Part shown: positions 1 to 64,000 of the stretch, one piece after another | How the letters are laid out: each line of letters starts with the position of its first letter | Position numbering within the stretch: the first letter of the stretch is position 1 | Origin: Candidatus Latescibacterota bacterium | GTDB taxonomy: Bacteria > Latescibacterota > UBA2968 | Reading direction: 5' to 3' | Length of the DNA: 64,000 nt | Assembly: GCA_965205975.1 (NCBI GenBank) | Contig: OZ242195.1 | Coordinates: 5,248,001 to 5,312,000, forward strand | Notes under the pieces: generated by a model | Told to the model about the DNA's origin: nothing | Database searches by the model: none | The model's input: the letters and a program-made list of their open reading frames with translations, nothing else | Program-made: the position numbers and the translations under genes

Positions 1-1244
1 TGAGATTGATTGGATAGATGGATCGGTGGACAATGTCCTGCGCTTGCAAGCGTGACTTCGCCGGTGGGTACGTCGAGCACGGCGATGCAGCAGGTGATAA
101 ATGTGGTCTGGTCAATCTGACCTTCCAGTGAGTCATTAAGACCGTCGAGAATATCGGCTGGCGCAACGCGATTTTGGCATTCATAGCGGAGCATTTCATT
201 GAAACGCACGGCGGTCACGGCTGCTTCCATGGCTTTGCCAGAGACATCGGCAACGACTATGCCGAGTTTTGTTTTTTCTTTATCCAACCAGCGGTACGTA
301 TAGTAATCCCCGCCGACGCTGTTGGCGGGAATACAGGTTCCGTCGAGTGCATAACCAGGCAGGTCGGGACTGGATTGCGGCAATAGACCCATTTGCATGT
401 CGTGTGCTGTTTGCAATTCATCGCGCATTTCGGAAAATTGTTGTTTGTAGCTTTCCCACTGTCGCGCTTCTTCGCAGAGGGTCTGGTTGTAGGCCGATGC
501 AAAAATTCCGAGCGCGAGGGGCTGAAAGAGGACGAAGACACAGAATGTGGCGAAGGTATTATCGACGATGTTCTCGACGAGTATCACTGAGCCGACAAGA
601 ATTCCGAGCGCGGTGAGTATAAGCGCGCAGTGGCGAAAGAAACCGTAGCGTTCAACGGCTTTGCGGCTTTCGACATAGGCTTCATCAATGTGTACCCCGC
701 GGTCTGCTGCCAAAAGATAGATATAGAAGCATTTGACAACAAAAATGAGGCCGGGTAAAAATAAGAGGCAAGCTGCCGGAATGACGGCATAATAAATAAT
801 ATTTTTATCTTCTAAAAATCTTCCAATGTTTTCTGGTGCAGCGGGGATATCCCAGGTCGTTTCTCGGGCGACGACCTGTTTGAATGCATTGAGCAGGAAT
901 GCAAAGAAATCACTGTTCACAAAAACCAGCACTACAATGAGGGCGAAGCCGAGAATAAAAAACAAAAAAATAAAAATATTCATCGAAAAAAAACGGACGA
1001 AACGAATGATCTGCCCAAATAGATCTTGCATACGGGGTTTTGCTCCTTGCTGCGCGCGCAAGATCATGATGGCAAAGCCAGCATATAAGCTGCCCAGGAG
1101 CAAAGTGCCCGATATCGCACTCAGGAGTATTGCCAAAAATGAAGCGAGGAACAAAATGGGCAGGTGGCTCGCCCAGGAGGATATGCTGTCGTTGAGACAG
1201 CGAAAGAATTGGAGATTTGCCCGAACGGGGATGTCGAGAGCCAT
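1..1244 (-). CDS. Membrane-anchored PP2C/SpoIIE-family (RsbU-like) Ser/Thr phosphatase, 3' end runs off the window
   Basis: Not in the ORF track because it is truncated. Manual translation from ATG 1244 stays open to the window edge: several hydrophobic segments, then ELQTAHDMQMGLLP...VGGDYY...GIVVADVSGKAMEAA...TFITCCIAVLD...ASAGHCPP, the SpoIIE/RsbU motifs. Confidence 0.88.
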   Translation of the reverse strand, partial: MALDIPVRANLQFFRCLNDSISSWASHLPILFLASFLAILLSAISGTLLLGSLYAGFAIMILRAQQGAKPRMQDLFGQIIRFVRFFSMNIFIFLFFILGFALIVVLVFVNSDFFAFLLNAFKQVVARETTWDIPAAPENIGRFLEDKNIIYYAVIPAACLLFLPGLIFVVKCFYIYLLAADRGVHIDEAYVESRKAVERYGFFRHCALILTALGILVGSVILVENIVDNTFATFCVFVLFQPLALGIFASAYNQTLCEEARQWESYKQQFSEMRDELQTAHDMQMGLLPQSSPDLPGYALDGTCIPANSVGGDYYTYRWLDKEKTKLGIVVADVSGKAMEAAVTAVRFNEMLRYECQNRVAPADILDGLNDSLEGQIDQTTFITCCIAVLDVPTGEVTLASAGHCPPIHLSNQS

Positions 1245-1249
1245 AACAA

Positions 1250-2659
1250 TCAGGGTTTTTCTTTGTTGAGTTTGTATTTGCGGTACAGGTGGCGAAATTG
1301 GTCGTAGCTGAGTTTGAGTTGTTTGGCGGCGTCGCGCTGGTTCCAGGAGACTTTATTGAGGATGCGTCGCAATAGACTCAGTTCAAAGGATTGCACTTGT
1401 GATTCAAAGCTGTCGTTCAATTCGGGTGATTGGGGTGCTTGTTGCGAAACTTCGGGGGGCAAATCGCCCGGTTCAATCTCTGTCCCTCGGGCGACACAGG
1501 CCGCGCGTTCGGCTGCAAATTTGAGTTCGCGCACATTGCCCGGCCAGCGATATGTCATCAGGCGTTCTATTGCCGCATCGGAAAAATCGCGTTTTTGAAG
1601 GCCCGGTACTTCCTCGACGATTTGCGCGACAAAATAATCGGCTAATGCGGGAATGTCTTCGAGGCGTTCGCGCAATGGGGGCATGTGCAAAACTTCAAAG
1701 CGCAATCTGTCGTAGAGGTCCTGACGGAATCGACCTTCGGCAATTTCCGTTTCGAGATCGGTATTCGTGGCGGCAATAACGCGAACATCGACAAAAATGG
1801 GGGTCGCACTGCCCACGCGCTGGATTTCGCTATATTCAATGGCGCGCAATACGTTTTGCTGAAACTCGGGGGTGGTGTTGCCAATTTCATCGAGGAATAG
1901 AGTGCCGCCACTCGCGGCTTCAAATTTGCCCGGGCGGGCTTCTGTCGCGCCTGTATAAGCCCCTTGTTCGTGTCCAAAGAGTTCGCTTTCGAGCAATTGG
2001 TCGGCAATGGCGGCGCAATTGACTTTGACAAAGGGACGGTCTTTGCGGTCACTGCCATAGTGGATGGCAGCGGCGACGAGTTCTTTGCCCGTTCCGGGTT
2101 CGCCTGTGATGAGCGCGGGCCTGGGGATGGGGGCTACGGTTTGCGCTCGCTGAAGAATTTGCTGGAGTTTGGGGCTGGAGCCGATGATTTGATAACGCTT
2201 GCCAAATTCGTCCCGGTAGAATTGGTTTTCGCGCCCCAGGTCCTGAACTTCGGCTCGCAGTTGGGCGTTTTCTCTGAGTGCTTGATACACGCGGTCGAGT
2301 TTTTCAAGGCTGAGTTCGATTTTGTCTTCTATATAAAAGTCTTTTTCAATAAAGTCTGTTGCGCCCAATCGCAATGCAGCTACGGCAGTATCTATTGTGC
2401 CCTGGCCGGTAAGCATAATGACGGGAAGGGCGGGAACCGCTTCGAGCATTTGCGGTAAAATTTCGAGGCCATCGGGTTCATTGGGACCGTAATCGAGGTC
2501 GAGAATGGCCAGACTAATCTGATCGGGATACTGTTTGAGATATGTTAGAGCTTCGCGCCCTGTCGAAAAGGCATGGACAGTCCGCGTGTCGTCTCGCAGG
2601 CTTCGAATTAGCATGTCGAGGACTTCGATCTGGTCGTCAGCAACGATAATTTCGGTCAT
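1250..2659 (-). CDS. Sigma-54 activator: receiver domain + PspF-clade AAA+ domain + HTH
   Basis: Receiver residues (VADD, ILD, MLTG, FIEK); Walker A GEPGTGKE; ESELFGHEQGAYTGA; LFLDEI; WPGNVREL. PspF-like signatures LRAIEY, DLYDRLRFEV and the C-terminal NQRDAAKQLKLSYDQFR. Confidence 0.93.
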   Translation of the reverse strand: MTEIIVADDQIEVLDMLIRSLRDDTRTVHAFSTGREALTYLKQYPDQISLAILDLDYGPNEPDGLEILPQMLEAVPALPVIMLTGQGTIDTAVAALRLGATDFIEKDFYIEDKIELSLEKLDRVYQALRENAQLRAEVQDLGRENQFYRDEFGKRYQIIGSSPKLQQILQRAQTVAPIPRPALITGEPGTGKELVAAAIHYGSDRKDRPFVKVNCAAIADQLLESELFGHEQGAYTGATEARPGKFEAASGGTLFLDEIGNTTPEFQQNVLRAIEYSEIQRVGSATPIFVDVRVIAATNTDLETEIAEGRFRQDLYDRLRFEVLHMPPLRERLEDIPALADYFVAQIVEEVPGLQKRDFSDAAIERLMTYRWPGNVRELKFAAERAACVARGTEIEPGDLPPEVSQQAPQSPELNDSFESQVQSFELSLLRRILNKVSWNQRDAAKQLKLSYDQFRHLYRKYKLNKEKP

Positions 2660-2681
2660 GGGAGAAATATTGAAAAGGGTC

Positions 2682-3950
2682 TTATTGAATAAATTCTTCT
2701 GCTATAGGATCGCGCGAGGTGTCGGGAACGCTGTGTTGCAGACCAATGCTGTCTTGTTGTGTTGAGACTTCAAAATCGACAGGCAGGTCAATGCGAAAAA
2801 CCGCGCCTGCGCCCGGGCGACTGATCACGCGTAGCGTGCCGCGGTGTGCCGCTGCAATGCGAGAGCAGATGCTCAGCCCATATCCATTGCCCCTTTCCCG
2901 CGTTGAAAATCCGGGGTCAAATATACGGGTTTGCAAGTTTTCGGGAATACCGGGACCATTGTCTTCCACTTCAATATATACCGAACTGCGCTCTGTGTCG
3001 GCGCCGACCTGTACTGTTACCACGCCATTGTCTTCAACGGCTTCGATGGCGTTGAGGGTCAGGTTTGTGACGGCTTCAGATAACATGCCTGCGTCCGCTT
3101 TTACCTGAGGTACATGAGGTTCGGCTGCAAATGTGAGTTCTTTTTGCCCTGCTCGTGCAGAGAGTTTATGGGTTATTTTTCCAATGAGTTGAGGCACATC
3201 GACCAGCGCGAGATTCATGGTGTCTTGTTTCATAGACCGCAAGTAGGCAACCCATTGGTTGTAGATGTGTTCTTGTTCGTGTGCGATGTCTTTTAGATCA
3301 TCCAGGCCGTGTGTATCTGGCGGTAAATTGCGTATGGCGCGGCGCATTCGGCTGCCAGAGAGGCCCATCAGATTTTTGATGCGGTGGCCGTGCGTGTAGA
3401 GGCTTTCATAGACTTGGGCACGGCCCAGGTCTATGAGTTCGAGAGATAGGCGGGCGAGAATACCCGGTGCTCTAACGCCAAATTCTTCGGTGATGCTTTC
3501 GTATTCGCGTTCCATTTGTGTCGAACTCATGTGGTGAAAGAGCAGCCGAGCGAGATTGCCATAGGGCAGCATGTAATCGGGTTCGAGGTGTATGGCGATT
3601 TTAAACTCGCCAAGTGCCGATAAAATTTGCCCATTTTGCATGAGCAAAACGCCCAGGTTGTTATGCCCGGGCGCGAAGAGTGGATCGGCTTCTAAACCCC
3701 GGCGATAAACGGGAATCGCTCGAGATGCGTTTTCAGGAAAGTCATCGAGCAGGCTGCCCAACAAAAAACAGACGCGGTCAATGAGGGCTTGTTCACCACC
3801 CCGGTTATCGACAGACAAAATGTATTCGAGGTGTTCAACCGCTTTTTTGTAGTCGTCTGAACCCGGTGCTGCCCCGCGAGCGTGTTGCAGGGCCGTTTGG
3901 AAACGGGCTTCCAGATCCAGATCGGAGATTATGTTCAGGGTGTTGGACAT
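2682..3950 (-). CDS. Soluble TPR-containing sensor histidine kinase
   Basis: TPR-like helices (GHNNLGVLLMQNGQILSALGEFKIAIHLEPDY); H-box THGHRIKN; N-box NLTLNAIEA; G1 EDNGPGI; F-box FDPGFST; G2 GNGYGL. No TM segment visible. Confidence 0.9.
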   Translation of the reverse strand: MSNTLNIISDLDLEARFQTALQHARGAAPGSDDYKKAVEHLEYILSVDNRGGEQALIDRVCFLLGSLLDDFPENASRAIPVYRRGLEADPLFAPGHNNLGVLLMQNGQILSALGEFKIAIHLEPDYMLPYGNLARLLFHHMSSTQMEREYESITEEFGVRAPGILARLSLELIDLGRAQVYESLYTHGHRIKNLMGLSGSRMRRAIRNLPPDTHGLDDLKDIAHEQEHIYNQWVAYLRSMKQDTMNLALVDVPQLIGKITHKLSARAGQKELTFAAEPHVPQVKADAGMLSEAVTNLTLNAIEAVEDNGVVTVQVGADTERSSVYIEVEDNGPGIPENLQTRIFDPGFSTRERGNGYGLSICSRIAAAHRGTLRVISRPGAGAVFRIDLPVDFEVSTQQDSIGLQHSVPDTSRDPIAEEFIQ

Positions 3951-3972
3951 GGCTGTACTTGCGCGTTGTCGC

Positions 3973-5559
3973 CTACGCCTCTGCGTCTTCTGAAGTATCG
4001 GATTTGCCGTTTTCCCCTGCCGTTTGTTCGCCGTTCATTTTGCCCAGAAATTCGGGTAATTCAAGCCCGGCCAGACGCGCCAGATCGTGCATAGGCGGTA
4101 TGGCACCCATGAGGCGTTGTCCCAGGTTGGACATGCCACTCTCGCCATTGCCGCTATCCCAGACCATTACTTTGTCGATGGGTAAGTTGCTAATGGCTTC
4201 TGCCTGGATGTTGGCGACTTCGGTGAGGCGTTCGATGATCAGGAAGGCCGCTGCTGCCTGGTCGTTGCTGCCACAGGCTTCAACGAGTTGTCTGTATCCT
4301 TCTGCTTTGGCGTTGAGGATGGCCTGAGTCCCTTCGGCTTCTGCCTGTTTTTGTGCGAGAATGGCAGCGGCTTCACCTTCGGCAATAAGTCGTAGCTGTT
4401 CTTTTTCGGCTTCTGCTTGAACGACCTGGCGTTGTTTTTCGGCTTCTGCCTGAACGACGATTTCTGCGCGTAAGCGCGCTTCTTCGCGCAGTGCTCGGGC
4501 TTCTTCGGCTGCTTTTTCAGCGGTTTCCTGCGCGACGCGAATGGCGCCGTCGGTGGCTTTGGTCGCTTCTTCTGATTTTCGGCGCGCTTCTTCTTCTGCC
4601 ACGCGTTGTCCTGCGCGATAGCCGGCTGTTTTTGCTTCTGCTTCTGTTTCTGATTGTACGGCTTCTGCTTCGAGAGCCGCGACATTTTGGCGTTTGTCTC
4701 GCCCGGCCTGTGCTTCGCCAATTTCGGCTTCTGATTCGAGTGCGGCAACTTGTCGTCGTCTGTCGCGTGCAGCTTCAGATTCACCGATTTCGGCTTCTGA
4801 TTCGAGTGCGGCAACTTGTCGTCGTCTGTTTCGCGCGGCTTCTGCTTCGCCAACTTCGGCTTCTGATTCGGCTGCGGCGACGTCCCGACGGCGGTCGCGT
4901 GCGCGTTCGGCCACGCCGACCTGTCCGTGTCGTTCTTGTTCGGCTACGTCGATAGATGCCTGATTCACGGCTTCAGCCGCTGCTTTTTGGCCGATGGCTT
5001 TGATGTAGCCGCTTTCGTCGTCGAGGTCTTTGATGTTGACGTTGATAACGGCCAGACCAATTTTTTCCATTTCAGTGGAGACGGCGTCATTTACTTTGGT
5101 CATGAATGCCTGCCGGTCCTGATTGATTTCTTCGATTTGCATGGTTGCAATGACTGCGCGCATCTGGCCGAGAATGATGTCCTGTGCCTGACTCTGAATT
5201 TGATCGCGGGAAAGGCCCAGGAGGCGAATGGCCGCGTTTTGCATGATGCCGGGCTGATTGGAGACGGCTGCTGTGACTGTGGTGGGCACGGATACGCGGA
5301 TGTTTTCCTGTGATAGCGCGTTGTCCAGGTCGATGGGCACGACAAAGGGTTCGAGGTCTAGGTACTCGTAATCCTGCAAAAGGGGCAGGACAAAAGCTGC
5401 GCCACCGTGTACACATTTTGCGGCTGTGCCACCTCCCGTTTTGCCGTAGATGACGAGGATTTTGTTGGATGGACAGCGCTTGTAACGCGAGATAAATGTG
5501 AGGAACAGCAATAATACAACGGCTGATAGGATGACGATGAGAATGAATTCGGTGGGCAT
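3973..5559 (-). CDS. Flotillin/SPFH-domain protein (FloT/YuaG-like)
   Basis: N-terminal TM, then RYKRCPSNKILVIYGK...GGAAFVLPLLQ SPFH domain and a long AE-rich coiled coil; GGAGG RBS; directly downstream of an NfeD-like gene. Confidence 0.93.
   Translation of the reverse strand: MPTEFILIVILSAVVLLLFLTFISRYKRCPSNKILVIYGKTGGGTAAKCVHGGAAFVLPLLQDYEYLDLEPFVVPIDLDNALSQENIRVSVPTTVTAAVSNQPGIMQNAAIRLLGLSRDQIQSQAQDIILGQMRAVIATMQIEEINQDRQAFMTKVNDAVSTEMEKIGLAVINVNIKDLDDESGYIKAIGQKAAAEAVNQASIDVAEQERHGQVGVAERARDRRRDVAAAESEAEVGEAEAARNRRRQVAALESEAEIGESEAARDRRRQVAALESEAEIGEAQAGRDKRQNVAALEAEAVQSETEAEAKTAGYRAGQRVAEEEARRKSEEATKATDGAIRVAQETAEKAAEEARALREEARLRAEIVVQAEAEKQRQVVQAEAEKEQLRLIAEGEAAAILAQKQAEAEGTQAILNAKAEGYRQLVEACGSNDQAAAAFLIIERLTEVANIQAEAISNLPIDKVMVWDSGNGESGMSNLGQRLMGAIPPMHDLARLAGLELPEFLGKMNGEQTAGENGKSDTSEDAEA
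4680..4880 (-). repeat. Three 66-bp (22-aa) tandem repeats in the flotillin coiled coil
   Basis: ESEAE(V/I)GExxAxRxxRxxVAAL x3; a 43-bp block is identical at 4721-4763 and 4787-4829. Confidence 0.9.
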
Positions 5560-5574
5560 GGGACCTCCTTTGGT

Positions 5575-6180
5575 TCAGGATTGAATGGGTTCGACTTCAA
5601 CGGTGGTTATGTCGAGTGTTCGCAGTACGCGAACCGGCGTTTTGTTATGGATGTGCTGCCCGTCTTTGCTGCGCGCAGAGACATAGTTGACAGCCCCGCT
5701 TTCCATCACGCGAATTTGACCGGCACCATTTTCGGGGATGTCGATATAGACTTCGCCTTCATTGCCGATGCAGGATGATAGGTTTCGGTTATGCGATTCG
5801 GAGAGTTGTTGCACTTTGTAGAAGAAGTACGCAACCAGGACCATCCCCGCGCCGCCCCAGACGAGGCCGCGAAGAACCGACTCTTCGATTGAGAGGCCCA
5901 GGTCGAGGTAGAGTGCGCCCGCCCATCCAAAGAGCATGCCAAAGGCGATCACAGAGCGCAGTGAGAGCAGTTGAAAGGTTGCGACACCGTGATCATAAGG
6001 ACTATTATCGACATCTGGGCCTGCATCGTTGGCATTGAAGTCGTCGGCAAGGCTATCTGCGGAATCGCCCAGGCCGATGAGTGTCGTGATAAATTGCCAG
6101 AGAAACAAAAGGGTGAAGAAGACAGCACAGCCATAGAATGCCTGATTGAGAGGCGCGAGTTCTGTCCACCATGCCTGCAT
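5575..6180 (-). CDS. NfeD-like (YuaF-type) membrane protein, flotillin partner
   Basis: Start moved to ATG 6180 (GGAGG 5 nt upstream). Three TM segments with LLSLRSVIAFGMLFGWAG and a C-terminal OB fold (IGNEGEVYIDIP...GQIRV). Confidence 0.85.
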   Translation of the reverse strand: MQAWWTELAPLNQAFYGCAVFFTLLFLWQFITTLIGLGDSADSLADDFNANDAGPDVDNSPYDHGVATFQLLSLRSVIAFGMLFGWAGALYLDLGLSIEESVLRGLVWGGAGMVLVAYFFYKVQQLSESHNRNLSSCIGNEGEVYIDIPENGAGQIRVMESGAVNYVSARSKDGQHIHNKTPVRVLRTLDITTVEVEPIQS

Positions 6181-6229
6181 ATTAACCTCCAGAAATTTTG
6201 CGCGTTCTATCAACTGATCTTTATGTTCC

Positions 6230-6390
6230 TAACTGACGTTATGCAGAGGCACACTATAATGTACCTGTCATTCTGAGCCGTAACGCAGTGGAGGCGAAGA
6301 ATCTCTTACCAACACAGGTGGAAGGGATGCTTCGGCTCCGTTCCACTCCGCTCAGCATGACAAACACCCAGACCTGCGTAACATCAGTTA
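6230..6390. mobile_element. MITE-like palindromic element with nested inverted repeats
   Basis: Outer IR TAACTGACGTTATGCAG (6230-6246) / CTGCGTAACATCAGTTA (6374-6390), 2 mismatches. Inner IR TGTCATTCTGAGC (6266-6278) / GCTCAGCATGACA (6350-6362), 1 mismatch, enclosing CGAAGAATC/GATGCTTCG. Non-coding. Confidence 0.6.
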
Positions 6391-6432
6391 CTAAATTTGT
6401 CTATGCAAAGTACGAAAAGCAAGGGTTATTTC

Positions 6433-7023
6433 TTATCCAGGCTGTAAACCGAGTTTGCGAAATTCGTTTTTGAGCTGGCGGCGGGCGCGGCACAGCCAGG
6501 TTTTGACGGTTCCAAGCGGAACGCGAAGCGCCTGTGTGATTTCTTCGTAGGACCAGTCCATGACGTAGCGCAGCCACATGGCTTTGCGATAGCGTTCGGG
6601 TAAGTTTTGAATGCTTTTGTGGACCAATTGTATGCGTTCGCGTTTTTCGACTATTTGGTCTGGTAGCGTGCCAGGTATGATGTCGCGGATGACGTTGCGA
6701 ACGACTTCGGGGTCTTCGGTTTGATAGACCCAGTTTTGCCGAACTTGTTGCGAGCGCAGGTGTGAGCGATAGACGTTGAGGGCAATTTGTGTGAGCCAGG
6801 TCGAAAATGCCGCCTGGCCTTTGAATGTGTGGAGCGAGCGATAGGCGCGGAAAAATGTGTCTTGCATCAGGTCGTCAACAGTGTCGCGGTCCGAAATGCG
6901 CTGTGCGAGGGTGCCGTAGATCTGACTTTGATATTTGTGGTAGAGCGTTTCAAATGCCCGGCGGTCACCCGAGATGGATGCGCGAATCAGGTTTTGATCC
7001 TGTGTTTTCACTTTTTTCTCCAT
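6433..7023 (-). CDS. ECF sigma-70 factor (SigW/RpoE-like)
   Basis: Region 2 GDRRAFETLY...DDLMQDTFFRAYRSLHTFKGQAAFSTWLTQIALN; region 4 LPERYRKAMWLRYVMDWSYEEITQALRVPLGTVKTWLCRARRQL. Confidence 0.93.
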   Translation of the reverse strand: MEKKVKTQDQNLIRASISGDRRAFETLYHKYQSQIYGTLAQRISDRDTVDDLMQDTFFRAYRSLHTFKGQAAFSTWLTQIALNVYRSHLRSQQVRQNWVYQTEDPEVVRNVIRDIIPGTLPDQIVEKRERIQLVHKSIQNLPERYRKAMWLRYVMDWSYEEITQALRVPLGTVKTWLCRARRQLKNEFRKLGLQPG

Positions 7024-7081
7024 TCGTTAAGGTAATTTGTTTATTGCTATTCTTTTGTTTGTGACAAGACGGATTTTTCCG

Positions 7082-7252
7082 TCAGTCTCTTTTGATCAAG
7101 CGATAACCGATTCCAATACATATAACGGCGATGGCGAGTTTGAGCAGGAGAAAGAGTAGCCCAAATAGAGAGCCGATGAGCGGGAAGAGAACCTGGATGG
7201 CGATAATGCCACCGATGATGATGAGTACGATGCCGATGAGTTTTGCCAACAT
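7082..7252 (-). CDS. 56-aa two-TM membrane protein (LiaI/PspG-like), missing from the ORF track
   Basis: Manual translation MLAKLIGIVLIIIGGIIAIQVLFPLIGSLFGLLFLLLKLAIAVICIGIGYRLIKRD*; AAAGGA RBS; sits in operon order. Confidence 0.75.
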   Translation of the reverse strand: MLAKLIGIVLIIIGGIIAIQVLFPLIGSLFGLLFLLLKLAIAVICIGIGYRLIKRD

Positions 7253-7298
7253 GGGGTGTCCTTTTTATTTGTGAGGTTGTCCGTCAATTTGGTTTAAG

Positions 7299-7520
7299 TT
7301 AGCGAGAAATAGGCGATCGCTCGAATTTTTCGTCAATGGTGATGAGGATGTCCTGAATGTCCGTAAGCCTGCGGTCGAGTTCGTCCATTCGTTCATTCAA
7401 ACGTTTTTCCGCATCGCTGGGGATAGAGCTTCTGGTGCGGCGGTTGATGAATTTGTGTGCTGCTGATACAATGGCTCCTACAACGATGATCATCGATATA
7501 CCAACAAAGAAATCAATCAC
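7299..7520 (-). CDS. PspB-like single-TM coiled-coil protein, paralog 2
   Basis: GTG 7520 after GGGAGG. TM then RRTRSSIPSDAEKRLNERMDELDRRLTDIQDILITIDEK; size and topology match PspB. Confidence 0.6.
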   Translation of the reverse strand: MIDFFVGISMIIVVGAIVSAAHKFINRRTRSSIPSDAEKRLNERMDELDRRLTDIQDILITIDEKFERSPISR

Positions 7521-7530
7521 GGTGCCCTCC

Positions 7531-7734
7531 CTATTTTCTGCTGAGTTTTTCGTCAATGGTGATCATGACGTCTTGTATATCTGTGAGCCTGCGGTCGAGT
7601 TCGTCCATTCTCGCGTTGATCCGTTCTTCCGCATCGCTGGGGACGGATCTTCTGGTGCGTTGTTCAACGTATTTGTATGCTGCTGATGCGAGAATGATCA
7701 GCGCTACCATTATTCCAATTTCAAACATTACCAT
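7531..7734 (-). CDS. PspB-like single-TM coiled-coil protein, paralog 1
   Basis: ATG 7734 after GGAGGAG. TM then QRTRRSVPSDAEERINARMDELDRRLTDIQDVMITIDEK; tandem duplicate of the next gene. Confidence 0.6.
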   Translation of the reverse strand: MVMFEIGIMVALIILASAAYKYVEQRTRRSVPSDAEERINARMDELDRRLTDIQDVMITIDEKLSRK

Positions 7735-7755
7735 TATTTTCTCCTCCCACACACA

Positions 7756-8427
7756 TTAAAGTTCATCGACGGGTCTCGCGCGGTATTTTTCATCCCAGCG
7801 TTCGATTTCCGGAAAGTGGTAAACGACCAGGCCCGAATCTGAGATTCGCATTTCCGCATGACCACTTATGGTTAATTCTCGCAGGATTTCTTCGGTTTTT
7901 TCAACTGTTATTCTGGTGTCCATAGCAGCTTCTGTCACGGTGAGGCTGCCCCCTTTGTCCCGGGCGAGACGGAGTATGCGGTGCTGATTTTTGGCATGTG
8001 CTTTTTTGTCTCCCGATCTTTTGACCCGGCGACCTGCCCACCATATAAGTTGAGAGAATACGATTAGAGCGAGACCACCGCTGAGTTCTTCGTGCATGAA
8101 TGGGTTTGTACCATCGGCCCAGGGAGGGTATTGTATCAATACCGTGAGTACGAGCAGGAGGCCGCAAAATCCCATAAGTGCAGCCATTCCTATTAAGCCA
8201 TAAGCAAAGAGATAACGCATGGCACAACTCCCATCGGTGGCGAGGTCAGAGAGACGGTCGGGCACGCGCTTGAATGAATGGGTTGCGGTTTGGAAATCAC
8301 TGCCCGCGCTGTGAACGCGCGCCTCCCAGTTTCCCTTCCATTTCTTTTTTATTTTTCGCTCCGCATTGTTGACCGCGTGGTCAATTTTGTTGGCGATTTC
8401 ATCGGCGAGTTTTTCCAGGTCACGCAT
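7756..8427 (-). CDS. Two-TM membrane protein with N-terminal helix and C-terminal winged-helix-like domain
   Basis: Overlaps the pspA stop by 8 nt. Two hydrophobic segments; the C-terminal ILRLARDKGGSLTVTEAAMDTRITVEKTEEILRELTISGHAEMRISDSGLVVYHFP has a wHTH pattern. Confidence 0.7.
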   Translation of the reverse strand: MRDLEKLADEIANKIDHAVNNAERKIKKKWKGNWEARVHSAGSDFQTATHSFKRVPDRLSDLATDGSCAMRYLFAYGLIGMAALMGFCGLLLVLTVLIQYPPWADGTNPFMHEELSGGLALIVFSQLIWWAGRRVKRSGDKKAHAKNQHRILRLARDKGGSLTVTEAAMDTRITVEKTEEILRELTISGHAEMRISDSGLVVYHFPEIERWDEKYRARPVDEL

Positions 8428-9097
8428 CTTTTTGTCCCATTTTCTTTTTTAGCGCACTGAGTTCGTCTTCTACTGTGCTTTTGCGCTCGAGTTTGGAAAA
8501 TTCTTCTTCCAGAGAGGGGTCAGCACTCGCCATTTCTTGATGGGCTTCGGCTTCGGCTTCTTCGGTTTCGATGCGCTGACGGAATCGTTCAAAGCTCGAA
8601 AAAGCGTCTTCACCCACTCCTGATAGGCCCCTGGCGATTTGCTTGCGGGCTTCGGCTGCACGGCGGCGAGCAATCAGGGTGCCCTGGCGGGTGCGGGCTT
8701 CGTCGAGTTTAGCTTTGAGTTGGGTGAGTTGTTGTTTGAGTTGGGACGAGGTTTTACGGCTTTCTTCGAGGGCTACTTCGAGGTCGTGCGTGGCTTCCTG
8801 ATTTGCAGCTTTGCGCTCGAGGGCGCGGCGGGCAAGGTCGTCTTCGCCAGATTCAACAGCTAATTCCGCCTTTTTTTGCCATGCTTCAATCTGATCTTGT
8901 TTTTCGAGATATTGTCTTTCCAGGCGTTTTTCATTGGCAACAGCCGTGCCGACTGAGGCAGTGGCTTTGTTGACGGCTTCTTCCATTTCCAGAATCATCT
9001 GGCGGATCATTTTTTCCGGGTCTTCTGCGCGGGTAATCAGGTCGTTGACGTTGGCTTTGACGATGTCAGCCATTCTATAAAAAATTCCGCGTGCCAT
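8420..9097 (-). CDS. pspA: PspA/IM30 (Vipp1/ESCRT-III superfamily) phage shock protein A
   Basis: GIFYRMADIVKANVNDLITRAEDPEKMIRQMILEME...GEDDLARRALERK...FERFRQRIE...LEEEF...VEDELSALKKKM; AAGGAG RBS. Confidence 0.96.
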   Translation of the reverse strand: MARGIFYRMADIVKANVNDLITRAEDPEKMIRQMILEMEEAVNKATASVGTAVANEKRLERQYLEKQDQIEAWQKKAELAVESGEDDLARRALERKAANQEATHDLEVALEESRKTSSQLKQQLTQLKAKLDEARTRQGTLIARRRAAEARKQIARGLSGVGEDAFSSFERFRQRIETEEAEAEAHQEMASADPSLEEEFSKLERKSTVEDELSALKKKMGQKDA

Positions 9098-9166
9098 GAT
9101 CTGCTCCTTTCACAAGGTGCTGCATTTATGGGGATTCTGATGTTTTTTGTTGTCGCACTCTTTTTA

Positions 9167-9182
9167 TGCAAAGTTTATGCCA
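9167..9182 (-). promoter_or_regulatory. Sigma-54 -24/-12 promoter of the psp operon
   Basis: Minus strand TGGCATAAACTTTGCA matches TGGCACN5TTGCW with exact GG-N10-GC spacing, about 70 nt before the pspA ATG. Confidence 0.85.
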
Positions 9183-9257
9183 GGCGTGCGATATGATATT
9201 AAATGTTGTTTTATATATATATAGATGTTTTTGAGAATTGGGTTGGGTCGATAAAGT

Positions 9258-9294
9258 TGGTGAAAATTCCCATGTGTTCTGGCGAAAGAGACCA
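9258..9294. promoter_or_regulatory. Two candidate enhancer (UAS) boxes for the PspF-like activator
   Basis: TGGTGAAAATTCCCA (9258-9272) and TGGCGAAAGAGACCA (9280-9294) are 15-bp imperfect palindromes 22 bp apart, roughly 100-140 bp upstream of the predicted start. An AT-rich tract (~9195-9232) separates them from the promoter. Confidence 0.6.
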
Positions 9295-9430
9295 AGTTTC
9301 TCATTTTTAGTCGAATATTTTTAGAGGGTCATATCTTGTCTTTTTTTTCTAAAAGGTCTATTATCTATCGGTTTTGTCGCAAGTTGGTCTCAAATACCAT
9401 CACTTTTTCCCTCTACATACTGAATTTTTT

Positions 9431-10903
9431 ATGTTTCGATATATCCGAGTGTCTTTATTGGCTTGCTTCCTTTTGTCGTGTGCGGCACATGCGCCCGCTT
9501 TAACAGAGACTTATGTGGTGCAAAGAGGGGATTCTCTGTGGGAAATTGCCGATCGGTTTTCCATGAGTGTGACCGAACTCAAGCGGAGCAATGGGTTAAA
9601 GTCGCATCACATTTATCCCGGGCAAAGACTGCTCATTCGCTCACAAGGACTTCGCTCTCGTCCTTCCAGTGGGGTAGAATACGTGGTGAGAAGGGGAGAT
9701 TCGCTTTCTAAAATCGCCGTGCGGTATTCTATGAGTGTGACCGAACTGAAGCGGATCAATGGGTTGAGGTCGAATAATATTTATCCCGGACAAAGGCTTC
9801 GCACGCGTTCTTATACTGTGCAATCGTCTCGTACTGTGCAATCGTCTCGCTCCCGTCCATCTTCTGGCTATGTAGAAATGGACTATGTGGTGAGAAGGGG
9901 AGATTCGCTTTCTAAAATTGCCGCGCGATTTTTCACAGATTTGGCCGAACTTAAGCGGAGCAATGGCATCCGGTCGGATCGCATCTATGTGGGCCAGAGG
10001 TTAAAGGTACGGACTCGGCTGCAAAAGATCGCAATAGATAATGGACCGTATTATTTTTCTCGTCCCAAAGCCGCTGTGCAACGCAGTCGGGGATATCGGG
10101 AAGTGTCCTCCAAAAAGCCGATTGAAGATTATAGGAGTGCTCAAAATTTGATGGGCGTGTTTAATGCAAGTATTAATTCTGATATGCGTCGAGATGGCGG
10201 ATCATTGAAAGGCTGGCGCATTGTACTCGACCCGGGGCACGGTGGACGCGATCCGGGTGCTATTGTTTCCAATTTAGATGGCAATAATCGTTCGGTTTAT
10301 GTGGTCGAAGACGAATTTGTTTACGATATTGCGTTGCGTTTGTACCAAAAACTGAGGCTTGCAGGTGCCGAGGTGGAGATGACGGTGATTAGTCCAAATC
10401 ATCTCATTCGGGAAAATAATCCGCCTGCAAGGACGTTTGTACACGAACAAAACGAAGTCTATAACGATGTAAGTGTCAACAGAAGAAATAGTTTTTCAGT
10501 GCGTCCGGGGCTTGACAATATTGTACAAAGGGTAAAAATAGCCAACCGTTTCTTTGCAAGGCGCGGGAAGACTCTGTTTATATCCCTGCATGCAGACAAC
10601 ACTCCCAATCGTCCAAAGGGTCCTCTGGTTATTTATTGGAGCAGGCGCGGGAAGATCGATTCCCGGTCCCGGTTATTTGCACGGATTATGGAAAGGGCAC
10701 TCGATCTGCCAGATGTGTCGGCACAAATTGGGGGGCGCAATCTGGCGGTGTTGCGGGGCAATCTGGCGCAGGCAGAAATTCTGGTGGAGATACGCAATGT
10801 ACACCATAAAGGCGAAGCATGGGCATTGCGTTCTCACAAGATACGCGATTCAGATGCGGATCGCATTTTTCGCGGGATATTAAATTACGCGAAGAGGTAT
10901 TAG
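9431..10903 (+). CDS. Secreted N-acetylmuramoyl-L-alanine amidase (Amidase_3) with three LysM domains
   Basis: Signal peptide; three Y-V-V-x-R-G-D-S-L...IY(P/V)GQRL LysM repeats; LDPGHGGRDPGA, ISLHAD and ILVE Zn/catalytic motifs. Confidence 0.9.
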   Translation: MFRYIRVSLLACFLLSCAAHAPALTETYVVQRGDSLWEIADRFSMSVTELKRSNGLKSHHIYPGQRLLIRSQGLRSRPSSGVEYVVRRGDSLSKIAVRYSMSVTELKRINGLRSNNIYPGQRLRTRSYTVQSSRTVQSSRSRPSSGYVEMDYVVRRGDSLSKIAARFFTDLAELKRSNGIRSDRIYVGQRLKVRTRLQKIAIDNGPYYFSRPKAAVQRSRGYREVSSKKPIEDYRSAQNLMGVFNASINSDMRRDGGSLKGWRIVLDPGHGGRDPGAIVSNLDGNNRSVYVVEDEFVYDIALRLYQKLRLAGAEVEMTVISPNHLIRENNPPARTFVHEQNEVYNDVSVNRRNSFSVRPGLDNIVQRVKIANRFFARRGKTLFISLHADNTPNRPKGPLVIYWSRRGKIDSRSRLFARIMERALDLPDVSAQIGGRNLAVLRGNLAQAEILVEIRNVHHKGEAWALRSHKIRDSDADRIFRGILNYAKRY

Positions 10904-10907
10904 GATA

Positions 10908-13094
10908 TTACGGAGAAAATCGCTTTAGGCGCAGGGCATTGGTGACAACGGAGACAGAAGAGAGGGCCATAGCAGCTGCGGCGAGCATGGGACCACCCAG
11001 GGGATTGAGCAGGCCCAGCGCAGCAACGGGAATTAGAAGGGTGTTGTAGGCAAATGCCCAGAAGAGATTTTGGCGAATGACGCGCATGGTTTGTCGCGAT
11101 AGCCGGATAGATGTGGCTATGACCGACAGGTTGCCCGACATGAGGATCATGCCCGCGCTTTCTATGGCAATGTCTGTGCCCGAACTCAGGGCGATGCCGA
11201 CATTGGCCTGGGCGAGTGCAGGGGCGTCGTTGATGCCATCGCCAACCATGCCCACGTTTACATTTTTTTTCTGGAGTTGCGCGATTTTTTGAGCTTTGTC
11301 CTGGGGTAGAACTTCGGCAAATACCTGATCGATGTTGAGCTGTTGTCCAATGGCTTTGGCCGTGCGCGCATTGTCGCCTGTCACGAGGGAGACTTCAAGG
11401 TTCAGATGCTGGAGGTCATGAACGGCTTGCGCGGCGTCGGCTTTCAGGTTGTCTGAAATAGCGATGAGGCCTGCGGGCTGATCATTGACGGTGACGAATA
11501 CGGTGGTTTTGCCCTCGGCTTCGAGTTTTTCGGCTGGATATTTTGCGCGGTCAGATATGGTGCGTGGGTTGCTGAGTACGACGCGCTGTCCGTCAATTGT
11601 GGCGGCGACGCCAACGCCGGGCAGGGCTTCAAAATCTGTGGTTGGATGCAGGGAAAGATTGGCTTCTTGCGCGGCGTGAACAATGGCTTCGCCAAGGGGA
11701 TGTTCCGATCCTTTTTCTGCAGAGGCTGCGAGTGTGAGTATGTGATCGGGATGGTAATTTTTTGCGGGGATAATATCGGTGACAGTGGGTTTTCCCTCTG
11801 TTAGTGTGCCTGTTTTGTCCAGGACAATGGCATTGAGGCGGTGTGCATTTTCGAGCACATCGCCTCCTTTTATGAGGATGCCGAGTTGCGCGCCCCGTCC
11901 TGTGCCGACTGCGATGGCTGTGGGCGTGGCCAATCCCATTGCACAAGGGCATGCGATGATGAGGACGACTACGGCATTGATGAGGGCGGTTTCGATCCCA
12001 GAGCCAAAAATCCACCACAGGGTACAGGTCAGCAGGGCGATAACGAAGATTATCGGGACAAAGATGCTGGCGACGCGGTCGGCGAGGTGTTGTATGGGCG
12101 CTTTGGACCCCTGCGCTTGTCGCACGAGATCGATGATTTGAGACAAGACGGTATCGGCACCGATCTGTGTTGCTTTGAAGATAAAACTGCCGGTTGTGTT
12201 GCGCGTGCCGCCTGTGATTTTGTCGCCTGATTGTTTGTCAACAGGTAAGGATTCGCCCGTGAGCATGGATTCGTCAATTGCGGATTGTCCATTTTGTATG
12301 AGGCCATCGACAGGGATGTTTTCACCGGGGCGAACGCGAATGTGGTCACCGACCTGGATGTGTTCAACGGGCGTTTCAACATCCCGTCCGTTGCGAACGA
12401 TGTGGGCAGTTTTCGGGCGCAGGTCGAGGAGTTTTCGGATGGCGGAGGATGTTTGGCTCCTGGCGCGCGTTTCGAGCAAACGACCGAGCAGGACAAGTGT
12501 AATGATCATGGCAGAGGTGTCGAAGTAGGTCTGGATATTCTGCGTGCCGAGGGGGATAAAGGTTACTGCGGCGCTGTAAAAGTAAGCGGCGAGAGTTCCC
12601 GCAGCTATCAGGCTGTTCATGTCGGCTGTGCGATGGCGCAGCGCAGCCCATGCCCCTTTGAGAAAACGCCAGCCACACAAGAATTGAACTGGTGTGGCCA
12701 ATGCAAAGAGCAATATGTGAATATAATGGGGAGGTATGTTCGCTCCCCATATGGTACGGGTCATGCCCGTCGCCATGATGAGTGCAGAGAGGATTGCGGC
12801 GATAGTGAATAGAGAACGCAGCTTGCGATATTCGATTGTGCGTCCGATTTGATCGGCGTCTTCCGAAGTGTGAGGGGAGGCTTCGTAACCGGCACTGGAG
12901 ACGGCATCCACGAGTGTGTTTATGAGGACGGCTTTGTGGTGAACCGTGGCCTGATGGGTGGCAAAGTTGACCTGGGCATCTGCGACGCCGGGGATGGTTT
13001 TGAGGGCATCTTCAACTCGCGCCACACACGCGGCACAACTCATGCCTTCGATGGAGAGGGTCAGGGTTTGCATGGGGTGTTCGGTTTTTGTCAT
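10908..13094 (-). CDS. copA: Cu(I)-translocating P1B-1 ATPase
   Basis: HMA GMSCAAC, TGES, CPC, DKTGT, SEHP, GDGIND, YN and MALSS motifs. Confidence 0.95.
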
Positions 13095-13114
13095 GGGTAG
13101 TGGTGAATGCTATT

Positions 13115-14233
13115 TTATTTGAGGTTTTCGGGGTTTAGTCCTTTGAGGTCCTCTACGACAAAACGCCCGTCTTTGCGAATGCACTCGTCATCGAAGTAGA
13201 TTTCTCCACCGCCGTATTCGGGAGTTTGGATGAAGACCATGTCCCAGTGTACAGCAGAGCGGTTGCCGTTGTCGGCGTCATCTTGATAGGCATTGCCAGG
13301 TGTAAAGTGGAATGATCCCGATATTTTTTCGTCGAAGAGAATATCGAGCATAGGCGATGTGATATAGGGGTTGAATGCGATGGCAAATTCGCCAATATAA
13401 CGCGCGCCTTCATCGGTGTTGAGAATATCGTTGAGTTTGGCGGTATTGTTCGAGGTCGCGTCGATGATTTTGCCCGCTTTAAAGGTCAGTTTGATATCTG
13501 AGAATGTCGTACCGCGATAGATGGTGGGGACGTTGAAATGGATGTGACCATTTACGGAGTTTTTAACCGGAGCAGTGAAGCACTCGCCATCGGGGATGTT
13601 GCGAAGCCCCGTACACGGTCTGACCGGTATGTCTTTGATGCTAAAAGATAGATCGGTATCGACTCCGGTGATGCGCACGCGGTCGGTTTGTTCCATGCGT
13701 TTTTTAAGGGGTACAACAGCTTCGGCCATTTTGCCATAGTCGAGCGTGCAGACGTCAAAATAAAAATTTTCAAATGCTTCGGTACTTTGTTGCGCCTGTT
13801 GTGCCATCGAAGGCGTGGGCCATCGCAAGACCACCCATTTTGTGTGCGGTACGCGGATGGCAAAATGCACGGGTTTGAGCCAGTGTTTTTCGTAGATATC
13901 CATCGCGGTACTGGATACATCTGATAATTCTGAGATGTTGCGGCTGCCGCGCAGACCGATGTAGGCCTGTACGCGCTTCATTCGGTAGGCTTCATAATCA
14001 CCTGCTTGTTGCATGGTGGCGATATCGCCTGCATGGATGAGTTCGCGTTGGATGCGGTTATTTTTAATGGATGTTAGGGGAATGCCGCCAACTTCGCGCA
14101 CTTTGCGAATGAGTGCAATGATCATGTCTTCGGGCATGTCGTAGCCCTGAATGAGGACGGTTTCACCCGCTTGTAACTTCGTGGAATGGCGAATTAGGAC
14201 ATCGGCGAGTTTTTCAAGTCGGGGATCTTGCAT
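13115..14233 (-). CDS. M29 aminopeptidase (AmpS/aminopeptidase T family)
   Basis: Start at MQDPRLEKLA (14233); NIPDGECFTAP, DEGARYIGEFAI, LFDEKISGSFHFTPGNAY, NRSAVHWD. Confidence 0.92.
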   Translation of the reverse strand: MQDPRLEKLADVLIRHSTKLQAGETVLIQGYDMPEDMIIALIRKVREVGGIPLTSIKNNRIQRELIHAGDIATMQQAGDYEAYRMKRVQAYIGLRGSRNISELSDVSSTAMDIYEKHWLKPVHFAIRVPHTKWVVLRWPTPSMAQQAQQSTEAFENFYFDVCTLDYGKMAEAVVPLKKRMEQTDRVRITGVDTDLSFSIKDIPVRPCTGLRNIPDGECFTAPVKNSVNGHIHFNVPTIYRGTTFSDIKLTFKAGKIIDATSNNTAKLNDILNTDEGARYIGEFAIAFNPYITSPMLDILFDEKISGSFHFTPGNAYQDDADNGNRSAVHWDMVFIQTPEYGGGEIYFDDECIRKDGRFVVEDLKGLNPENLK

Positions 14234-14324
14234 AAAATTTCCTCGGAAGGATCGCGGTTGATGTTGATATAAATAGAAAAATAACACATAATATGTTTGT
14301 AATCCATATTTTTTATAGAGAGTT

Positions 14325-14351
14325 GTAGGGGCGGTGCCCCTGTGCCCGCCC
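14325..14351 (+). repeat. GTAG-type REP palindrome
   Basis: GTAGGGGCGG-TGCCCCTGTGC-CCGCCC: GTAG followed by a GC-rich hairpin. Confidence 0.65.
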
Positions 14352-14365
14352 GTTGGGTATATCAC

Positions 14366-15139
14366 ATGAAATTTAGACCGTGTATTGATTTGAAAGATGG
14401 CCGGGTTGTACAAATCGTGGGGGGCACGTTGCGCGATGGGAATACCCAGCACACGGTGACGAATTTTGAGACCGAGCGTTCTCCTGCGGATTATGCCCGG
14501 CTGTATCGCGAGGATGAATTTTTTGGAGGCCATGTAATTGCGCTTGGTCCGGGCAATGATGCGGCGGCATTGGAGGCTTTGTCGGCATTTCCCAGGGGTC
14601 TGCATATGGGTGGGGGTATCACGCCACATAATGCGGAAAAATTCTTGCAGGCAGGCGCGAGCCATGTGATTGTGACGTCTTATGTTTTCCGCGATGGGCA
14701 AATTGATATGAGGCGGTTGGATGAGATGATACGGGCTGTGGGTAGGGAGCGTTTGGTTCTAGATTTGAGTTGTCGAAAGCGCGATGATAATTATGTTGTT
14801 GTAACGGATCGCTGGCAAAGATTTACGGATGTGACTGTCGGCGAGGAGATATTGCGTACGTTGGCCGGTTATTGTGCTGAGTTTTTGGTGCATGGGGTTG
14901 ATGTAGAGGGCAAACGCGCAGGTGTAGAAGAACCTTTGGTAGAAATATTGGGCAGATGGTCACCCGTGCCGGTAACTTATGCAGGTGGCGTGCGCGAACT
15001 ATCGGATTTGCACCGCGTCAATGTGCTGGGCCAGGGACGGGTAGATCTGACTATTGGCAGTGCGCTGGATATTTTTGGGGGCGATGTGGCATATCGAGAT
15101 GTTGTAGCATGGATGAGAAGTGTGAAGGAAGAAGTGTGA
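14366..15139 (+). CDS. hisA: ProFAR isomerase, eukaryote/His6-type HisA
   Basis: MKFRPCIDLKDGRVVQIVGGTL, GGHVIALG, ASHVIVTSYVF, LVLDLSCRK, EFLVHGVDVEG, VTYAGG, DLTIGSALDIFGG are His6-subfamily signatures. Confidence 0.9.
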   Translation: MKFRPCIDLKDGRVVQIVGGTLRDGNTQHTVTNFETERSPADYARLYREDEFFGGHVIALGPGNDAAALEALSAFPRGLHMGGGITPHNAEKFLQAGASHVIVTSYVFRDGQIDMRRLDEMIRAVGRERLVLDLSCRKRDDNYVVVTDRWQRFTDVTVGEEILRTLAGYCAEFLVHGVDVEGKRAGVEEPLVEILGRWSPVPVTYAGGVRELSDLHRVNVLGQGRVDLTIGSALDIFGGDVAYRDVVAWMRSVKEEV

Positions 15140-15148
15140 AGTGTGAAT

Positions 15149-15204
15149 GTAGGGGCGAAAAATCTTTCGCCCGTTGTTGTAGGGGCAATCCCTCGTGGTT
15201 GCCC
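15149..15204 (+). repeat. Two tandem GTAG-type REP palindromes
   Basis: GTAGGGGCGAAAAATCTTTCGCCC (15149-15172) and GTAGGGGCAATCCCTCGTGGTTGCCC (15179-15204). Confidence 0.7.
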
Positions 15205-15232
15205 GCTTTTGTAAGATACAGGAAGAAGTGCG

Positions 15233-16222
15233 ATGGATCGGTTTAAGGATATCGGAGAGTTCGGTTTTATTGATCGCATTGCCGCGCACGCACAGCGCGA
15301 TCGGGTTCTGTGTGGGATTGGGGATGATTGCGCTGTTATGGCTGCCGGGCAGGAGCGCGTGCGATTGGTGACGGTTGATGCCATGGTTGAGGGCGTACAC
15401 TTTGTGCCACAGGCACCGCCAGAAGGCGTGGGGTACAAATTACTGGCCGCGAGTTTGTCCGATGTGGCCGCTATGGGCGGGAAACCGACTGATGCTGTTG
15501 TGGCGGTTAGCGCGTCAGGTGATTGTGATGCGGGATATGTGGAGCGAATTTACAACGGGCTTTTTGCCTGTGCAGATCGATTTGATGTGGCTGTTGTGGG
15601 CGGTGATACAACGCGCACGTCTGGTGCGCTGGTTTTGAGTTTGACGCTTACGGGTGAGATGGCGCGAGATCAGGTGTGTTATCGGTCTGGCGCACAAGTG
15701 GGTGATGCGGTCTATGTATCGGGGACGTTGGGCGATGCTGCAGGTGGTTTGGGAGTGGTATTGGGTGACGTGGATCTGCCGGGCAAGGTGCGGACAGCGT
15801 TGTTACAAAGGCATTATCGACCCGAGCCGCGGTTGGATTTGGGACAGGCGTTGGCGGAAACAGGTGCGGTGACCGCAATGATTGATGTGTCGGATGGGTT
15901 GGCTTCAGATTTGAGCCATATTTGTCGACAAAGTGGCGTGTCGGCTGTGATTCGAGCCGCGGCGATTCCCTTGTCGCGGGCGTTTGTAAAATTTTGTGAA
16001 GTGAGTGGCAAAGAAAAATCGGATCTCGCACTTACTGGTGGGGAAGATTTCGAGTTGCTATTTTCTGTGTCACACACACAGGTCGATAAGGTGGAGGCAT
16101 TGGCGTATTCGATTTGCCGCATTGGCGAGATTGTGGCTGGCGACGACAGTGTGATGATAGAAGGTGAGGATGGAAAGCGCGTGCCATTAGAACAACTGGG
16201 TTATGATCATTTTGAGAGCTAA
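15233..16222 (+). CDS. thiL: Thiamine-monophosphate kinase
   Basis: GEFGFI, GIGDDCA, DAMVEGVHF, LSDVAAMGG, GGDTT, IDVSDGL, GGEDFELLF, GYDHF. Confidence 0.95.
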   Translation: MDRFKDIGEFGFIDRIAAHAQRDRVLCGIGDDCAVMAAGQERVRLVTVDAMVEGVHFVPQAPPEGVGYKLLAASLSDVAAMGGKPTDAVVAVSASGDCDAGYVERIYNGLFACADRFDVAVVGGDTTRTSGALVLSLTLTGEMARDQVCYRSGAQVGDAVYVSGTLGDAAGGLGVVLGDVDLPGKVRTALLQRHYRPEPRLDLGQALAETGAVTAMIDVSDGLASDLSHICRQSGVSAVIRAAAIPLSRAFVKFCEVSGKEKSDLALTGGEDFELLFSVSHTQVDKVEALAYSICRIGEIVAGDDSVMIEGEDGKRVPLEQLGYDHFES

Positions 16223-16560
16223 TTGTTGACCACGCGTTGTCGCTGGCGTTTTTTTTCCGAGCGCTGGCGTTTTTTTTCAAGGCGTTTTTCGATTGAAGAT
16301 CGGTTGGGGCGGGTTTTAATACGCGGTTTGCGCTTTTTGTTGCGCTCGTTCAGGCGGTTTTGCAAACGCTCGAGGGCGAGTTGTTTGTTGCGGTGTTGTG
16401 AGCGGTGTTCTGTGGCGATGACTACAATACCCGTGGGTATGTGGATTGCGCGCACGGCGGTTTCAACTTTGTTGCGATGTTGGCCGCCGGGGCCAGACCC
16501 GCGCATGGTTTGAAATCGAACATTCTTCAGGAGCGCGTTGTTGTCGGTGTTTTTGGACAT
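16219..16560 (-). CDS. Stand-alone GGQ peptidyl-tRNA hydrolase (ArfB/RF-like ribosome rescue factor)
   Basis: RGSGPGGQHRNKVETAVR, RSQHRNK and a basic tail KTRPNRSSIEKRLEKKRQRSEKK. Confidence 0.85.
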   Translation of the reverse strand: MSKNTDNNALLKNVRFQTMRGSGPGGQHRNKVETAVRAIHIPTGIVVIATEHRSQHRNKQLALERLQNRLNERNKKRKPRIKTRPNRSSIEKRLEKKRQRSEKKRQRQRVVNN

Positions 16561-16570
16561 TTTGAATTAT

Positions 16571-16634
16571 AAAAAAATAAGCGGTCAGTTTTTAATGATC
16601 ACCCATGAGACGTGATGGCGCAAAACTGACCGCT
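16571..16634 (-). terminator. Intrinsic terminator after the S1-domain gene
   Basis: AGCGGTCAGTTTT / AAAACTGACCGCT inverted repeat, followed on the minus strand by TATTTTTTT. Confidence 0.55.
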
Positions 16635-16647
16635 GAATTTTAATAGC

Positions 16648-17925
16648 TCAGGCCAGTCCTGCACGACGAAGGGCGTCGGCCATGGCATTGTCGCTTTGAG
16701 ACTCTTGCGTTTGCTTGGATTTGAATGCGGCCATATCCTCAATTTCCGCAGTTTGCCTATCTTGTTCTTCGATGGCGCGCATCGAAAGTGAGATGCGTTT
16801 TTTATCCGAATCGATTTCGCGGATCAAGGCTTTGACTTCTTGACCGGCTGAAACGACTTCGCTGGGGTTTGAGATGCGTTTTCTCGAAACGAACTGCGAG
16901 ATGTGGATCAGCCCCTCAATACCGGGTTCAATTTCGACAAAGGCACCAAAGTTTTGGATTGAAACGACTTTGCCTGTGATGATGCTGCCCGATTGGTAGC
17001 GCTCTGCTACCGTATCCCAGGGGTCTTTTTCCAGTGCTTTGATGGAGAGCGATATACGCTCATTTTTTTTCCCCAAATTTTTGAGGCCGATTATTTTGAC
17101 GCGCACTTCTTCGCCTTTTTTTAAGACGCTGCGCGGATTTTCTACGCGGGTGTGGCTGATTTCCGAGACGTGTACCAGGCCTTCAACGCCTCCGAGGTCA
17201 ACAAAAGAGCCGAAGCGTTCTATACGTGTAATAGTTCCCGTTCTTTCTTCACCTTCCGAGAGTTGCTGGCGCATCTCGTCGGCTTTTTTGCGGTTTTCTT
17301 CTTCCAGATAAGCGCGGCGTGAAACGACGACATTGTTGCGTCCCCGCAGTTCAACAATTTTGAAGTTGTGGGTTTGGCCTGCATACGAAGCCGGGTCGTC
17401 GCAATATCCCGTGTCAATTTGCGACATGGGGCAGAATGCGCGAAGGCCGCCGATATTTACCACAAGGCCTCCGGTGTTGAAGCCAGTGACTTTGCCGGCG
17501 ATGGGCATGTCGTTTTGATGTGCTTGACGCAGGAGTTGACGGCTGGAAACGCGCAACGAAAATGCCAGGCGTATTTCGCCATCGGTGTTGGCGACGAAGG
17601 CTTCGATGGTATCGCCAGTTTTATATTTTAATTCGCCCGATTCGTCGCGAAGTTCTTGAATGTCTATTGATGCTTCACTGCGTCCTCCAAAGTCGATAAA
17701 TGCTGTAGAGTCACCGATTTCGCGGATGGTTCCGGTGATTTTATCGCCAGTAGAGACTTCGCGGTAATTTTGCTTATCGCTTTCTTCGAGCAGTGTGGCA
17801 AATTCGGTATCAGGTGTGTCTTCAGCGTATTTTTTGTCGAGTTCTTCGACAGTGGGCGCGTCGTCTGAAGGGGCAGGAGATGGTTTATCGCCAGCCGTTT
17901 CGCCTTTTTTTTCGAGGGTGCTCAT
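16648..17925 (-). CDS. Four-S1-domain RNA-binding protein (RpsA-like)
   Basis: Four S1 repeats (e.g. FGSFVDLGGVEGLVHVSEIS, FGAFVEIEPGIEGLIHISQF); start probably MSTLEKK at 17925. Confidence 0.88.
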   Translation of the reverse strand: MSTLEKKGETAGDKPSPAPSDDAPTVEELDKKYAEDTPDTEFATLLEESDKQNYREVSTGDKITGTIREIGDSTAFIDFGGRSEASIDIQELRDESGELKYKTGDTIEAFVANTDGEIRLAFSLRVSSRQLLRQAHQNDMPIAGKVTGFNTGGLVVNIGGLRAFCPMSQIDTGYCDDPASYAGQTHNFKIVELRGRNNVVVSRRAYLEEENRKKADEMRQQLSEGEERTGTITRIERFGSFVDLGGVEGLVHVSEISHTRVENPRSVLKKGEEVRVKIIGLKNLGKKNERISLSIKALEKDPWDTVAERYQSGSIITGKVVSIQNFGAFVEIEPGIEGLIHISQFVSRKRISNPSEVVSAGQEVKALIREIDSDKKRISLSMRAIEEQDRQTAEIEDMAAFKSKQTQESQSDNAMADALRRAGLA

Positions 17926-18117
17926 AGTTTGTGACCTGTGGAATTGTTTTCGAGGGACGGGGATTATTAGACAGAACAAATAATCTATAAAGGATACCGA
18001 AAATAAGCAACCAAATTTTCCTCCTCAGGTGGGCGTTTAAATTCACTCGGGTCTTGTGCCTTCCAAAAAAAAGTGACATTTTGATCTATGTGATGTGTTA
18101 AAAAATAAAGCGATGGA

Positions 18118-18591
18118 TTGTTTATGGACGTCGAAATATTATATCAAAAATACGGTCCCATGGTGTTGCGGCGATGCCGGCGGTTGTTGCGAGATGAAGA
18201 TCGCGCCATGGATGCGATGCAGGATGTGTTTGTGCGGGTATTGCAACGCGGGGATCATCTGAAAGCGATCTATCCGTCGAGTTTGCTGTATCGCATTGCG
18301 ACTAATGTGTGTTTGAATCGCATTCGTGACCAGCGGCTCGATCTGCCGGGCGATGAGGTGTTGATGCATATTGCGGGGATGGAAGATCCAGAACCTCGAT
18401 TGGATGCCCGGGCGATGTTGGACCGGCTTTTTGCGCGGCATAGAGATTCGACGCGAACAATTGCGGTTTTACATTTTGTGGATGGGTTAACATTGGCGGA
18501 AGTTGCTCAAGAGGTGGGGATGTCGGTTTCTGGGGTGCGAAAGCGGTTGCGGGGGTTGCGAGAATCGCTGGAGAAGTTGGAGGAGCTATGA
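18118..18591 (+). CDS. ECF sigma-70 factor
   Basis: LYQKYGPMVLRRCRRLLRDEDRAMDAMQDVFVRVL...LYRIATNVCLN; region 4 DGLTLAEVAQEVGMSVSGVRKRL. Confidence 0.9.
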   Translation: MFMDVEILYQKYGPMVLRRCRRLLRDEDRAMDAMQDVFVRVLQRGDHLKAIYPSSLLYRIATNVCLNRIRDQRLDLPGDEVLMHIAGMEDPEPRLDARAMLDRLFARHRDSTRTIAVLHFVDGLTLAEVAQEVGMSVSGVRKRLRGLRESLEKLEEL

Positions 18592-19346
18592 CGGGACAAC
18601 GCGGTGATTGGAAACTGGAGCGTTTTCGGCTGAATGAACTGCCGGACGAAGAAATGAGAGCCATTCAAAAGGCGCTGGATGCGGATCCGAATTTGAGAGC
18701 ACGCCTGAAGGCATTGGATGGGACAGATCGAGAGGTTCACGAGTCCTATCCGGCTGATTGGGTGGCACAGCAGGTGGCGCGTCGATTGGAGAGACGAGAG
18801 GTGCCGAGTATATCGCGGTTCGATCCGCGTTTTGCATTGGCCGCGGTGGTGTTGCTCGCCATTGTTTTTTCGATCTTTGTCCCGGGGCCTGAAGCGCCGC
18901 CGACCTGGGATCGAAAAGGTATGGATGGCATTCGGTTAAAAGGCGTAAAACCGGATTTGTTGCTATATCGAAAAAGGGCGTCTGAGGTTGAACAATTGGC
19001 GGATAGCAGTGTGGCTTATGCGGGTGATTTAATTCAGATTTTTTATCGCGCAGCGGGCAAGCCTTTTGGGGTGATTGTGTCTGTGGATGGGCGCGGTACT
19101 GTGACGCGGCATTTGCCTGCATCGGGAACAAGAGCCGTGCGCTTGATACAGGGCGATCCCGTGTCTCTGGATTATTCTTATGAACTGGATGATGCCCCGA
19201 AGTGGGAACGGTTTTATTTTTTGACAGCAGATGCGTCTTTTGACGTGCGCGATGTGGCGCAAGCGGCAGAGGGCAGTCCCGATTCATTGCGGGTGGGAAG
19301 AGAAATTGAGCAATTTGCCATTACGCTTTACAAAGGGGGCAGGTGA
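18588..19346 (+). CDS. Putative membrane anti-sigma factor with periplasmic DUF4384-like domain
   Basis: ATGA overlap with the ECF gene; N-terminal DWKLERFRLNELP cytoplasmic domain, one TM, then IRLKG...GDLIQIFY...VSVDGRGTVTRHLP...SYELDDAPKWERFY. Confidence 0.7.
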   Translation: MTGQRGDWKLERFRLNELPDEEMRAIQKALDADPNLRARLKALDGTDREVHESYPADWVAQQVARRLERREVPSISRFDPRFALAAVVLLAIVFSIFVPGPEAPPTWDRKGMDGIRLKGVKPDLLLYRKRASEVEQLADSSVAYAGDLIQIFYRAAGKPFGVIVSVDGRGTVTRHLPASGTRAVRLIQGDPVSLDYSYELDDAPKWERFYFLTADASFDVRDVAQAAEGSPDSLRVGREIEQFAITLYKGGR

Positions 19347-21094
19347 TGTTGCGCCATTGGACAGTGTTATTGGTATTCGGTTTGCTGTTATGCGCTCAGG
19401 GAATCGAGGCAACACAAGTTGTGCGGCGGTGGGTGCTGGCAGTGGGTGCCAATGATGGCGGTGCGAGGCGCGAGACTTTGCGGTACGCTGTGTCAGATGC
19501 TCAAAATTTTGTGCAGGTTATGGAAACAATGGGCGGTGTTGATACCGGTGTTTTGTTATCCGATCCGCGCATTGACGACCTTGAGGAGGCTTTGCACGCA
19601 TTGCACAATCGGGTCTCATCTGCAGAAGCTGTGCGGAGAGAGGTGATTATCTATTATTCGGGACACGCCGATGAAAATGGTCTTCGTTTGGGGGAATCGC
19701 TTTTTTCCTACGCGCGCCTTCGCAATGCGATGGATCGGATGGATGCCGAGGTGCAAATTGCTATTTTGGATGCCTGTGCTTCCGGTGCGATTACGCGATT
19801 GAAGGGCGGGCGACGGCAAGAAGCGTTTATGGTGGATGTGTCGTCGGATATGCGGGGGTATGCGTTTTTGACATCGAGTTCCGAAGATGAAGCGGCGCAG
19901 GAGTCAGATGCGATTGGGGCGTCATTTTTTTCGCATTATCTGGTGTCGGGATTGCGCGGCGCAGCAGATGTGACCGGGGATGGGCGCGTCACGTTGAATG
20001 AGGCCTATCACTTTGCGTTTCAAAATACATTGGAGGGTACGGAACGCACACAAGGCGGGGCGCAGCATCCGGCTTATGATATCAAGATGACGGGTACGGG
20101 CGATGTGGTGATGACGGATGTGCGGCAAACGTCGGCGGGATTGATTTTGGCAGAGGCGCTTCAGGGGCGATTTTTTATTCGAAATGCCAATCGACAGTTG
20201 ATTGCAGAGTTGTTTAAGCCCGCTGGGCGGCGCGTTGAGTTGGGGCTGGAACCCGGTACGTATCGCGTTCACATGGCCCGCGAGATCCAATCGGCTACAA
20301 CTTCGGTCGAATTGGCGATGGGACAACGCGAGATACTCGACGAAGATCATTTTGAAATTATTGCGCGAGAACGCACCACAATGCGGGGTGGGATTAAATA
20401 TAGCGTAAAACGGTCTCGGGTCGAATTGCGCGGGGGGTATTGGAATCCAATCGGAAGATCTACGACAAGTACAAATGGGTTGGTACGGCAAAGTGTAGGG
20501 AGCGGATTGGTGCAGCAAAATGTAGAGAATCTGATGGGGTCTGTCGCTTATATCTATCAACTCAAAGAAAATCTGGCATTGATGGTTCGATGGGCTGGTT
20601 TGATTGCAGAGGCCAAAAACAATGCAGGTGTTCTGGGTACGTCCCAGAGTGTTGTCATTGTTATGCCTCTGCTTTTTGGAGCAAGGTACTGCTGGTCTTT
20701 GGCGCCATCCCCTTTTCGCCCATATCTCGTCGCAAGCGTGGGATCCTATTTTTTGCAAGATGTTTGGCAAGATGATCAAGGTATTTGGCAAGATGAGCGA
20801 GAAGATGATGGAGAAGATGATGGAGAAGATGATGATGAAGACGATAGAGAATATACAGGACAATTGGTGCAAGAGGTGAGGGGGCACGCCACTATCGGAA
20901 CGTATGTGGGTGGCGGTGTTAATTTTGCCATTGGAAGGTATTTGATGCTCGGCGCAAGTGCTGGCTATCATCTGATTGCAAATTTTGCAGAGCCAATAAG
21001 AGGTCGCAAAAATTTTAGTGGTCCGGAATTGAGCATCAGTTTGAGTTTGCTGTGGGGTAAAGATGTGGGTAAGGCCAAGAGTATCCGCAGATGA
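19343..21094 (+). CDS. Exported caspase-family (C14) protease fused to a C-terminal outer-membrane beta-barrel-like domain
   Basis: Signal peptide; LRYAVSDA, YYSGHA (His), ILDACASG (Cys), GLRGAADVTGDGRVTLNEAY; C-terminal amphipathic strands (FRPYLVASVG, GTYVGGGVNFAIG, GPELSISLSLLW). Confidence 0.85.
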   Translation: MMLRHWTVLLVFGLLLCAQGIEATQVVRRWVLAVGANDGGARRETLRYAVSDAQNFVQVMETMGGVDTGVLLSDPRIDDLEEALHALHNRVSSAEAVRREVIIYYSGHADENGLRLGESLFSYARLRNAMDRMDAEVQIAILDACASGAITRLKGGRRQEAFMVDVSSDMRGYAFLTSSSEDEAAQESDAIGASFFSHYLVSGLRGAADVTGDGRVTLNEAYHFAFQNTLEGTERTQGGAQHPAYDIKMTGTGDVVMTDVRQTSAGLILAEALQGRFFIRNANRQLIAELFKPAGRRVELGLEPGTYRVHMAREIQSATTSVELAMGQREILDEDHFEIIARERTTMRGGIKYSVKRSRVELRGGYWNPIGRSTTSTNGLVRQSVGSGLVQQNVENLMGSVAYIYQLKENLALMVRWAGLIAEAKNNAGVLGTSQSVVIVMPLLFGARYCWSLAPSPFRPYLVASVGSYFLQDVWQDDQGIWQDEREDDGEDDGEDDDEDDREYTGQLVQEVRGHATIGTYVGGGVNFAIGRYLMLGASAGYHLIANFAEPIRGRKNFSGPELSISLSLLWGKDVGKAKSIRR

Positions 21095-21116
21095 ATATGT
21101 GGATAAGGAGGAAATC

Positions 21117-23351
21117 ATGTGGAAACGAAAGCTATATACCCTATTCCTGGTGCTGTTGATTTACCCGTTGCCAGTGTCTGCACAGGACACAAATACCGCA
21201 CCTTCTGCCGATTTTGACGGAGATGGTATGGTAGGTATCCCCGACTTTTTGTTATTTATAGATCACTTTGGGGCAATGCGTGGGGATGGGAGATATGAAG
21301 CGAAGTATGATCTGGATGGCAACGGTGTGATAGGGATTCCAGATTTTCTGATTTTTGGGGATAGCTTCGGCAAGGAAATACCTTCATCTGATCGTGGTGC
21401 CGATGAGGGGATAGTCTCCATTCCAGATGCCAATCTGCGTGCTGTGGTTGAGGACAGTCTGAGCAAGGCGAGCGGCGCGCCGATTACCAGCGCAGAGATG
21501 GCGAGTTTGACGCGCCTTGAGGCTCCGGATAAGACCATCAGCGATTTGACTGGTCTCGAGTTTGCAACCAACCTCACATGGCTGAGTCTTGCCCGCAACA
21601 GTGTCTCAAATGTATCCGCGCTGTCTAACTTGACCAATCTGACACAGCTATATCTTCAGGGTAACGACCTGTCGAATGTGTCTGCGTTGTCTAACTTGAC
21701 TGCTCTTACACGGCTGAGTCTTCAGGATAACCGCATTTCAGATGTGTCTGCACTGTCTAACTTGACCGCGCTGACCCGGTTATATCTTCATACCAATCGC
21801 ATCTCAAATATATCTACCCTATCCAACTTGACCAATCTGACCTGGCTGAGTCTTGCCCGTAACCGCATCTCAGATATATCTGATCTATCTAACTTGACTG
21901 CCCTGACCCGGCTGTATCTTCAGGATAACCGCATCTCAGATATATCTGATCTATCTAATTTGACCGCCCTGACCCGACTGAGTCTGCATACCAACTCCAT
22001 CTCAGATATATCTTCATTGTCTAATTTGACGGCTCTAACGCAGCTATATCTTCGTACCAACAGCATCTCGGACCTTGCCCCCCTGGTCGCAAACACGGGA
22101 CTGGATACGGGAGATATGGTTGATGTGAGGGGCAATCCTCTGAGTGCGACATCAATCAATACGCATATTCCAGCACTTCAGGGCAGAGGGGTTACGGTAG
22201 AGTCGGATGCGACTGAAATAGTGTCTATTCCCGATGACAACCTGCGTGCTGTGATTGCAGATAGTCTTGGCAAAGCGAGCGGTGCGCCGATTACCCGTGC
22301 AGAGATGGCGCGTTTGACGCGCCTTGAGGCTCCAGATAAGACCATCAGCGATTTGACAGGTCTCGAGTCTGCAATCAATCTGACATGGTTAAGTCTTGCT
22401 CGCAACAGTATCTCGGATATATCCGTACTGTCTAACTTAAGGAATCTGACACAGCTATATGTTCAGGACAATGACCTATCAGATGTATCTTCGTTGTCTA
22501 ACTTGAGGAATCTGACCCAGCTAAGTCTTCAGGATAACGACCTATCAGATGTGTCGGCACTGTCTGACTTGACTACTCTGACACGGCTATATCTTCATAC
22601 CAACCAGATTACAGGTGTGTCTGGGTTGTCTAATTTGAGGAATCTGACCACGTTAGATCTTCAGAGCAATAGTATTTCAGATATATCTGCGCTGTCTAAC
22701 TTGACCAATCTGACCTATCTGAGTCTTGCTCGCAATAGCATCTCGGATATTTCTGGGTTGTCTAACTTGACCAGTCTGACCAGGTTATATCTCCAAGGTA
22801 ACAGCATCACAGATATATCTTCATTATCTAACTTGACCAATTTGACCCGGCTGAGTCTGCATACCAACAGCATCACAGATATATCTTCATTGTCTAATCT
22901 GACTAATTTGACACAGCTGTATCTTCGTACCAACAGCATCTCGAACATTGCCCCACTGGTCGCAAACACCGGACTGGATACAGGAGATATGGTTGATGTA
23001 CGAAGTAATCCCCTGAGCGCGACATCAATCAACACACATATTCCGGCACTTCAGAGCAGAGGGGTTGCGGTAGAGTTTGACATGGGTAATCAGGGTAATC
23101 AGGGTGGACAGAACAATCAGGGCAATAAAGACGATGACGATGATGATGACGACGATGATAAGGATGATGATAAGGACGACGATGATGACGATGATGACGA
23201 TGACGATGATGACGATGATGATAAGGATGATAAAGACGATGATGACGATGATGATAAAAGAGATAATAAGGACCGTCGCAGTCGCGCTGAACGTACTTCT
23301 TCAGGGAAAGTCAGTAGTAAACAGCCTGCGTCAAAAGAATCGACAAAATAG
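21117..23351 (+). CDS. Secreted dockerin/EF-hand + internalin-type LRR protein with poly-Asp tail
   Basis: ATG 21117 after AAGGAGG; signal peptide; paired DFDGDGMVGIPDF / DLDGNGVIGIPDF Ca-binding loops; two capped LRR blocks (8 and 9 repeats of 22 aa); C-terminal Asp tract. Confidence 0.9.
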   Translation: MWKRKLYTLFLVLLIYPLPVSAQDTNTAPSADFDGDGMVGIPDFLLFIDHFGAMRGDGRYEAKYDLDGNGVIGIPDFLIFGDSFGKEIPSSDRGADEGIVSIPDANLRAVVEDSLSKASGAPITSAEMASLTRLEAPDKTISDLTGLEFATNLTWLSLARNSVSNVSALSNLTNLTQLYLQGNDLSNVSALSNLTALTRLSLQDNRISDVSALSNLTALTRLYLHTNRISNISTLSNLTNLTWLSLARNRISDISDLSNLTALTRLYLQDNRISDISDLSNLTALTRLSLHTNSISDISSLSNLTALTQLYLRTNSISDLAPLVANTGLDTGDMVDVRGNPLSATSINTHIPALQGRGVTVESDATEIVSIPDDNLRAVIADSLGKASGAPITRAEMARLTRLEAPDKTISDLTGLESAINLTWLSLARNSISDISVLSNLRNLTQLYVQDNDLSDVSSLSNLRNLTQLSLQDNDLSDVSALSDLTTLTRLYLHTNQITGVSGLSNLRNLTTLDLQSNSISDISALSNLTNLTYLSLARNSISDISGLSNLTSLTRLYLQGNSITDISSLSNLTNLTRLSLHTNSITDISSLSNLTNLTQLYLRTNSISNIAPLVANTGLDTGDMVDVRSNPLSATSINTHIPALQSRGVAVEFDMGNQGNQGGQNNQGNKDDDDDDDDDDKDDDKDDDDDDDDDDDDDDDDKDDKDDDDDDDKRDNKDRRSRAERTSSGKVSSKQPASKESTK
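23130..23255 (+). repeat. (GAY)n trinucleotide tract encoding poly-Asp
   Basis: 42 codons, about 38 Asp interrupted by 4 Lys. Confidence 0.95.
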
Positions 23352-23371
23352 GTCGTATAAATTCATTACAG

Positions 23372-23402
23372 AGAAAAGCCAGACAAAATGTCTGGCTTTT
23401 CT
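23372..23402 (+). terminator. Intrinsic terminator
   Basis: AGAAAAGCCAGACA-AAA-TGTCTGGCTTTTCT perfect hairpin 20 nt after the stop codon. Confidence 0.75.
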
Positions 23403-23621
23403 TGGGGTTATAGGTGGCGTTCGTCGAGAATACCTCTGCCATCACTACTTTATCCGTGCCTACTAATCTACCAATACCTTTGATGCGGACTTTGCCTCAG
23501 GTCACAGTTAGAGGAGATGATGCTTTTCTTATTCGCCTATTTTTGTTATGTTATTATCGGATACCGGTGAAAACGCTAATAAGCATTATTCTTATTTAAC
23601 TTTTGAAAATAAGGGGGGATT

Positions 23622-24821
23622 GTGGCACCTGGCATTGATGGGAAACGCCAATCCCATGGTAGCTTGGTTCAATGTTCAGGCGGTTACTACGCGTTTGTCC
23701 CGGCACCCCTTCCACCGCCAATTGCCTGGGATGAGGAACTCGTCACTGCACTTTCCCGCGCTGACCGGGCGATAGGCTGGCTCGCTGGCGAAGGCCGGCG
23801 GATGTCGAACCCGCATCTCTTCATCAAGCCATTCCTGCACAGGGAAGCAGTGCTGTCGAGTCGCATTGAGGGCACCAGGACGACTCTGGGCGAATTGCTC
23901 GCTGCACAGGCCGGGGCAAAGGTCGCGCAGAGTTCTGCGGATCTGCATGAGGTTGCCAACTACGTCGTCGCACTGGAATACGGCATACAGCGTCTGAACA
24001 CGTTGCCTCTGTCGCTGCGTCTCATTCGAGAAATCCACGAACAACTTATGCGGGGCGTAAGGGGTGATACTGCTGCACCAGGCGAATTTCGAAAAAGCCA
24101 GAATTGGATCGGTTCGCCCGGCAGTAGTCTGGTCAATGCGACATACGTGCCTCCACCGGCTGATGAATTGATGGAATGTCTGTACGCCTTCGAGCACTTC
24201 CTTCACGACGATACACTGCCTCCCCTGGTACATGCTGCGCTTGCCCATTCTCAGTTCGAGGCCATTCACCCGTTTTTGGATGGGAATGGGCGCGTTGGAC
24301 GCCTGCTTATTACGCTCCTGCTTGTCGAACGAGGGGTCATGCCCTCACCGCTTCTGTACTTGAGTGCCTACTTAGAAGCCACGCGCCAGGAGTACTACGC
24401 ACGGTTGTTGGGCGTAACTCAAAATGGGGAGTGGGAGGCATGGTTGATATACTTCCTACGAGGTGTGGCGATCCAGGCCGAAGATGCTATTGGTCGGATT
24501 CAACGCATTGACGAGTTGTTCCAGCACTGGTCAAAGCAACTCGCCGGAGTCCAATCGGGACAAGCAGAGAAGGTGTTGGAGTTCTTTGTCGAAAATCCCT
24601 TCTGGACTGTGAGCAAAATTGCGGAAACGCTAAAGGTCGCCTATACCACGGCCCGGCGTGCTCTGGACCGGCTGGAGGCGGCAGGTATCGTCATGTCTGT
24701 TGGGACGGCTAAGCGCAACCGGGTGTACTGTGCACGAGCCATGCTTGATATCTTAGAGGCACCGTACATTGTGGGGATGGATGACTCCGAAGGGGAAGAT
24801 TTTAATGTGAAGAGTTATTAA
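23622..24821 (+). CDS. Fic-family AMPylase (N-terminal Fic_N region, Fic core, C-terminal HTH)
   Basis: HPFLDGNGRVGR catalytic loop; autoinhibitory SSRIEG motif; PGEFRKSQNWIG. Confidence 0.93.
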   Translation: MAPGIDGKRQSHGSLVQCSGGYYAFVPAPLPPPIAWDEELVTALSRADRAIGWLAGEGRRMSNPHLFIKPFLHREAVLSSRIEGTRTTLGELLAAQAGAKVAQSSADLHEVANYVVALEYGIQRLNTLPLSLRLIREIHEQLMRGVRGDTAAPGEFRKSQNWIGSPGSSLVNATYVPPPADELMECLYAFEHFLHDDTLPPLVHAALAHSQFEAIHPFLDGNGRVGRLLITLLLVERGVMPSPLLYLSAYLEATRQEYYARLLGVTQNGEWEAWLIYFLRGVAIQAEDAIGRIQRIDELFQHWSKQLAGVQSGQAEKVLEFFVENPFWTVSKIAETLKVAYTTARRALDRLEAAGIVMSVGTAKRNRVYCARAMLDILEAPYIVGMDDSEGEDFNVKSY

Positions 24822-25917
24822 TCAGACGGCGGACGACTTCGGCGGGGTCGTCAGTGAGGGCGAGGAGGTCCATCTGTCGTTGTGCCCAGGTGGGTTTGTG
24901 AGCCATGTCGAGGACGTGTTTGAGATAGGGTACGCAATTGAGCTGTTCGGCCATGGGGAGCAGTTTTTCGACGAGTTCCTCGGTTATTTGCGGGACGGAT
25001 TTGAGGTTGTGAGAGGTGGAATCGACCAGTTGTGCATCGATGCCGTACCGCGAGGCGTGCCACTTGTTTTGACGGATGAGCATGGGGTGGCTGTCGTGTT
25101 GATAGATTCCCCGGTCAATTTCGTCGGACAGGTTGCAAATTAAACACTGTATGAGTGCGACCAATCCCAATGTGTCTTGGAGAGATCCGGGAATATCGCA
25201 AATGCGGACTTCAACGGTGCCAAATGCGTGGTGGGGGCGCACGTCCCACCAGATTTCTCGGATGGATTCGATATAGCCGGTGTCGATGAGGTGGTTGATG
25301 AGCCAGACGTATTCGCTCCAGTTGCGCATTAAGGGGGGCAGCCCAGCGGTAGGGAGGCCCTCCATTATTTTTGATCGCCACGAGTGCAAGCCCGTGACCC
25401 GACCCTCCCAGAATGGGCTGTTGCAAGAAAGCGCCAACAAGACGGGCAAATAGCGCAGTATTCGGTCGCAGATCATGATGGCTTTGTCGCCGCTGTTGAC
25501 GCCTACGTGTACGTGGAGGCCAAATGTGACCAGTTGTCGGGCGGTGTCCTGGAGAAGGTTGACGAGGCCCATATATCGGTCATTGGGGGTGATTTTTTGT
25601 TCGCGCCAGGTGGAAAATGGGTGTGTGCCCGACCAGTAGAGTTGGACATTCTCGGCGGCCGCTACGCTGGATAGCGTCTGGAGTTTGGGCTTGAGGTCGG
25701 CTTCTACATGGCTGACACTTTTGCATATATCGGTGTTGATTTCGACATAACACTGCATTAGTTCGGGCTTGATTTTGTCGGCATATTCGCCGGGAATGCG
25801 ATTGAGTATCGCGGCGTTTTTGCTGCACAAAGCCATGGTGTTGGCATCGACCAGAGCCAGTTCTATTTCCACGCCGAGGGTGGGTTGAGTACTGGGATTA
25901 AATTCAAGTCGGGTCAT
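24802..25917 (-). CDS. YbdK/GCS2 carboxylate-amine (gamma-glutamyl) ligase
   Basis: TLGVEIEL, FGLHVHVG, LALSCNSPFWEG, WWDVRP, GTVEVRICD. Confidence 0.92.
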   Translation of the reverse strand: MTRLEFNPSTQPTLGVEIELALVDANTMALCSKNAAILNRIPGEYADKIKPELMQCYVEINTDICKSVSHVEADLKPKLQTLSSVAAAENVQLYWSGTHPFSTWREQKITPNDRYMGLVNLLQDTARQLVTFGLHVHVGVNSGDKAIMICDRILRYLPVLLALSCNSPFWEGRVTGLHSWRSKIMEGLPTAGLPPLMRNWSEYVWLINHLIDTGYIESIREIWWDVRPHHAFGTVEVRICDIPGSLQDTLGLVALIQCLICNLSDEIDRGIYQHDSHPMLIRQNKWHASRYGIDAQLVDSTSHNLKSVPQITEELVEKLLPMAEQLNCVPYLKHVLDMAHKPTWAQRQMDLLALTDDPAEVVRRLINNSSH

Positions 25918-27124
25918 GGCTGTCTCCGTTCTTTTTTCGCGATGGATCGAAATAGTTGACGACGCTGCGCGCGAGTATTTTGGCACCTATGACCAGGGCG
26001 CATTCATCAATGTCAAAGTCGGGTGCATGCAAGGGCGGGGCACTTCCCCGGGTGGGCATGCATCCCAGGCGAAACAGACTGCCGGGCACATGGTCGAGAT
26101 AATTGGCAAAGTCTTCGCCCCCCATGCTCGGTTTGGCAATGGTCTGAACATGTGTTTGGCCCAATAAATCGATGGCATTTTGGCGGATCAGTTCGGTTAG
26201 CCCGGGATCGTTATTGACCGATGAGGGGCCGGTGAGAAAGCGGACATCAATTTGCGTGTCGGTGAGATTGGCCATGCCATTGGCTATTTTGAGAATGTGG
26301 TCCATGGCATGGGCTTGAGAACTGCCACTGAGGGTGCGAAGGGTGCCTCGAAGCAGGGCCTGGCCGGGTATGACGTTGGGATTTTCGCCTGCAGAGATAT
26401 GCCCAATTGATATGACAATCGGTTCGTAGGTATCTACATTGCGCGGCAATGATTGATAGAGCGCAGTGATGACCTGAGCAGCAGCGATGATGGGGTCTCG
26501 CGTTTCCCGGGGGCGCGCGGCATGTCCGCCCCGGCCCTGGATGCAAACTTCTATTTCGGCACAATTGGCTGTGAGTACGCCCTGGCGTGTGCCCACAGTA
26601 CCTGTTGGACGCGAGGGGTCGAGGTGAAGACTGAGCAGGCCACAGACGTTTTTGAGGGCACCAAAGGCGATCATGTCCTTGGCACCGCGATTGGTTTCTT
26701 CCGCAGGTTGAAAGATGGCGCGCCAGTGGACAGGCCACGGCAATACCTGGTCGCATTCCAGAAGGCCCAGGACAGCACCGAGCACGGTGGCTGTATGACC
26801 ATCGTGTCCGCAGGCGTGCATCACGCCGGGTACGCGACTGCGGTAGGGCGCGTTTTTGGCATCTTGTATGAGTAGCGCGTCGATATCGGCTCGCAGGCCT
26901 ATACGCGTGTTTTCCGATGTATTGTCGGCTATAACGCCACAGCCTCTGGGTCCCGTCTGTACATGGCATTCGGTTTGTTGTAACAATTTGACGAGATAGC
27001 GCGTGGTTTCCACTTCGCGACCGCTGGGTTCGGGATACATGTGCAGATCGCGGCGGACGCGTACAATTTTTTTGCGTTGTGCGTCAATGGCACGGTCGAG
27101 TTTTTGTGTCCAGGTATTGGGCAT
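25904..27124 (-). CDS. M20D-family amidohydrolase
   Basis: RRDLHMYPEPS, LRADIDAL, MHACGHDGH, FQPAEE, GRGGHAARP, MGGEDF, LHAPDFDIDE. Confidence 0.93.
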   Translation of the reverse strand: MPNTWTQKLDRAIDAQRKKIVRVRRDLHMYPEPSGREVETTRYLVKLLQQTECHVQTGPRGCGVIADNTSENTRIGLRADIDALLIQDAKNAPYRSRVPGVMHACGHDGHTATVLGAVLGLLECDQVLPWPVHWRAIFQPAEETNRGAKDMIAFGALKNVCGLLSLHLDPSRPTGTVGTRQGVLTANCAEIEVCIQGRGGHAARPRETRDPIIAAAQVITALYQSLPRNVDTYEPIVISIGHISAGENPNVIPGQALLRGTLRTLSGSSQAHAMDHILKIANGMANLTDTQIDVRFLTGPSSVNNDPGLTELIRQNAIDLLGQTHVQTIAKPSMGGEDFANYLDHVPGSLFRLGCMPTRGSAPPLHAPDFDIDECALVIGAKILARSVVNYFDPSRKKNGDSHDPT

Positions 27125-27291
27125 ATTTCTAAAAATACTGATAATTTTTTTTTTGCGCTATAAATTGTTTTAAGTGGTTCGCATGCTCCTGCAATACCTG
27201 TTTTCTCTTGACTTCCTGTCGTGTATGATTGAAATTAGGTCGTCATTTTTGTAGTAATAGATAACCGAAAATTATTTCTAAGGAGCGTGTT

Positions 27292-27525
27292 ATGTGGCGA
27301 CGACAAGAAACAAATCGCGATTTTTTTTGGATTGGAGTCGTAGTTGGCCTTGCTGCCATTGGCCTCGCCGTTGTGGGATTTTTGTTGGGAACGGAAATGG
27401 GACGAAATACGCGCACGAGATTGGGACAGACCGTTCAGCGCGTGCGTAGCCGTATCAATGGTTCGGCAGAATCCAATGGTTCAACAGAATCTCAGGAATC
27501 ACCCGCTGAAGAATATATAGATTGA
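27292..27525 (+). CDS. Small single-TM protein (YtxH-like)
   Basis: AAGGAG RBS; FFWIGVVVGLAAIGLAVVGFLLG TM, then a GRNTRTRL helix. Confidence 0.55.
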   Translation: MWRRQETNRDFFWIGVVVGLAAIGLAVVGFLLGTEMGRNTRTRLGQTVQRVRSRINGSAESNGSTESQESPAEEYID

Positions 27526-27586
27526 AAAAAATCCCGGGTGTGTTTCTGGATTGAACTACCCGAGTGGTTAACCGATAAGAGGTGAG

Positions 27587-27630
27587 ACGCAAGAAGTAAA
27601 ACGCGAGGGCGTTTTACTTCTTGCGTTTTT
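27587..27630 (+). terminator. Intrinsic terminator
   Basis: 18-bp perfect stem ACGCAAGAAGTAAAACGC-GAGG-GCGTTTTACTTCTTGCGT followed by a T run. Confidence 0.8.
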
Positions 27631-27634
27631 ATAT

Positions 27635-28123
27635 GTGATGAATTTGCTTTATAAACCCGATGGATATCCCATTTATGTCGTTGTGGAAAATGTTCGTTCA
27701 CTGTTTAATGTGGGCGCGATTTTTCGCTCGGCAGATGGGGTTAATGCGTCGGGGGTTTATTTGACGGGATTTACGGGATGTCCCCCGCGCAAGGAGATCA
27801 GTCGCGTGGCGTTGGGCGCAGAAGAGACGGTGCCCTGGTATTATGAACGGGATACGGCAAAGCTGATCGGCGATTTGCGCTCGCAAGGTGTACAGGTGGT
27901 TGCATTAGAGCAAACGCCAGATAGTGTCGATTTTCGAACTTTTTGCTATCGCTGGCCGGTGGCTGTGATTTTGGGCCATGAAGTGACGGGTGTGCGTCCC
28001 GAGACACTGTGTTTGTGCGATAGCGTTGTTCACATTCCGATGTTGGGAACAAAAGTGTCTCTAAATGTGTCTGTAGCTACAGGGGTTATGCTTTATGAAT
28101 TGTTGTCCGTTTTTGAGAAGTAG
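27635..28123 (+). CDS. TrmH/SpoU-family RNA methyltransferase
   Basis: ENVRSLFNVGAIFRSAD, ILGHEVTGV, IPMLGTKVSLNVSVA. Confidence 0.92.
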   Translation: MMNLLYKPDGYPIYVVVENVRSLFNVGAIFRSADGVNASGVYLTGFTGCPPRKEISRVALGAEETVPWYYERDTAKLIGDLRSQGVQVVALEQTPDSVDFRTFCYRWPVAVILGHEVTGVRPETLCLCDSVVHIPMLGTKVSLNVSVATGVMLYELLSVFEK

Positions 28124-28172
28124 CCAGTTACCCAGCCCCACTGTCCCCCAAGGCAGGGTTGGGTGGATGAGA

Positions 28173-28207
28173 CTGACAACCGATAACTGACAACTGATAG
28201 CTGAGAA
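28173..28207 (+). repeat. Heptamer tandem repeat (CTGAYAA-like x5)
   Basis: CTGACAA CCGATAA CTGACAA CTGATAG CTGAGAA, just before the RBS of the next gene. Confidence 0.7.
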
Positions 28208-28220
28208 AGGACGTATCCCG

Positions 28221-29423
28221 ATGAGTTTACGCTTTTGCGCTGTGCTTTGTATGCTTATGGTCTTGAACGGGGAGGGTCTGCGGGCTGAAACGAACGTGTT
28301 TTGGGTGGCTAATGGTCCTATGGCATCGGATTTTGATGGCGATGGCGAGGTGACGTTTTCCGATTTTTTGCATTTTATCAATAATTTTAATGTGAATTCA
28401 GAGGATGAGAGCTATGACCCTCGCACGGATTTGAATGAGGACGGGGTCACGAATTTTAACGATTTTTTGGCATTTAATTCTTCTTATGGTCAAACAGAGA
28501 CCTCTGATGAACCGAGCGGAGATCGATATATTATTTATGTGGCGGATGTAGATGATAGTTCGGTTATGGCACTGGATTCTGATTCACACCTGATACTTGA
28601 TTATATGCCCTACCGCGGTCCGGGTGGGGTGATAGTATCTGAGGATCAGCAGTCGATTTATGTGACGGAGGTATTTGGGTTTTTCAAGATGGATACGCGC
28701 CATGAGGTGGAGTTTAGCGTGCCTGTTGAATCTCGGGGTAAAGCGGTGCTGAGCCTGGATCAGACGCGGGCTTATGTGGCTGATCAGGTACAGGACCTGG
28801 TTCGGGTGGTGGATGTGGTGAATGGCGTTACCACAGATTCTATCCTGGTGGGAAATCGGCCAATTGACGTCGCGCTCTCGCCCGATGGCACAAAGTTGTA
28901 TGTGGCAAATCAAACAGATCGAAATGTGGTCGTTGTCGATTTGGCAACGATGACGGTTACGGCGAGGATAGTTATTGGTGATATTCCGTTAGAGATTTCA
29001 ATTACGCAGGATGGCGCGCGCGCTTATGTAACAAATTGGAGTCGCGGTGTGATTTCTGTTTTGGATCTCAATACCAATCAGGTAGTGGGTGCGCTTCAGA
29101 TTGATCAGGAGGGTTCGTTTGGCGCAGAGTTTTCGCCCGATAGAAAATTATTATACGTGAGCGCGCAGGGCGTGTTATTGGAAATTGATGTAGAGCACAA
29201 TTTGATTGTTCGCACATTGCGATTGGGGAATGATTCGACGGTACTCGGGGTTTCGCCCGATGGCTCTCGGGCTTATGTTGCAACGCTTGTGCAACAGGCT
29301 GGGGGACCGGGACTTACAGTGGTGGATTTGGATGAGTGGAGGATTCTCGGACGGATACGGGGGTTCTTTTTCCCGAGGCAGATCGCGTTTCGGACTGTGC
29401 CGAGGATGACGGGATCTCAGTGA
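28221..29423 (+). CDS. Secreted dockerin/EF-hand + YVTN/YncE-type beta-propeller protein
   Basis: Signal peptide; DFDGDGEVTFSDF and DLNEDGVTNFNDF loops; repeats such as SPDGTKLYVAN, QDGARAYVTN, SPDGSRAYVA. Confidence 0.87.
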   Translation: MSLRFCAVLCMLMVLNGEGLRAETNVFWVANGPMASDFDGDGEVTFSDFLHFINNFNVNSEDESYDPRTDLNEDGVTNFNDFLAFNSSYGQTETSDEPSGDRYIIYVADVDDSSVMALDSDSHLILDYMPYRGPGGVIVSEDQQSIYVTEVFGFFKMDTRHEVEFSVPVESRGKAVLSLDQTRAYVADQVQDLVRVVDVVNGVTTDSILVGNRPIDVALSPDGTKLYVANQTDRNVVVVDLATMTVTARIVIGDIPLEISITQDGARAYVTNWSRGVISVLDLNTNQVVGALQIDQEGSFGAEFSPDRKLLYVSAQGVLLEIDVEHNLIVRTLRLGNDSTVLGVSPDGSRAYVATLVQQAGGPGLTVVDLDEWRILGRIRGFFFPRQIAFRTVPRMTGSQ

Positions 29424-29454
29424 GGTGAGGGTATGATTTGATGTATAAAAGGAT

Positions 29455-29482
29455 AAAAAGCGACCTTAATGGTCGCTTTTTT
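29455..29482. terminator. Bidirectional intrinsic terminator
   Basis: AAAAAGCGACC-TTAAT-GGTCGCTTTTT between convergent genes. Confidence 0.75.
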
Positions 29483-30182
29483 ATTTTTCGATATTTTCCG
29501 CAAACAGGTCGAGACATTCTGCCATGAGGATATTGATGCGTTCAAATTCGTGTTGATTTTTGAGTATTTCGTGGGCGGGCTGAATATAGGGCGCATCGAC
29601 GATTTCGTGCCCACAGTTATCAATCAATGCCTGGGCAGCGTCGGGCGTTGTTTCCAGGTGGAATTGCAATGCGAGGATCTGATTGCCTACCGAGAATGCC
29701 TGATTTTTGCAGGCAGGGCTTTTGGCGAGATGAGTCGCGCCAGTGGGGAGGTCATAAGTATCGCCATGCCAGTGAAAAACTTCGCCAGCATTGGAGAGTA
29801 CCTTTTCTATTGAACCGCTGGGCACCGCTCGCACGCCTTCAATGGAAAACCAGCCGATTTCTTTGTGGTTATTGGGATAGACTCTGGCTCCGAGTACTTC
29901 GGCGATGAGTTGGGCGCCCAGGCAGACGCCCAGTATCTGTGTACCGGAATTGATCGCCTGTTTCAAAAATGCTTTCTCTTGTATGAGCCATGGGTGGTCG
30001 CGTTCGTCATAGACGCCCATGGGGCCGCCCATGACGACGAGTAGATCAATTTCATCGGCTGAAGGCAATGCCTCGTCGGTAAAGAGGCGCGTACGAGAAA
30101 TTTGAATGCGACGCGCTTTTGCCCAGGATGCAATGCTGCCGAGGCCCTCGAATGGCACATGCTGGAGATAGTGTAATTTCAT
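29481..30182 (-). CDS. Class I glutamine amidotransferase-like protein
   Basis: LQHVPFEGLG, VMGGPMGVYD, LGVCLGAQL (Cys), FHWHGDT, LQFHLE. Confidence 0.92.
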   Translation of the reverse strand: MKLHYLQHVPFEGLGSIASWAKARRIQISRTRLFTDEALPSADEIDLLVVMGGPMGVYDERDHPWLIQEKAFLKQAINSGTQILGVCLGAQLIAEVLGARVYPNNHKEIGWFSIEGVRAVPSGSIEKVLSNAGEVFHWHGDTYDLPTGATHLAKSPACKNQAFSVGNQILALQFHLETTPDAAQALIDNCGHEIVDAPYIQPAHEILKNQHEFERINILMAECLDLFAENIEK

Positions 30183-30186
30183 GATT

Positions 30187-31185
30187 TTAAGCAATGTCAA
30201 CGGGTTGTTGCGTTCTGATGGACTCGTAGATGGCGTCCATTGTTTTCATATTGCCAATGCTGTTTTCGGGCGGGATGCGGTGCGGTTGCCCGGTTTCGAG
30301 GCAATCGCACAGATGGTGGAGTTGGTTCAGGAATTGAAAGACGGGTTCAAATTCATGGGTTTCAACGCCATCGCGGGTGTGAACTTCAAGGGTCGTGGGC
30401 TGGTTTTCGTTGTTCCAGGCGCGTTCTGTTCGCAACATGCCATCGGTGCCCGAGATTTCAAAATATTGTGAGGAGGCCATTTTGAAGCTAAAGGTGAGCT
30501 GTGCGGTGACATGATTGGGAAATTCGTAGATGGCGATAATTGTTTCATCCACTTCTCGACCAAATTCTCCCGTGGCATAGACGCGGGTGGGATCGGCGTT
30601 GGCAATAAAGCGGGCATGATGGGTATTGTAACACCCCAGATCATAGACTGCACCTCCGCCTTTTTCTTTGTTGAAACGCCAGTTGAGTTCGGGTTTTCGG
30701 CGGTCGTCTGAAACGCCCGTGCAAAAGGTGCTGCGAATATTGCTCAGGAGTCCGATTTGTCCGCTGTCGAGAATTTCTTTGGTTTTTAGATGTACGGGGT
30801 GATGGCGAAATTTGAAGGCTTCGGCGAGGAGGATATTGTTGGCTTTGGCGCAGGCGACCATTTCCCGGCATTCTGCAGCGGTTTGTGTGATGGGTTTTTC
30901 ACAGAGGATGGCGCGGACTTTTTGCGATTTTGCAATTTGATTGCTCAGGCTGGCGTGATAGCGGCCCCAGGTGCAGATGATGGCGATGTCGAGGTTTTCA
31001 TTGTCGAGCATCAGGTCGAGATCGGTATAACCTTTGCGGATGTCAAATTCGCCGCGATATCTCTCAACTGCTTCGGGCAAGACATCGCAGACTGCAACGA
31101 TTTCTGCGCGGTCAGATTGTGTAGCCGCCCGGCCATGAGCGCGCGAGATACCGCCAGCACCGACAATTCCAATGCGATAAGACAT
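30187..31185 (-). CDS. Gfo/Idh/MocA oxidoreductase
   Basis: Start MSYRIGIVGAGGIS at 31185; ILCEKP; GGGAVYDLGCY. Confidence 0.92.
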   Translation of the reverse strand: MSYRIGIVGAGGISRAHGRAATQSDRAEIVAVCDVLPEAVERYRGEFDIRKGYTDLDLMLDNENLDIAIICTWGRYHASLSNQIAKSQKVRAILCEKPITQTAAECREMVACAKANNILLAEAFKFRHHPVHLKTKEILDSGQIGLLSNIRSTFCTGVSDDRRKPELNWRFNKEKGGGAVYDLGCYNTHHARFIANADPTRVYATGEFGREVDETIIAIYEFPNHVTAQLTFSFKMASSQYFEISGTDGMLRTERAWNNENQPTTLEVHTRDGVETHEFEPVFQFLNQLHHLCDCLETGQPHRIPPENSIGNMKTMDAIYESIRTQQPVDIA

Positions 31186-31207
31186 GTAAAACTCCTGAAA
31201 AAGATTC

Positions 31208-31822
31208 TCAGCCCAATGCATCCAATATATGTCGCGCAACAGATTCAGCCAGTTCAGCAGAGCCTTCTTTTGAAAAATGTACATTGGCGGGGAGTTGTAT
31301 ATCGTCAAGGCGTTCCATAGCATAGGTATAGAGGTCATGTGTGGGAATGCCGTGTGCAGCCATGACTTTTTGTGCGATGGCGTTGTATTCAACTTCGTCG
31401 CCGGGTTTGCGGATGGACGCGCCTTCGGGAACCGGTGTGGTGGCGCACCAGATCAGTTTGGCACCGGTTTGTGCGAGGCGTTTAACCAGGGTGTCGAGGT
31501 TTTGTTCGTATTGGTCGGCAGGCACTTGATGTTGGCCCTGTGGGGGATCGACGCGCTCACCCTGTTCTGTCATATAGACGATGTCGTGTAAGCCCCAGTT
31601 GAAGTGGATGACATCCCAGGAACCATCACCGAGCCAGTTTTCGATTTCTTCTGTGCCGCGCTTTGTCGGTCCGCAGTTGGTGAGCGGGCGGTGGAGATTG
31701 GCTTTGCCTTTGAGCAGTTCGCGCACGGGCACGGTATAGCCAATGGAGATGGAGTCCCCAATGATCAATACGCGAGGAAGGCCGGGGTCGTCTTCAATGG
31801 GTTCGAATGCTGGGTTATTCAT
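31208..31822 (-). CDS. SGNH/GDSL hydrolase
   Basis: [22 protein letters not shown]. Confidence 0.9.
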
Positions 31823-31844
31823 GTGGTTCTCCTTTTTATGGGTC

Positions 31845-33503
31845 TTATGCGTTGTGCCATGCGTCTTCCCAGGGTGTACCTTCGAGCGATTCTGCGGCGA
31901 TATCCTGGGGACCGCGTTTGAGCACTTGTTCTTTATATTTTTCGATGCTCAATTTGTCGGGCGATAAGGAGGTTTCTTTGCTGATGGCGCGGGTAAATGC
32001 TTCGGCAAAGGTTTCGATGCTGTCTTTTTCATCGTCCGGCAAGCGGTTGGGCCAAGGGCCGTCGTTGAGGTTGACCGCGCGGCATTCTTCTTCTGTGGGA
32101 GTGCGGGCCGGACCGGGATACGAGCGCAACCTGTCGCCGTCAAGCGAATTACTCAGGCCATATTGTCGTTCCCATGCGATGATTTGATTGCGAAATTTTG
32201 CCGCCAGTGCGGGGTGTTTCGCGGTGAGGTTGTGCTGTTCGTGTGGATCGTTTTCAAGGTCGTAGAGTTCTTCGATTCCGCCGTGGGCAAAGAAGGCGTA
32301 TTTGTGTTTTTGGTCGCGTGCTGAAATCCAGCGTCCTTTGCCCTTGCCGTAGTCTATTATGGTGGATTCTCGGGGCTCCGCCAGACCTCCACCTGTTGCG
32401 CTGAGGAGATTCGCCCCTGGTAACGGGCCGTGTTCCCCTGGATGCTGGAGGTCGAGTTCTTCAATGAGGGTGGGAAAGAAGTCGAGCAGGCTGACGAGGT
32501 CATTGCATTGCCGTCCTGCTCGCGTTTTGCCGGGCCAGCGCAAGAGATATGGAATGCGCACGGAGGATTCATAAGGGCAGTTTTTTTGTGAGAGGCCGTG
32601 TTCGCCCATCATTTCGCCGTGGTCTGAGACAAAGAGAACGACAGTGTTATCGGATAGGCCGAGGGTTTCGATTTCATTCAAAATGCGACCGATGCCGTCG
32701 TCAACATGAGAGATGAGGCCATAGTAAAGGGCGCGGAGGCGGCGCAGGCGGTCGGGGTCGCGATGGGCACCATCCAGACGTCCGCGGCTGCCGTAAAAAT
32801 TGGGTGGTAGGGTTTCGATAGGGCGGTCGGCAAAGGGTGGGAGGGGCATATCGGCGGGGTTGTACATATCGTCGTACGGTCCGCAGGGCGCAAAGGGCGG
32901 GTGCGGCGATATCCAGGAACTCCATAAAAAAAAGGGTTGATTGGGGCGGTAGCGCGTGTGTTCGCGGAGAAAGTCAATGGATCGGTCGGCGACCCAGGTA
33001 TTTTTGTGGTGTTCAACGGGTATGCCACAGGTTTGGGGCTGGAAAAAGAGCAGGTCGCGAATGCCTTTGGGAAATCGGGTGCGGACGCCGTTTTCTCGCA
33101 GATATCGGAGGTAGTCATCATCGACCCAGTGATCGATGCATTCTTCCATGGTGAGGAGGTTTCGGAAGCCGTAGTGCCGACCGTGAAAGTGCATTTTTCC
33201 AATGCCCTGTGTCCAGTACCCTGAGCGCAGTAGAAGCGTCATGATGGTGGGGAGTTCGGGTAAGGGACCAGGTAGCGCACTGTTGTCTGTCCAGTGGTGC
33301 CGGGACATTCTGTGACCGGTGATGAAACTCATGCGCGCGGCAACGCAGACGGGGGTGGGTGTGACTGCCTGCGTGAAGCGAACACCAGAATTTGCGAGTG
33401 CGTCGAGGTTGGGCGTGTGGATTGTTGTATTTCCAGCGCAGCCCAGGGCATCTGCGCGCTGCTGGTCGGTCATGAGGACGAGAATATTGGGGCGATCAGG
33501 CAT
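31845..33503 (-). CDS. Sulfatase (CxAxR variant)
   Basis: [38 protein letters not shown]. Confidence 0.92.
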
Positions 33504-33542
33504 GGTGTTTCCTATGGCAATTCACGACATCTGGTATTTAAT

Positions 33543-35039
<1,497 letters not shown>

Positions 35040-35090
35040 CTATAGGAAAGTCGAGAAAGTCGATGAGGATTATTTTTCCCCTTTAGATAG

Positions 35091-35130
35091 AATACAAAAA
35101 TCCCCTTGACGCAGACACATCAAGGGGATT
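35091..35130 (-). terminator. Terminator/attenuator hairpin in the guaB leader
   Basis: Minus strand AATCCCCTTGA...TCAAGGGGATT running into TTTGTATT, about 65 nt before the guaB start. Confidence 0.75.
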
Positions 35131-35228
35131 CAAGCGGCAGGCACAGTTACACACTCCGCTCCGAGGCCTGGCGGAGGTGTAAACCGCCGTTTTTTTCGGC
35201 AACAATAAGTGTAAAGCCTCTGGTACAT
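35130..35228 (-). CDS. Putative 32-aa guaB leader peptide
   Basis: GGAGA-AAATC-ATG; MYQRLYTYCCRKKRRFTPPPGLGAECVTVPAA*; the stop codon abuts the terminator stem. Confidence 0.5.
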   Translation of the reverse strand: MYQRLYTYCCRKKRRFTPPPGLGAECVTVPAA

Positions 35229-35259
35229 GATTTTCTCCAAATCGCGATTAGATTTGCCA

Positions 35260-35288
35260 AATATACCGCTTCTCTTTTATTCTGTCAA
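35260..35288 (-). promoter_or_regulatory. Sigma-70 promoter for the guaB leader
   Basis: Minus strand TTGACA-17 nt-TATATT. Confidence 0.75.
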
Positions 35289-35638
35289 TATGTGTGAAAT
35301 AGATTTTGTTCACAATGGTCTCTGGAAAAGGGGTTGACACCGGTCTTTACTGCTTATATTTTTATTTTTAATTAACTCAAACTTCTAATATTGCTGTTGA
35401 TTAATTAGTTGTTTTAAATTTTTGAGACCGGGATAATTAACACTCCTCATAACGCATTGTTGCAGTGTTGGATATACCGGGAACTCTACTGATTTGTATT
35501 TCGTTTAATCTAAAGCAGATTTTGGCTTGACAGGGTTTTTTTCATTCATTAGATTCTTCAGCCCTGCTACCTGTAATCGCATTATTTTTTGGTGTGAGTT
35601 ATATATTGTTATTAACAGGAAAGCGGCTTGTCTAAACT

Positions 35639-36886
35639 ATGTGTCGTTTTCTGCGAATTTTCATCCCATATAGTATGGAGATTGGGACCATGATTTTAAA
35701 TTTAAAATTCCGATCAGGTTTTTTGGCTTTGTTCTGCGGTTTTTTGGTTTTTAGTGCAGCGTCACTTTGTTTTGCCGAAGAAGGTGAGACCGAGATGACA
35801 CAGGCGGATTCTATCAAGAGGGCCGGTCAACATTTGGGTTGGGGTGATCGGTATCTCAAGAGTGGGCAATATGAAGACGCCGAAACACAGTTGCTCAAAT
35901 CCTGGGGATTTAATCCCAGAAGAGCAGCAACGGCTCGACGCCTGGGCAAATTGTATAATGAAACAGAAAAATATGAGGATGCCATTCAGTGGTATCAAAC
36001 AGCCATTGAACTTGAACCCAAGAGCAAATACACCAGGGGGGCACATTTTGCCTTAGCTGGCATCTATATTATACAGGAACAGCCCGAGAAAGCCATTGGA
36101 AGTTATGAAGCATTGCTGGCATTCAACCTCGAGTCAGAGGAAAAAATTAAATACTATCATGCGCTGGTCAGTTTGAATGTTGAAACTGAAGAGTATGAAA
36201 AAGCATTGGAGTATGCCAAAAAGTGGGGTGAATTAGCTCCCGATGAGCCCGAAGTGCGGGATATGATTGGTAAATTGCATCTGCGAACAGGTGGCGAGGA
36301 CGAAGCTCTGGTCGAAATGGAGAAAGTGCTGGAGATAAATCCCGATGATTATGCTACGCTGGAAAAATTGGCGGGGATGTATGATCGAAGAGGCGATGAT
36401 GATAAAGCCTTTGATGCCTTTGAAAAATTATATCAAAATGATGATTCGAGTGTTTTCTTTCTGGAAGAGACCATTAAATTGGGCAAGAGGATGGGGAAAT
36501 CCAAAAGCTGGATTGTCAATCGGCTTGAAAAATTACACGCCATGCGGCCCGACAATTTAGGCGTGATCGAAGAATTGGCCGAGTTGACCGGGAGCCTCAA
36601 GTGGGTCAATAAAGGACTGAAACAAGATCCAAACAATGGCCTGTACCCCTACATGAGGGGCAACCATTATTTTAACAGATGGGAAAATTCAAGTGCCAAA
36701 CAGGATTCGATCAATGCCTTGATATGGTATAGAAGGGCGTTGAAAGATCCGATGTGGAAAGGCAATGCCAACGCAATGATCCAAACACTTGATCCACCCT
36801 TAACAGATGAAGAGAAGAAGCGTCGAGAATTTTTTGAAGGTAGCAAACAGAAAAAGGAGGAGGTGGAAACAGAAGGTAAGAAGTAG
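35639..36886 (+). CDS. Exported TPR-repeat protein (start may be 35690)
   Basis: Signal-peptide-like segment and multiple TPRs (LGKLYNETEKYEDAIQWYQTAIELEP). Confidence 0.85.
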   Translation: MCRFLRIFIPYSMEIGTMILNLKFRSGFLALFCGFLVFSAASLCFAEEGETEMTQADSIKRAGQHLGWGDRYLKSGQYEDAETQLLKSWGFNPRRAATARRLGKLYNETEKYEDAIQWYQTAIELEPKSKYTRGAHFALAGIYIIQEQPEKAIGSYEALLAFNLESEEKIKYYHALVSLNVETEEYEKALEYAKKWGELAPDEPEVRDMIGKLHLRTGGEDEALVEMEKVLEINPDDYATLEKLAGMYDRRGDDDKAFDAFEKLYQNDDSSVFFLEETIKLGKRMGKSKSWIVNRLEKLHAMRPDNLGVIEELAELTGSLKWVNKGLKQDPNNGLYPYMRGNHYFNRWENSSAKQDSINALIWYRRALKDPMWKGNANAMIQTLDPPLTDEEKKRREFFEGSKQKKEEVETEGKK

Positions 36887-36946
36887 AAGGTTCTATGTTG
36901 TTAATCCATTTTTCGCAATTCATAACCTAACTTCGGGAGATGTGGC

Positions 36947-37567
36947 ATGGTTGATCTTTTTATTAAAGGCGGAAACTTTATGTATCCGTTGCTGGTGATG
37001 TTATTTTTTGGTGTTGTGGTGATGATTGAGCGTTTTTACACGCTTTTTAAGGCGCATATCAATGCCAAAGAATTTATGGTAGAGCTTCAGGATGCCCTCA
37101 AGCAAAATGGGCCAGAAGGTGCTGCTGAATTGTGTTCCAATACGCGTGGCCCAGTCGCCACAGTGCTGCATGCAGGGCTGCTGCGTTTAGACCGCGGTAT
37201 TGAGCATGTGGAAAAATCGATTGAGGAATCCGGTGCTATCGAAATGGCTTTTCTCGAGCGTGGTCTCGTGTGGCTTTCCACTGTCGCAAACCTGGCACCT
37301 CTTGTTGGTTTTCTGGGTACCGTGTCGGGTATGATCCGGGCGTTTAACGATATTGCCGCTGCTGGCGATGTTGATCCCAGCGTTGTGGCCGGCGGTATTT
37401 CGGAAGCTTTGATTACAACGGCTTCGGGCCTGGTGGTTGCTATTCCGGTGCAGGCTGCATACAACTTCTTTCTGTCAAAAATTGACAAGATCATCATCGA
37501 TCTCCAGGAAAGCTCCAATCAATTTGTCGATGACCTGATTCAGTTGGGCTACGGCAAGGAGGACTAA
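36947..37567 (+). CDS. exbB: MotA/TolQ/ExbB proton channel subunit
   Basis: APLVGFLGTVSGMIRAF, GISEALITTASGLVVAIP. Confidence 0.92.
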   Translation: MVDLFIKGGNFMYPLLVMLFFGVVVMIERFYTLFKAHINAKEFMVELQDALKQNGPEGAAELCSNTRGPVATVLHAGLLRLDRGIEHVEKSIEESGAIEMAFLERGLVWLSTVANLAPLVGFLGTVSGMIRAFNDIAAAGDVDPSVVAGGISEALITTASGLVVAIPVQAAYNFFLSKIDKIIIDLQESSNQFVDDLIQLGYGKED

Positions 37568-37570
37568 GAC

Positions 37571-37975
37571 ATGGCCCTTCAGCGACGCGAAAAATCTTCA
37601 CCTGAAATCCCCACCGGGTCTATGGCAGATATCGTGTTTTTGTTGCTGGTATTTTTTCTGGTGACAACCACGATGAACCAGGATAAGGGTATTGGTATGC
37701 ATTTGCCCCCGGCAGGCGAGTCCAAGAAAATCCAGAAGAAAAATATTTGCAATGTCTGGGTCAATGTCAATGGGGATATTCTCATCAATTTGGAACAAGG
37801 TGTACCGCTGAATATGCTTCGAGCAGATATTGAGCAGCGATTGGCGCAAAATGAGAAGCTGATCGTTTCATTAAAGGCCGACGAAGAAACGCCCTATGAA
37901 AAATTTATCGATGTACTCGACGAAATTAAATTATCAGGGGCAGATAAAATTTCGCTCGCCTCGCCCAGTGAGTGA
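37571..37975 (+). CDS. exbD: ExbD/TolR-family protein 1
   Basis: GSMADIVFLLLVFFLVTT with the conserved Asp; KADEETPY. Confidence 0.9.
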   Translation: MALQRREKSSPEIPTGSMADIVFLLLVFFLVTTTMNQDKGIGMHLPPAGESKKIQKKNICNVWVNVNGDILINLEQGVPLNMLRADIEQRLAQNEKLIVSLKADEETPYEKFIDVLDEIKLSGADKISLASPSE

Positions 37976-37990
37976 GTTGAGGAGGTTCTC

Positions 37991-38398
37991 ATGAATTTTA
38001 AGAAAAAGGGTGGTGTCTCGCACAGCATTCCTACCGGTTCTATGGCCGACATTACTTTTTTGCTGCTCATTTTCTTTATGGTCTCTACGGTTTTTGTCCG
38101 CTACCGCGTGACGGGCATTATTATGCCCAAGGCCGAAAAAATCGAAGAGCTTAAGAAACGCCGCCACATCAACTATTTGTGGGTTTCTGCTGATCGCAAA
38201 ATCTATATTGACGACAAGTTGGCGAATCTCGACCAGGTAGCCGGGATTTTTTACGATCGCCGCGTCAGAGATCCCCGTATGGTTGTGTCACTCAAATGTG
38301 ACTATCGCGCGCCTTATGGATTGATCAGCAGAGTGATGGAAGAATTGCGCGAGGCCGATGCGTTGCGCATCAACTTTGCGACTAACCGAGAGGGGTAA
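37991..38398 (+). CDS. exbD: ExbD/TolR-family protein 2
   Basis: GSMADITFLLLIFFMVST; KCDYRAPY; ALRINF. Confidence 0.9.
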   Translation: MNFKKKGGVSHSIPTGSMADITFLLLIFFMVSTVFVRYRVTGIIMPKAEKIEELKKRRHINYLWVSADRKIYIDDKLANLDQVAGIFYDRRVRDPRMVVSLKCDYRAPYGLISRVMEELREADALRINFATNREG

Positions 38399-38401
38399 GC
38401 T

Positions 38402-39049
38402 ATGGCAATGATTCGGGGAAAAGCACCAGAAGCCGATTTGCAACGCACGTATAATAAGGTCTTTGGATATTGTACGTTGATCACGTTTATCTTGCATACC
38501 GCCGTGGCTGTGATTTTTCCAACTTTTGAAGCCTCTGCGAGTGATCGGAAGAAGAAACAGATTATTATTGAAAATGTGGATATTCCAGAAACCCAACAGA
38601 TCAAGCGTCCGCCACCGCCGCCGCGGCCTGCTGTGCCAATTGAGACAGAGAGCGACGATGTGCCCGACGATGTGACTATTGAAAGCACAGATCTCGATTT
38701 TGACGATGCAATGGTCGATATGCCACCGCCACCGCCGCCGGGTTCAGGAGAGGAAGAAGAAGAAATCTTCGAGTTTTTCATGGTTGAACAAAAACCAAAA
38801 GTCATAAAGCAGGTGAACCCGAAATATCCGGAAATCGCCCGCAAAGCTGGGTTGACTGGAAAAGTGTTTTTGAAGTTTTTGGTCGATAAGAGCGGTCGGG
38901 TGAGCAATGTGTCCGTACTTAGAGGTCAAGAAATTTTCCGGCAAGCAGCGATTGATGCTGTTCTGCAATTCAGGTTTGAACCAGCCCAACAAAATGACAA
39001 GCCGGTTTCTGTATGGATGACACAGCCGATGTCTTTCCGTCTGAATTGA
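38402..39049 (+). CDS. tonB: Energy transducer TonB
   Basis: N-terminal TM with His, Pro-rich linker, TonB_C PKYPEIARKAGLTGKV...FRFEPAQQ. Confidence 0.9.
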   Translation: MAMIRGKAPEADLQRTYNKVFGYCTLITFILHTAVAVIFPTFEASASDRKKKQIIIENVDIPETQQIKRPPPPPRPAVPIETESDDVPDDVTIESTDLDFDDAMVDMPPPPPPGSGEEEEEIFEFFMVEQKPKVIKQVNPKYPEIARKAGLTGKVFLKFLVDKSGRVSNVSVLRGQEIFRQAAIDAVLQFRFEPAQQNDKPVSVWMTQPMSFRLN

Positions 39050-39067
39050 GGTGGTAGTTTTATTATT

Positions 39068-39104
39068 AAAAGGCCATTGTACTGGGCGTACAATGGCCTT
39101 TTTT
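39068..39104 (+). terminator. Intrinsic terminator
   Basis: AAAAGGCCATTGTAC-TGGGC-GTACAATGGCCTTTTTT. Confidence 0.8.
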
Positions 39105-39212
39105 GTATAAATATGTAAACAATACTTGACATATACGCCGAAATTTTACAATATATATTGCCTAATCCGAATTTTAAGTCTTTGTAAAGGTTCAAAATAG
39201 AGGAGATTTTCC

Positions 39213-40406
39213 ATGCACACGCGTTCCTTCTTTGCGATGCTTTCATTATCTGTGCTAATGGCTGGTTCTGCCCTTGCACAGGGAGTGAGCCCCGAATCGG
39301 CTGAAAAGTATAATGCTGGACAGGAATTATTCAAGAAACGACAGTTTCAAAGAGCACTCGCATCTTTTGAAGAGGCTGTAAAGATCGATGGCAAAAACGC
39401 GCAGGCATATCGCGCGATGGGCACGACGTACAAAAAGTTGCGCAATTATACAAAGGCCGTTGAAGCTTATCAAATGGCGACTTCAATTAAGTCGGATTAT
39501 GCAGCCGCTTATTTTGAAATGGGCGAATTGCAATTTCAGACCAAAGACTATACAGGTGCCCAGGCCAGCATACAAAAGGTGATGGCGATTGATCCCAGCT
39601 TTGAAGCAAATAAAACACGGGAGATATTGAAGAAAGCCTATCTTCAAGAGGGGACCATGTTGTTCAGACGGCGAAATTACAAGGCTGCCGCGGCTCAGTA
39701 TGAAAGTGCTACACAAGTCGATCCTTCGGATGCGACCGTATTTTACAATTTGGGATTGGCACATAAAAGTGCACGCAGTGTAAATGCCGCACGGGAAGCA
39801 CTTGAAACTGCCATTGAACTGAATCCAAACTATGGCAGAGCACATCGCGTTTTGGGCGATCTCTTCAGGGCGACAGGAAAAAATAGCAGTGCAGCAAGAG
39901 CGTACTTAAATGCGATTCAAGCCGACGCAAAAGATACGAAATCTCGCCTGAATCTGGCAATAGTCTATCAGGCGATGAAGCAAAATAGCAAAGCGATTTC
40001 CGTGCTTTCAAAAGCGGCACAGGTTGATCCCAAAAATGCAACGGTTCACACAGCACTTGGCAAGGCTTATGCAGATGGCAGGCAGTACACAAATGCTGTT
40101 GCTTCCTATAAAAGGGCACTGGGCATTAAGAGTACCTCCGAGGTGAATTATCGGATAGCCGTGCCTTATTTTGAACTCAAGCAATATCAAAATGCCATCA
40201 GGCATGCCAATCAAGCGCTGTCCGCGTCTAAATGGAGAGTGCCCGCCAATGTCATTCTGGGCGATTGTTATCGCGAGCTTGGCCAAAAGGAAAGAGCGAT
40301 AGCGTACTACAAAAAAGCGGTTGGGAATCGCCAATATAAGAAATACGCCGAAGACCAGATCGATCGCATCCTCAATCCAATGGGCGGTGGAGAAGAGGCA
40401 CAGTAA
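39213..40406 (+). CDS. Exported TPR-repeat protein
   Basis: Signal peptide ending SALA-Q; about nine TPRs. Confidence 0.9.
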   Translation: MHTRSFFAMLSLSVLMAGSALAQGVSPESAEKYNAGQELFKKRQFQRALASFEEAVKIDGKNAQAYRAMGTTYKKLRNYTKAVEAYQMATSIKSDYAAAYFEMGELQFQTKDYTGAQASIQKVMAIDPSFEANKTREILKKAYLQEGTMLFRRRNYKAAAAQYESATQVDPSDATVFYNLGLAHKSARSVNAAREALETAIELNPNYGRAHRVLGDLFRATGKNSSAARAYLNAIQADAKDTKSRLNLAIVYQAMKQNSKAISVLSKAAQVDPKNATVHTALGKAYADGRQYTNAVASYKRALGIKSTSEVNYRIAVPYFELKQYQNAIRHANQALSASKWRVPANVILGDCYRELGQKERAIAYYKKAVGNRQYKKYAEDQIDRILNPMGGGEEAQ

Positions 40407-40433
40407 GTAGTGCAGTGATTTGTGTTAAAAATG

Positions 40434-40462
40434 AAAAGGGACTCTTTTTGAGTCCCTTTTTT
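40434..40462 (+). terminator. Intrinsic terminator
   Basis: AAAAGGGACTC-TTTTT-GAGTCCCTTTTTT. Confidence 0.75.
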
Positions 40463-40481
40463 GTGGGAGAATCCTCTTTTT

Positions 40482-41633
40482 GTGAAAAAAGACACTTTTT
40501 TGTATATCAATGCCTTTTTAATGGATTGTTGTTTTGCCATTGTGGGTGTTTGCGTTCCATTACACGCCTTGCGATTCGGTGCGACTTATGACGATCTGGG
40601 GCACATCAATGCCTGGGGGGCATTGGCTTATACTCTGACCAGTCTCGTGTCGGGACGTCTTGCAGATCGGATGGGTTATCGCCTGGTTATGACTGTCGGG
40701 TGTGTGTTTCTCGCGCTGGCATTTGTGGGATATATCGGGGTCAATCACATCTGGCATTTTATTTTGCTTTCTGTGCTTACGGCGGTTGCCATTGCACATT
40801 ATTGGCCCCCGATGCAAGCCTATCTTGGGCGTGGGAAATCGCGAGATATGCTGTTACCCGCGTTGGGGCGATTCAATGTGGCGTGGACATTGGGCGTGTG
40901 TATTGGTCCGGCCGCAGGTGGTGAGTTGTTTGAATTTCACCCTTTTAGTGGATTTCTTCTGAGTGGTTTTTTGGTTGTTCTGTTATTTGCCGGTTTGCTC
41001 GTTGTTCCGGTTGTGGAATCGGAGCCTGATGTTGTAAATAGACGATCGGTTACCGCAACGTCGGGACATTTTTTACCACTTGCATTGCTGGCCAATTTTG
41101 CAACATTTTTTGCTATTGGTCTTGTGCGCGCGCTGTTTCCAAAGTTGGCGATAGACCTCGACATTTCACCGAGTTTGCTGGGGTATTTGCTCGCGCTGAT
41201 CGCTTTGACCCAACTTGCAGTTTTTTATTTTATGTCGCGGACGGATAGATGGCAATTTCGCCTGTCACCTATTATTTTTGCTCAGCTTTTGGCCGCTTTT
41301 GGTCTCGGTTTGATCGGGATAGGTACACAGCCGATTGTTTTTGCATGTGGTTTTTTGCTGTTGGGCGGGCTTATTGGGGTGACGTTTACGGCGAGTATTT
41401 TTTACAGTTTATACGCCGAAGGTCCAGGAGGTCGTCGCACGGGTATTCACGAAGCGATTGTGGGGAGTGGATTTTTATTTGGTCCTCTTCTCGGCGGTCT
41501 TGTTGCCGAGCATTTCAATGCGCGATTGCCCTATTTGATGGGTAGTATGGTTATTCTGTTGACGATAGGTATTCAGTTGTTTATCCATAAAATGAAAGCT
41601 CCCAGCGGCTTTGTGCCACAGGCGGGCGATTAG
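40482..41633 (+). CDS. MFS transporter
   Basis: About 12 TM segments; motif A SGRLADRMGYR; GPLLGGLVAE. Confidence 0.9.
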   Translation: MKKDTFLYINAFLMDCCFAIVGVCVPLHALRFGATYDDLGHINAWGALAYTLTSLVSGRLADRMGYRLVMTVGCVFLALAFVGYIGVNHIWHFILLSVLTAVAIAHYWPPMQAYLGRGKSRDMLLPALGRFNVAWTLGVCIGPAAGGELFEFHPFSGFLLSGFLVVLLFAGLLVVPVVESEPDVVNRRSVTATSGHFLPLALLANFATFFAIGLVRALFPKLAIDLDISPSLLGYLLALIALTQLAVFYFMSRTDRWQFRLSPIIFAQLLAAFGLGLIGIGTQPIVFACGFLLLGGLIGVTFTASIFYSLYAEGPGGRRTGIHEAIVGSGFLFGPLLGGLVAEHFNARLPYLMGSMVILLTIGIQLFIHKMKAPSGFVPQAGD

Positions 41634-41652
41634 TTTTCAATTTGTGTGGAGA

Positions 41653-42303
41653 ATGAATTTGAAAAAGCGTTTTAGTAAAGCTGAGAAAGCCGAAAGAATT
41701 GCCGAGATTTTGGACGAATTGTATCCCGATCCCGAAGCATCGCTGAGACACGGGAGTGCTTATACCCTGCTGGTCGCTGTGTTGTTGTCGGCGCAGTGTA
41801 CCGATGTGCGGGTCAATCAGGTGACGCCGGTTTTATTTGCCAGGGCAGATACGCCAGAGAAAATGATTGCACTGTCGGTTGAAGAAATTGAAGGTATTAT
41901 CCGTCCGTGTGGGTTGGCGCCTCGAAAAGCGCAGGCTATTTTTGATTTGTCCCGTATTTTACTGGATAAACACGATGGCGAGGTGCCCCAATCTTATGAA
42001 GATTTGGAAGCATTGCCCGGCGTGGGACATAAGACTGCGTCGGTGGTGATGGCTCAGGCTTTTGACGTGCCAGCATTTCCCGTGGATACACATATTCACC
42101 GTCTCGCCTACCGATGGGGGTTGTCCAATGGCAAAAATGTGGTGCAGACCGAGCGCGATTTGAAACGCATTTTCCCCGCGGAAATTTGGAATAAGTTGCA
42201 TTTGCAGATTATCTTTTTTGGCCGAGAATATTGTCCGGCCAGGGGACATGATCCCCATCAATGCCGCATTTGCGGTGTGTATGGACGCAGGAGTTTGCTT
42301 TGA
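41653..42303 (+). CDS. nth: Endonuclease III
   Basis: LLVAVLLSAQCTD, HhH LPGVGHKTA, FPVDTHIHR, C-terminal Cys cluster. Confidence 0.95.
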   Translation: MNLKKRFSKAEKAERIAEILDELYPDPEASLRHGSAYTLLVAVLLSAQCTDVRVNQVTPVLFARADTPEKMIALSVEEIEGIIRPCGLAPRKAQAIFDLSRILLDKHDGEVPQSYEDLEALPGVGHKTASVVMAQAFDVPAFPVDTHIHRLAYRWGLSNGKNVVQTERDLKRIFPAEIWNKLHLQIIFFGREYCPARGHDPHQCRICGVYGRRSLL

Positions 42304-42319
42304 GAGACAGGAGGTGGAA

Positions 42320-43459
42320 GTGAAGATTCGAGCGATTTCGATTTCGGTGTTTGAGTTGCCTGCCAATACGGGGCGGTTTCGGATGGAACAAACCGGTCGT
42401 GGTGTCCGCAAGCGATGGGAGAAACGGGGTGCGGGTAAGTCGGCAGAGCATATACACGTTTTGCATGTAAAGACAGACGAAGACATCGAAGGGGTGTGTA
42501 CAGTGGGGGATGCGCGGTACACGACGATGCGTCCTGAAGATCTGGAGCAATTGCGGTTGCTAACGATTGGTGAAGATCCTTTTGATCGCGAACGACTCGG
42601 TCAAAAATTACACAAAGCAACGCGCGGCATGTTTACGCGCCCTGGATGGTTTGGTGCTTTTGACAATTGTTTGTGGGATATTGCTGGCAAGGTTGCGGGG
42701 CTGCCTGTTTACAGTCTGATTGGTCGGGCGCGGTCTTCCTGTGCGACTTATTACAATTTTAGAAGTGGCTCACAAGAGGAGGCTGTAGCCGATGCAAAAA
42801 AGGCAGTGGAAATGGGATTTTTGGCTGTAAAAGATCACTTTGGGGGTACGGCAGATGAGAATATCGCGTGTTTTCGCGCTGTGCGCGATGCGGTTGGGAG
42901 TGATGTCGATATTTTGCACGATGCCGCAGGGTGTGATTATACGTTGCAAGATGCGATTCGGGTGGGTAAGACTCTGGAGGCGTTGCGGTTTGGGTGGTTT
43001 GAAGAGCCTTTGGCAGATCGAGATCAAAAGAGCTTGCAGCGTTTGTGCGACGCGCTGGATATTCCCATTTTGGCGCCTGAGACTTTGATGCACGATGTGG
43101 ATTTAAGTGCGCAATGGATTATTTCCGGGGCAACTGATGCCCTGCGTGCCAATGCGCGGCTGGGTACAACTCCGACGTTGAAATTGGCACATTTGACTGA
43201 GATGCACGGCGCAAATATTGAATTTAATGGACCAGGTGGGTTGTTTGGACTGGTGCATGCACATCTGGTTTGTGCCATATCGAATACGAGTTATTACGAG
43301 TTTTTCCCTGGGGGATCCCGGGATGTGCGCGGTCGGGAGATTGGGTTGCTCAATCCACCATTGCCCGAGAATGGCCATATTACACCGCCCAATGATCCCG
43401 GATGGGGTGCCGAATGGGATTGGGAGTTTTTTGGGAAGAAGCGGATTGGAGAATTGTAA
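42320..43459 (+). CDS. Mandelate racemase/muconate lactonizing (enolase superfamily) enzyme
   Basis: DNCLWDIAGKVAGLPVYSLIG, KDH, ILHDA, WFEEP, PGWGAEWD; GTG start after AGGAGG. Confidence 0.88.
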   Translation: MKIRAISISVFELPANTGRFRMEQTGRGVRKRWEKRGAGKSAEHIHVLHVKTDEDIEGVCTVGDARYTTMRPEDLEQLRLLTIGEDPFDRERLGQKLHKATRGMFTRPGWFGAFDNCLWDIAGKVAGLPVYSLIGRARSSCATYYNFRSGSQEEAVADAKKAVEMGFLAVKDHFGGTADENIACFRAVRDAVGSDVDILHDAAGCDYTLQDAIRVGKTLEALRFGWFEEPLADRDQKSLQRLCDALDIPILAPETLMHDVDLSAQWIISGATDALRANARLGTTPTLKLAHLTEMHGANIEFNGPGGLFGLVHAHLVCAISNTSYYEFFPGGSRDVRGREIGLLNPPLPENGHITPPNDPGWGAEWDWEFFGKKRIGEL

Positions 43460-43467
43460 AAAGCATC

Positions 43468-43498
43468 CGCAGATGGACGCAGATGGACGCAGATGGAC
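43468..43498 (+). repeat. Decamer tandem repeat CGCAGATGGA x3
   Basis: Read directly from the sequence; intergenic. Confidence 0.85.
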
Positions 43499-43532
43499 AG
43501 AAATAAAAAACTGACTACTAAAAGGAGATTTT

Positions 43533-44777
43533 ATGGCTTCTGATAAACCAAATATTATTCTGATTCTGTCCGATGATTTGGGATATGAATGCCTGGGGTG
43601 TTATGGGGGTGAATCATATCAAACGCCTGTGCTGGATGGTTTGAGCAAGGAGGGGATGCGTTTTGACCATGCGTATGTTCTGCCGTTGTGTACGCCGACG
43701 CGGTTACAGTTGATGACGGGTAAATACAATTTTCGCAATTGGAGAGCTTTTGGGGTGATGGATCCTCAGGAGCGCACTTTTGGGCATTTGATGAAAGCGG
43801 CTGGGTACAAAACGTGTATTTCGGGCAAATGGCAAATGTATAGCTATAATCCGCCGGATTTTGAACCCGAGTGGCGCGGCAAGGGGCAACTGGCGGAAGA
43901 TTCGGGTTTTGATGAGTATTGCTTGTGGCATACGGAACACACGGAGGATAAGGGGTCGCGATATGCCGATCCGATGATTCAGCAAAATGGGGAGTATTTG
44001 GAGGATACAGAGGGTAAGTACGGCCCGGATATTTATACGGCTTATATTTGCGATTATATCGAGCGACATAAGGACGATCCGTTTTTTGTTTATTATCCCA
44101 TGGCGCTGACACACGGTCCGTTTGAACCCACGCCCCATAGCCAAATATGGTCTGAAAACCGACACGATAGCGGGGTGAAGTATTTTAAAGATATGGTTGA
44201 GTATATGGATGTGGTGATTGGGCGAATTGTAGATAAATTGGATGAGCTTGGGCTTAGAGAGAATACTTTGCTTTTGTTTATTGGCGATAATGGGTCGCCC
44301 CGTCAGGTGACTTCTATGATCAATGGCCGCGAGTTCCAGGGGGGAAAGGGTCTTTCGACGGATGCGGGTACACGGGTGCCATTTGTTGCGAGTTGGCCGG
44401 GTGCGATTCCCCCGGGGTCTGTTTGTGATGATTTGATTGATTGTAGCGATTTTGTGCCCACTATGATGGATATGGCTGGTATTTCTTTGCCCGAGGACGA
44501 TGTGTTTGATGGGGTATCATTTTTGCCGCAGTTAAAGGGCGAGACGGGTGCGCCGAGAGAGTGGATTTTTGCCCATCACGATCCTTTGCCCGGATGGGGT
44601 AAGGAGGGGTATTACTTAAAGCGATGGGCACAGGATAAACGCTGGAAACTCTACGATACAGGCGATTTGTACGATGTTGTAGCAGATGAGTTGGAAGAGC
44701 ATCCGGTCGTCGATGGCGGTGCAGACGCAGAGGCAGCGCGACGAAAATTGCAGCCCGTGCTGGATCGGATGAAGTAG
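43533..44777 (+). CDS. Arylsulfatase-family sulfatase
   Basis: PNIILILSDDLG, LCTPTRLQLMTGKY, GKWQ, GDNG. Confidence 0.92.
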   Translation: MASDKPNIILILSDDLGYECLGCYGGESYQTPVLDGLSKEGMRFDHAYVLPLCTPTRLQLMTGKYNFRNWRAFGVMDPQERTFGHLMKAAGYKTCISGKWQMYSYNPPDFEPEWRGKGQLAEDSGFDEYCLWHTEHTEDKGSRYADPMIQQNGEYLEDTEGKYGPDIYTAYICDYIERHKDDPFFVYYPMALTHGPFEPTPHSQIWSENRHDSGVKYFKDMVEYMDVVIGRIVDKLDELGLRENTLLLFIGDNGSPRQVTSMINGREFQGGKGLSTDAGTRVPFVASWPGAIPPGSVCDDLIDCSDFVPTMMDMAGISLPEDDVFDGVSFLPQLKGETGAPREWIFAHHDPLPGWGKEGYYLKRWAQDKRWKLYDTGDLYDVVADELEEHPVVDGGADAEAARRKLQPVLDRMK

Positions 44778-44963
44778 CAGGTGTGTTGCACATTTTGTTC
44801 TGTGGAAGATGGCTATTGTGAATAGATTGTTCAACACCCGTCTGCTTTGATATAGTATAAGTTTTTTTATAACAATAAGTTATTGCTCCGAGCGGTTCTG
44901 GCACGCTCCTTGCCTGATTCTATTGCTTCTTTTAGTGGGTTCCTTTCAGGCAAGGAGGTTTTG

Positions 44964-46502
44964 ATGACTGCGCGTGTGTTGAGTTGTGCAATACTGGGTA
45001 TTGATGCGTATATCGTGCATATTGAGGCGGATATTTCGCGTCGGATTCCCGCATTTTCAGTGGTGGGTTTACCCGATAGTGCTGTGAAGGAAAGCCGGGA
45101 TCGGGTGATGGCTGCGATTAAAAATGCCGGGCGAACATTTCCAACTAACCGGATTACGGTGAATTTGGCACCGGCAGATATCCGAAAGGAAGGCTCGGCA
45201 TTTGATTTGCCGATTGCGATAGGCATTATTGCCGCGATGGGCGATTCAATTTCACCCGAGAAGCTGTCGCAATATCTCATTTTGGGTGAGTTGGCTTTAG
45301 ATGGCACGGTGCGACCCGTGCGCGGGGTGCTGTCAATGGCTGTGGAAGCCAAAAAGGCGGGCTTAAAAGGGTTGCTCGTTCCTGTGGAGAATGCGCGAGA
45401 GGCGGCGATTACAGGCGGGTTAGATGTTTTGCCGGTATGCGATTTGAGTGAGGCACTGGATTTTTTTGAGGGGTATTGCGATATCATGCCCTTTGAAATC
45501 GATAGTAAGGCGATTTTTCGGCGTGCGCGGATGCATCGGGTGGATTTTAAGGATGTGCGCGGGCAGGAGCATGCAAAGCGCGCGCTGGAGGTGGCGGCGG
45601 CAGGCGCGCATAACGCGATTCTCATGGGGCCTCCTGGATCGGGTAAGACGATGCTCGCCAGACGATTGCCGACCATTTTACCCGATCTGACGCTGGATGA
45701 GGCTCTGCAGACGACAAAAATTCACTCGGTGGCGGGGTTGTTGACGCCCGATACGGCACTCGTGGCAGTAAGGCCGTTTCGCTCGCCGCATCACACGATT
45801 TCAGATGCGGGGTTGATCGGTGGCGGTCCCTATCCCCGGCCAGGAGAGGTGTCGCTGGCACATCACGGGGTGCTGTTTTTGGATGAGCTTCCCGAGTTTA
45901 AGAAACAGGTTTTGGAATCTCTTCGCCAGCCCATTGAGGACAGTTTTGTGACGATTGCCCGCGCGGCGATGTCGCTTTCGTATCCGGCGCAGTTTATGCT
46001 CGTTTGCGCCATGAATCCGTGCCCCTGCGGATATTTGGGCGATCCGCACCACGAGTGTATTTGCTCGCCACCTGTGGTGCAGCGCTATGTCAATCGGATC
46101 TCGGGACCGTTGATGGATCGCATTGATATTCACGTAGAAGCTCCGGCTGTGCAGTATGAAGAATTGGCCAATGAACCGACTGGCGAGTCTTCCGCAGAGG
46201 TTCGCAAGCGCGTGCAAGGTGCGCGGCAAATACAGTTGGAACGGTTTGCGGATTATAGAGATTTGTTTAGCAACGCGCACATGGGGTCGCGAGAGATTCG
46301 GATGTTTTGCAAAATTGATGATAGGAGCGAGGAGTTGTTGCGGATGGCGATTACGCGATTGGGGCTGTCGGCGCGGGCTTATGATCGCATCCTGAAGGCG
46401 AGCCGCACAATAGCAGATCTGGAAGGTGAAGAGGATATCCAATCGCGCCACGTTGCCGAGGCGATTCAATACCGTAGTTTGGATAGAAGATTGTGGGAGT
46501 AA
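44964..46502 (+). CDS. comM: ComM/YifB Mg-chelatase-like AAA+ ATPase
   Basis: VGLPDSAVKESRDRV, NLAPADIRKEGSAFDLPIA, GPPGSGKT, GEVSLAHHGVLFLDE, NPCPCG, LSARAYDR. Confidence 0.93.
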   Translation: MTARVLSCAILGIDAYIVHIEADISRRIPAFSVVGLPDSAVKESRDRVMAAIKNAGRTFPTNRITVNLAPADIRKEGSAFDLPIAIGIIAAMGDSISPEKLSQYLILGELALDGTVRPVRGVLSMAVEAKKAGLKGLLVPVENAREAAITGGLDVLPVCDLSEALDFFEGYCDIMPFEIDSKAIFRRARMHRVDFKDVRGQEHAKRALEVAAAGAHNAILMGPPGSGKTMLARRLPTILPDLTLDEALQTTKIHSVAGLLTPDTALVAVRPFRSPHHTISDAGLIGGGPYPRPGEVSLAHHGVLFLDELPEFKKQVLESLRQPIEDSFVTIARAAMSLSYPAQFMLVCAMNPCPCGYLGDPHHECICSPPVVQRYVNRISGPLMDRIDIHVEAPAVQYEELANEPTGESSAEVRKRVQGARQIQLERFADYRDLFSNAHMGSREIRMFCKIDDRSEELLRMAITRLGLSARAYDRILKASRTIADLEGEEDIQSRHVAEAIQYRSLDRRLWE

Positions 46503-46577
46503 TATCACAATTGTAAAACGATGTCCAGGACGGTATATTATGACATTCCTCGAAACAGTTGAGCAGGAGTATCCAAA

Positions 46578-46919
46578 ATGAAAAAAGAACTATTTGATGA
46601 TTTACTCCAAAGTGTGCGTGAGGGAGGTGCTATTATGCGCGATGAGATGGCACCGAGTCGCGTATTTGATTTTGCGCCTTTGGATGTCAAAGCCATTCGC
46701 GAAAAGCTCAATAAGTCTCAACATGAATTTGCACTCATGATAGGTGTGAGTACGTCAAAGCTACAAGATTGGGAAAAAGAGTGTTGCATTCCCCAAGGCT
46801 CTGCCCATGCAGTATTAAAAATTGTGGAAAAGAATCCCAAAGAGTTTGCCGAGGTATTAGAGGTGTGCAAAAAATCTCTTGCAGGGGATCGTCGGATTTC
46901 GTCCAGTCAACAGGATTGA
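46578..46919 (+). CDS. HigA/NadS-like XRE HTH protein (orphan antitoxin-like)
   Basis: LFDDLLQSVREG...DVKAIREKLNKSQHEFALMIGVSTSKLQDWE...LKIVEKNP. Confidence 0.75.
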   Translation: MKKELFDDLLQSVREGGAIMRDEMAPSRVFDFAPLDVKAIREKLNKSQHEFALMIGVSTSKLQDWEKECCIPQGSAHAVLKIVEKNPKEFAEVLEVCKKSLAGDRRISSSQQD

Positions 46920-46948
46920 ATTCATCCTGAATCGGCGGATATCTAAAC

Positions 46949-46984
46949 AAAAAGCGGAGCTTTGAAAGATGCTCCGCTTTTTTT
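46949..46984 (+). terminator. Intrinsic terminator
   Basis: AAAAGCGGAGC...GCTCCGCTTTTTTT. Confidence 0.7.
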
Positions 46985-46994
46985 GGGCTACAAT

Positions 46995-49199
46995 ATGAAA
47001 CGCGATGCGAATAAAATTATAATATCAGGTGTAAAGGGCGAGGTGTGCATTCGGCGGATGGCACATGGGTTTCCGCATATTTCGGCGCAGGATGAAGGGG
47101 ATCGGTATTACGGTCTGGGGTATGCACATGGCCGGGATAGGCAGATGCACATGTGGTTGCTCAAGCTCATTGGGCGGGGGAATGCGTCTGCATATCTGAA
47201 AGCGGATGACGAGTTGATTGAGGTAGATCGATTTATGCGCTGGCTCGATATAGCGGGTGATGCGGATCGGGAAGCGCGACGTTTGTCACCTGATGTGCAA
47301 GCGGTTCTGGATGCGTATTGCAAGGGGGTGAATCAGGCGGTGCGCGCAACGGGAACGCCTTTTGAATTTAAGCTGATGGGGTATCGACCAGATGACTGGA
47401 CGCCGGCAGATGCACTGCTGATGGTCAAGCTGATCGGTTTTGTGGGGCTTTCGCAAATGCAGGGCGATATGGAGAAGTTGATTGTTCAGTTGATTCAAAA
47501 GGGTCTGGACACGGAGCGGTTGAAGGAACTTTTTCCGGCAATTCGGGATGATGTATCAGAAGAGTACATCGATCTGATAAAGAAGGTGCGTCTGGTGCGT
47601 CCGATGATTCCAGCATCTGTGGTGTGGCGCGATTTGTTGCCCGATTTTTCTGCGAGCAATAATTGGGCTGTGCGTCCGTCAAAGACGGCATCTGGATGGG
47701 CGATGATGTGTGGAGATCCGCATCTGCAATTGCAATTGCCTTCGGTGTGGTATCTGGCGGTTCTGGCTGGAGAAGATGATTATTTGATGGGGGCGACTTT
47801 GCCGGGGTTGCCGGTTGTGGCTATGGGACGATCACCCGACCTGTCGTGGGCAGCGACCTATGGTACTGCCGATGTGTGTGATTATTTTGTGGAGGAGGTG
47901 AAGGAAGGGAAGTATAGATGTGGGGATAAATGGGTGCCTTTGCGCGTGCGAGAAGAGGTTATTAGGCCCAAGAAGCGGGATCCGATAGGGTTGCGCGTTT
48001 GCGAGACAGAGCGCGGTTTGTTGGAGGGCGAGGTCAATGAGGATGGGTTTTATCTGTGTTATGCGTGGACGGGTAAGCAGCAAAAGGGGACGGGTGCGGA
48101 TTCGCTGGATTGTGTTTTGCGGATTACAAAGTCAAAAGGCGTTGAAGAGGCACGGGATTATTTTGCGGGGTTGACGTTTGCGCCGTTTAATTGGGTGTTT
48201 GCTGATCGGGCGGGGAATATTGGATATCAACTCGGCGGGCTGGTGCCCAAACAACCCGAAGGTTCATCGGGTTTGCTTCCGTATTTGGGTTGGGATGAGA
48301 AACAGAATTGGGATGGGATGGTGGATCCAATATTGTATCCGCGTGCGATGAATCCGGAATGTGATTTTATTGTGACGGCAAATCAGGATCTCAATTCTAT
48401 GGGGCAGACTGAGCCGATGAAGTTGTCGATTTCTTCTTATCGCGCGGATCGTATTTGCGAGATGTTGCGGGAGAAGGATGATTTGATAGTAGAGGATATG
48501 AAGCGGATTCACTATGATCTTTACGCGCTTCAGGCCAGGGAGTTTATGGCAATTGTACGTCCGTTGCTACCAGAATCAGAAAACGGGAATATATTGCGGG
48601 AGTGGGATTTGTGTTATGATGCGGATTCTCTGGGGGCGACGCTTTTTGAGCGCGTTTATCGCGAACTCGTTTTGCTCGTTTTTGGGGATCATGGTTTGGG
48701 ACGCGAGATGGTGACGTTTTTACTGGATGGTACGACGCTGTTCAGTGTCATGCACGGATATTTTGATCGCATTCTTTTGAGTGAGGCATCGGTCTGGTTT
48801 GGAGATCAGCCGCGTGAGGTTCTTTATCAAATGGCGATTGAACGCGGATTAAAGGAAAAAGCCGTGCCACACGGCGAAGTGAGCAGGGTTTATATTGAGC
48901 ATATTTTTTTCAGGGGAAAGTTACCGCGGTTTTTGGGTTTTGATTATTCGCTTGCGAATATTGGGAGTCGGTCAACGGTTTCGCAGGCCGGTGTGTTCAA
49001 AGGTGGCGCGCTTGCGCCGACTTTTCGAATGGTTTGCGATTTTGGGGAGGATGTGCTACACGCGAATGTCGCGGGCGGTGCTTCAGATCGCCGTTTTTCC
49101 AAATACTATACGTCGGGGTTGGATGCGTGGGAACGGGGAGATTACGAGATTTTTGTCCCATCAGAGGAAGATAGCGATTCGTGTGAGCTCAGTCGATAG
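46995..49199 (+). CDS. Penicillin acylase-family (S45) Ntn hydrolase, no signal peptide
   Basis: GFPHISA, GLGYAHGRDR, ASNNWAV (nucleophile Ser), DPHL, IVTANQ. Confidence 0.9.
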   Translation: MKRDANKIIISGVKGEVCIRRMAHGFPHISAQDEGDRYYGLGYAHGRDRQMHMWLLKLIGRGNASAYLKADDELIEVDRFMRWLDIAGDADREARRLSPDVQAVLDAYCKGVNQAVRATGTPFEFKLMGYRPDDWTPADALLMVKLIGFVGLSQMQGDMEKLIVQLIQKGLDTERLKELFPAIRDDVSEEYIDLIKKVRLVRPMIPASVVWRDLLPDFSASNNWAVRPSKTASGWAMMCGDPHLQLQLPSVWYLAVLAGEDDYLMGATLPGLPVVAMGRSPDLSWAATYGTADVCDYFVEEVKEGKYRCGDKWVPLRVREEVIRPKKRDPIGLRVCETERGLLEGEVNEDGFYLCYAWTGKQQKGTGADSLDCVLRITKSKGVEEARDYFAGLTFAPFNWVFADRAGNIGYQLGGLVPKQPEGSSGLLPYLGWDEKQNWDGMVDPILYPRAMNPECDFIVTANQDLNSMGQTEPMKLSISSYRADRICEMLREKDDLIVEDMKRIHYDLYALQAREFMAIVRPLLPESENGNILREWDLCYDADSLGATLFERVYRELVLLVFGDHGLGREMVTFLLDGTTLFSVMHGYFDRILLSEASVWFGDQPREVLYQMAIERGLKEKAVPHGEVSRVYIEHIFFRGKLPRFLGFDYSLANIGSRSTVSQAGVFKGGALAPTFRMVCDFGEDVLHANVAGGASDRRFSKYYTSGLDAWERGDYEIFVPSEEDSDSCELSR

Positions 49200-49203
49200 T
49201 CCC

Positions 49204-49969
49204 TTACTGGTACAGACTCTCTGTCGGGATATCGGTGATCATTGCGTGGCCAGGGGTATAGGATATCATGAACGGGAGCTTGGCCTGCTCGGCGACAATG
49301 CGGGGAGTGATGCCGCAAGCCCAGTACAAGCGATCCGTTCCTTCGGGTACTTCGAATGGGTGACCGTCCATGTTGACGTTCAGATCTTCGATGCCAAGTT
49401 CGTCCGCATTGTTTCTTCCAATCGGGGCGCCGTGACACCCGGGGAAGTGGCTGGTGAATTCCCATACATCGTCAATCATGCCCGGATCGAATGAGAGGAT
49501 GGTGACGGCCATGTTGCCTGAGAAGGGTCCGACTGTTTCGCACGGGAGCGACGTGAGTTGGATGGTCGGTCCCAAATGCGGCGGGGTAGCCTTTTTCGGT
49601 CAGGAGGCCGTCGAAGGAGACGCTCGATCCGATCAGGAAAGTAACCGTTCTGTCGTCGAACAAGTCCACGATGTCCTGTCGGCGTTCGGTGACTTCGCCA
49701 TCGCGTACGATGTCGTATGAACCCAGGTCGGTTCGGATGTCGAGGTCGCGTGCATACTCGGGGCAGTCCGTTTGACCGGGTTCCATTTTAGCGATCAGCG
49801 GACAGGGTTTCGGGTTGGCGCGACAGAAGGCCTCGAAATCGTCGGCGTAGTCCATGTCGAGAAAGGCGACATTGACGCACAGGTAGCCGGGAAGGGCTCG
49901 GGAGGCGAAGCCTTCGAGTTCGTTGGCTCTACAAGCGAGTCTAACGTCTAATGGTGTTTTGAATTTCAT
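49204..49969 (-). pseudogene. DUF1445/D-glutamate cyclase-like gene split by a +1 frameshift
   Basis: ORF 49472-49969 (FCRANPKPCPL, DIRTDL) continues in ORF 49204-49575 (GPFSGNMAV, HGAPI, YWACGITP, PGHAMITD). Removing one G from TTTGGGACCG near 49571-49573 fuses them. Confidence 0.8.
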
Positions 49970-50019
49970 GTTGCGCTCTCCGATGATCGAGTTGAGAAAT
50001 TGGTTACATTAAGCGACCT

Positions 50020-51393
50020 TTAACAGATCGCTCTGTTGATGCCTTTGATTTTTTGATTTGCTTTGGCGCGCTGGTCAATTTCTTCGGGGGTGACGATGTT
50101 GTGGAGGTCGGCGCGGAGGTCGGAGAGGATGTCGGCACAGGTGGGATCGTCGGCGCGGTCCTCAATTTCGTCGGGGTCGTTGGCGACGTTGAATAATTGA
50201 TCGGGGAGACCGACGTAGTGGATGTATTTCCAGTCGCCTTTTTTGATCATGAAGCCGCCGTTTAGAGCGCCCTGGGCGTGGTATTCGCTGAAGATGGGGC
50301 GGTCGGGAAAGGGATGTCCGAGGATGGCGGGGAGGAGACTGCTGCCGGGCAATGGCGCGGGGTCCTGTTCGGCGAGGTCGAGAAAGGTGGGGAGGATGTC
50401 GATGAGGTTGGCTCCTGCGGCGATGCGCTGGTTGCCTGCAGCGTTTGGATGTCGAATGATCATGGGGACGCGCACGGAGTGTTCGTAGAAACATTGTTTT
50501 TGCCATATCCCGTGGTGTCCGCCCATTTCGCCGTGGTCGCTGACGTAGATGACGACGGTGTTGTCGCGCAGGGATGAGTTATCGACTATGTCGAGCAATC
50601 GACCGATGAGGTAATCGGTGAAAGAGATGAGGCCGTAGTAAGCAGCGGTTGCCGTGGTGGAGATGGCGTCGGGCAGGGGTTCTTCGTTGCGTAGCCAGTG
50701 GCGGAGTTGCTGGATGGAAGGGTGCTGGGTGTCGCAGGGTTCGGTTCTCGTTTGTGGCAAGATGACGTGGTCGGGATAGTAGCGGTCGAAGTATTCTTGC
50801 GGGCACAGGAGGGGAAAGTGGGGGTTCATGAAGCCGGTGTAGAGAAAGAAGGGACGGTCGGCGTATTGTGCGCGGGATTTGAGGAAGCGTTCGGAGAGAT
50901 CGGCGGCTGTGCTGTCGTAGTGGATTTGCCAGTTTTCCCCGGGGCCGCATTCGGTGACGTGGCTGTTGCTGCCGCGCCGGTTGTCGGGTGTGCGCGAGGG
51001 GGCACCCATATTCCAGTGTTTCCATTTTTCGGCGTCGTCCATGAGGCGTTTGCCAAAGCCGTGCAGGCGTTCGGGACCTATGAAGTGGGTGCGGCCGCAG
51101 ACTGCGGTTTCGTAGCCCGCGGCTTCGAGGTAGCTGCCCATTGTGGGGATTGTACCCGCGAGGGGCGAGCCATTGTCATAGGTGCCGATCTGGTGGACGT
51201 ATTGTCCGGTCATAAAGGACATGCGGGCGGGTACGCATATCGGGCAGGCGGTATAGGCATTGTCAAAGGTGGTGCCTTCGGATGCGAGGCGATCCAGATG
51301 CGGCGTTTCGATATGGGGGTGACCGTAACAGCCGGTGACTGAGGGGTCGTGTTCATCGCTCATGATGAGCAAGATGTTGGGGCGCTGGTTCAT
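50020..51393 (-). CDS. Choline-sulfatase-like sulfatase
   Basis: PNILLIMSDEH, ICVPARMSFMTG, PHFP, SDHGEM, FSEYHA. Confidence 0.92.
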   Translation of the reverse strand: MNQRPNILLIMSDEHDPSVTGCYGHPHIETPHLDRLASEGTTFDNAYTACPICVPARMSFMTGQYVHQIGTYDNGSPLAGTIPTMGSYLEAAGYETAVCGRTHFIGPERLHGFGKRLMDDAEKWKHWNMGAPSRTPDNRRGSNSHVTECGPGENWQIHYDSTAADLSERFLKSRAQYADRPFFLYTGFMNPHFPLLCPQEYFDRYYPDHVILPQTRTEPCDTQHPSIQQLRHWLRNEEPLPDAISTTATAAYYGLISFTDYLIGRLLDIVDNSSLRDNTVVIYVSDHGEMGGHHGIWQKQCFYEHSVRVPMIIRHPNAAGNQRIAAGANLIDILPTFLDLAEQDPAPLPGSSLLPAILGHPFPDRPIFSEYHAQGALNGGFMIKKGDWKYIHYVGLPDQLFNVANDPDEIEDRADDPTCADILSDLRADLHNIVTPEEIDQRAKANQKIKGINRAIC

Positions 51394-51394
51394 G

Positions 51395-52825
51395 CTAATA
51401 TCTTCCTATGCGTTCGGGACCGGGGTCGGCGCATATAACGGTGTGGTCGAAGTTTTGTTTTATGAGCTGGTATTTCAGATCTGTGTGGGATGGGTCTTCC
51501 CAGAGGTTGTGAAATTCATCGGGGTCTTCTCGAAGATCGTAGAGTTCGCCGTAGTTTTCGCCGTGATAGACGACGAGTTTGTAGCGGTTGTTGCGCAGCA
51601 TGGTCGCCCAACAGGGTTTGTGTTTTTCCGAGGCGTGTGGGGCGAATTTATCGACGACATCGTAGTATTCACAGCGCATAAATTCGCGATGCGCGTGCCC
51701 GGGATCTTCGCCCGTGAGAATGGGAATGAGGGATTTGCCGTGTGTCCATTCGAGAGGGATGCCGGCGAGGTCGGCAAGGGTGGGCGCAATGTCTAAGAGC
51801 GCGGTGAGGCCATCTGCGCGGTGGCCCTGGAGAAAGGTGCCGGGCCAGGAGATGATGAGGGGGACCCGCACGAGGGCTTCGTAGAAGCGGCAACCTTTGC
51901 CGGTGAGGCCGTGATCGCCGAGCATTTCGCCGTGGTCGCTCGTGAAGATGACCACGGTGTTTTCGCGTTGGCCCGTGCGCTCAAGGGCATTGAGCATGCG
52001 ACCGACGTTTTCGTCGATAAGGGCGATCATGCCGTAGTAAGACGCTTTGTTGTGCTGTTCGCGGTCCCCGGGAGGATTGCCTTCCTTGTCAGCAAAAAAG
52101 CGTTTGAGCCGCGTTTGTGTTTGCAGGTCACTTTCGCGAAATAGCGGCGGTGGCAAGTCGGCGGGATTGTATTTGTGCGTGTCGGGGGCGTCAAAAGGTC
52201 CGTGTGGATCAAAGGGGTTGACGCTCATGAGCCAGGGGCCGTCGTGAGGGGATTCGATAAATTCTATGGCGCGATCCGCACACCAGGCGGTCTGGTGGTA
52301 TTGGGGATTCATGTCGGGACGATAGTTGCCGTATGTGCCGTCTTTTTTTGTTTGAAAGACGTCGCCGAGGTCTATGCCCTGTTCGGTGAGCCAGTCGGTG
52401 TACTGGTTGCCAATTCCGATGCCTTGATTGTGTGAGTGGCTGTACCAGAATTTGCGATATCCGTCGTCAACGCGTTGTTCTTCGCCGTTCCATGCAGAGG
52501 CGAGGTGGAGTTTGCCCGATAAGCCGCAATCGTATCCGGCATCTGCGAGGCGTTTGGTGATGAGTTGTACGCGTTCATTTGCCGGGAAATAGGCATTGCC
52601 ATTGCGATTGCCGTGTACGGTGCTGGGATAAAGCCCGGTGAGAAAGCTGGAACGGCTGGGCGTGCATATCGCGCTCTGGCAGTGGGCATGTGTGAATGCT
52701 ACGCCCTCAGCGCAGAGGCGGTCGAGGTTGGGCGTCTGAATGTGTTTATTGCCGAGGGCGTGGATGGTGTCGTAGCGTTGTTGATCTGTGCAGATCCAGA
52801 GGATGTTGGGGCGTTTTGATGTCAA
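51395..52825 (-). CDS. Sulfatase
   Basis: PNILWICTDQQR, ICTPSRSSFLTG, GKLH, DPHGP, SDHGE; TTG start after GAGGAG. Confidence 0.92.
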   Translation of the reverse strand: MTSKRPNILWICTDQQRYDTIHALGNKHIQTPNLDRLCAEGVAFTHAHCQSAICTPSRSSFLTGLYPSTVHGNRNGNAYFPANERVQLITKRLADAGYDCGLSGKLHLASAWNGEEQRVDDGYRKFWYSHSHNQGIGIGNQYTDWLTEQGIDLGDVFQTKKDGTYGNYRPDMNPQYHQTAWCADRAIEFIESPHDGPWLMSVNPFDPHGPFDAPDTHKYNPADLPPPLFRESDLQTQTRLKRFFADKEGNPPGDREQHNKASYYGMIALIDENVGRMLNALERTGQRENTVVIFTSDHGEMLGDHGLTGKGCRFYEALVRVPLIISWPGTFLQGHRADGLTALLDIAPTLADLAGIPLEWTHGKSLIPILTGEDPGHAHREFMRCEYYDVVDKFAPHASEKHKPCWATMLRNNRYKLVVYHGENYGELYDLREDPDEFHNLWEDPSHTDLKYQLIKQNFDHTVICADPGPERIGRY

Positions 52826-52836
52826 TGGTGGTCTCC

Positions 52837-54258
52837 TCAATCGCGCGCGCCTCTGATAACGCGGCCATTTTCGATCCAGTGATCGCGGTAAAAGGTAGTG
52901 GGTTCAAAGGTGTCGTTTAGTGCGTCCATGCGCGTCCGAATCTGGTCGCGGTAATGCTGGATTATTCTGGCATGGTCAGGGCTGCTGGCGAGATTGTGCA
53001 ATTGCAGGGGGTCTTCGCGGTGATTGTAGAGGGATTCTCCATGTTTTTCAATGGCATAGGTATATTGTTTGTCGCGCAAGGCACGCCATTCAAAGCCATC
53101 GTCCCAATCGACACTGGGGCCCATGCCCTGTAAGAATGCGGATTCGGGTTCATCTCCAGGCTGACCAAATGCGCAATGGGAAAGGTCAAATCCATCGATA
53201 CCATCGGGGATATCGACGTTTAAGAGTGAGAGCAGCGTGGGCATGATATCGGGTGTGTTGAGGCAGGCATCGCTTTCGGTTTTGGGTGCGATGCGATTGG
53301 GCCAGCGCATGAGAAAGGGGACGCGAGCGGCTTCTTCATAGTAGATATTTTTTTGAACGCGACCGTGTGCGCCAAACATTTCGCCGTGGTCTGATGTGAA
53401 GACGACAAGGGTGTCGTGCGCGAGGTCGAATCTGTCTATCGCGTCTAAAATTCGGCCCACGTTCCAGTCGAGGTTGGCAGTCATAGCGGCATAGATTCGC
53501 TGCCATTCAACGAGGTTGGGTTTGACGGATTTCATCCACCAATCGCGGTCGAACCACGCATGCCAGTATTCTCCTGATCCGTCCCGGTAATTTGGCGGCA
53601 GGTCAAAGGCCATGTCTTTGAAGTGCATACCCCATTCTTCGGGGACGTTGTCCCAGTTCCAGGGCTGATGAGGTGTGCCATAGGAGACGAAGAGGGCGAA
53701 GGGGTCTGGATTTTCGCACGCGTTTTCGAGATAGGAGATGGCGAGGTCGGTCATGGCATCGGGTTCATAGGCAGGGATGTCGATGCGTTCAAATTTGTCT
53801 TCGTAATAAAATCCCCTGTAGTAGCTGTGGTTGAAGTTGTAGGCTGCCCAATAGTGGTCAAATCCCAGTCGGTGCGGGCCTGGGGGCACGAATTGATTGG
53901 CGGGATTCTTGTGAAAATCTCCGGCCTGTTTATAAACTTTGCCTTCGGTTGCGTAAATGTGCCATTTGCCGATGTAGGCACAATTCACGCCGTTCTGCGT
54001 TAATGTGCCGGCAAGCGTTGGCAAATCGGTGCGGGCACTCAATTCGTTCATGACGTAGCCATTGGTGGTGGGATAACAGCCCGTAAAGAGTGATGCGCGA
54101 TGCGGGCTGCACACGGGATAGACCGAGGTGGCGTTGACAAAGTTGATGCCTTCAGATGATAGGCGGTCGATATTGGGGGTGCGGGCGCGGTTGTCGCCCA
54201 TATAGCCACAGGATTGCGGGCGGAGTTGATCGGCGAAGATGTATAGAAGGTTAGGCAC
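52837..54258 (-). CDS. Sulfatase
   Basis: PNLLYIFADQLR, VCSPHRASLFTG, GKWH, TPHQP, SDHGE. Confidence 0.92.
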   Translation of the reverse strand: MPNLLYIFADQLRPQSCGYMGDNRARTPNIDRLSSEGINFVNATSVYPVCSPHRASLFTGCYPTTNGYVMNELSARTDLPTLAGTLTQNGVNCAYIGKWHIYATEGKVYKQAGDFHKNPANQFVPPGPHRLGFDHYWAAYNFNHSYYRGFYYEDKFERIDIPAYEPDAMTDLAISYLENACENPDPFALFVSYGTPHQPWNWDNVPEEWGMHFKDMAFDLPPNYRDGSGEYWHAWFDRDWWMKSVKPNLVEWQRIYAAMTANLDWNVGRILDAIDRFDLAHDTLVVFTSDHGEMFGAHGRVQKNIYYEEAARVPFLMRWPNRIAPKTESDACLNTPDIMPTLLSLLNVDIPDGIDGFDLSHCAFGQPGDEPESAFLQGMGPSVDWDDGFEWRALRDKQYTYAIEKHGESLYNHREDPLQLHNLASSPDHARIIQHYRDQIRTRMDALNDTFEPTTFYRDHWIENGRVIRGARD

Positions 54259-54261
54259 AGA

Positions 54262-55098
54262 TTACGCGCTTTCGTGTTCTGCCCGCATTGCGTTAAAGAA
54301 GCGCACATCAATCCGCGCCAGGTCAATTACGGTTTCTATGGGTTCACCGCTGTATTCGCTGTGGAAACTCACGGGACCTTCAAAGTTTAATCGATCCAGT
54401 GTTTTTACGACTGCGGGCCAATCGCCAAATCCCTGTCCCAGTCGCATTGTCCCGCCTGTGGGCGCGCCCTGTACGGTTCGTCCCAGAGGTCGCTGGCGAA
54501 TGAGGTCTTTGAATGCCAGGACTGAGAGATACTCGCGTACAATATCCAGTGCCATTTCTATGGGTTCGCCACATATCGACAGGTGTCCCGGGTCGGAAAA
54601 TACGCCGATGTGTTCGGGGTTGAATCCCTTGACCACGTTCATGACGGCACACGAGTTTAACCCCATCGATTTGCCCGAATGGTTGTGTACTACGGTTTTT
54701 ACGCCGTGTTTTTCCGACAATTTCTCAAAGCTTTCCATCCAGCCCCGGATTTCATCCAACTGATCCCAGTAGTGTTTTGCATCCGACCAGTGCCAGTAGC
54801 CGAGTTTTACACGCGCCACGCCAGCGTCGCCCAGCGCGCCGTAATAACGTTCGACGTAATCAATGTCCGGGCGACTAAAATCACCGGGGGCTGTTACGAG
54901 TGGAATACACAGGCCCGCGGCTTCAAACTGTTTGGCGGCTTTAGGCAGTGCTTTGTCGATATTGTCTGGGTTTACAGGATATCCCTCTCGTACACACAGA
55001 TCTGCGCCCTGTACGCCTACGGATTGGAGGGATTCGATGATTTCGGAAACGTCCATGCCTTCGAGGTGTTTTGTGAACATGATGTACGTGAGCTTCAT
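54262..55098 (-). CDS. Sugar-phosphate isomerase/epimerase (xylose isomerase-like TIM barrel)
   Basis: MFTKHL, VHNHSG, DPGH, FKD, LGQGFGDW, SFHSEY. Confidence 0.85.
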   Translation of the reverse strand: MKLTYIMFTKHLEGMDVSEIIESLQSVGVQGADLCVREGYPVNPDNIDKALPKAAKQFEAAGLCIPLVTAPGDFSRPDIDYVERYYGALGDAGVARVKLGYWHWSDAKHYWDQLDEIRGWMESFEKLSEKHGVKTVVHNHSGKSMGLNSCAVMNVVKGFNPEHIGVFSDPGHLSICGEPIEMALDIVREYLSVLAFKDLIRQRPLGRTVQGAPTGGTMRLGQGFGDWPAVVKTLDRLNFEGPVSFHSEYSGEPIETVIDLARIDVRFFNAMRAEHESA

Positions 55099-55192
55099 TT
55101 TCTTTCCTTTCTATAGTGTCGTTTGCATTTGTGAGCACTTCAGGATACGCAATTGTGTGTCGAAAATCAATGGTGAGTTGAAAGCTCAAATC

Positions 55193-55251
55193 TTGACATG
55201 TTGTGAAAAATGTATATGTTGTCGTCAAATTGTTGTGAAAAATGACGACAA
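55193..55251 (+). promoter_or_regulatory. Candidate sigma-70 promoter overlapped by direct and inverted repeats (operator)
   Basis: TTGACA at 55193; TGTTGTGAAAAATG at 55199 and 55231; TTGTCGTCA (55219) / TGACGACAA (55243). Confidence 0.5.
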
Positions 55252-55312
55252 GGTAGTCAAAAAACACGGTTTCGCATATTTCAGCATCCCGGTGCAGAGG
55301 TCGTAAAAGGAT

Positions 55313-58300
55313 ATGAAACTCAGTCGTTTTGCCATTTTTAAACCCATCAGTACGATTATGATCGCACTTAGTCTCGTGGTGATGGGTTTTATTTCCCTGT
55401 TCAAGTTGCCGCTCGAATATTTGCCCAGCGTGACGTTCCCGGTTCTTTTTGTGTCTATCCGGTATCCTTCTTCGTCTCCCGAGGAAATTGAACGGTTTAT
55501 CACGCGCCCAATTGAAGAGATATTGGGCACTATGCCCGGCATTGAAAACATGGGATCCACATCCAATGAGTCTTCTTCGACTATTCGCCTGGAATTTGCA
55601 ATGGATGCAGATATGGATCTCGTTGGTATTCATTTGCGCGACAGGCTCGATCAGGTTCGCGCAGATTTGCCCGATGACGTGGATTATATTGGGATTAAAA
55701 GTTTCGATACCGAAGATATTCCGGCTCTCGAATATACTGTTTCGTGGCTGGGTGAAGATCCCGAAGATCTCATCGCGTTTTATAACCAGCACCTGTTGCC
55801 GCGATTGCAGCGGCTCGATGGTGTGGCAAGTGTTGAATTGAGGGGTTTACAGCAAAAGGATCTCCTCGTCGAGGTCGATCAGCGTGCTCTGATCGCGCAC
55901 AAATTGGATTTTCGCACGATCAATCGCGCGCTTCGCAGAAATAATATCAATATCTCGGCGGGTTATGTCACCGATGGCGACAGGCGATTTGCTGTGCGAA
56001 GTGTGGGCGAGTTTGAGACCGTTGACCAGATTCGCAATCTGCCCATTCGCCCAAATCTGACGCTGTCCGACGTCGCATCGGTTACTTACGATTATCCTCC
56101 TGCTCGTCGATTTGATCGCCTTGATGGCATACCTTCTCTTTATCTTTCTGTGCATAAATCTTCAACGGCAAATATGGTCGATGTTTGCAAGCGCGCCCGC
56201 GGAGAACTCAGCCGTATCAACGAGGAGGTTGGCAAAGATAATCTTCGAATGCTTCTTGTTCGAGACCAGTCAACTGCTGTTATTGCCAGTATAACCAGTC
56301 TCAGCCAATCGGCGATTATGGGCGGTCTTTTGGCAGTTATTGCCATTTTCGTTTTTCTCCGCAACTTCCGCAGTACCCTCATCATCGGCTCCGCCATTCC
56401 AATTAGCGCGCTCACGGTGTTTCTCATTATGTATCTTTTGCGGCAGTCGGGTACTGATATCACTTTGAACTTGATTTCGATGATGGGGCTGATGGTCGCT
56501 ATTGGGATGCTCGTGGATCCCGCTGTTGTGGCTCTGGAGAATATTTTTCGCAAATGTTTTGATGAAGGTCAGGATGTCACACAGGCAGCGCTTGAGGGCA
56601 GTGAGGAAATTGGTCTCCCGGTTCTGGCTGCTACGCTTACTACTGTTTGTGTATTTGTTCCGGTCATTTTTGTGACTGATTCGAGTACTTCGCTCTTTAT
56701 GCGGCAATTCTCTGTGACAGTTGTCGTGTCTGTTATTGCATCGTTTTGTGTCGCGCTTTCCCTGATTCCGTTGGCAGCATCCCGTGCTTTTAATGAAGGA
56801 GGTCAGACCTTTGATCGCGTTCTCAAAAGTATTTTGGTGCTCGCGGCCATTGTCGGGGTGGGTGCGTATATATATTATACGGATTTCAGTAAGATTGATT
56901 ACGCTGGTCTGTGGGACGCAATTGCGAGTACTATCGCAGGTTTGCCTTTATTTGCCAAAATGGGTTTTCCCGCCGCCATTGCCCTCACGATTTTTCTGTA
57001 TTTTCGTTATCGCGCCATTGGTGCCAAAGCCTTTTATGCGAGAGTGGTTGCCAATACTTTGCACTATCGCTGGGCAACACTGTCTGTTGCCTGCGTTTTT
57101 CTCTTTTTGGGGAACCACATCTACGGCAAAATCGAACAAGAACCCTTTCGCTATCAACCCACACGCGCGATCAGGCTGACAGTGGAGATGCCGCGTACGT
57201 ACGATTTGGAGCAGGCGAGTAATACGTTCAAAATAGCCGAAGATATACTTATTCCACTGAAAGAGGAACTCGATATAGAGGCCATTGCGACGAAGTTCAA
57301 TACGGGTAACCGCCAGGGAAAGAGAAATGCGCTTTTGACTATTTATCTCACGCCTGCAGAAGAGAGTAAGTTGACGACAGACGAGGTTCAGCACAGGATC
57401 ATCGCGCTTCTTCCAAAGGATATTCCCGGTGTGCGTTTCAAATCTCGCGGGGGCAAGTCAGGCGGGACCACTGGGGTGGGTGTTGAACTCAAAGGGCGAA
57501 AGCAGGAAATTCTGGAGGTTCTGGCCGAGGATATTGAAATGAGTATGCAGGGGATGTCCGGCGTTCACGAGATCGAGACCAACCTTGAGACGGGTATGGA
57601 AGAGATTCGCGTGGTTGTAAATCGCGAACGGGCACAGCGGTATGGCATTTCTCCGCGCGATATTGCCACGAATATCGCTTCGGCACTCGGGTCGCGCGGG
57701 GCTTCACACTTCAAAACACCCCATGGTGAAATTGATATTACCGTTCAACTCCGCGAAGAAGATCGCGCTACTCTCGAGCAGATCAAAACAACGGAGTTTG
57801 AAAGCGATAAGGGCGGGATGGTCACTTTCTCGAGTCTGGCGGATTTCAATCTCATACAAGGACCCAATGCCATCTCCCGCGAAGATCGCCTGCCCACGCT
57901 AACTGTTTTTGCCAATACTGAGCAAAAAGCAGTATTCAGCGTGGGGCAGATTATGAAAGCGCGTATGGAAGATGTGCCCCTGCCCAAGGGATATACCTAT
58001 CAGATGGACCGCCGCTTCAAGTCTATGGATGCAGAACAGGCACAGGATTTTGAGACGATGATTTTTGCGCTGATTCTCATTTACATTATCATGGCTTCGC
58101 TTTTTGAATCCTATGTCCATCCGCTCACCATTATGTTCTGCATTTTCTTTGCATTCATCGGCGTCGCGCTCGGTCTCTATACTTTTAAGATCGCTATGGA
58201 TAGCAATGCCAAGTACGGCCTTCTGGTGCTTTTTGGCATTGTGGTGAATAATGGTATTGTACTGGTCGATCATATCAACAGATACCGAAAACAGGGGCTT

Positions 58301-58597
58301 GTCCGCCGCGATGCCATTATACGCGGGGGCCAGGACCGCCTGCGTCCGATTATGATGACTGCTACGACCACCATCATTGGCCTGATGCCGCTGGTTATTC
58401 CGATGCTTTTTGGTCATGCCGAAGGCACAGCCCGCCGCTGGGGTCCCATCGGTCTGGTCGTGGTATCGGGATTGTCTATTTCAACAATTCTGACGCTTGT
58501 TCTCCTGCCTACGATGTATTCCCTGATGGATGACCTCTCCCAATTTGCCAAACGCGTTGTCGCGGTGGGATCGCGGATGAAACGGATTGAAGGATGA
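55313..58597 (+). CDS. RND efflux permease (AcrB/SwrC-like)
   Basis: YPSSSPEEIERFITRPIEE, GMLVDPAVVALENIFR, ASLFESYVHP, GIVVNNGIVLVD, RLRPIMMTATTT. Confidence 0.94.
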   Translation: MKLSRFAIFKPISTIMIALSLVVMGFISLFKLPLEYLPSVTFPVLFVSIRYPSSSPEEIERFITRPIEEILGTMPGIENMGSTSNESSSTIRLEFAMDADMDLVGIHLRDRLDQVRADLPDDVDYIGIKSFDTEDIPALEYTVSWLGEDPEDLIAFYNQHLLPRLQRLDGVASVELRGLQQKDLLVEVDQRALIAHKLDFRTINRALRRNNINISAGYVTDGDRRFAVRSVGEFETVDQIRNLPIRPNLTLSDVASVTYDYPPARRFDRLDGIPSLYLSVHKSSTANMVDVCKRARGELSRINEEVGKDNLRMLLVRDQSTAVIASITSLSQSAIMGGLLAVIAIFVFLRNFRSTLIIGSAIPISALTVFLIMYLLRQSGTDITLNLISMMGLMVAIGMLVDPAVVALENIFRKCFDEGQDVTQAALEGSEEIGLPVLAATLTTVCVFVPVIFVTDSSTSLFMRQFSVTVVVSVIASFCVALSLIPLAASRAFNEGGQTFDRVLKSILVLAAIVGVGAYIYYTDFSKIDYAGLWDAIASTIAGLPLFAKMGFPAAIALTIFLYFRYRAIGAKAFYARVVANTLHYRWATLSVACVFLFLGNHIYGKIEQEPFRYQPTRAIRLTVEMPRTYDLEQASNTFKIAEDILIPLKEELDIEAIATKFNTGNRQGKRNALLTIYLTPAEESKLTTDEVQHRIIALLPKDIPGVRFKSRGGKSGGTTGVGVELKGRKQEILEVLAEDIEMSMQGMSGVHEIETNLETGMEEIRVVVNRERAQRYGISPRDIATNIASALGSRGASHFKTPHGEIDITVQLREEDRATLEQIKTTEFESDKGGMVTFSSLADFNLIQGPNAISREDRLPTLTVFANTEQKAVFSVGQIMKARMEDVPLPKGYTYQMDRRFKSMDAEQAQDFETMIFALILIYIIMASLFESYVHPLTIMFCIFFAFIGVALGLYTFKIAMDSNAKYGLLVLFGIVVNNGIVLVDHINRYRKQGLVRRDAIIRGGQDRLRPIMMTATTTIIGLMPLVIPMLFGHAEGTARRWGPIGLVVVSGLSISTILTLVLLPTMYSLMDDLSQFAKRVVAVGSRMKRIEG

Positions 58598-58687
58598 CGC
58601 GGATTAAAAAACTGTTTTGGTGGCGTGTTTAGGGCTGCGATTCGATCTCGCAAGCCCTTTTCTGTGCCATGTGTTTATGAGCTATAC

Positions 58688-58927
58688 CTATTGTGCAGAT
58701 GCCAACATCTCGCCAACAGCATCGGGCAGGTCCACACGATGAAAACGGTGGTCGCCAAAAGCATAATCTTCACCGCTTTCATCAATGATGCGAATATAGC
58801 CATGAGCCGAGGCTTCTTCATCGGGAACGATGCTATAAACCTTACCCACTTCGAGAGACGCCTCGTATCCTTCGTTATTGATGCAGAGGGCAAATTGTTG
58901 TGTAAAATTATTTTTTTTCATAATCAA
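58688..58927 (-). CDS. Small acidic protein, putative immunity/antitoxin
   Basis: FALCINNEGYEASLEVGKVY...IRIIDESGEDY; 4-nt overlap with the upstream gene. Confidence 0.7.
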   Translation of the reverse strand: MIMKKNNFTQQFALCINNEGYEASLEVGKVYSIVPDEEASAHGYIRIIDESGEDYAFGDHRFHRVDLPDAVGEMLASAQ

Positions 58928-59160
58928 CCGAGAAAGGGTAGTTTGAGTTTAAATTCTTTTTTGCCAATACCATGTGCCTCGTACCAATGAATTTCGGCAA
59001 GCCTTATACTGTTGTCAAGTAAGCGTACGCGTGCCACCCCTTTAAGTTTGCGCCACCTGCCTGGGCCATATTGTTTTCGCAATCGCGCCCGGTCACGCAC
59101 GCCCATACCTCTGGCAATGGGTTTGATCTGCGTAATTTCTCCAAGAATCTCAAAGTCCAC
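58924..59160 (-). CDS. Small basic protein, putative toxin domain
   Basis: GRWRKLKG...AEIHWYEAHGIGKKEFK motif; strongly basic. Confidence 0.7.
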   Translation of the reverse strand: MDFEILGEITQIKPIARGMGVRDRARLRKQYGPGRWRKLKGVARVRLLDNSIRLAEIHWYEAHGIGKKEFKLKLPFLG

Positions 59161-59425
59161 AACTAAGCGTTCCCCTAACTTTGTACATGTCGTTTCCGCA
59201 CTGTCTCATGCCCGGGAAAAATATCATAATCATAGGTAATCGCGCCCTAACTTTGACCGGAGGGGCGATGCCTAATCCGCGCAATCCGCGTAATCTGCTT
59301 CATCCGCGATCCTGACAGTTTCCACCTCACCAACATAATATACCCACATTCCGAAAGAGTAGCCTTGCCTTTTTCAAATCCCGTCTTATTTTGGTAAAAC
59401 TTTAAGCGCAGGATTTTGGGTAGTC

Positions 59426-61408
59426 TTGAAAAAAGGGTTGGGTTTGAAGAGTACTATTATATCAAAAGTGACGCGGCGATCCCTGATAATCGGTCTGGTC
59501 ATGGCGGCGTGGGTCAATTTTTGGCCTGTGTACGCGAGTCTGGTGCTGCATTCCACGCGCGCTGACCACGCGCATTTGTCCGTGGCTCTGCTCATTCCGT
59601 ATTTGTTTTTGCTGGTGGGCAATCTGTTTCTGGGACAGCGCAGTTTGTCGCCATCTGAGTTGCTGGTCGTGTGTTGCATAGGCATAGTGGCTGCGTGTAT
59701 GCAGGGTGAGTGGTTGTCGAATTATTTGCTCGAAGCGCTTACTATGCCGCACTATTTTGCGTCGGCAGAGAACCGATGGGGAGAATTGCTGTTGCCGCAT
59801 TTGCCGGGGTGGGCTGTGGTAAATGATCGTGCGGCTGTGACGCATTTTTACGAGGGACTTCCGCCCGGGGAGGGGTTTCCGTGGCGTTTGTGGATTGCCC
59901 CGCTGTTCTGGTGGGGCACTTTTTTGGGTGCTATACTGGGTGTTAATCTTTGCTTGAGCGTGATTTTGCGAAAGCAGTGGATGGCGCACGAGCGGTTGGC
60001 TTTTCCCGTGGCGCGCGCGCTTTTGGAACTGACGGGTGTGTCTGGAACAGGCGGCACGCTTTCATCTCTGGTGCGGTCGCGATTTTTTCTGGTGGGATTT
60101 GCAGTCACCTTTCTGATTATTTGCTGGTTTATGCTTACCTGGTTTTATGTGGCTGTGCCGCCGCCGCCCATTTTGAGTGGGAATTTTGCGTCTAAATTGT
60201 TGCCGCTTGCGCGGGGTTTTCCGCCTTTTCAGTTTCGGTTCAGTATTTTGACACTGGTGTTTGGCTATTTCACGAATCTGGAAGTGCTGTTTTCAATCTG
60301 GTTTTTTCATGTGCTGGCTATTGTGCAGGCCGGGGTGTTTAATCGCATTGGTCTGGAAGTGGGGAGTGTGGATCCGTGGGGATCTTTTCACGCGGCGGTG
60401 GGATGGCAGAGTTTTGGGGGGATGATTGTCTTTGTCGGCTGGGGTTTGTGGATTGCGCGGTCGCATTTGCGGGATGTTTTTCGCAAAGCGTTCTGGGGCG
60501 ATGATCGGGTGGATGATACGGGGGAATTGATGTCGTATCGGACCTCTGTGTGGATGATGCTGGGCTGTTCTGTATATCTTCTGTTGTGGTTGAAAAGTGC
60601 GGGTATGGCTTGGGGACCCATTCTGGCATTTTATTTTGCCACGCTGGTCTTGTATTTGGGACTGGCGCGGATTATGGTGGAGAGCGGGCTTATATTTTTG
60701 CGGGGGCCGATCACGGCGCAGGCTTTTACCTGGCATTTGTTCGGCGTTTTGGGCATGGGCCCGGGCAGTGCGGTGATTTTGACGCTGACCAATGCGTTTG
60801 CCTGCGATGCCAAGACGTTTGCGATGACGCCTATGGCGCATGTGCCGAGGTTGGGTATGGCGATAAATAGCAGGTTGCGCAAAGTGCTCGCGCCGGGTGT
60901 GATGTTGGGGGCATTGATTGGGGCTGTGACGGCTGTGGGATTTATTTTGTATTACGGCTATTACGTGATGGGGAGTTACAACTTTGGGACTGTGAGTTTT
61001 CGGGGGATTGGGGCGCTGAATCTGGCGGGGTTTAACCAACTCGCTGTGGGGCGCATTCAAGCCGGGACAATGGGTACGAGTTGGGATCGCATCGGTTTTT
61101 TGGGGGTTGGTGCCGCATTTACGGGATTGTTGTTTTTTTTGCGGTATCGGTTTCCGGGGTTTCCGCTTCATCCGATTGGGTTTACGATTTCAGCTTCTGC
61201 ACCGCTTCGCAATACGACACTGACGATTTTTATGGTTTGGGCTTTGAAGACGATTGTTTTGCGGCTTGGTGGATTGGAGCGCTATCGCAGGTTGACACCG
61301 CTTTTTCTGGGGATGATGGTTGCTTATATGGCGGGCACGGCAATCGGCGTTGTTGTGGATTGGATCTGGTTCCGCGGACAGGGGCATATGATCCATGTCG
61401 CGTGGTGA
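59426..61408 (+). CDS. DUF6785/DUF6784-type polytopic membrane protein (putative transporter)
   Basis: ILRKQWMAHERLAFP, LARIMVESG, FPGFPLHPIG, GGLERYRRLTPLFLG; many TM segments. Confidence 0.75.
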   Translation: MKKGLGLKSTIISKVTRRSLIIGLVMAAWVNFWPVYASLVLHSTRADHAHLSVALLIPYLFLLVGNLFLGQRSLSPSELLVVCCIGIVAACMQGEWLSNYLLEALTMPHYFASAENRWGELLLPHLPGWAVVNDRAAVTHFYEGLPPGEGFPWRLWIAPLFWWGTFLGAILGVNLCLSVILRKQWMAHERLAFPVARALLELTGVSGTGGTLSSLVRSRFFLVGFAVTFLIICWFMLTWFYVAVPPPPILSGNFASKLLPLARGFPPFQFRFSILTLVFGYFTNLEVLFSIWFFHVLAIVQAGVFNRIGLEVGSVDPWGSFHAAVGWQSFGGMIVFVGWGLWIARSHLRDVFRKAFWGDDRVDDTGELMSYRTSVWMMLGCSVYLLLWLKSAGMAWGPILAFYFATLVLYLGLARIMVESGLIFLRGPITAQAFTWHLFGVLGMGPGSAVILTLTNAFACDAKTFAMTPMAHVPRLGMAINSRLRKVLAPGVMLGALIGAVTAVGFILYYGYYVMGSYNFGTVSFRGIGALNLAGFNQLAVGRIQAGTMGTSWDRIGFLGVGAAFTGLLFFLRYRFPGFPLHPIGFTISASAPLRNTTLTIFMVWALKTIVLRLGGLERYRRLTPLFLGMMVAYMAGTAIGVVVDWIWFRGQGHMIHVAW

Positions 61409-61411
61409 GTG

Positions 61412-61450
61412 GACGAATAGACGAATAGACGAATAGACGAATAGACGAAT
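61412..61450 (+). repeat. Octamer tandem repeat GACGAATA x~5
   Basis: Read directly from the sequence, between convergent genes. Confidence 0.9.
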
Positions 61451-61491
61451 CAAGAGTTAGCGACACGAAGTAGAAACAGGTCCCCCTGTGT

Positions 61492-62466
61492 TCATCTGTG
61501 TTCATCTGTGGTTGCATTTATTAGCCGGTATAAATTTGGGATTGTCTCCCGGTGGTCGCCCTGAATATAATAGCTTTCGCCGCCGTCTCGTACCGTGCGA
61601 ACGAGGATGGTTTTGAAAGGGCGGTAGTAATAACGGGGATCGGTTTTGGGAGCTTCGGTGTCGAGGTCGTCGCCGAGGGGGATGAGGTCGAAGACTGCTG
61701 TGGTAAATTTGGCGATGTTGCGGCCTTCCTGGCGGGCGACATTGCGGGCCATGGCGAGGGCTTTGAGATAGACTTCAGGTCCCATGATGGCCGTGCCGAT
61801 GTTGAGGAGGACGCCGCCTTCGAGGTGGGTGATGGATTCTGTGAAAATTAAGAAGTCGGTGTAGGTGCTTGCGCCTATCGCGGCACCGTCGCAGTTGGGG
61901 TGTTCGTGAACGATGTCATAACCGATGCTGACGTGTGTTGTGATGGGGATATTGAGTCGGACAGCAGCGGCAAAAATGCTGATGTCTCTGTGTGGGAAGT
62001 TGCTTTCGAGGATGTTGCGCCCGACGGCTTCGCCCAGTCCAATGCCCTTTTGCGCCGCTGTTTGGGCGATGAGGTTGAGGTCGCCTGTTTCTGTCCATAG
62101 CCCAAATTCTCCGGTGCGGATATATCTGCCCACGCTTTCAGTGGTCGCGCCGATGCGGGCAAATTCGTAGTCGTGTATGGCGCAGGCGCCATTGCCCGCA
62201 ATATGAGTGATGAGGCCGCGTTCCATCAGGTCGATGAGATAGCGCGCGGCACCGGCGCGAATGACGTGTGCGCCGATTATGAAGATGATTGCGCGATTGT
62301 TTTGCCTGGCGCGTACTATTCGATCTGCGACGATGGAAAGGTTGGGGCTGTCAAAGGGAGGTATCGGCGCGTTGAGGTCGGGAATTTGATCGACAGAAAG
62401 ATCGTGTTCCCGCTGGTTGAGCGGTCGGAGTTTGAGTTTGGAGCGGTCGAAGATTTTGTAGGGCAT
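61492..62466 (-). CDS. Deoxyhypusine-synthase-like fold protein of unknown function
   Basis: GAHVIRAG, NGACAIHDYE, FGLWTETG, GLGEAVG, HVSIGYDIVHEHP, IGTAIMGPEVYLKAL. Confidence 0.6.
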   Translation of the reverse strand: MPYKIFDRSKLKLRPLNQREHDLSVDQIPDLNAPIPPFDSPNLSIVADRIVRARQNNRAIIFIIGAHVIRAGAARYLIDLMERGLITHIAGNGACAIHDYEFARIGATTESVGRYIRTGEFGLWTETGDLNLIAQTAAQKGIGLGEAVGRNILESNFPHRDISIFAAAVRLNIPITTHVSIGYDIVHEHPNCDGAAIGASTYTDFLIFTESITHLEGGVLLNIGTAIMGPEVYLKALAMARNVARQEGRNIAKFTTAVFDLIPLGDDLDTEAPKTDPRYYYRPFKTILVRTVRDGGESYYIQGDHRETIPNLYRLINATTDEHR

Positions 62467-62476
62467 ATTCGCGGTT

Positions 62477-63199
62477 CTAAATGTATTGGTATTCTTTCAT
62501 CGCGGGATGCAAGAACTCAAAATCATGGACGCCATCATCGGTTTTCCACCTGCCCACGGAATCGGGACGCACGATTACTTTGCCCAATGGAAATCCGAGG
62601 AATGCCTCTACCCGAGCAAATGTCTCTTCCTGATTTAATATCGCATCCTCAAATCGCACGGTGATACTGTGTTTGGGTACAGGCGTGGATTTCATGATTT
62701 CATACTGATACAACCAGGAAATCGCCCGCCGTTTGCGTATGTCGTCTGTGTGCGGATATTGAATATCGAAGTCGCGCAGATCATCTGTTTTGTGTCCGCT
62801 CAAAATACAATCGCGGGGGTCGCGCACCCAGTGAATGTATTTTGCATCGGGAAACATGCGCACGATCCACGGATAGACCAGTGTGGTTTCGGGTAATTTC
62901 CATCCGTAGTTCTCGTACCGATTTCTGGGGGCAAGCACGTCTTGCAAATAGGTTTCGACTAGGTGGGTAAATTCGGGATCGATGTCCATGGTGTGCAGGT
63001 CATCAAAATCCCACGATAATCCGCCATTCCAATTTACGTATTTTGCCATTACGCGGCACGCATCATACAGTGCCTGGGGAGGCATTTTATCGCCCGATGC
63101 ATTGATCAAGCGTCCCATGTACATACCGCTGGCATAGAGCGTGTGGGAGATCAAGCGCGTGCCCGAATGCCCACGTCCGATAACTGTGATTAAAGACAA
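62477..63199 (-). CDS. Sulfotransferase-family protein
   Basis: 5'-PSB-like IGRGHSGTRL, YGWKLP, 3'-PB HWVRDPRD, VRFED; TTG start after AGGAGG. Confidence 0.82.
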   Translation of the reverse strand: MSLITVIGRGHSGTRLISHTLYASGMYMGRLINASGDKMPPQALYDACRVMAKYVNWNGGLSWDFDDLHTMDIDPEFTHLVETYLQDVLAPRNRYENYGWKLPETTLVYPWIVRMFPDAKYIHWVRDPRDCILSGHKTDDLRDFDIQYPHTDDIRKRRAISWLYQYEIMKSTPVPKHSITVRFEDAILNQEETFARVEAFLGFPLGKVIVRPDSVGRWKTDDGVHDFEFLHPAMKEYQYI

Positions 63200-63209
63200 T
63201 GTTTCCTCC

Positions 63210-63983
63210 TTATAGTTTTTCTTCAAACTTGTTTTTTATGCGAGTTTTGTCGGCTGCATTTCCAAAGCCCAGGCTGAACCATCCCTCGTAGCCCATGGCG
63301 TTTAAGCGTTTGAAAAGTGCGTCAAAATCGATTGTGCCTTCTCCCGGTACCAGGTGTATTTCATAATCGCCATTGTTATCATTTATGCGTATCTGGCCAA
63401 TATTATCTACGCCAAAGGTATCGAGAAATCCCGCCCAGCCCTCGGGCACGAGATGACCATGTGCTACGTTGAAAGCCCATTTGAAGTGATCGGATTGAAT
63501 GGCATCAAAAAACCATTGCGTCTCTTCAACATTGTGCGGCAAATAGTGAATCTCGGCGTGTTCGGGTTCCAAATTGTGGTTTTCAAAATAGATCGATACA
63601 TCGGTTTTTTCCGCTCGATGTACCAGCCGCTTCATGCGTTCTATGGCAGCATCGCGGCGCGGACCTGTGTCGCCAAAGTGATAGCCCCCATGGCCGACGA
63701 TCCAGCCGCATCCCAACCGAACCGCGAGGTCAAAGTTGGCGTTCACATAGTCATCGACTGCTTCGGATAAAATTGGTACGTATTCGGCATTGTTAATGGC
63801 GGAGGAGGGATGTACGCCGATTTGCACAGCGTGTTTTTCACACAGGTCTCGAATGCGTTTTACGCGCGCATTGTCAAAAGAAGTTAGATTATTTGGGGGC
63901 ATGTCGGCTTGAAAGTCGATATAGCGAAGTTCATTTTCTGCACCCCATACAATACCCTCTTCAAGGGGTGTATTTCTGTCCAT
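63210..63983 (-). CDS. Sugar-phosphate isomerase/epimerase TIM-barrel protein (start may lie beyond the window)
   Basis: IVGHGG, FENHN, FNVAHGH, INDNNG..EIHLVPGEGTIDF. Confidence 0.82.
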   Translation of the reverse strand: MDRNTPLEEGIVWGAENELRYIDFQADMPPNNLTSFDNARVKRIRDLCEKHAVQIGVHPSSAINNAEYVPILSEAVDDYVNANFDLAVRLGCGWIVGHGGYHFGDTGPRRDAAIERMKRLVHRAEKTDVSIYFENHNLEPEHAEIHYLPHNVEETQWFFDAIQSDHFKWAFNVAHGHLVPEGWAGFLDTFGVDNIGQIRINDNNGDYEIHLVPGEGTIDFDALFKRLNAMGYEGWFSLGFGNAADKTRIKNKFEEKL

Positions 63984-64000
63984 GTTGTATCCAAATCGCC

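Follow-up and report, generated by a model that had tools for sequence, protein, structure and literature searches.

A receiver-bearing PspF relative and a TPR kinase predicted to bind PspA in a Latescibacterota psp locus

Introduction

Most of what is understood about how proteins of the PspA/Vipp1/ESCRT-III superfamily signal membrane damage to transcription comes from enterobacteria, in which the activator PspF is bound by PspA. In E. coli and Yersinia, pspF is divergent from pspABCDE, with pspG as an addition, and W56 of PspF is reported to be required for PspA binding (PMC3128695, PMC6003685). For PspF-like proteins outside enterobacteria, a link to Psp is described as difficult to establish (PMC9239133). 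Bacillus LiaFSR-liaIH and actinobacterial pspA loci instead use membrane kinases and REC-wHTH regulators; in the account of PMC11237479, LiaS is membrane-bound and LiaR is a REC-wHTH protein. Neighborhoods that join pspA to Band-7/flotillin and NfeD/YuaF/YqiJ genes are presented in PMC9239133, for Acidobacteriota, and in PMC11237479, and ACT/PAS-bearing NtrC-like genes reside in some gammaproteobacterial psp operons (Ravi et al., 2024).

Here we analyze a pspA locus of Candidatus Latescibacterota bacterium, a member of an uncultured class (GCA_965205975.1, contig OZ242195.1, 5,248,001-5,312,000 of the forward strand; this 64,000-nt stretch is the window). How does it compare with these systems? 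Like enterobacterial Psp, it places a sigma-54 promoter before pspA and has tandem upstream sites alike in sequence type (period 20 in E. coli, 21-22 nt here), an activator with a PspF-lineage AAA+ domain and HTH, a small second target locus and, by prediction, negative feedback by PspA. Unlike in enterobacteria, the activator carries a receiver, lacks W56 and is encoded downstream in the same orientation; a soluble TPR kinase is present and is predicted to mediate the feedback; there is no PspC and no demonstrable PspB; and the second target is another pspA, not pspG. With the LiaFSR and actinobacterial loci it shares a PspA homolog, a two-component system and small membrane proteins in one cluster, but it pairs a soluble kinase with a sigma-54 AAA+ activator as regulator. 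As in the published flotillin neighborhoods, nfeD and flotillin adjoin pspA; here, however, they are optional, sit within a kinase/REC-PspF cluster and come without a CesT-like chaperone or an extra AAA ATPase. In NtrB-NtrC, a soluble HisKA kinase is paired with a REC-AAA+ sigma-54 activator, and a binding protein, PII, sets the kinase/phosphatase balance. The Latescibacterota pair has the same build and a binding protein predicted to play the same part, but this predicted controller is an ESCRT-III-family effector acting on a TPR domain, and the kinase has Arg or Gln at H+1. Finally, in the variants of Ravi et al. (2024) a psp operon likewise contains, in the same orientation, an NtrC-like gene with an additional domain, but that domain is ACT/PAS instead of REC, pspBC is present and a TPR kinase is lacking. 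The initial annotation of this DNA knew of no characterized system with such an architecture. We found no description of the kinase/receiver-PspF wiring in the literature, although the OpARA tables (PMC9239133) and the PMC11237479 web app may list such loci, whereas the pspA-flotillin-NfeD link had already been catalogued in both sources.

A conserved core with optional additions

The cluster consists of eleven co-oriented ORFs on the minus strand, all present where the initial annotation had placed them. It opens with pspA (8420..9097; 225 aa; PF04012 PspA_IM30, 2.3e-46), a member of the ESCRT-III superfamily, whose stop is overlapped by 8 nt by the gene for a protein with two TM segments and a C-terminal winged helix (7756..8427; 223 aa). 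Next come two small 1TM coiled-coil proteins (copy 1, 7531..7734; copy 2, 7299..7520; 59% identity), a 56-aa 2TM protein with a weak LiaF-TM resemblance (7082..7252), an ECF sigma factor (6433..7023; Sigma70_r2 and r4_2), an NfeD/YuaF-like membrane protein (5575..6180; a weak NfeD match, E 0.01, below cut-off) and a flotillin (3973..5559; Band_7 1e-27 plus a coiled coil; FloT model 7e-45, below cut-off). These are followed by the soluble TPR histidine kinase (2682..3950; 422 aa; TPR and HATPase_c), the REC-AAA+-HTH sigma-54 activator (1250..2659; 469 aa; Response_reg and Sigma54_activat) and a membrane SpoIIE-type PP2C phosphatase (1..1244; 522 aa; SpoIIE 1.6e-45), whose gene extends past the window edge to window position -324. 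Packing is as tight as first described, with intergenic gaps of -8 to 58 nt, except between the ECF and nfeD genes, where a gap of about 220-250 nt holds a repeat element. A minus-strand terminator scan gave no strong match in any intergenic gap of the cluster. No conserved ECF or sigma-70 promoter motif was apparent by eye before nfeD in 23 aligned ECF-nfeD spacers, and a consensus scan was uninformative. Contigs from eight metatranscriptome runs cover the region; one contig continues through the divergent amidase gene as well, a sign that DNA is probably present in the samples, and the contigs bear on neither operon structure nor start site.

Synteny is conserved among relatives. We compared 41 Latescibacterota loci, having dropped the duplicates L070 and L121 and left outside the set L116, which has the activator and no pspA in 14 kb; because the loci are kin, counts and p-values overstate their independence. 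The stable core comprises pspA, the 2TM-winged-helix gene, the small membrane genes, the TPR kinase (39/41) and the receiver-bearing PspF relative (38/41), and in 38 loci, drawn from three families, kinase and activator lie adjacent after pspA. The remaining genes are lineage add-ons: the ECF gene occurs in 23 of the 41 loci, nfeD in 16, with flotillin alongside every time, and PP2C in 14. All of these are missing from the 16 loci of family f3; PP2C is also missing from 9/9 loci of family f2, and nfeD-flotillin from 9 of the 25 loci that share the window's gene order, some of which are contig-truncated.

In Myxococcota, kinase, activator and pspA occur together in 8 of 17 fetched loci, whereas the retrieved DNA of 7 of these activator loci is devoid of pspA. 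Eight Myxococcota loci have an nfeD-like gene after the pspA pair, and flotillin is found in all four whose DNA reaches it; thus, the linkage of Psp to flotillin recurs.

Do the eleven genes form one machine? The initial annotation took them for a fusion of Psp, Lia-type, SigW-flotillin and Rsb circuits into one autoregulated unit, in which the ECF factor, flotillin and PP2C would be required parts. Shared orientation, small gaps, the terminator scan and the recurrence in Myxococcota fit this proposal; the patchy distribution of all three supposed parts speaks against it, the Myxococcota flotillin is just 26% identical, and the pspA-flotillin link was published before. The ECF factor scores higher against RpoE (1.8e-37) than against SigW (1.7e-33), below all equivalog cut-offs, and has no adjacent anti-sigma gene. 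Rsb-type partner switching does not hold up locally: the gene after PP2C is thiI, neither a STAS nor an anti-sigma partner, and the nearest of eight STAS matches in the genome is about 190 kb away, although PP2C could act in trans. The pair is not Lia-type either, the kinase being soluble with a HisKA-like fold and the regulator an NtrC-type AAA+ protein of the PspF lineage. A four-way fusion is therefore very improbable; what survives of the autoregulated unit is a sigma-54 pspA cluster with its own activator and kinase.

Promoter and upstream sites

The sigma-54 -24/-12 promoter reported earlier (9167..9183, minus strand; GG-N10-GC) recurs upstream of pspA in 42/42 aligned rows, that is, in 41/41 distinct loci, and the genome encodes rpoN. 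Farther upstream lie two minus-strand sites of the PspF-UAS type: a distal imperfect palindrome (site 1, 9280..9294) and a proximal one (site 2, 9258..9272), 22 nt from site 1 in period and 91 nt before the -24 GG. Site 1 belongs to the 40-column block with the strongest conservation across 22 aligned upstream regions, and the second most conserved block is an AT-rich element between the sites and the promoter (9196..9225, no strand assigned). This element is likely an IHF bending site; the genome has four HU/IHF-family genes.

The score of the tandem pair is matched by 0/100 shuffles, a partly circular result since the pair pattern was hand-written after viewing E. coli and Latescibacterota sites. 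To remove this circularity, a separate site model was made from Latescibacterota DNA alone. It ranks a pair in the E. coli pspF-pspA intergenic region, which we take to be the known UAS I/II, first in 5 kb (17.4 vs 6.2); the pspG site comes only second in its own 5 kb, with a weak score of 7.1. A genome-wide scan for sites plus promoter, with a site model that excluded the locus itself, L041, L121 and five off-register loci, returns the pspA-cluster promoter on top (45.4), followed by the promoter of a second, lone pspA (44.5); the third match scores 32.3. The arrangement before the second pspA is kept in 18 of 19 orthologous loci. We regard the tandem PspF-type sites at the two pspA loci as candidate targets of the activator.

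A PspF relative without the PspA-docking residue

The activator is the best match in the genome to E. coli PspF and to TIGR02974 (pspF), which is in turn its best NCBIfam model (342 bits, below the cut-off of 443.55). Trees of the AAA domain alone unite it with receiver-less PspF in a single clade (FastTree 1.0, IQ-TREE 100/100; unrooted), and the PspF-type HTH aligns. It differs in two respects: (i) it has a receiver (Response_reg 6e-16) with D8/D9/D54/T84/K106 intact and conserved; and (ii) K206 occupies the position of W56. This Trp is present in 15/15 receiver-less PspFs vs 0/15 Latescibacterota and 0/12 Myxococcota receiver forms, which have Lys, Arg or Ala there, like unrelated activators. 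The protein is thus a PspF-lineage AAA+ activator with a receiver and without the PspA-docking W56.

E37 of E. coli PspA has a role in PspF binding. The aligned residue here, E39, is invariant, and E. coli PspA(145-222) is reported to bind a second site on PspF (PMC6003685), both as expected if PspA inhibited the activator directly through a W56-independent site, beside or instead of phosphorylation. We find such direct inhibition improbable: the W56 position looks like that of unrelated activators, the receiver is fully conserved, and every complete Latescibacterota pspA locus keeps the kinase beside the activator.

The activator is found in 85 of 151 genomes of the phylum, all from families f1-f3. 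A metagenome scan (alignment A2) mostly recovered generic activators; only L124 resembled the family, and it has no upstream DNA. Screening samples from the phyla of G153, G154 and G155 for receiver forms with P0333 gave 0/301, 0/201 and 0/151, counts that are uninformative given 5-10 candidates scored per genome and no positive control. Receiver-less PspF occupies a long branch of the tree, placed within or next to receiver-bearing forms from two phyla. One tentative scenario, which we would not bet on, is that the TPR kinase is a dedicated receptor for unpolymerized PspA, that two-component wiring is ancestral, and that PspF lost its receiver and kinase and gained W56.

An unusual HisKA kinase

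The kinase has no TM segment in its structure model and folds like the HisKA kinases ZraS and HK853. H189, N300, D330, G332, F344 and G356 are conserved, matching the His residue and the N, G1, F and G2 boxes of HisKA kinases, and Asn at H+4, the phosphatase residue, is invariant. At H+1, however, all 52 kinases have Arg (as after H189 here) or Gln, never an acid, vs Glu in 9/9 readable other kinases of the genome (five are unreadable). An acid is found instead at N-box -8 (E292 here) in 39/39 Latescibacterota and 9/13 Myxococcota kinases vs 0/8 readable other kinases of the genome, and the distant homolog P0085 has a canonical Glu/Gln pair. Such a pattern suggests a charge swap in which a catalytic base could be retained; a similar swap is known in HWE/HisKA2 kinases.

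Could the TPR protein be a phosphatase only, with acetyl phosphate or some other kinase phosphorylating the activator and PspA binding turning dephosphorylation on? An acidic H+1 is reported to be needed for HisKA autokinase activity, and DrBphP, a HisKA protein without it, is described as a phosphatase (PMC8292422); Campylobacter BumS is likewise presented as only a phosphatase whose partner BumR uses acetyl phosphate (PMC12469816). Together with the loss of the H+1 acid next to an invariant H+4 Asn and two acetate-kinase-family genes in the genome, these precedents make the idea worth weighing. The retained catalytic boxes, the relocated acid and the canonical pair of P0085 weigh against it, and we judge it unlikely.

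A predicted contact between PspA and the kinase

Modeling of the kinase with PspA yields a complex score of 0.71, and the best of three controls, one of them with the kinase replaced, reaches 0.00. The PspA hairpin (residues 41-62 and 105-123) is predicted to rest on kinase TPR helices (residues 83-124 and 152-160); runs have at least 64% of contacts in common and partner pLDDT of at least 75. In calibration, 116/157 solved vs 2/215 mismatched pairs reach the mark, counts that apply only roughly here. The prediction used custom alignments and three chains, unlike the calibration, and its controls include no PspA paralog. PDB sequence matches to the TPR part are generic TPR proteins only.

Conservation points the same way. 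The helix-1 patch of PspA (residues 41-62) is near-invariant in the kinase-linked family; interface positions exceed the remaining ones in conservation, both in this PspA family (0.91 vs 0.71, permutation p 0.0006) and in the kinase (0.71 vs 0.56, p 0.014), and identity to E. coli PspA is 23% at the interface vs 39% elsewhere. These positions also show some enrichment in the second PspA family (0.62 vs 0.52, p 0.065; whole protein p 0.012), and genome G026 has neither kinase nor activator but retains the promoter and 81% of the PspA patch. The two surfaces are different in Myxococcota, and neither is enriched there (kinase p 0.64; PspA hairpin p 0.33), so the contact may not carry over to that phylum. 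Conserved surfaces can attract complex models, hence conservation and complex score are not independent; we take them as support for, not proof of, PspA binding to the kinase TPR domain.

What, then, do the membrane proteins do? The absence of pspC noted initially is confirmed: PF04024 has no match in this genome (98% complete), with the control positive in 7/14 genomes. The two "PspB-like" proteins share with PspB the topology of one TM segment and a coiled coil and not demonstrable homology: PspB is absent from the 25 Pfam families that head the listing for 29 members, and a profile comparison, made against one E. coli sequence, gives 16.7% probability. PspB or PspC homology of the small proteins was dropped after these family and profile searches. 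The 1TM family numbers 75 ORFs, at 0-5 copies per locus. The 2TM-winged-helix protein, encoded in 40 of the 41 loci, is likely a membrane partner; PMC10936438 refers to PspA beside winged-helix genes (its reference 73). A structure model and fold search identify a generic winged helix (3cuq_A: Z 10.7, rmsd 4.5, 78 aligned; Z-alpha, ArsR and MarR folds match equally well). That this domain anchors PspA in an ESCRT-II-like way was considered and set aside, the match to Vps22/25/36 being only generic. An ESM Atlas search returned matches to unnamed clusters only. In the complex prediction, the control of PspA plus winged helix without kinase scored 0.00, which is neither support nor evidence against.

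The small membrane proteins might control the kinase as LiaF does LiaS, leaving PspA as an output only and the modeled contact as an artefact. Their genes belong to the core (40, most and 33 of the 41 loci for the winged-helix, 1TM and 56-aa proteins), 3/20 members of the 56-aa family have weak LiaF-TM matches (PF22570, best E 0.035), most kinase homologs have extra N-terminal TPRs that offer other surfaces, and the Myxococcota surfaces lack enrichment. But Myxococcota have the kinase pair and no match to any of the three membrane families, near-invariance of the PspA patch is confined to the kinase-linked family, and the complex score passes where controls give 0.00. Control by the membrane proteins is perhaps a shade less likely than a phosphatase-only TPR protein.

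A proposed circuit

With W56 gone from the activator and the kinase predicted to bind PspA, the kinase likely takes over the feedback; we lean, somewhat beyond even chances, toward this model-based reading of the locus. In an unstressed cell, free PspA would hold the kinase in an off or phosphatase state, leaving D54 of the activator unphosphorylated; we infer this sign of regulation from circuit logic only. Upon membrane damage, PspA would be drawn to the membrane, aided by the 2TM-winged-helix and small TM proteins, and polymerize. The released kinase would phosphorylate the activator, which would open the sigma-54 promoters of the cluster and of the lone second pspA, and fresh PspA would close the loop. 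In this scheme, individual sub-lineages would have gained the ECF factor, NfeD-flotillin and PP2C as further outputs. The initial annotation did not include the upstream sites of PspF type, the loss of W56 or the contact predicted between PspA and the kinase.

The shared upstream sites at two pspA promoters tie a PspF relative from outside enterobacteria to Psp. If the kinase does read PspA as predicted, this would be an undescribed feedback wiring for a well-studied stress response. Since all three key proteins are soluble, the circuit lends itself to reconstitution in vitro or in E. coli, where it would offer a direct test of whether the polymerization state of PspA is the stress signal. The locus also suggests a possible origin for PspF and presents a kinase family with an unusual catalytic motif.

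Conserved core and add-on genes

Family searches of the 5.56-Mb, single-contig source genome find all eleven claimed minus-strand genes with the expected domains, a sigma-54 element at 9167-9183 where one promoter had been proposed, and rpoN; as the initial annotation held, PspC is not found anywhere in the genome. The idea that the cluster merges four regulatory circuits fared worse when 41 pspA loci, including the window's own, were compared; regions had been fetched around pspA or the activator (20 + 20, plus two more), and the duplicates L070 and L121 and the pspA-less L116 were left out. Synteny holds for part of the cluster: a 2TM-winged-helix gene follows pspA in 40/41 loci, the TPR kinase (2682..3950) is present in 39 and the REC-AAA+-HTH activator (1250..2659) in 38, the misses being two contig ends and one genome, G026, that lost both genes. 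Single-TM coiled-coil genes number 0 to 5 per locus, and a 56-aa 2TM gene occurs in 33/41. The rest is patchy: the ECF gene in 23 loci, every one within the window's order; nfeD-flotillin in 16; PP2C in 14, with none in family f2; and none of these four genes in any of family f3's 16 loci. With matches of E 1e-112 or lower, the activator occurs in 85/151 Latescibacterota genomes (f1, 26/29; f2, 18/19; f3, 40/64) and in 0/38 genomes of the remaining families. Because of these gene counts and this distribution, the conserved system is pspA, the membrane genes, the kinase and the activator; the other proposed circuits are add-ons. Beyond position 1, where the initial annotation suggested looking for STAS or anti-sigma partners, the PP2C gene stops at -324 and is followed by thiI.

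Several loci deviate. The G026 locus (L044, G026:C1:1005000-1022000), from a 97% complete single-contig genome, has lost most cluster genes, including those for kinase and activator; pspA with its sigma-54 promoter is still there, as is the 56-aa gene. At L107:13954-15062, an additional pspA immediately follows the activator and precedes a TM2-domain protein ending in the coiled-coil tail of the small 1TM family. A frameshift splits the activator at L040:3961-5390, and L033, L040, L119 and L120 each carry a PP2C gene broken in two; either assembly error or decay would explain these breaks. In the window, the ECF-nfeD gap (6256-6400) holds a ~140-nt repeat element with 27 BLAST matches in the genome, likely a recent small mobile insertion because contigs of relatives lack it here; flotillin contains 22-residue tandem repeats (4713-4860), where strain contigs differ by 66 nt; and a LysM-repeat N-acetylmuramoyl-L-alanine amidase gene (9374-10903) is divergent from pspA across the order, the two sharing one intergenic region.

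A receiver-bearing relative of PspF

The activator is the best match in the genome to E. coli PspF and the sole genome match at 1e-90 to TIGR02974, yet below the cut-off. In a tree of the AAA domain, with the HTH trimmed off, the receiver-bearing forms join 15 receiver-less PspFs in one group of 61 (support 1.0); 34 generic representatives fall outside it, as do 20 further activators from the source genome. With 36 of these rows, IQ-TREE gives 100/100 both to the joint group and to receiver-less PspF itself, which sits on a long branch; paraphyly of the receiver forms has weak support (85/72). The activator's HTH recognition helix resembles that of PspF, and receiver residues are intact across the aligned homologs.

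Passages in PMC3128695 and PMC6003685 describe W56 of E. coli PspF as required for PspA binding and inhibition. In the alignment, this tryptophan is present in 15/15 receiver-less PspFs and in 0/15 Latescibacterota, 0/12 Myxococcota and 0/18 unplaced relatives. Unplaced PspF-clade activators without W56 (P0328, P0333, P0341, P0346, P0348, P0354, P0357, P0358, P0386 and P0444) suggest a wider family; P0444 (344 aa) has no receiver either.

Promoters and regulon

Which promoters does the activator serve? A sigma-54 element lies 5' of pspA (8420..9097 in the window) in 41/41 loci, and a tandem imperfect palindrome (sites 1 and 2, 9280..9294 and 9258..9272) outscores 100/100 shuffles in 36/41, with a pair pattern that was hand-written and partly circular. 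Independently of that pattern, an alignment of 22 upstream regions has its most conserved 40-column block precisely at the tandem pair. Scored with the matrix derived from this block, the pspF-pspA intergenic pair of E. coli, which we take to be the known UAS I/II, comes first in 5 kb (17.4 vs 6.2); a site before E. coli pspG comes second in its own 5 kb, with a weak score. Site 2 lies 90-94 from the promoter in 13 loci, 99-106 in 20 and 115 in one, the E. coli distance being 81; the two clusters differ by roughly one helical turn, as looping would predict.

A genome-wide scan for sites plus promoter, trained without the genome's own sites, has two clear best matches. One is the window's pspA promoter; the other lies 160 kb off, 63 nt ahead of a pspA copy that stands alone (L257, G000:C1:5095832-5096494), an arrangement kept in 18/19 orthologous loci. 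This second pspA shares the upstream sites and the sigma-54 promoter but has no conserved helix-1 patch; it is likely an effector-only regulon member, and the activator very probably controls both promoters. The scan has no match at a third pspA (region G000:C1:5462101-5463926), which stands between a 131-aa and a 204-aa gene; the 131-aa gene before it looks CesT-like when its sequence is read by eye, and on that label the pair resembles the CesT-PspA dyad described in PMC11237479.

An unusual soluble kinase

The kinase has no membrane segment; its structure model (pLDDT 81) combines TPR helices with a HisKA-type core, and the best fold matches are ZraS and HK853. Most homologs have ~543 aa; the form found in the source genus is ~120 aa shorter, missing N-terminal TPR repeats but not those predicted to bind PspA. 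H189 is invariant across the 52-member family, as is Asn at H+4; H+1 is Arg or Gln in 52/52, and Glu in 9/9 readable other kinases of the genome. According to passages in PMC8292422, autokinase activity of HisKA proteins depends on an acid at H+1, and their phosphatase activity on H+4. The TPR protein may be a phosphatase only. An acid is found, however, eight residues before the N-box Asn in 39/39 Latescibacterota and 9/13 Myxococcota kinases, and in 0/8 readable other kinases of the source genome. Judged from sequence, we read the acid as moved from H+1 to N-box -8, a charge swap that would preserve kinase activity.

Related loci in Myxococcota

Receiver-bearing relatives occur in 17/301 Myxococcota genomes. 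Of the 17 fetched loci, 12 have an adjacent TPR kinase that shares the His-Arg box, 10 have a downstream pspA and 8 combine all three genes. The genes run from kinase and activator through two pspA copies and an unnamed gene to an nfeD-like gene (in 8 loci) and flotillin (in the 4 where the DNA extends that far). The unnamed gene encodes a conserved 253-aa protein (L238:4804-5562 and eight related loci) with no Pfam match. A sigma-54-like element precedes pspA in 8/10 loci, strong site pairs only in 2 to 3, and the Latescibacterota membrane genes have no match in these loci.

A predicted PspA-kinase contact

Because W56 is gone, an entry point for feedback was sought by folding PspA with the kinase. 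A model joining PspA to the winged helix and to N-terminal kinase residues 10-250 scores 0.71, against 0.00 for the best control (none of the controls a PspA paralog) and 0.00 when the kinase is replaced; 116/157 solved complexes and 2/215 mismatched pairs reach this mark, counts that are only rough here because own alignments and three chains were used. Runs share at least 64% of contacts, with partner pLDDT of at least 75, and all confident contacts join PspA 41-62, 105-123 and 8-10 to the kinase TPR helices. PDB sequence matches to the kinase part are generic TPR proteins only.

Contact positions are 93% identical in the kinase-linked PspA family vs 72% elsewhere in the protein, 46% vs 42% in the second PspA and 23% vs 39% in E. 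coli PspA; permutation p is 0.0006 for the PspA hairpin and 0.014 for the kinase, conservation and complex model not being independent. The second PspA family is enriched too, more mildly, and the Myxococcota show no enrichment at these positions. G026, without the kinase, still has 81% of the PspA patch, with three helix-1 changes (G50A, V53G, N55G) vs two in its kinase-bearing sister. PspA is thereby predicted, from the modelled complex, to act on the kinase; the full mechanism seems to us slightly better than an even bet.

Relation to described Psp systems

Parts of the neighborhood are familiar: PMC9239133 and PMC11237479 report pspA next to genes for Band-7/flotillin and for NfeD or YuaF, and PMC10936438 has PspA beside winged-helix genes. 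In the text of Ravi et al. and all 12 HISKIN places of one supplement, two-component psp loci comprise membrane kinases and REC-wHTH regulators. The main texts of PMC9239133 and PMC11237479 do not name Latescibacterota, and seven small supplements of PMC9239133 do not mention the searched features; in the literature covered, which includes few subscription papers, no description was found of a PspA-kinase contact, or of a TPR kinase paired with a PspF that bears a receiver. The psp locus is real and conserved, and a departure from described Psp systems. Its main interest is not a four-circuit merger: it is that an activator of the PspF lineage answers to a two-component system whose kinase is the predicted target of PspA.
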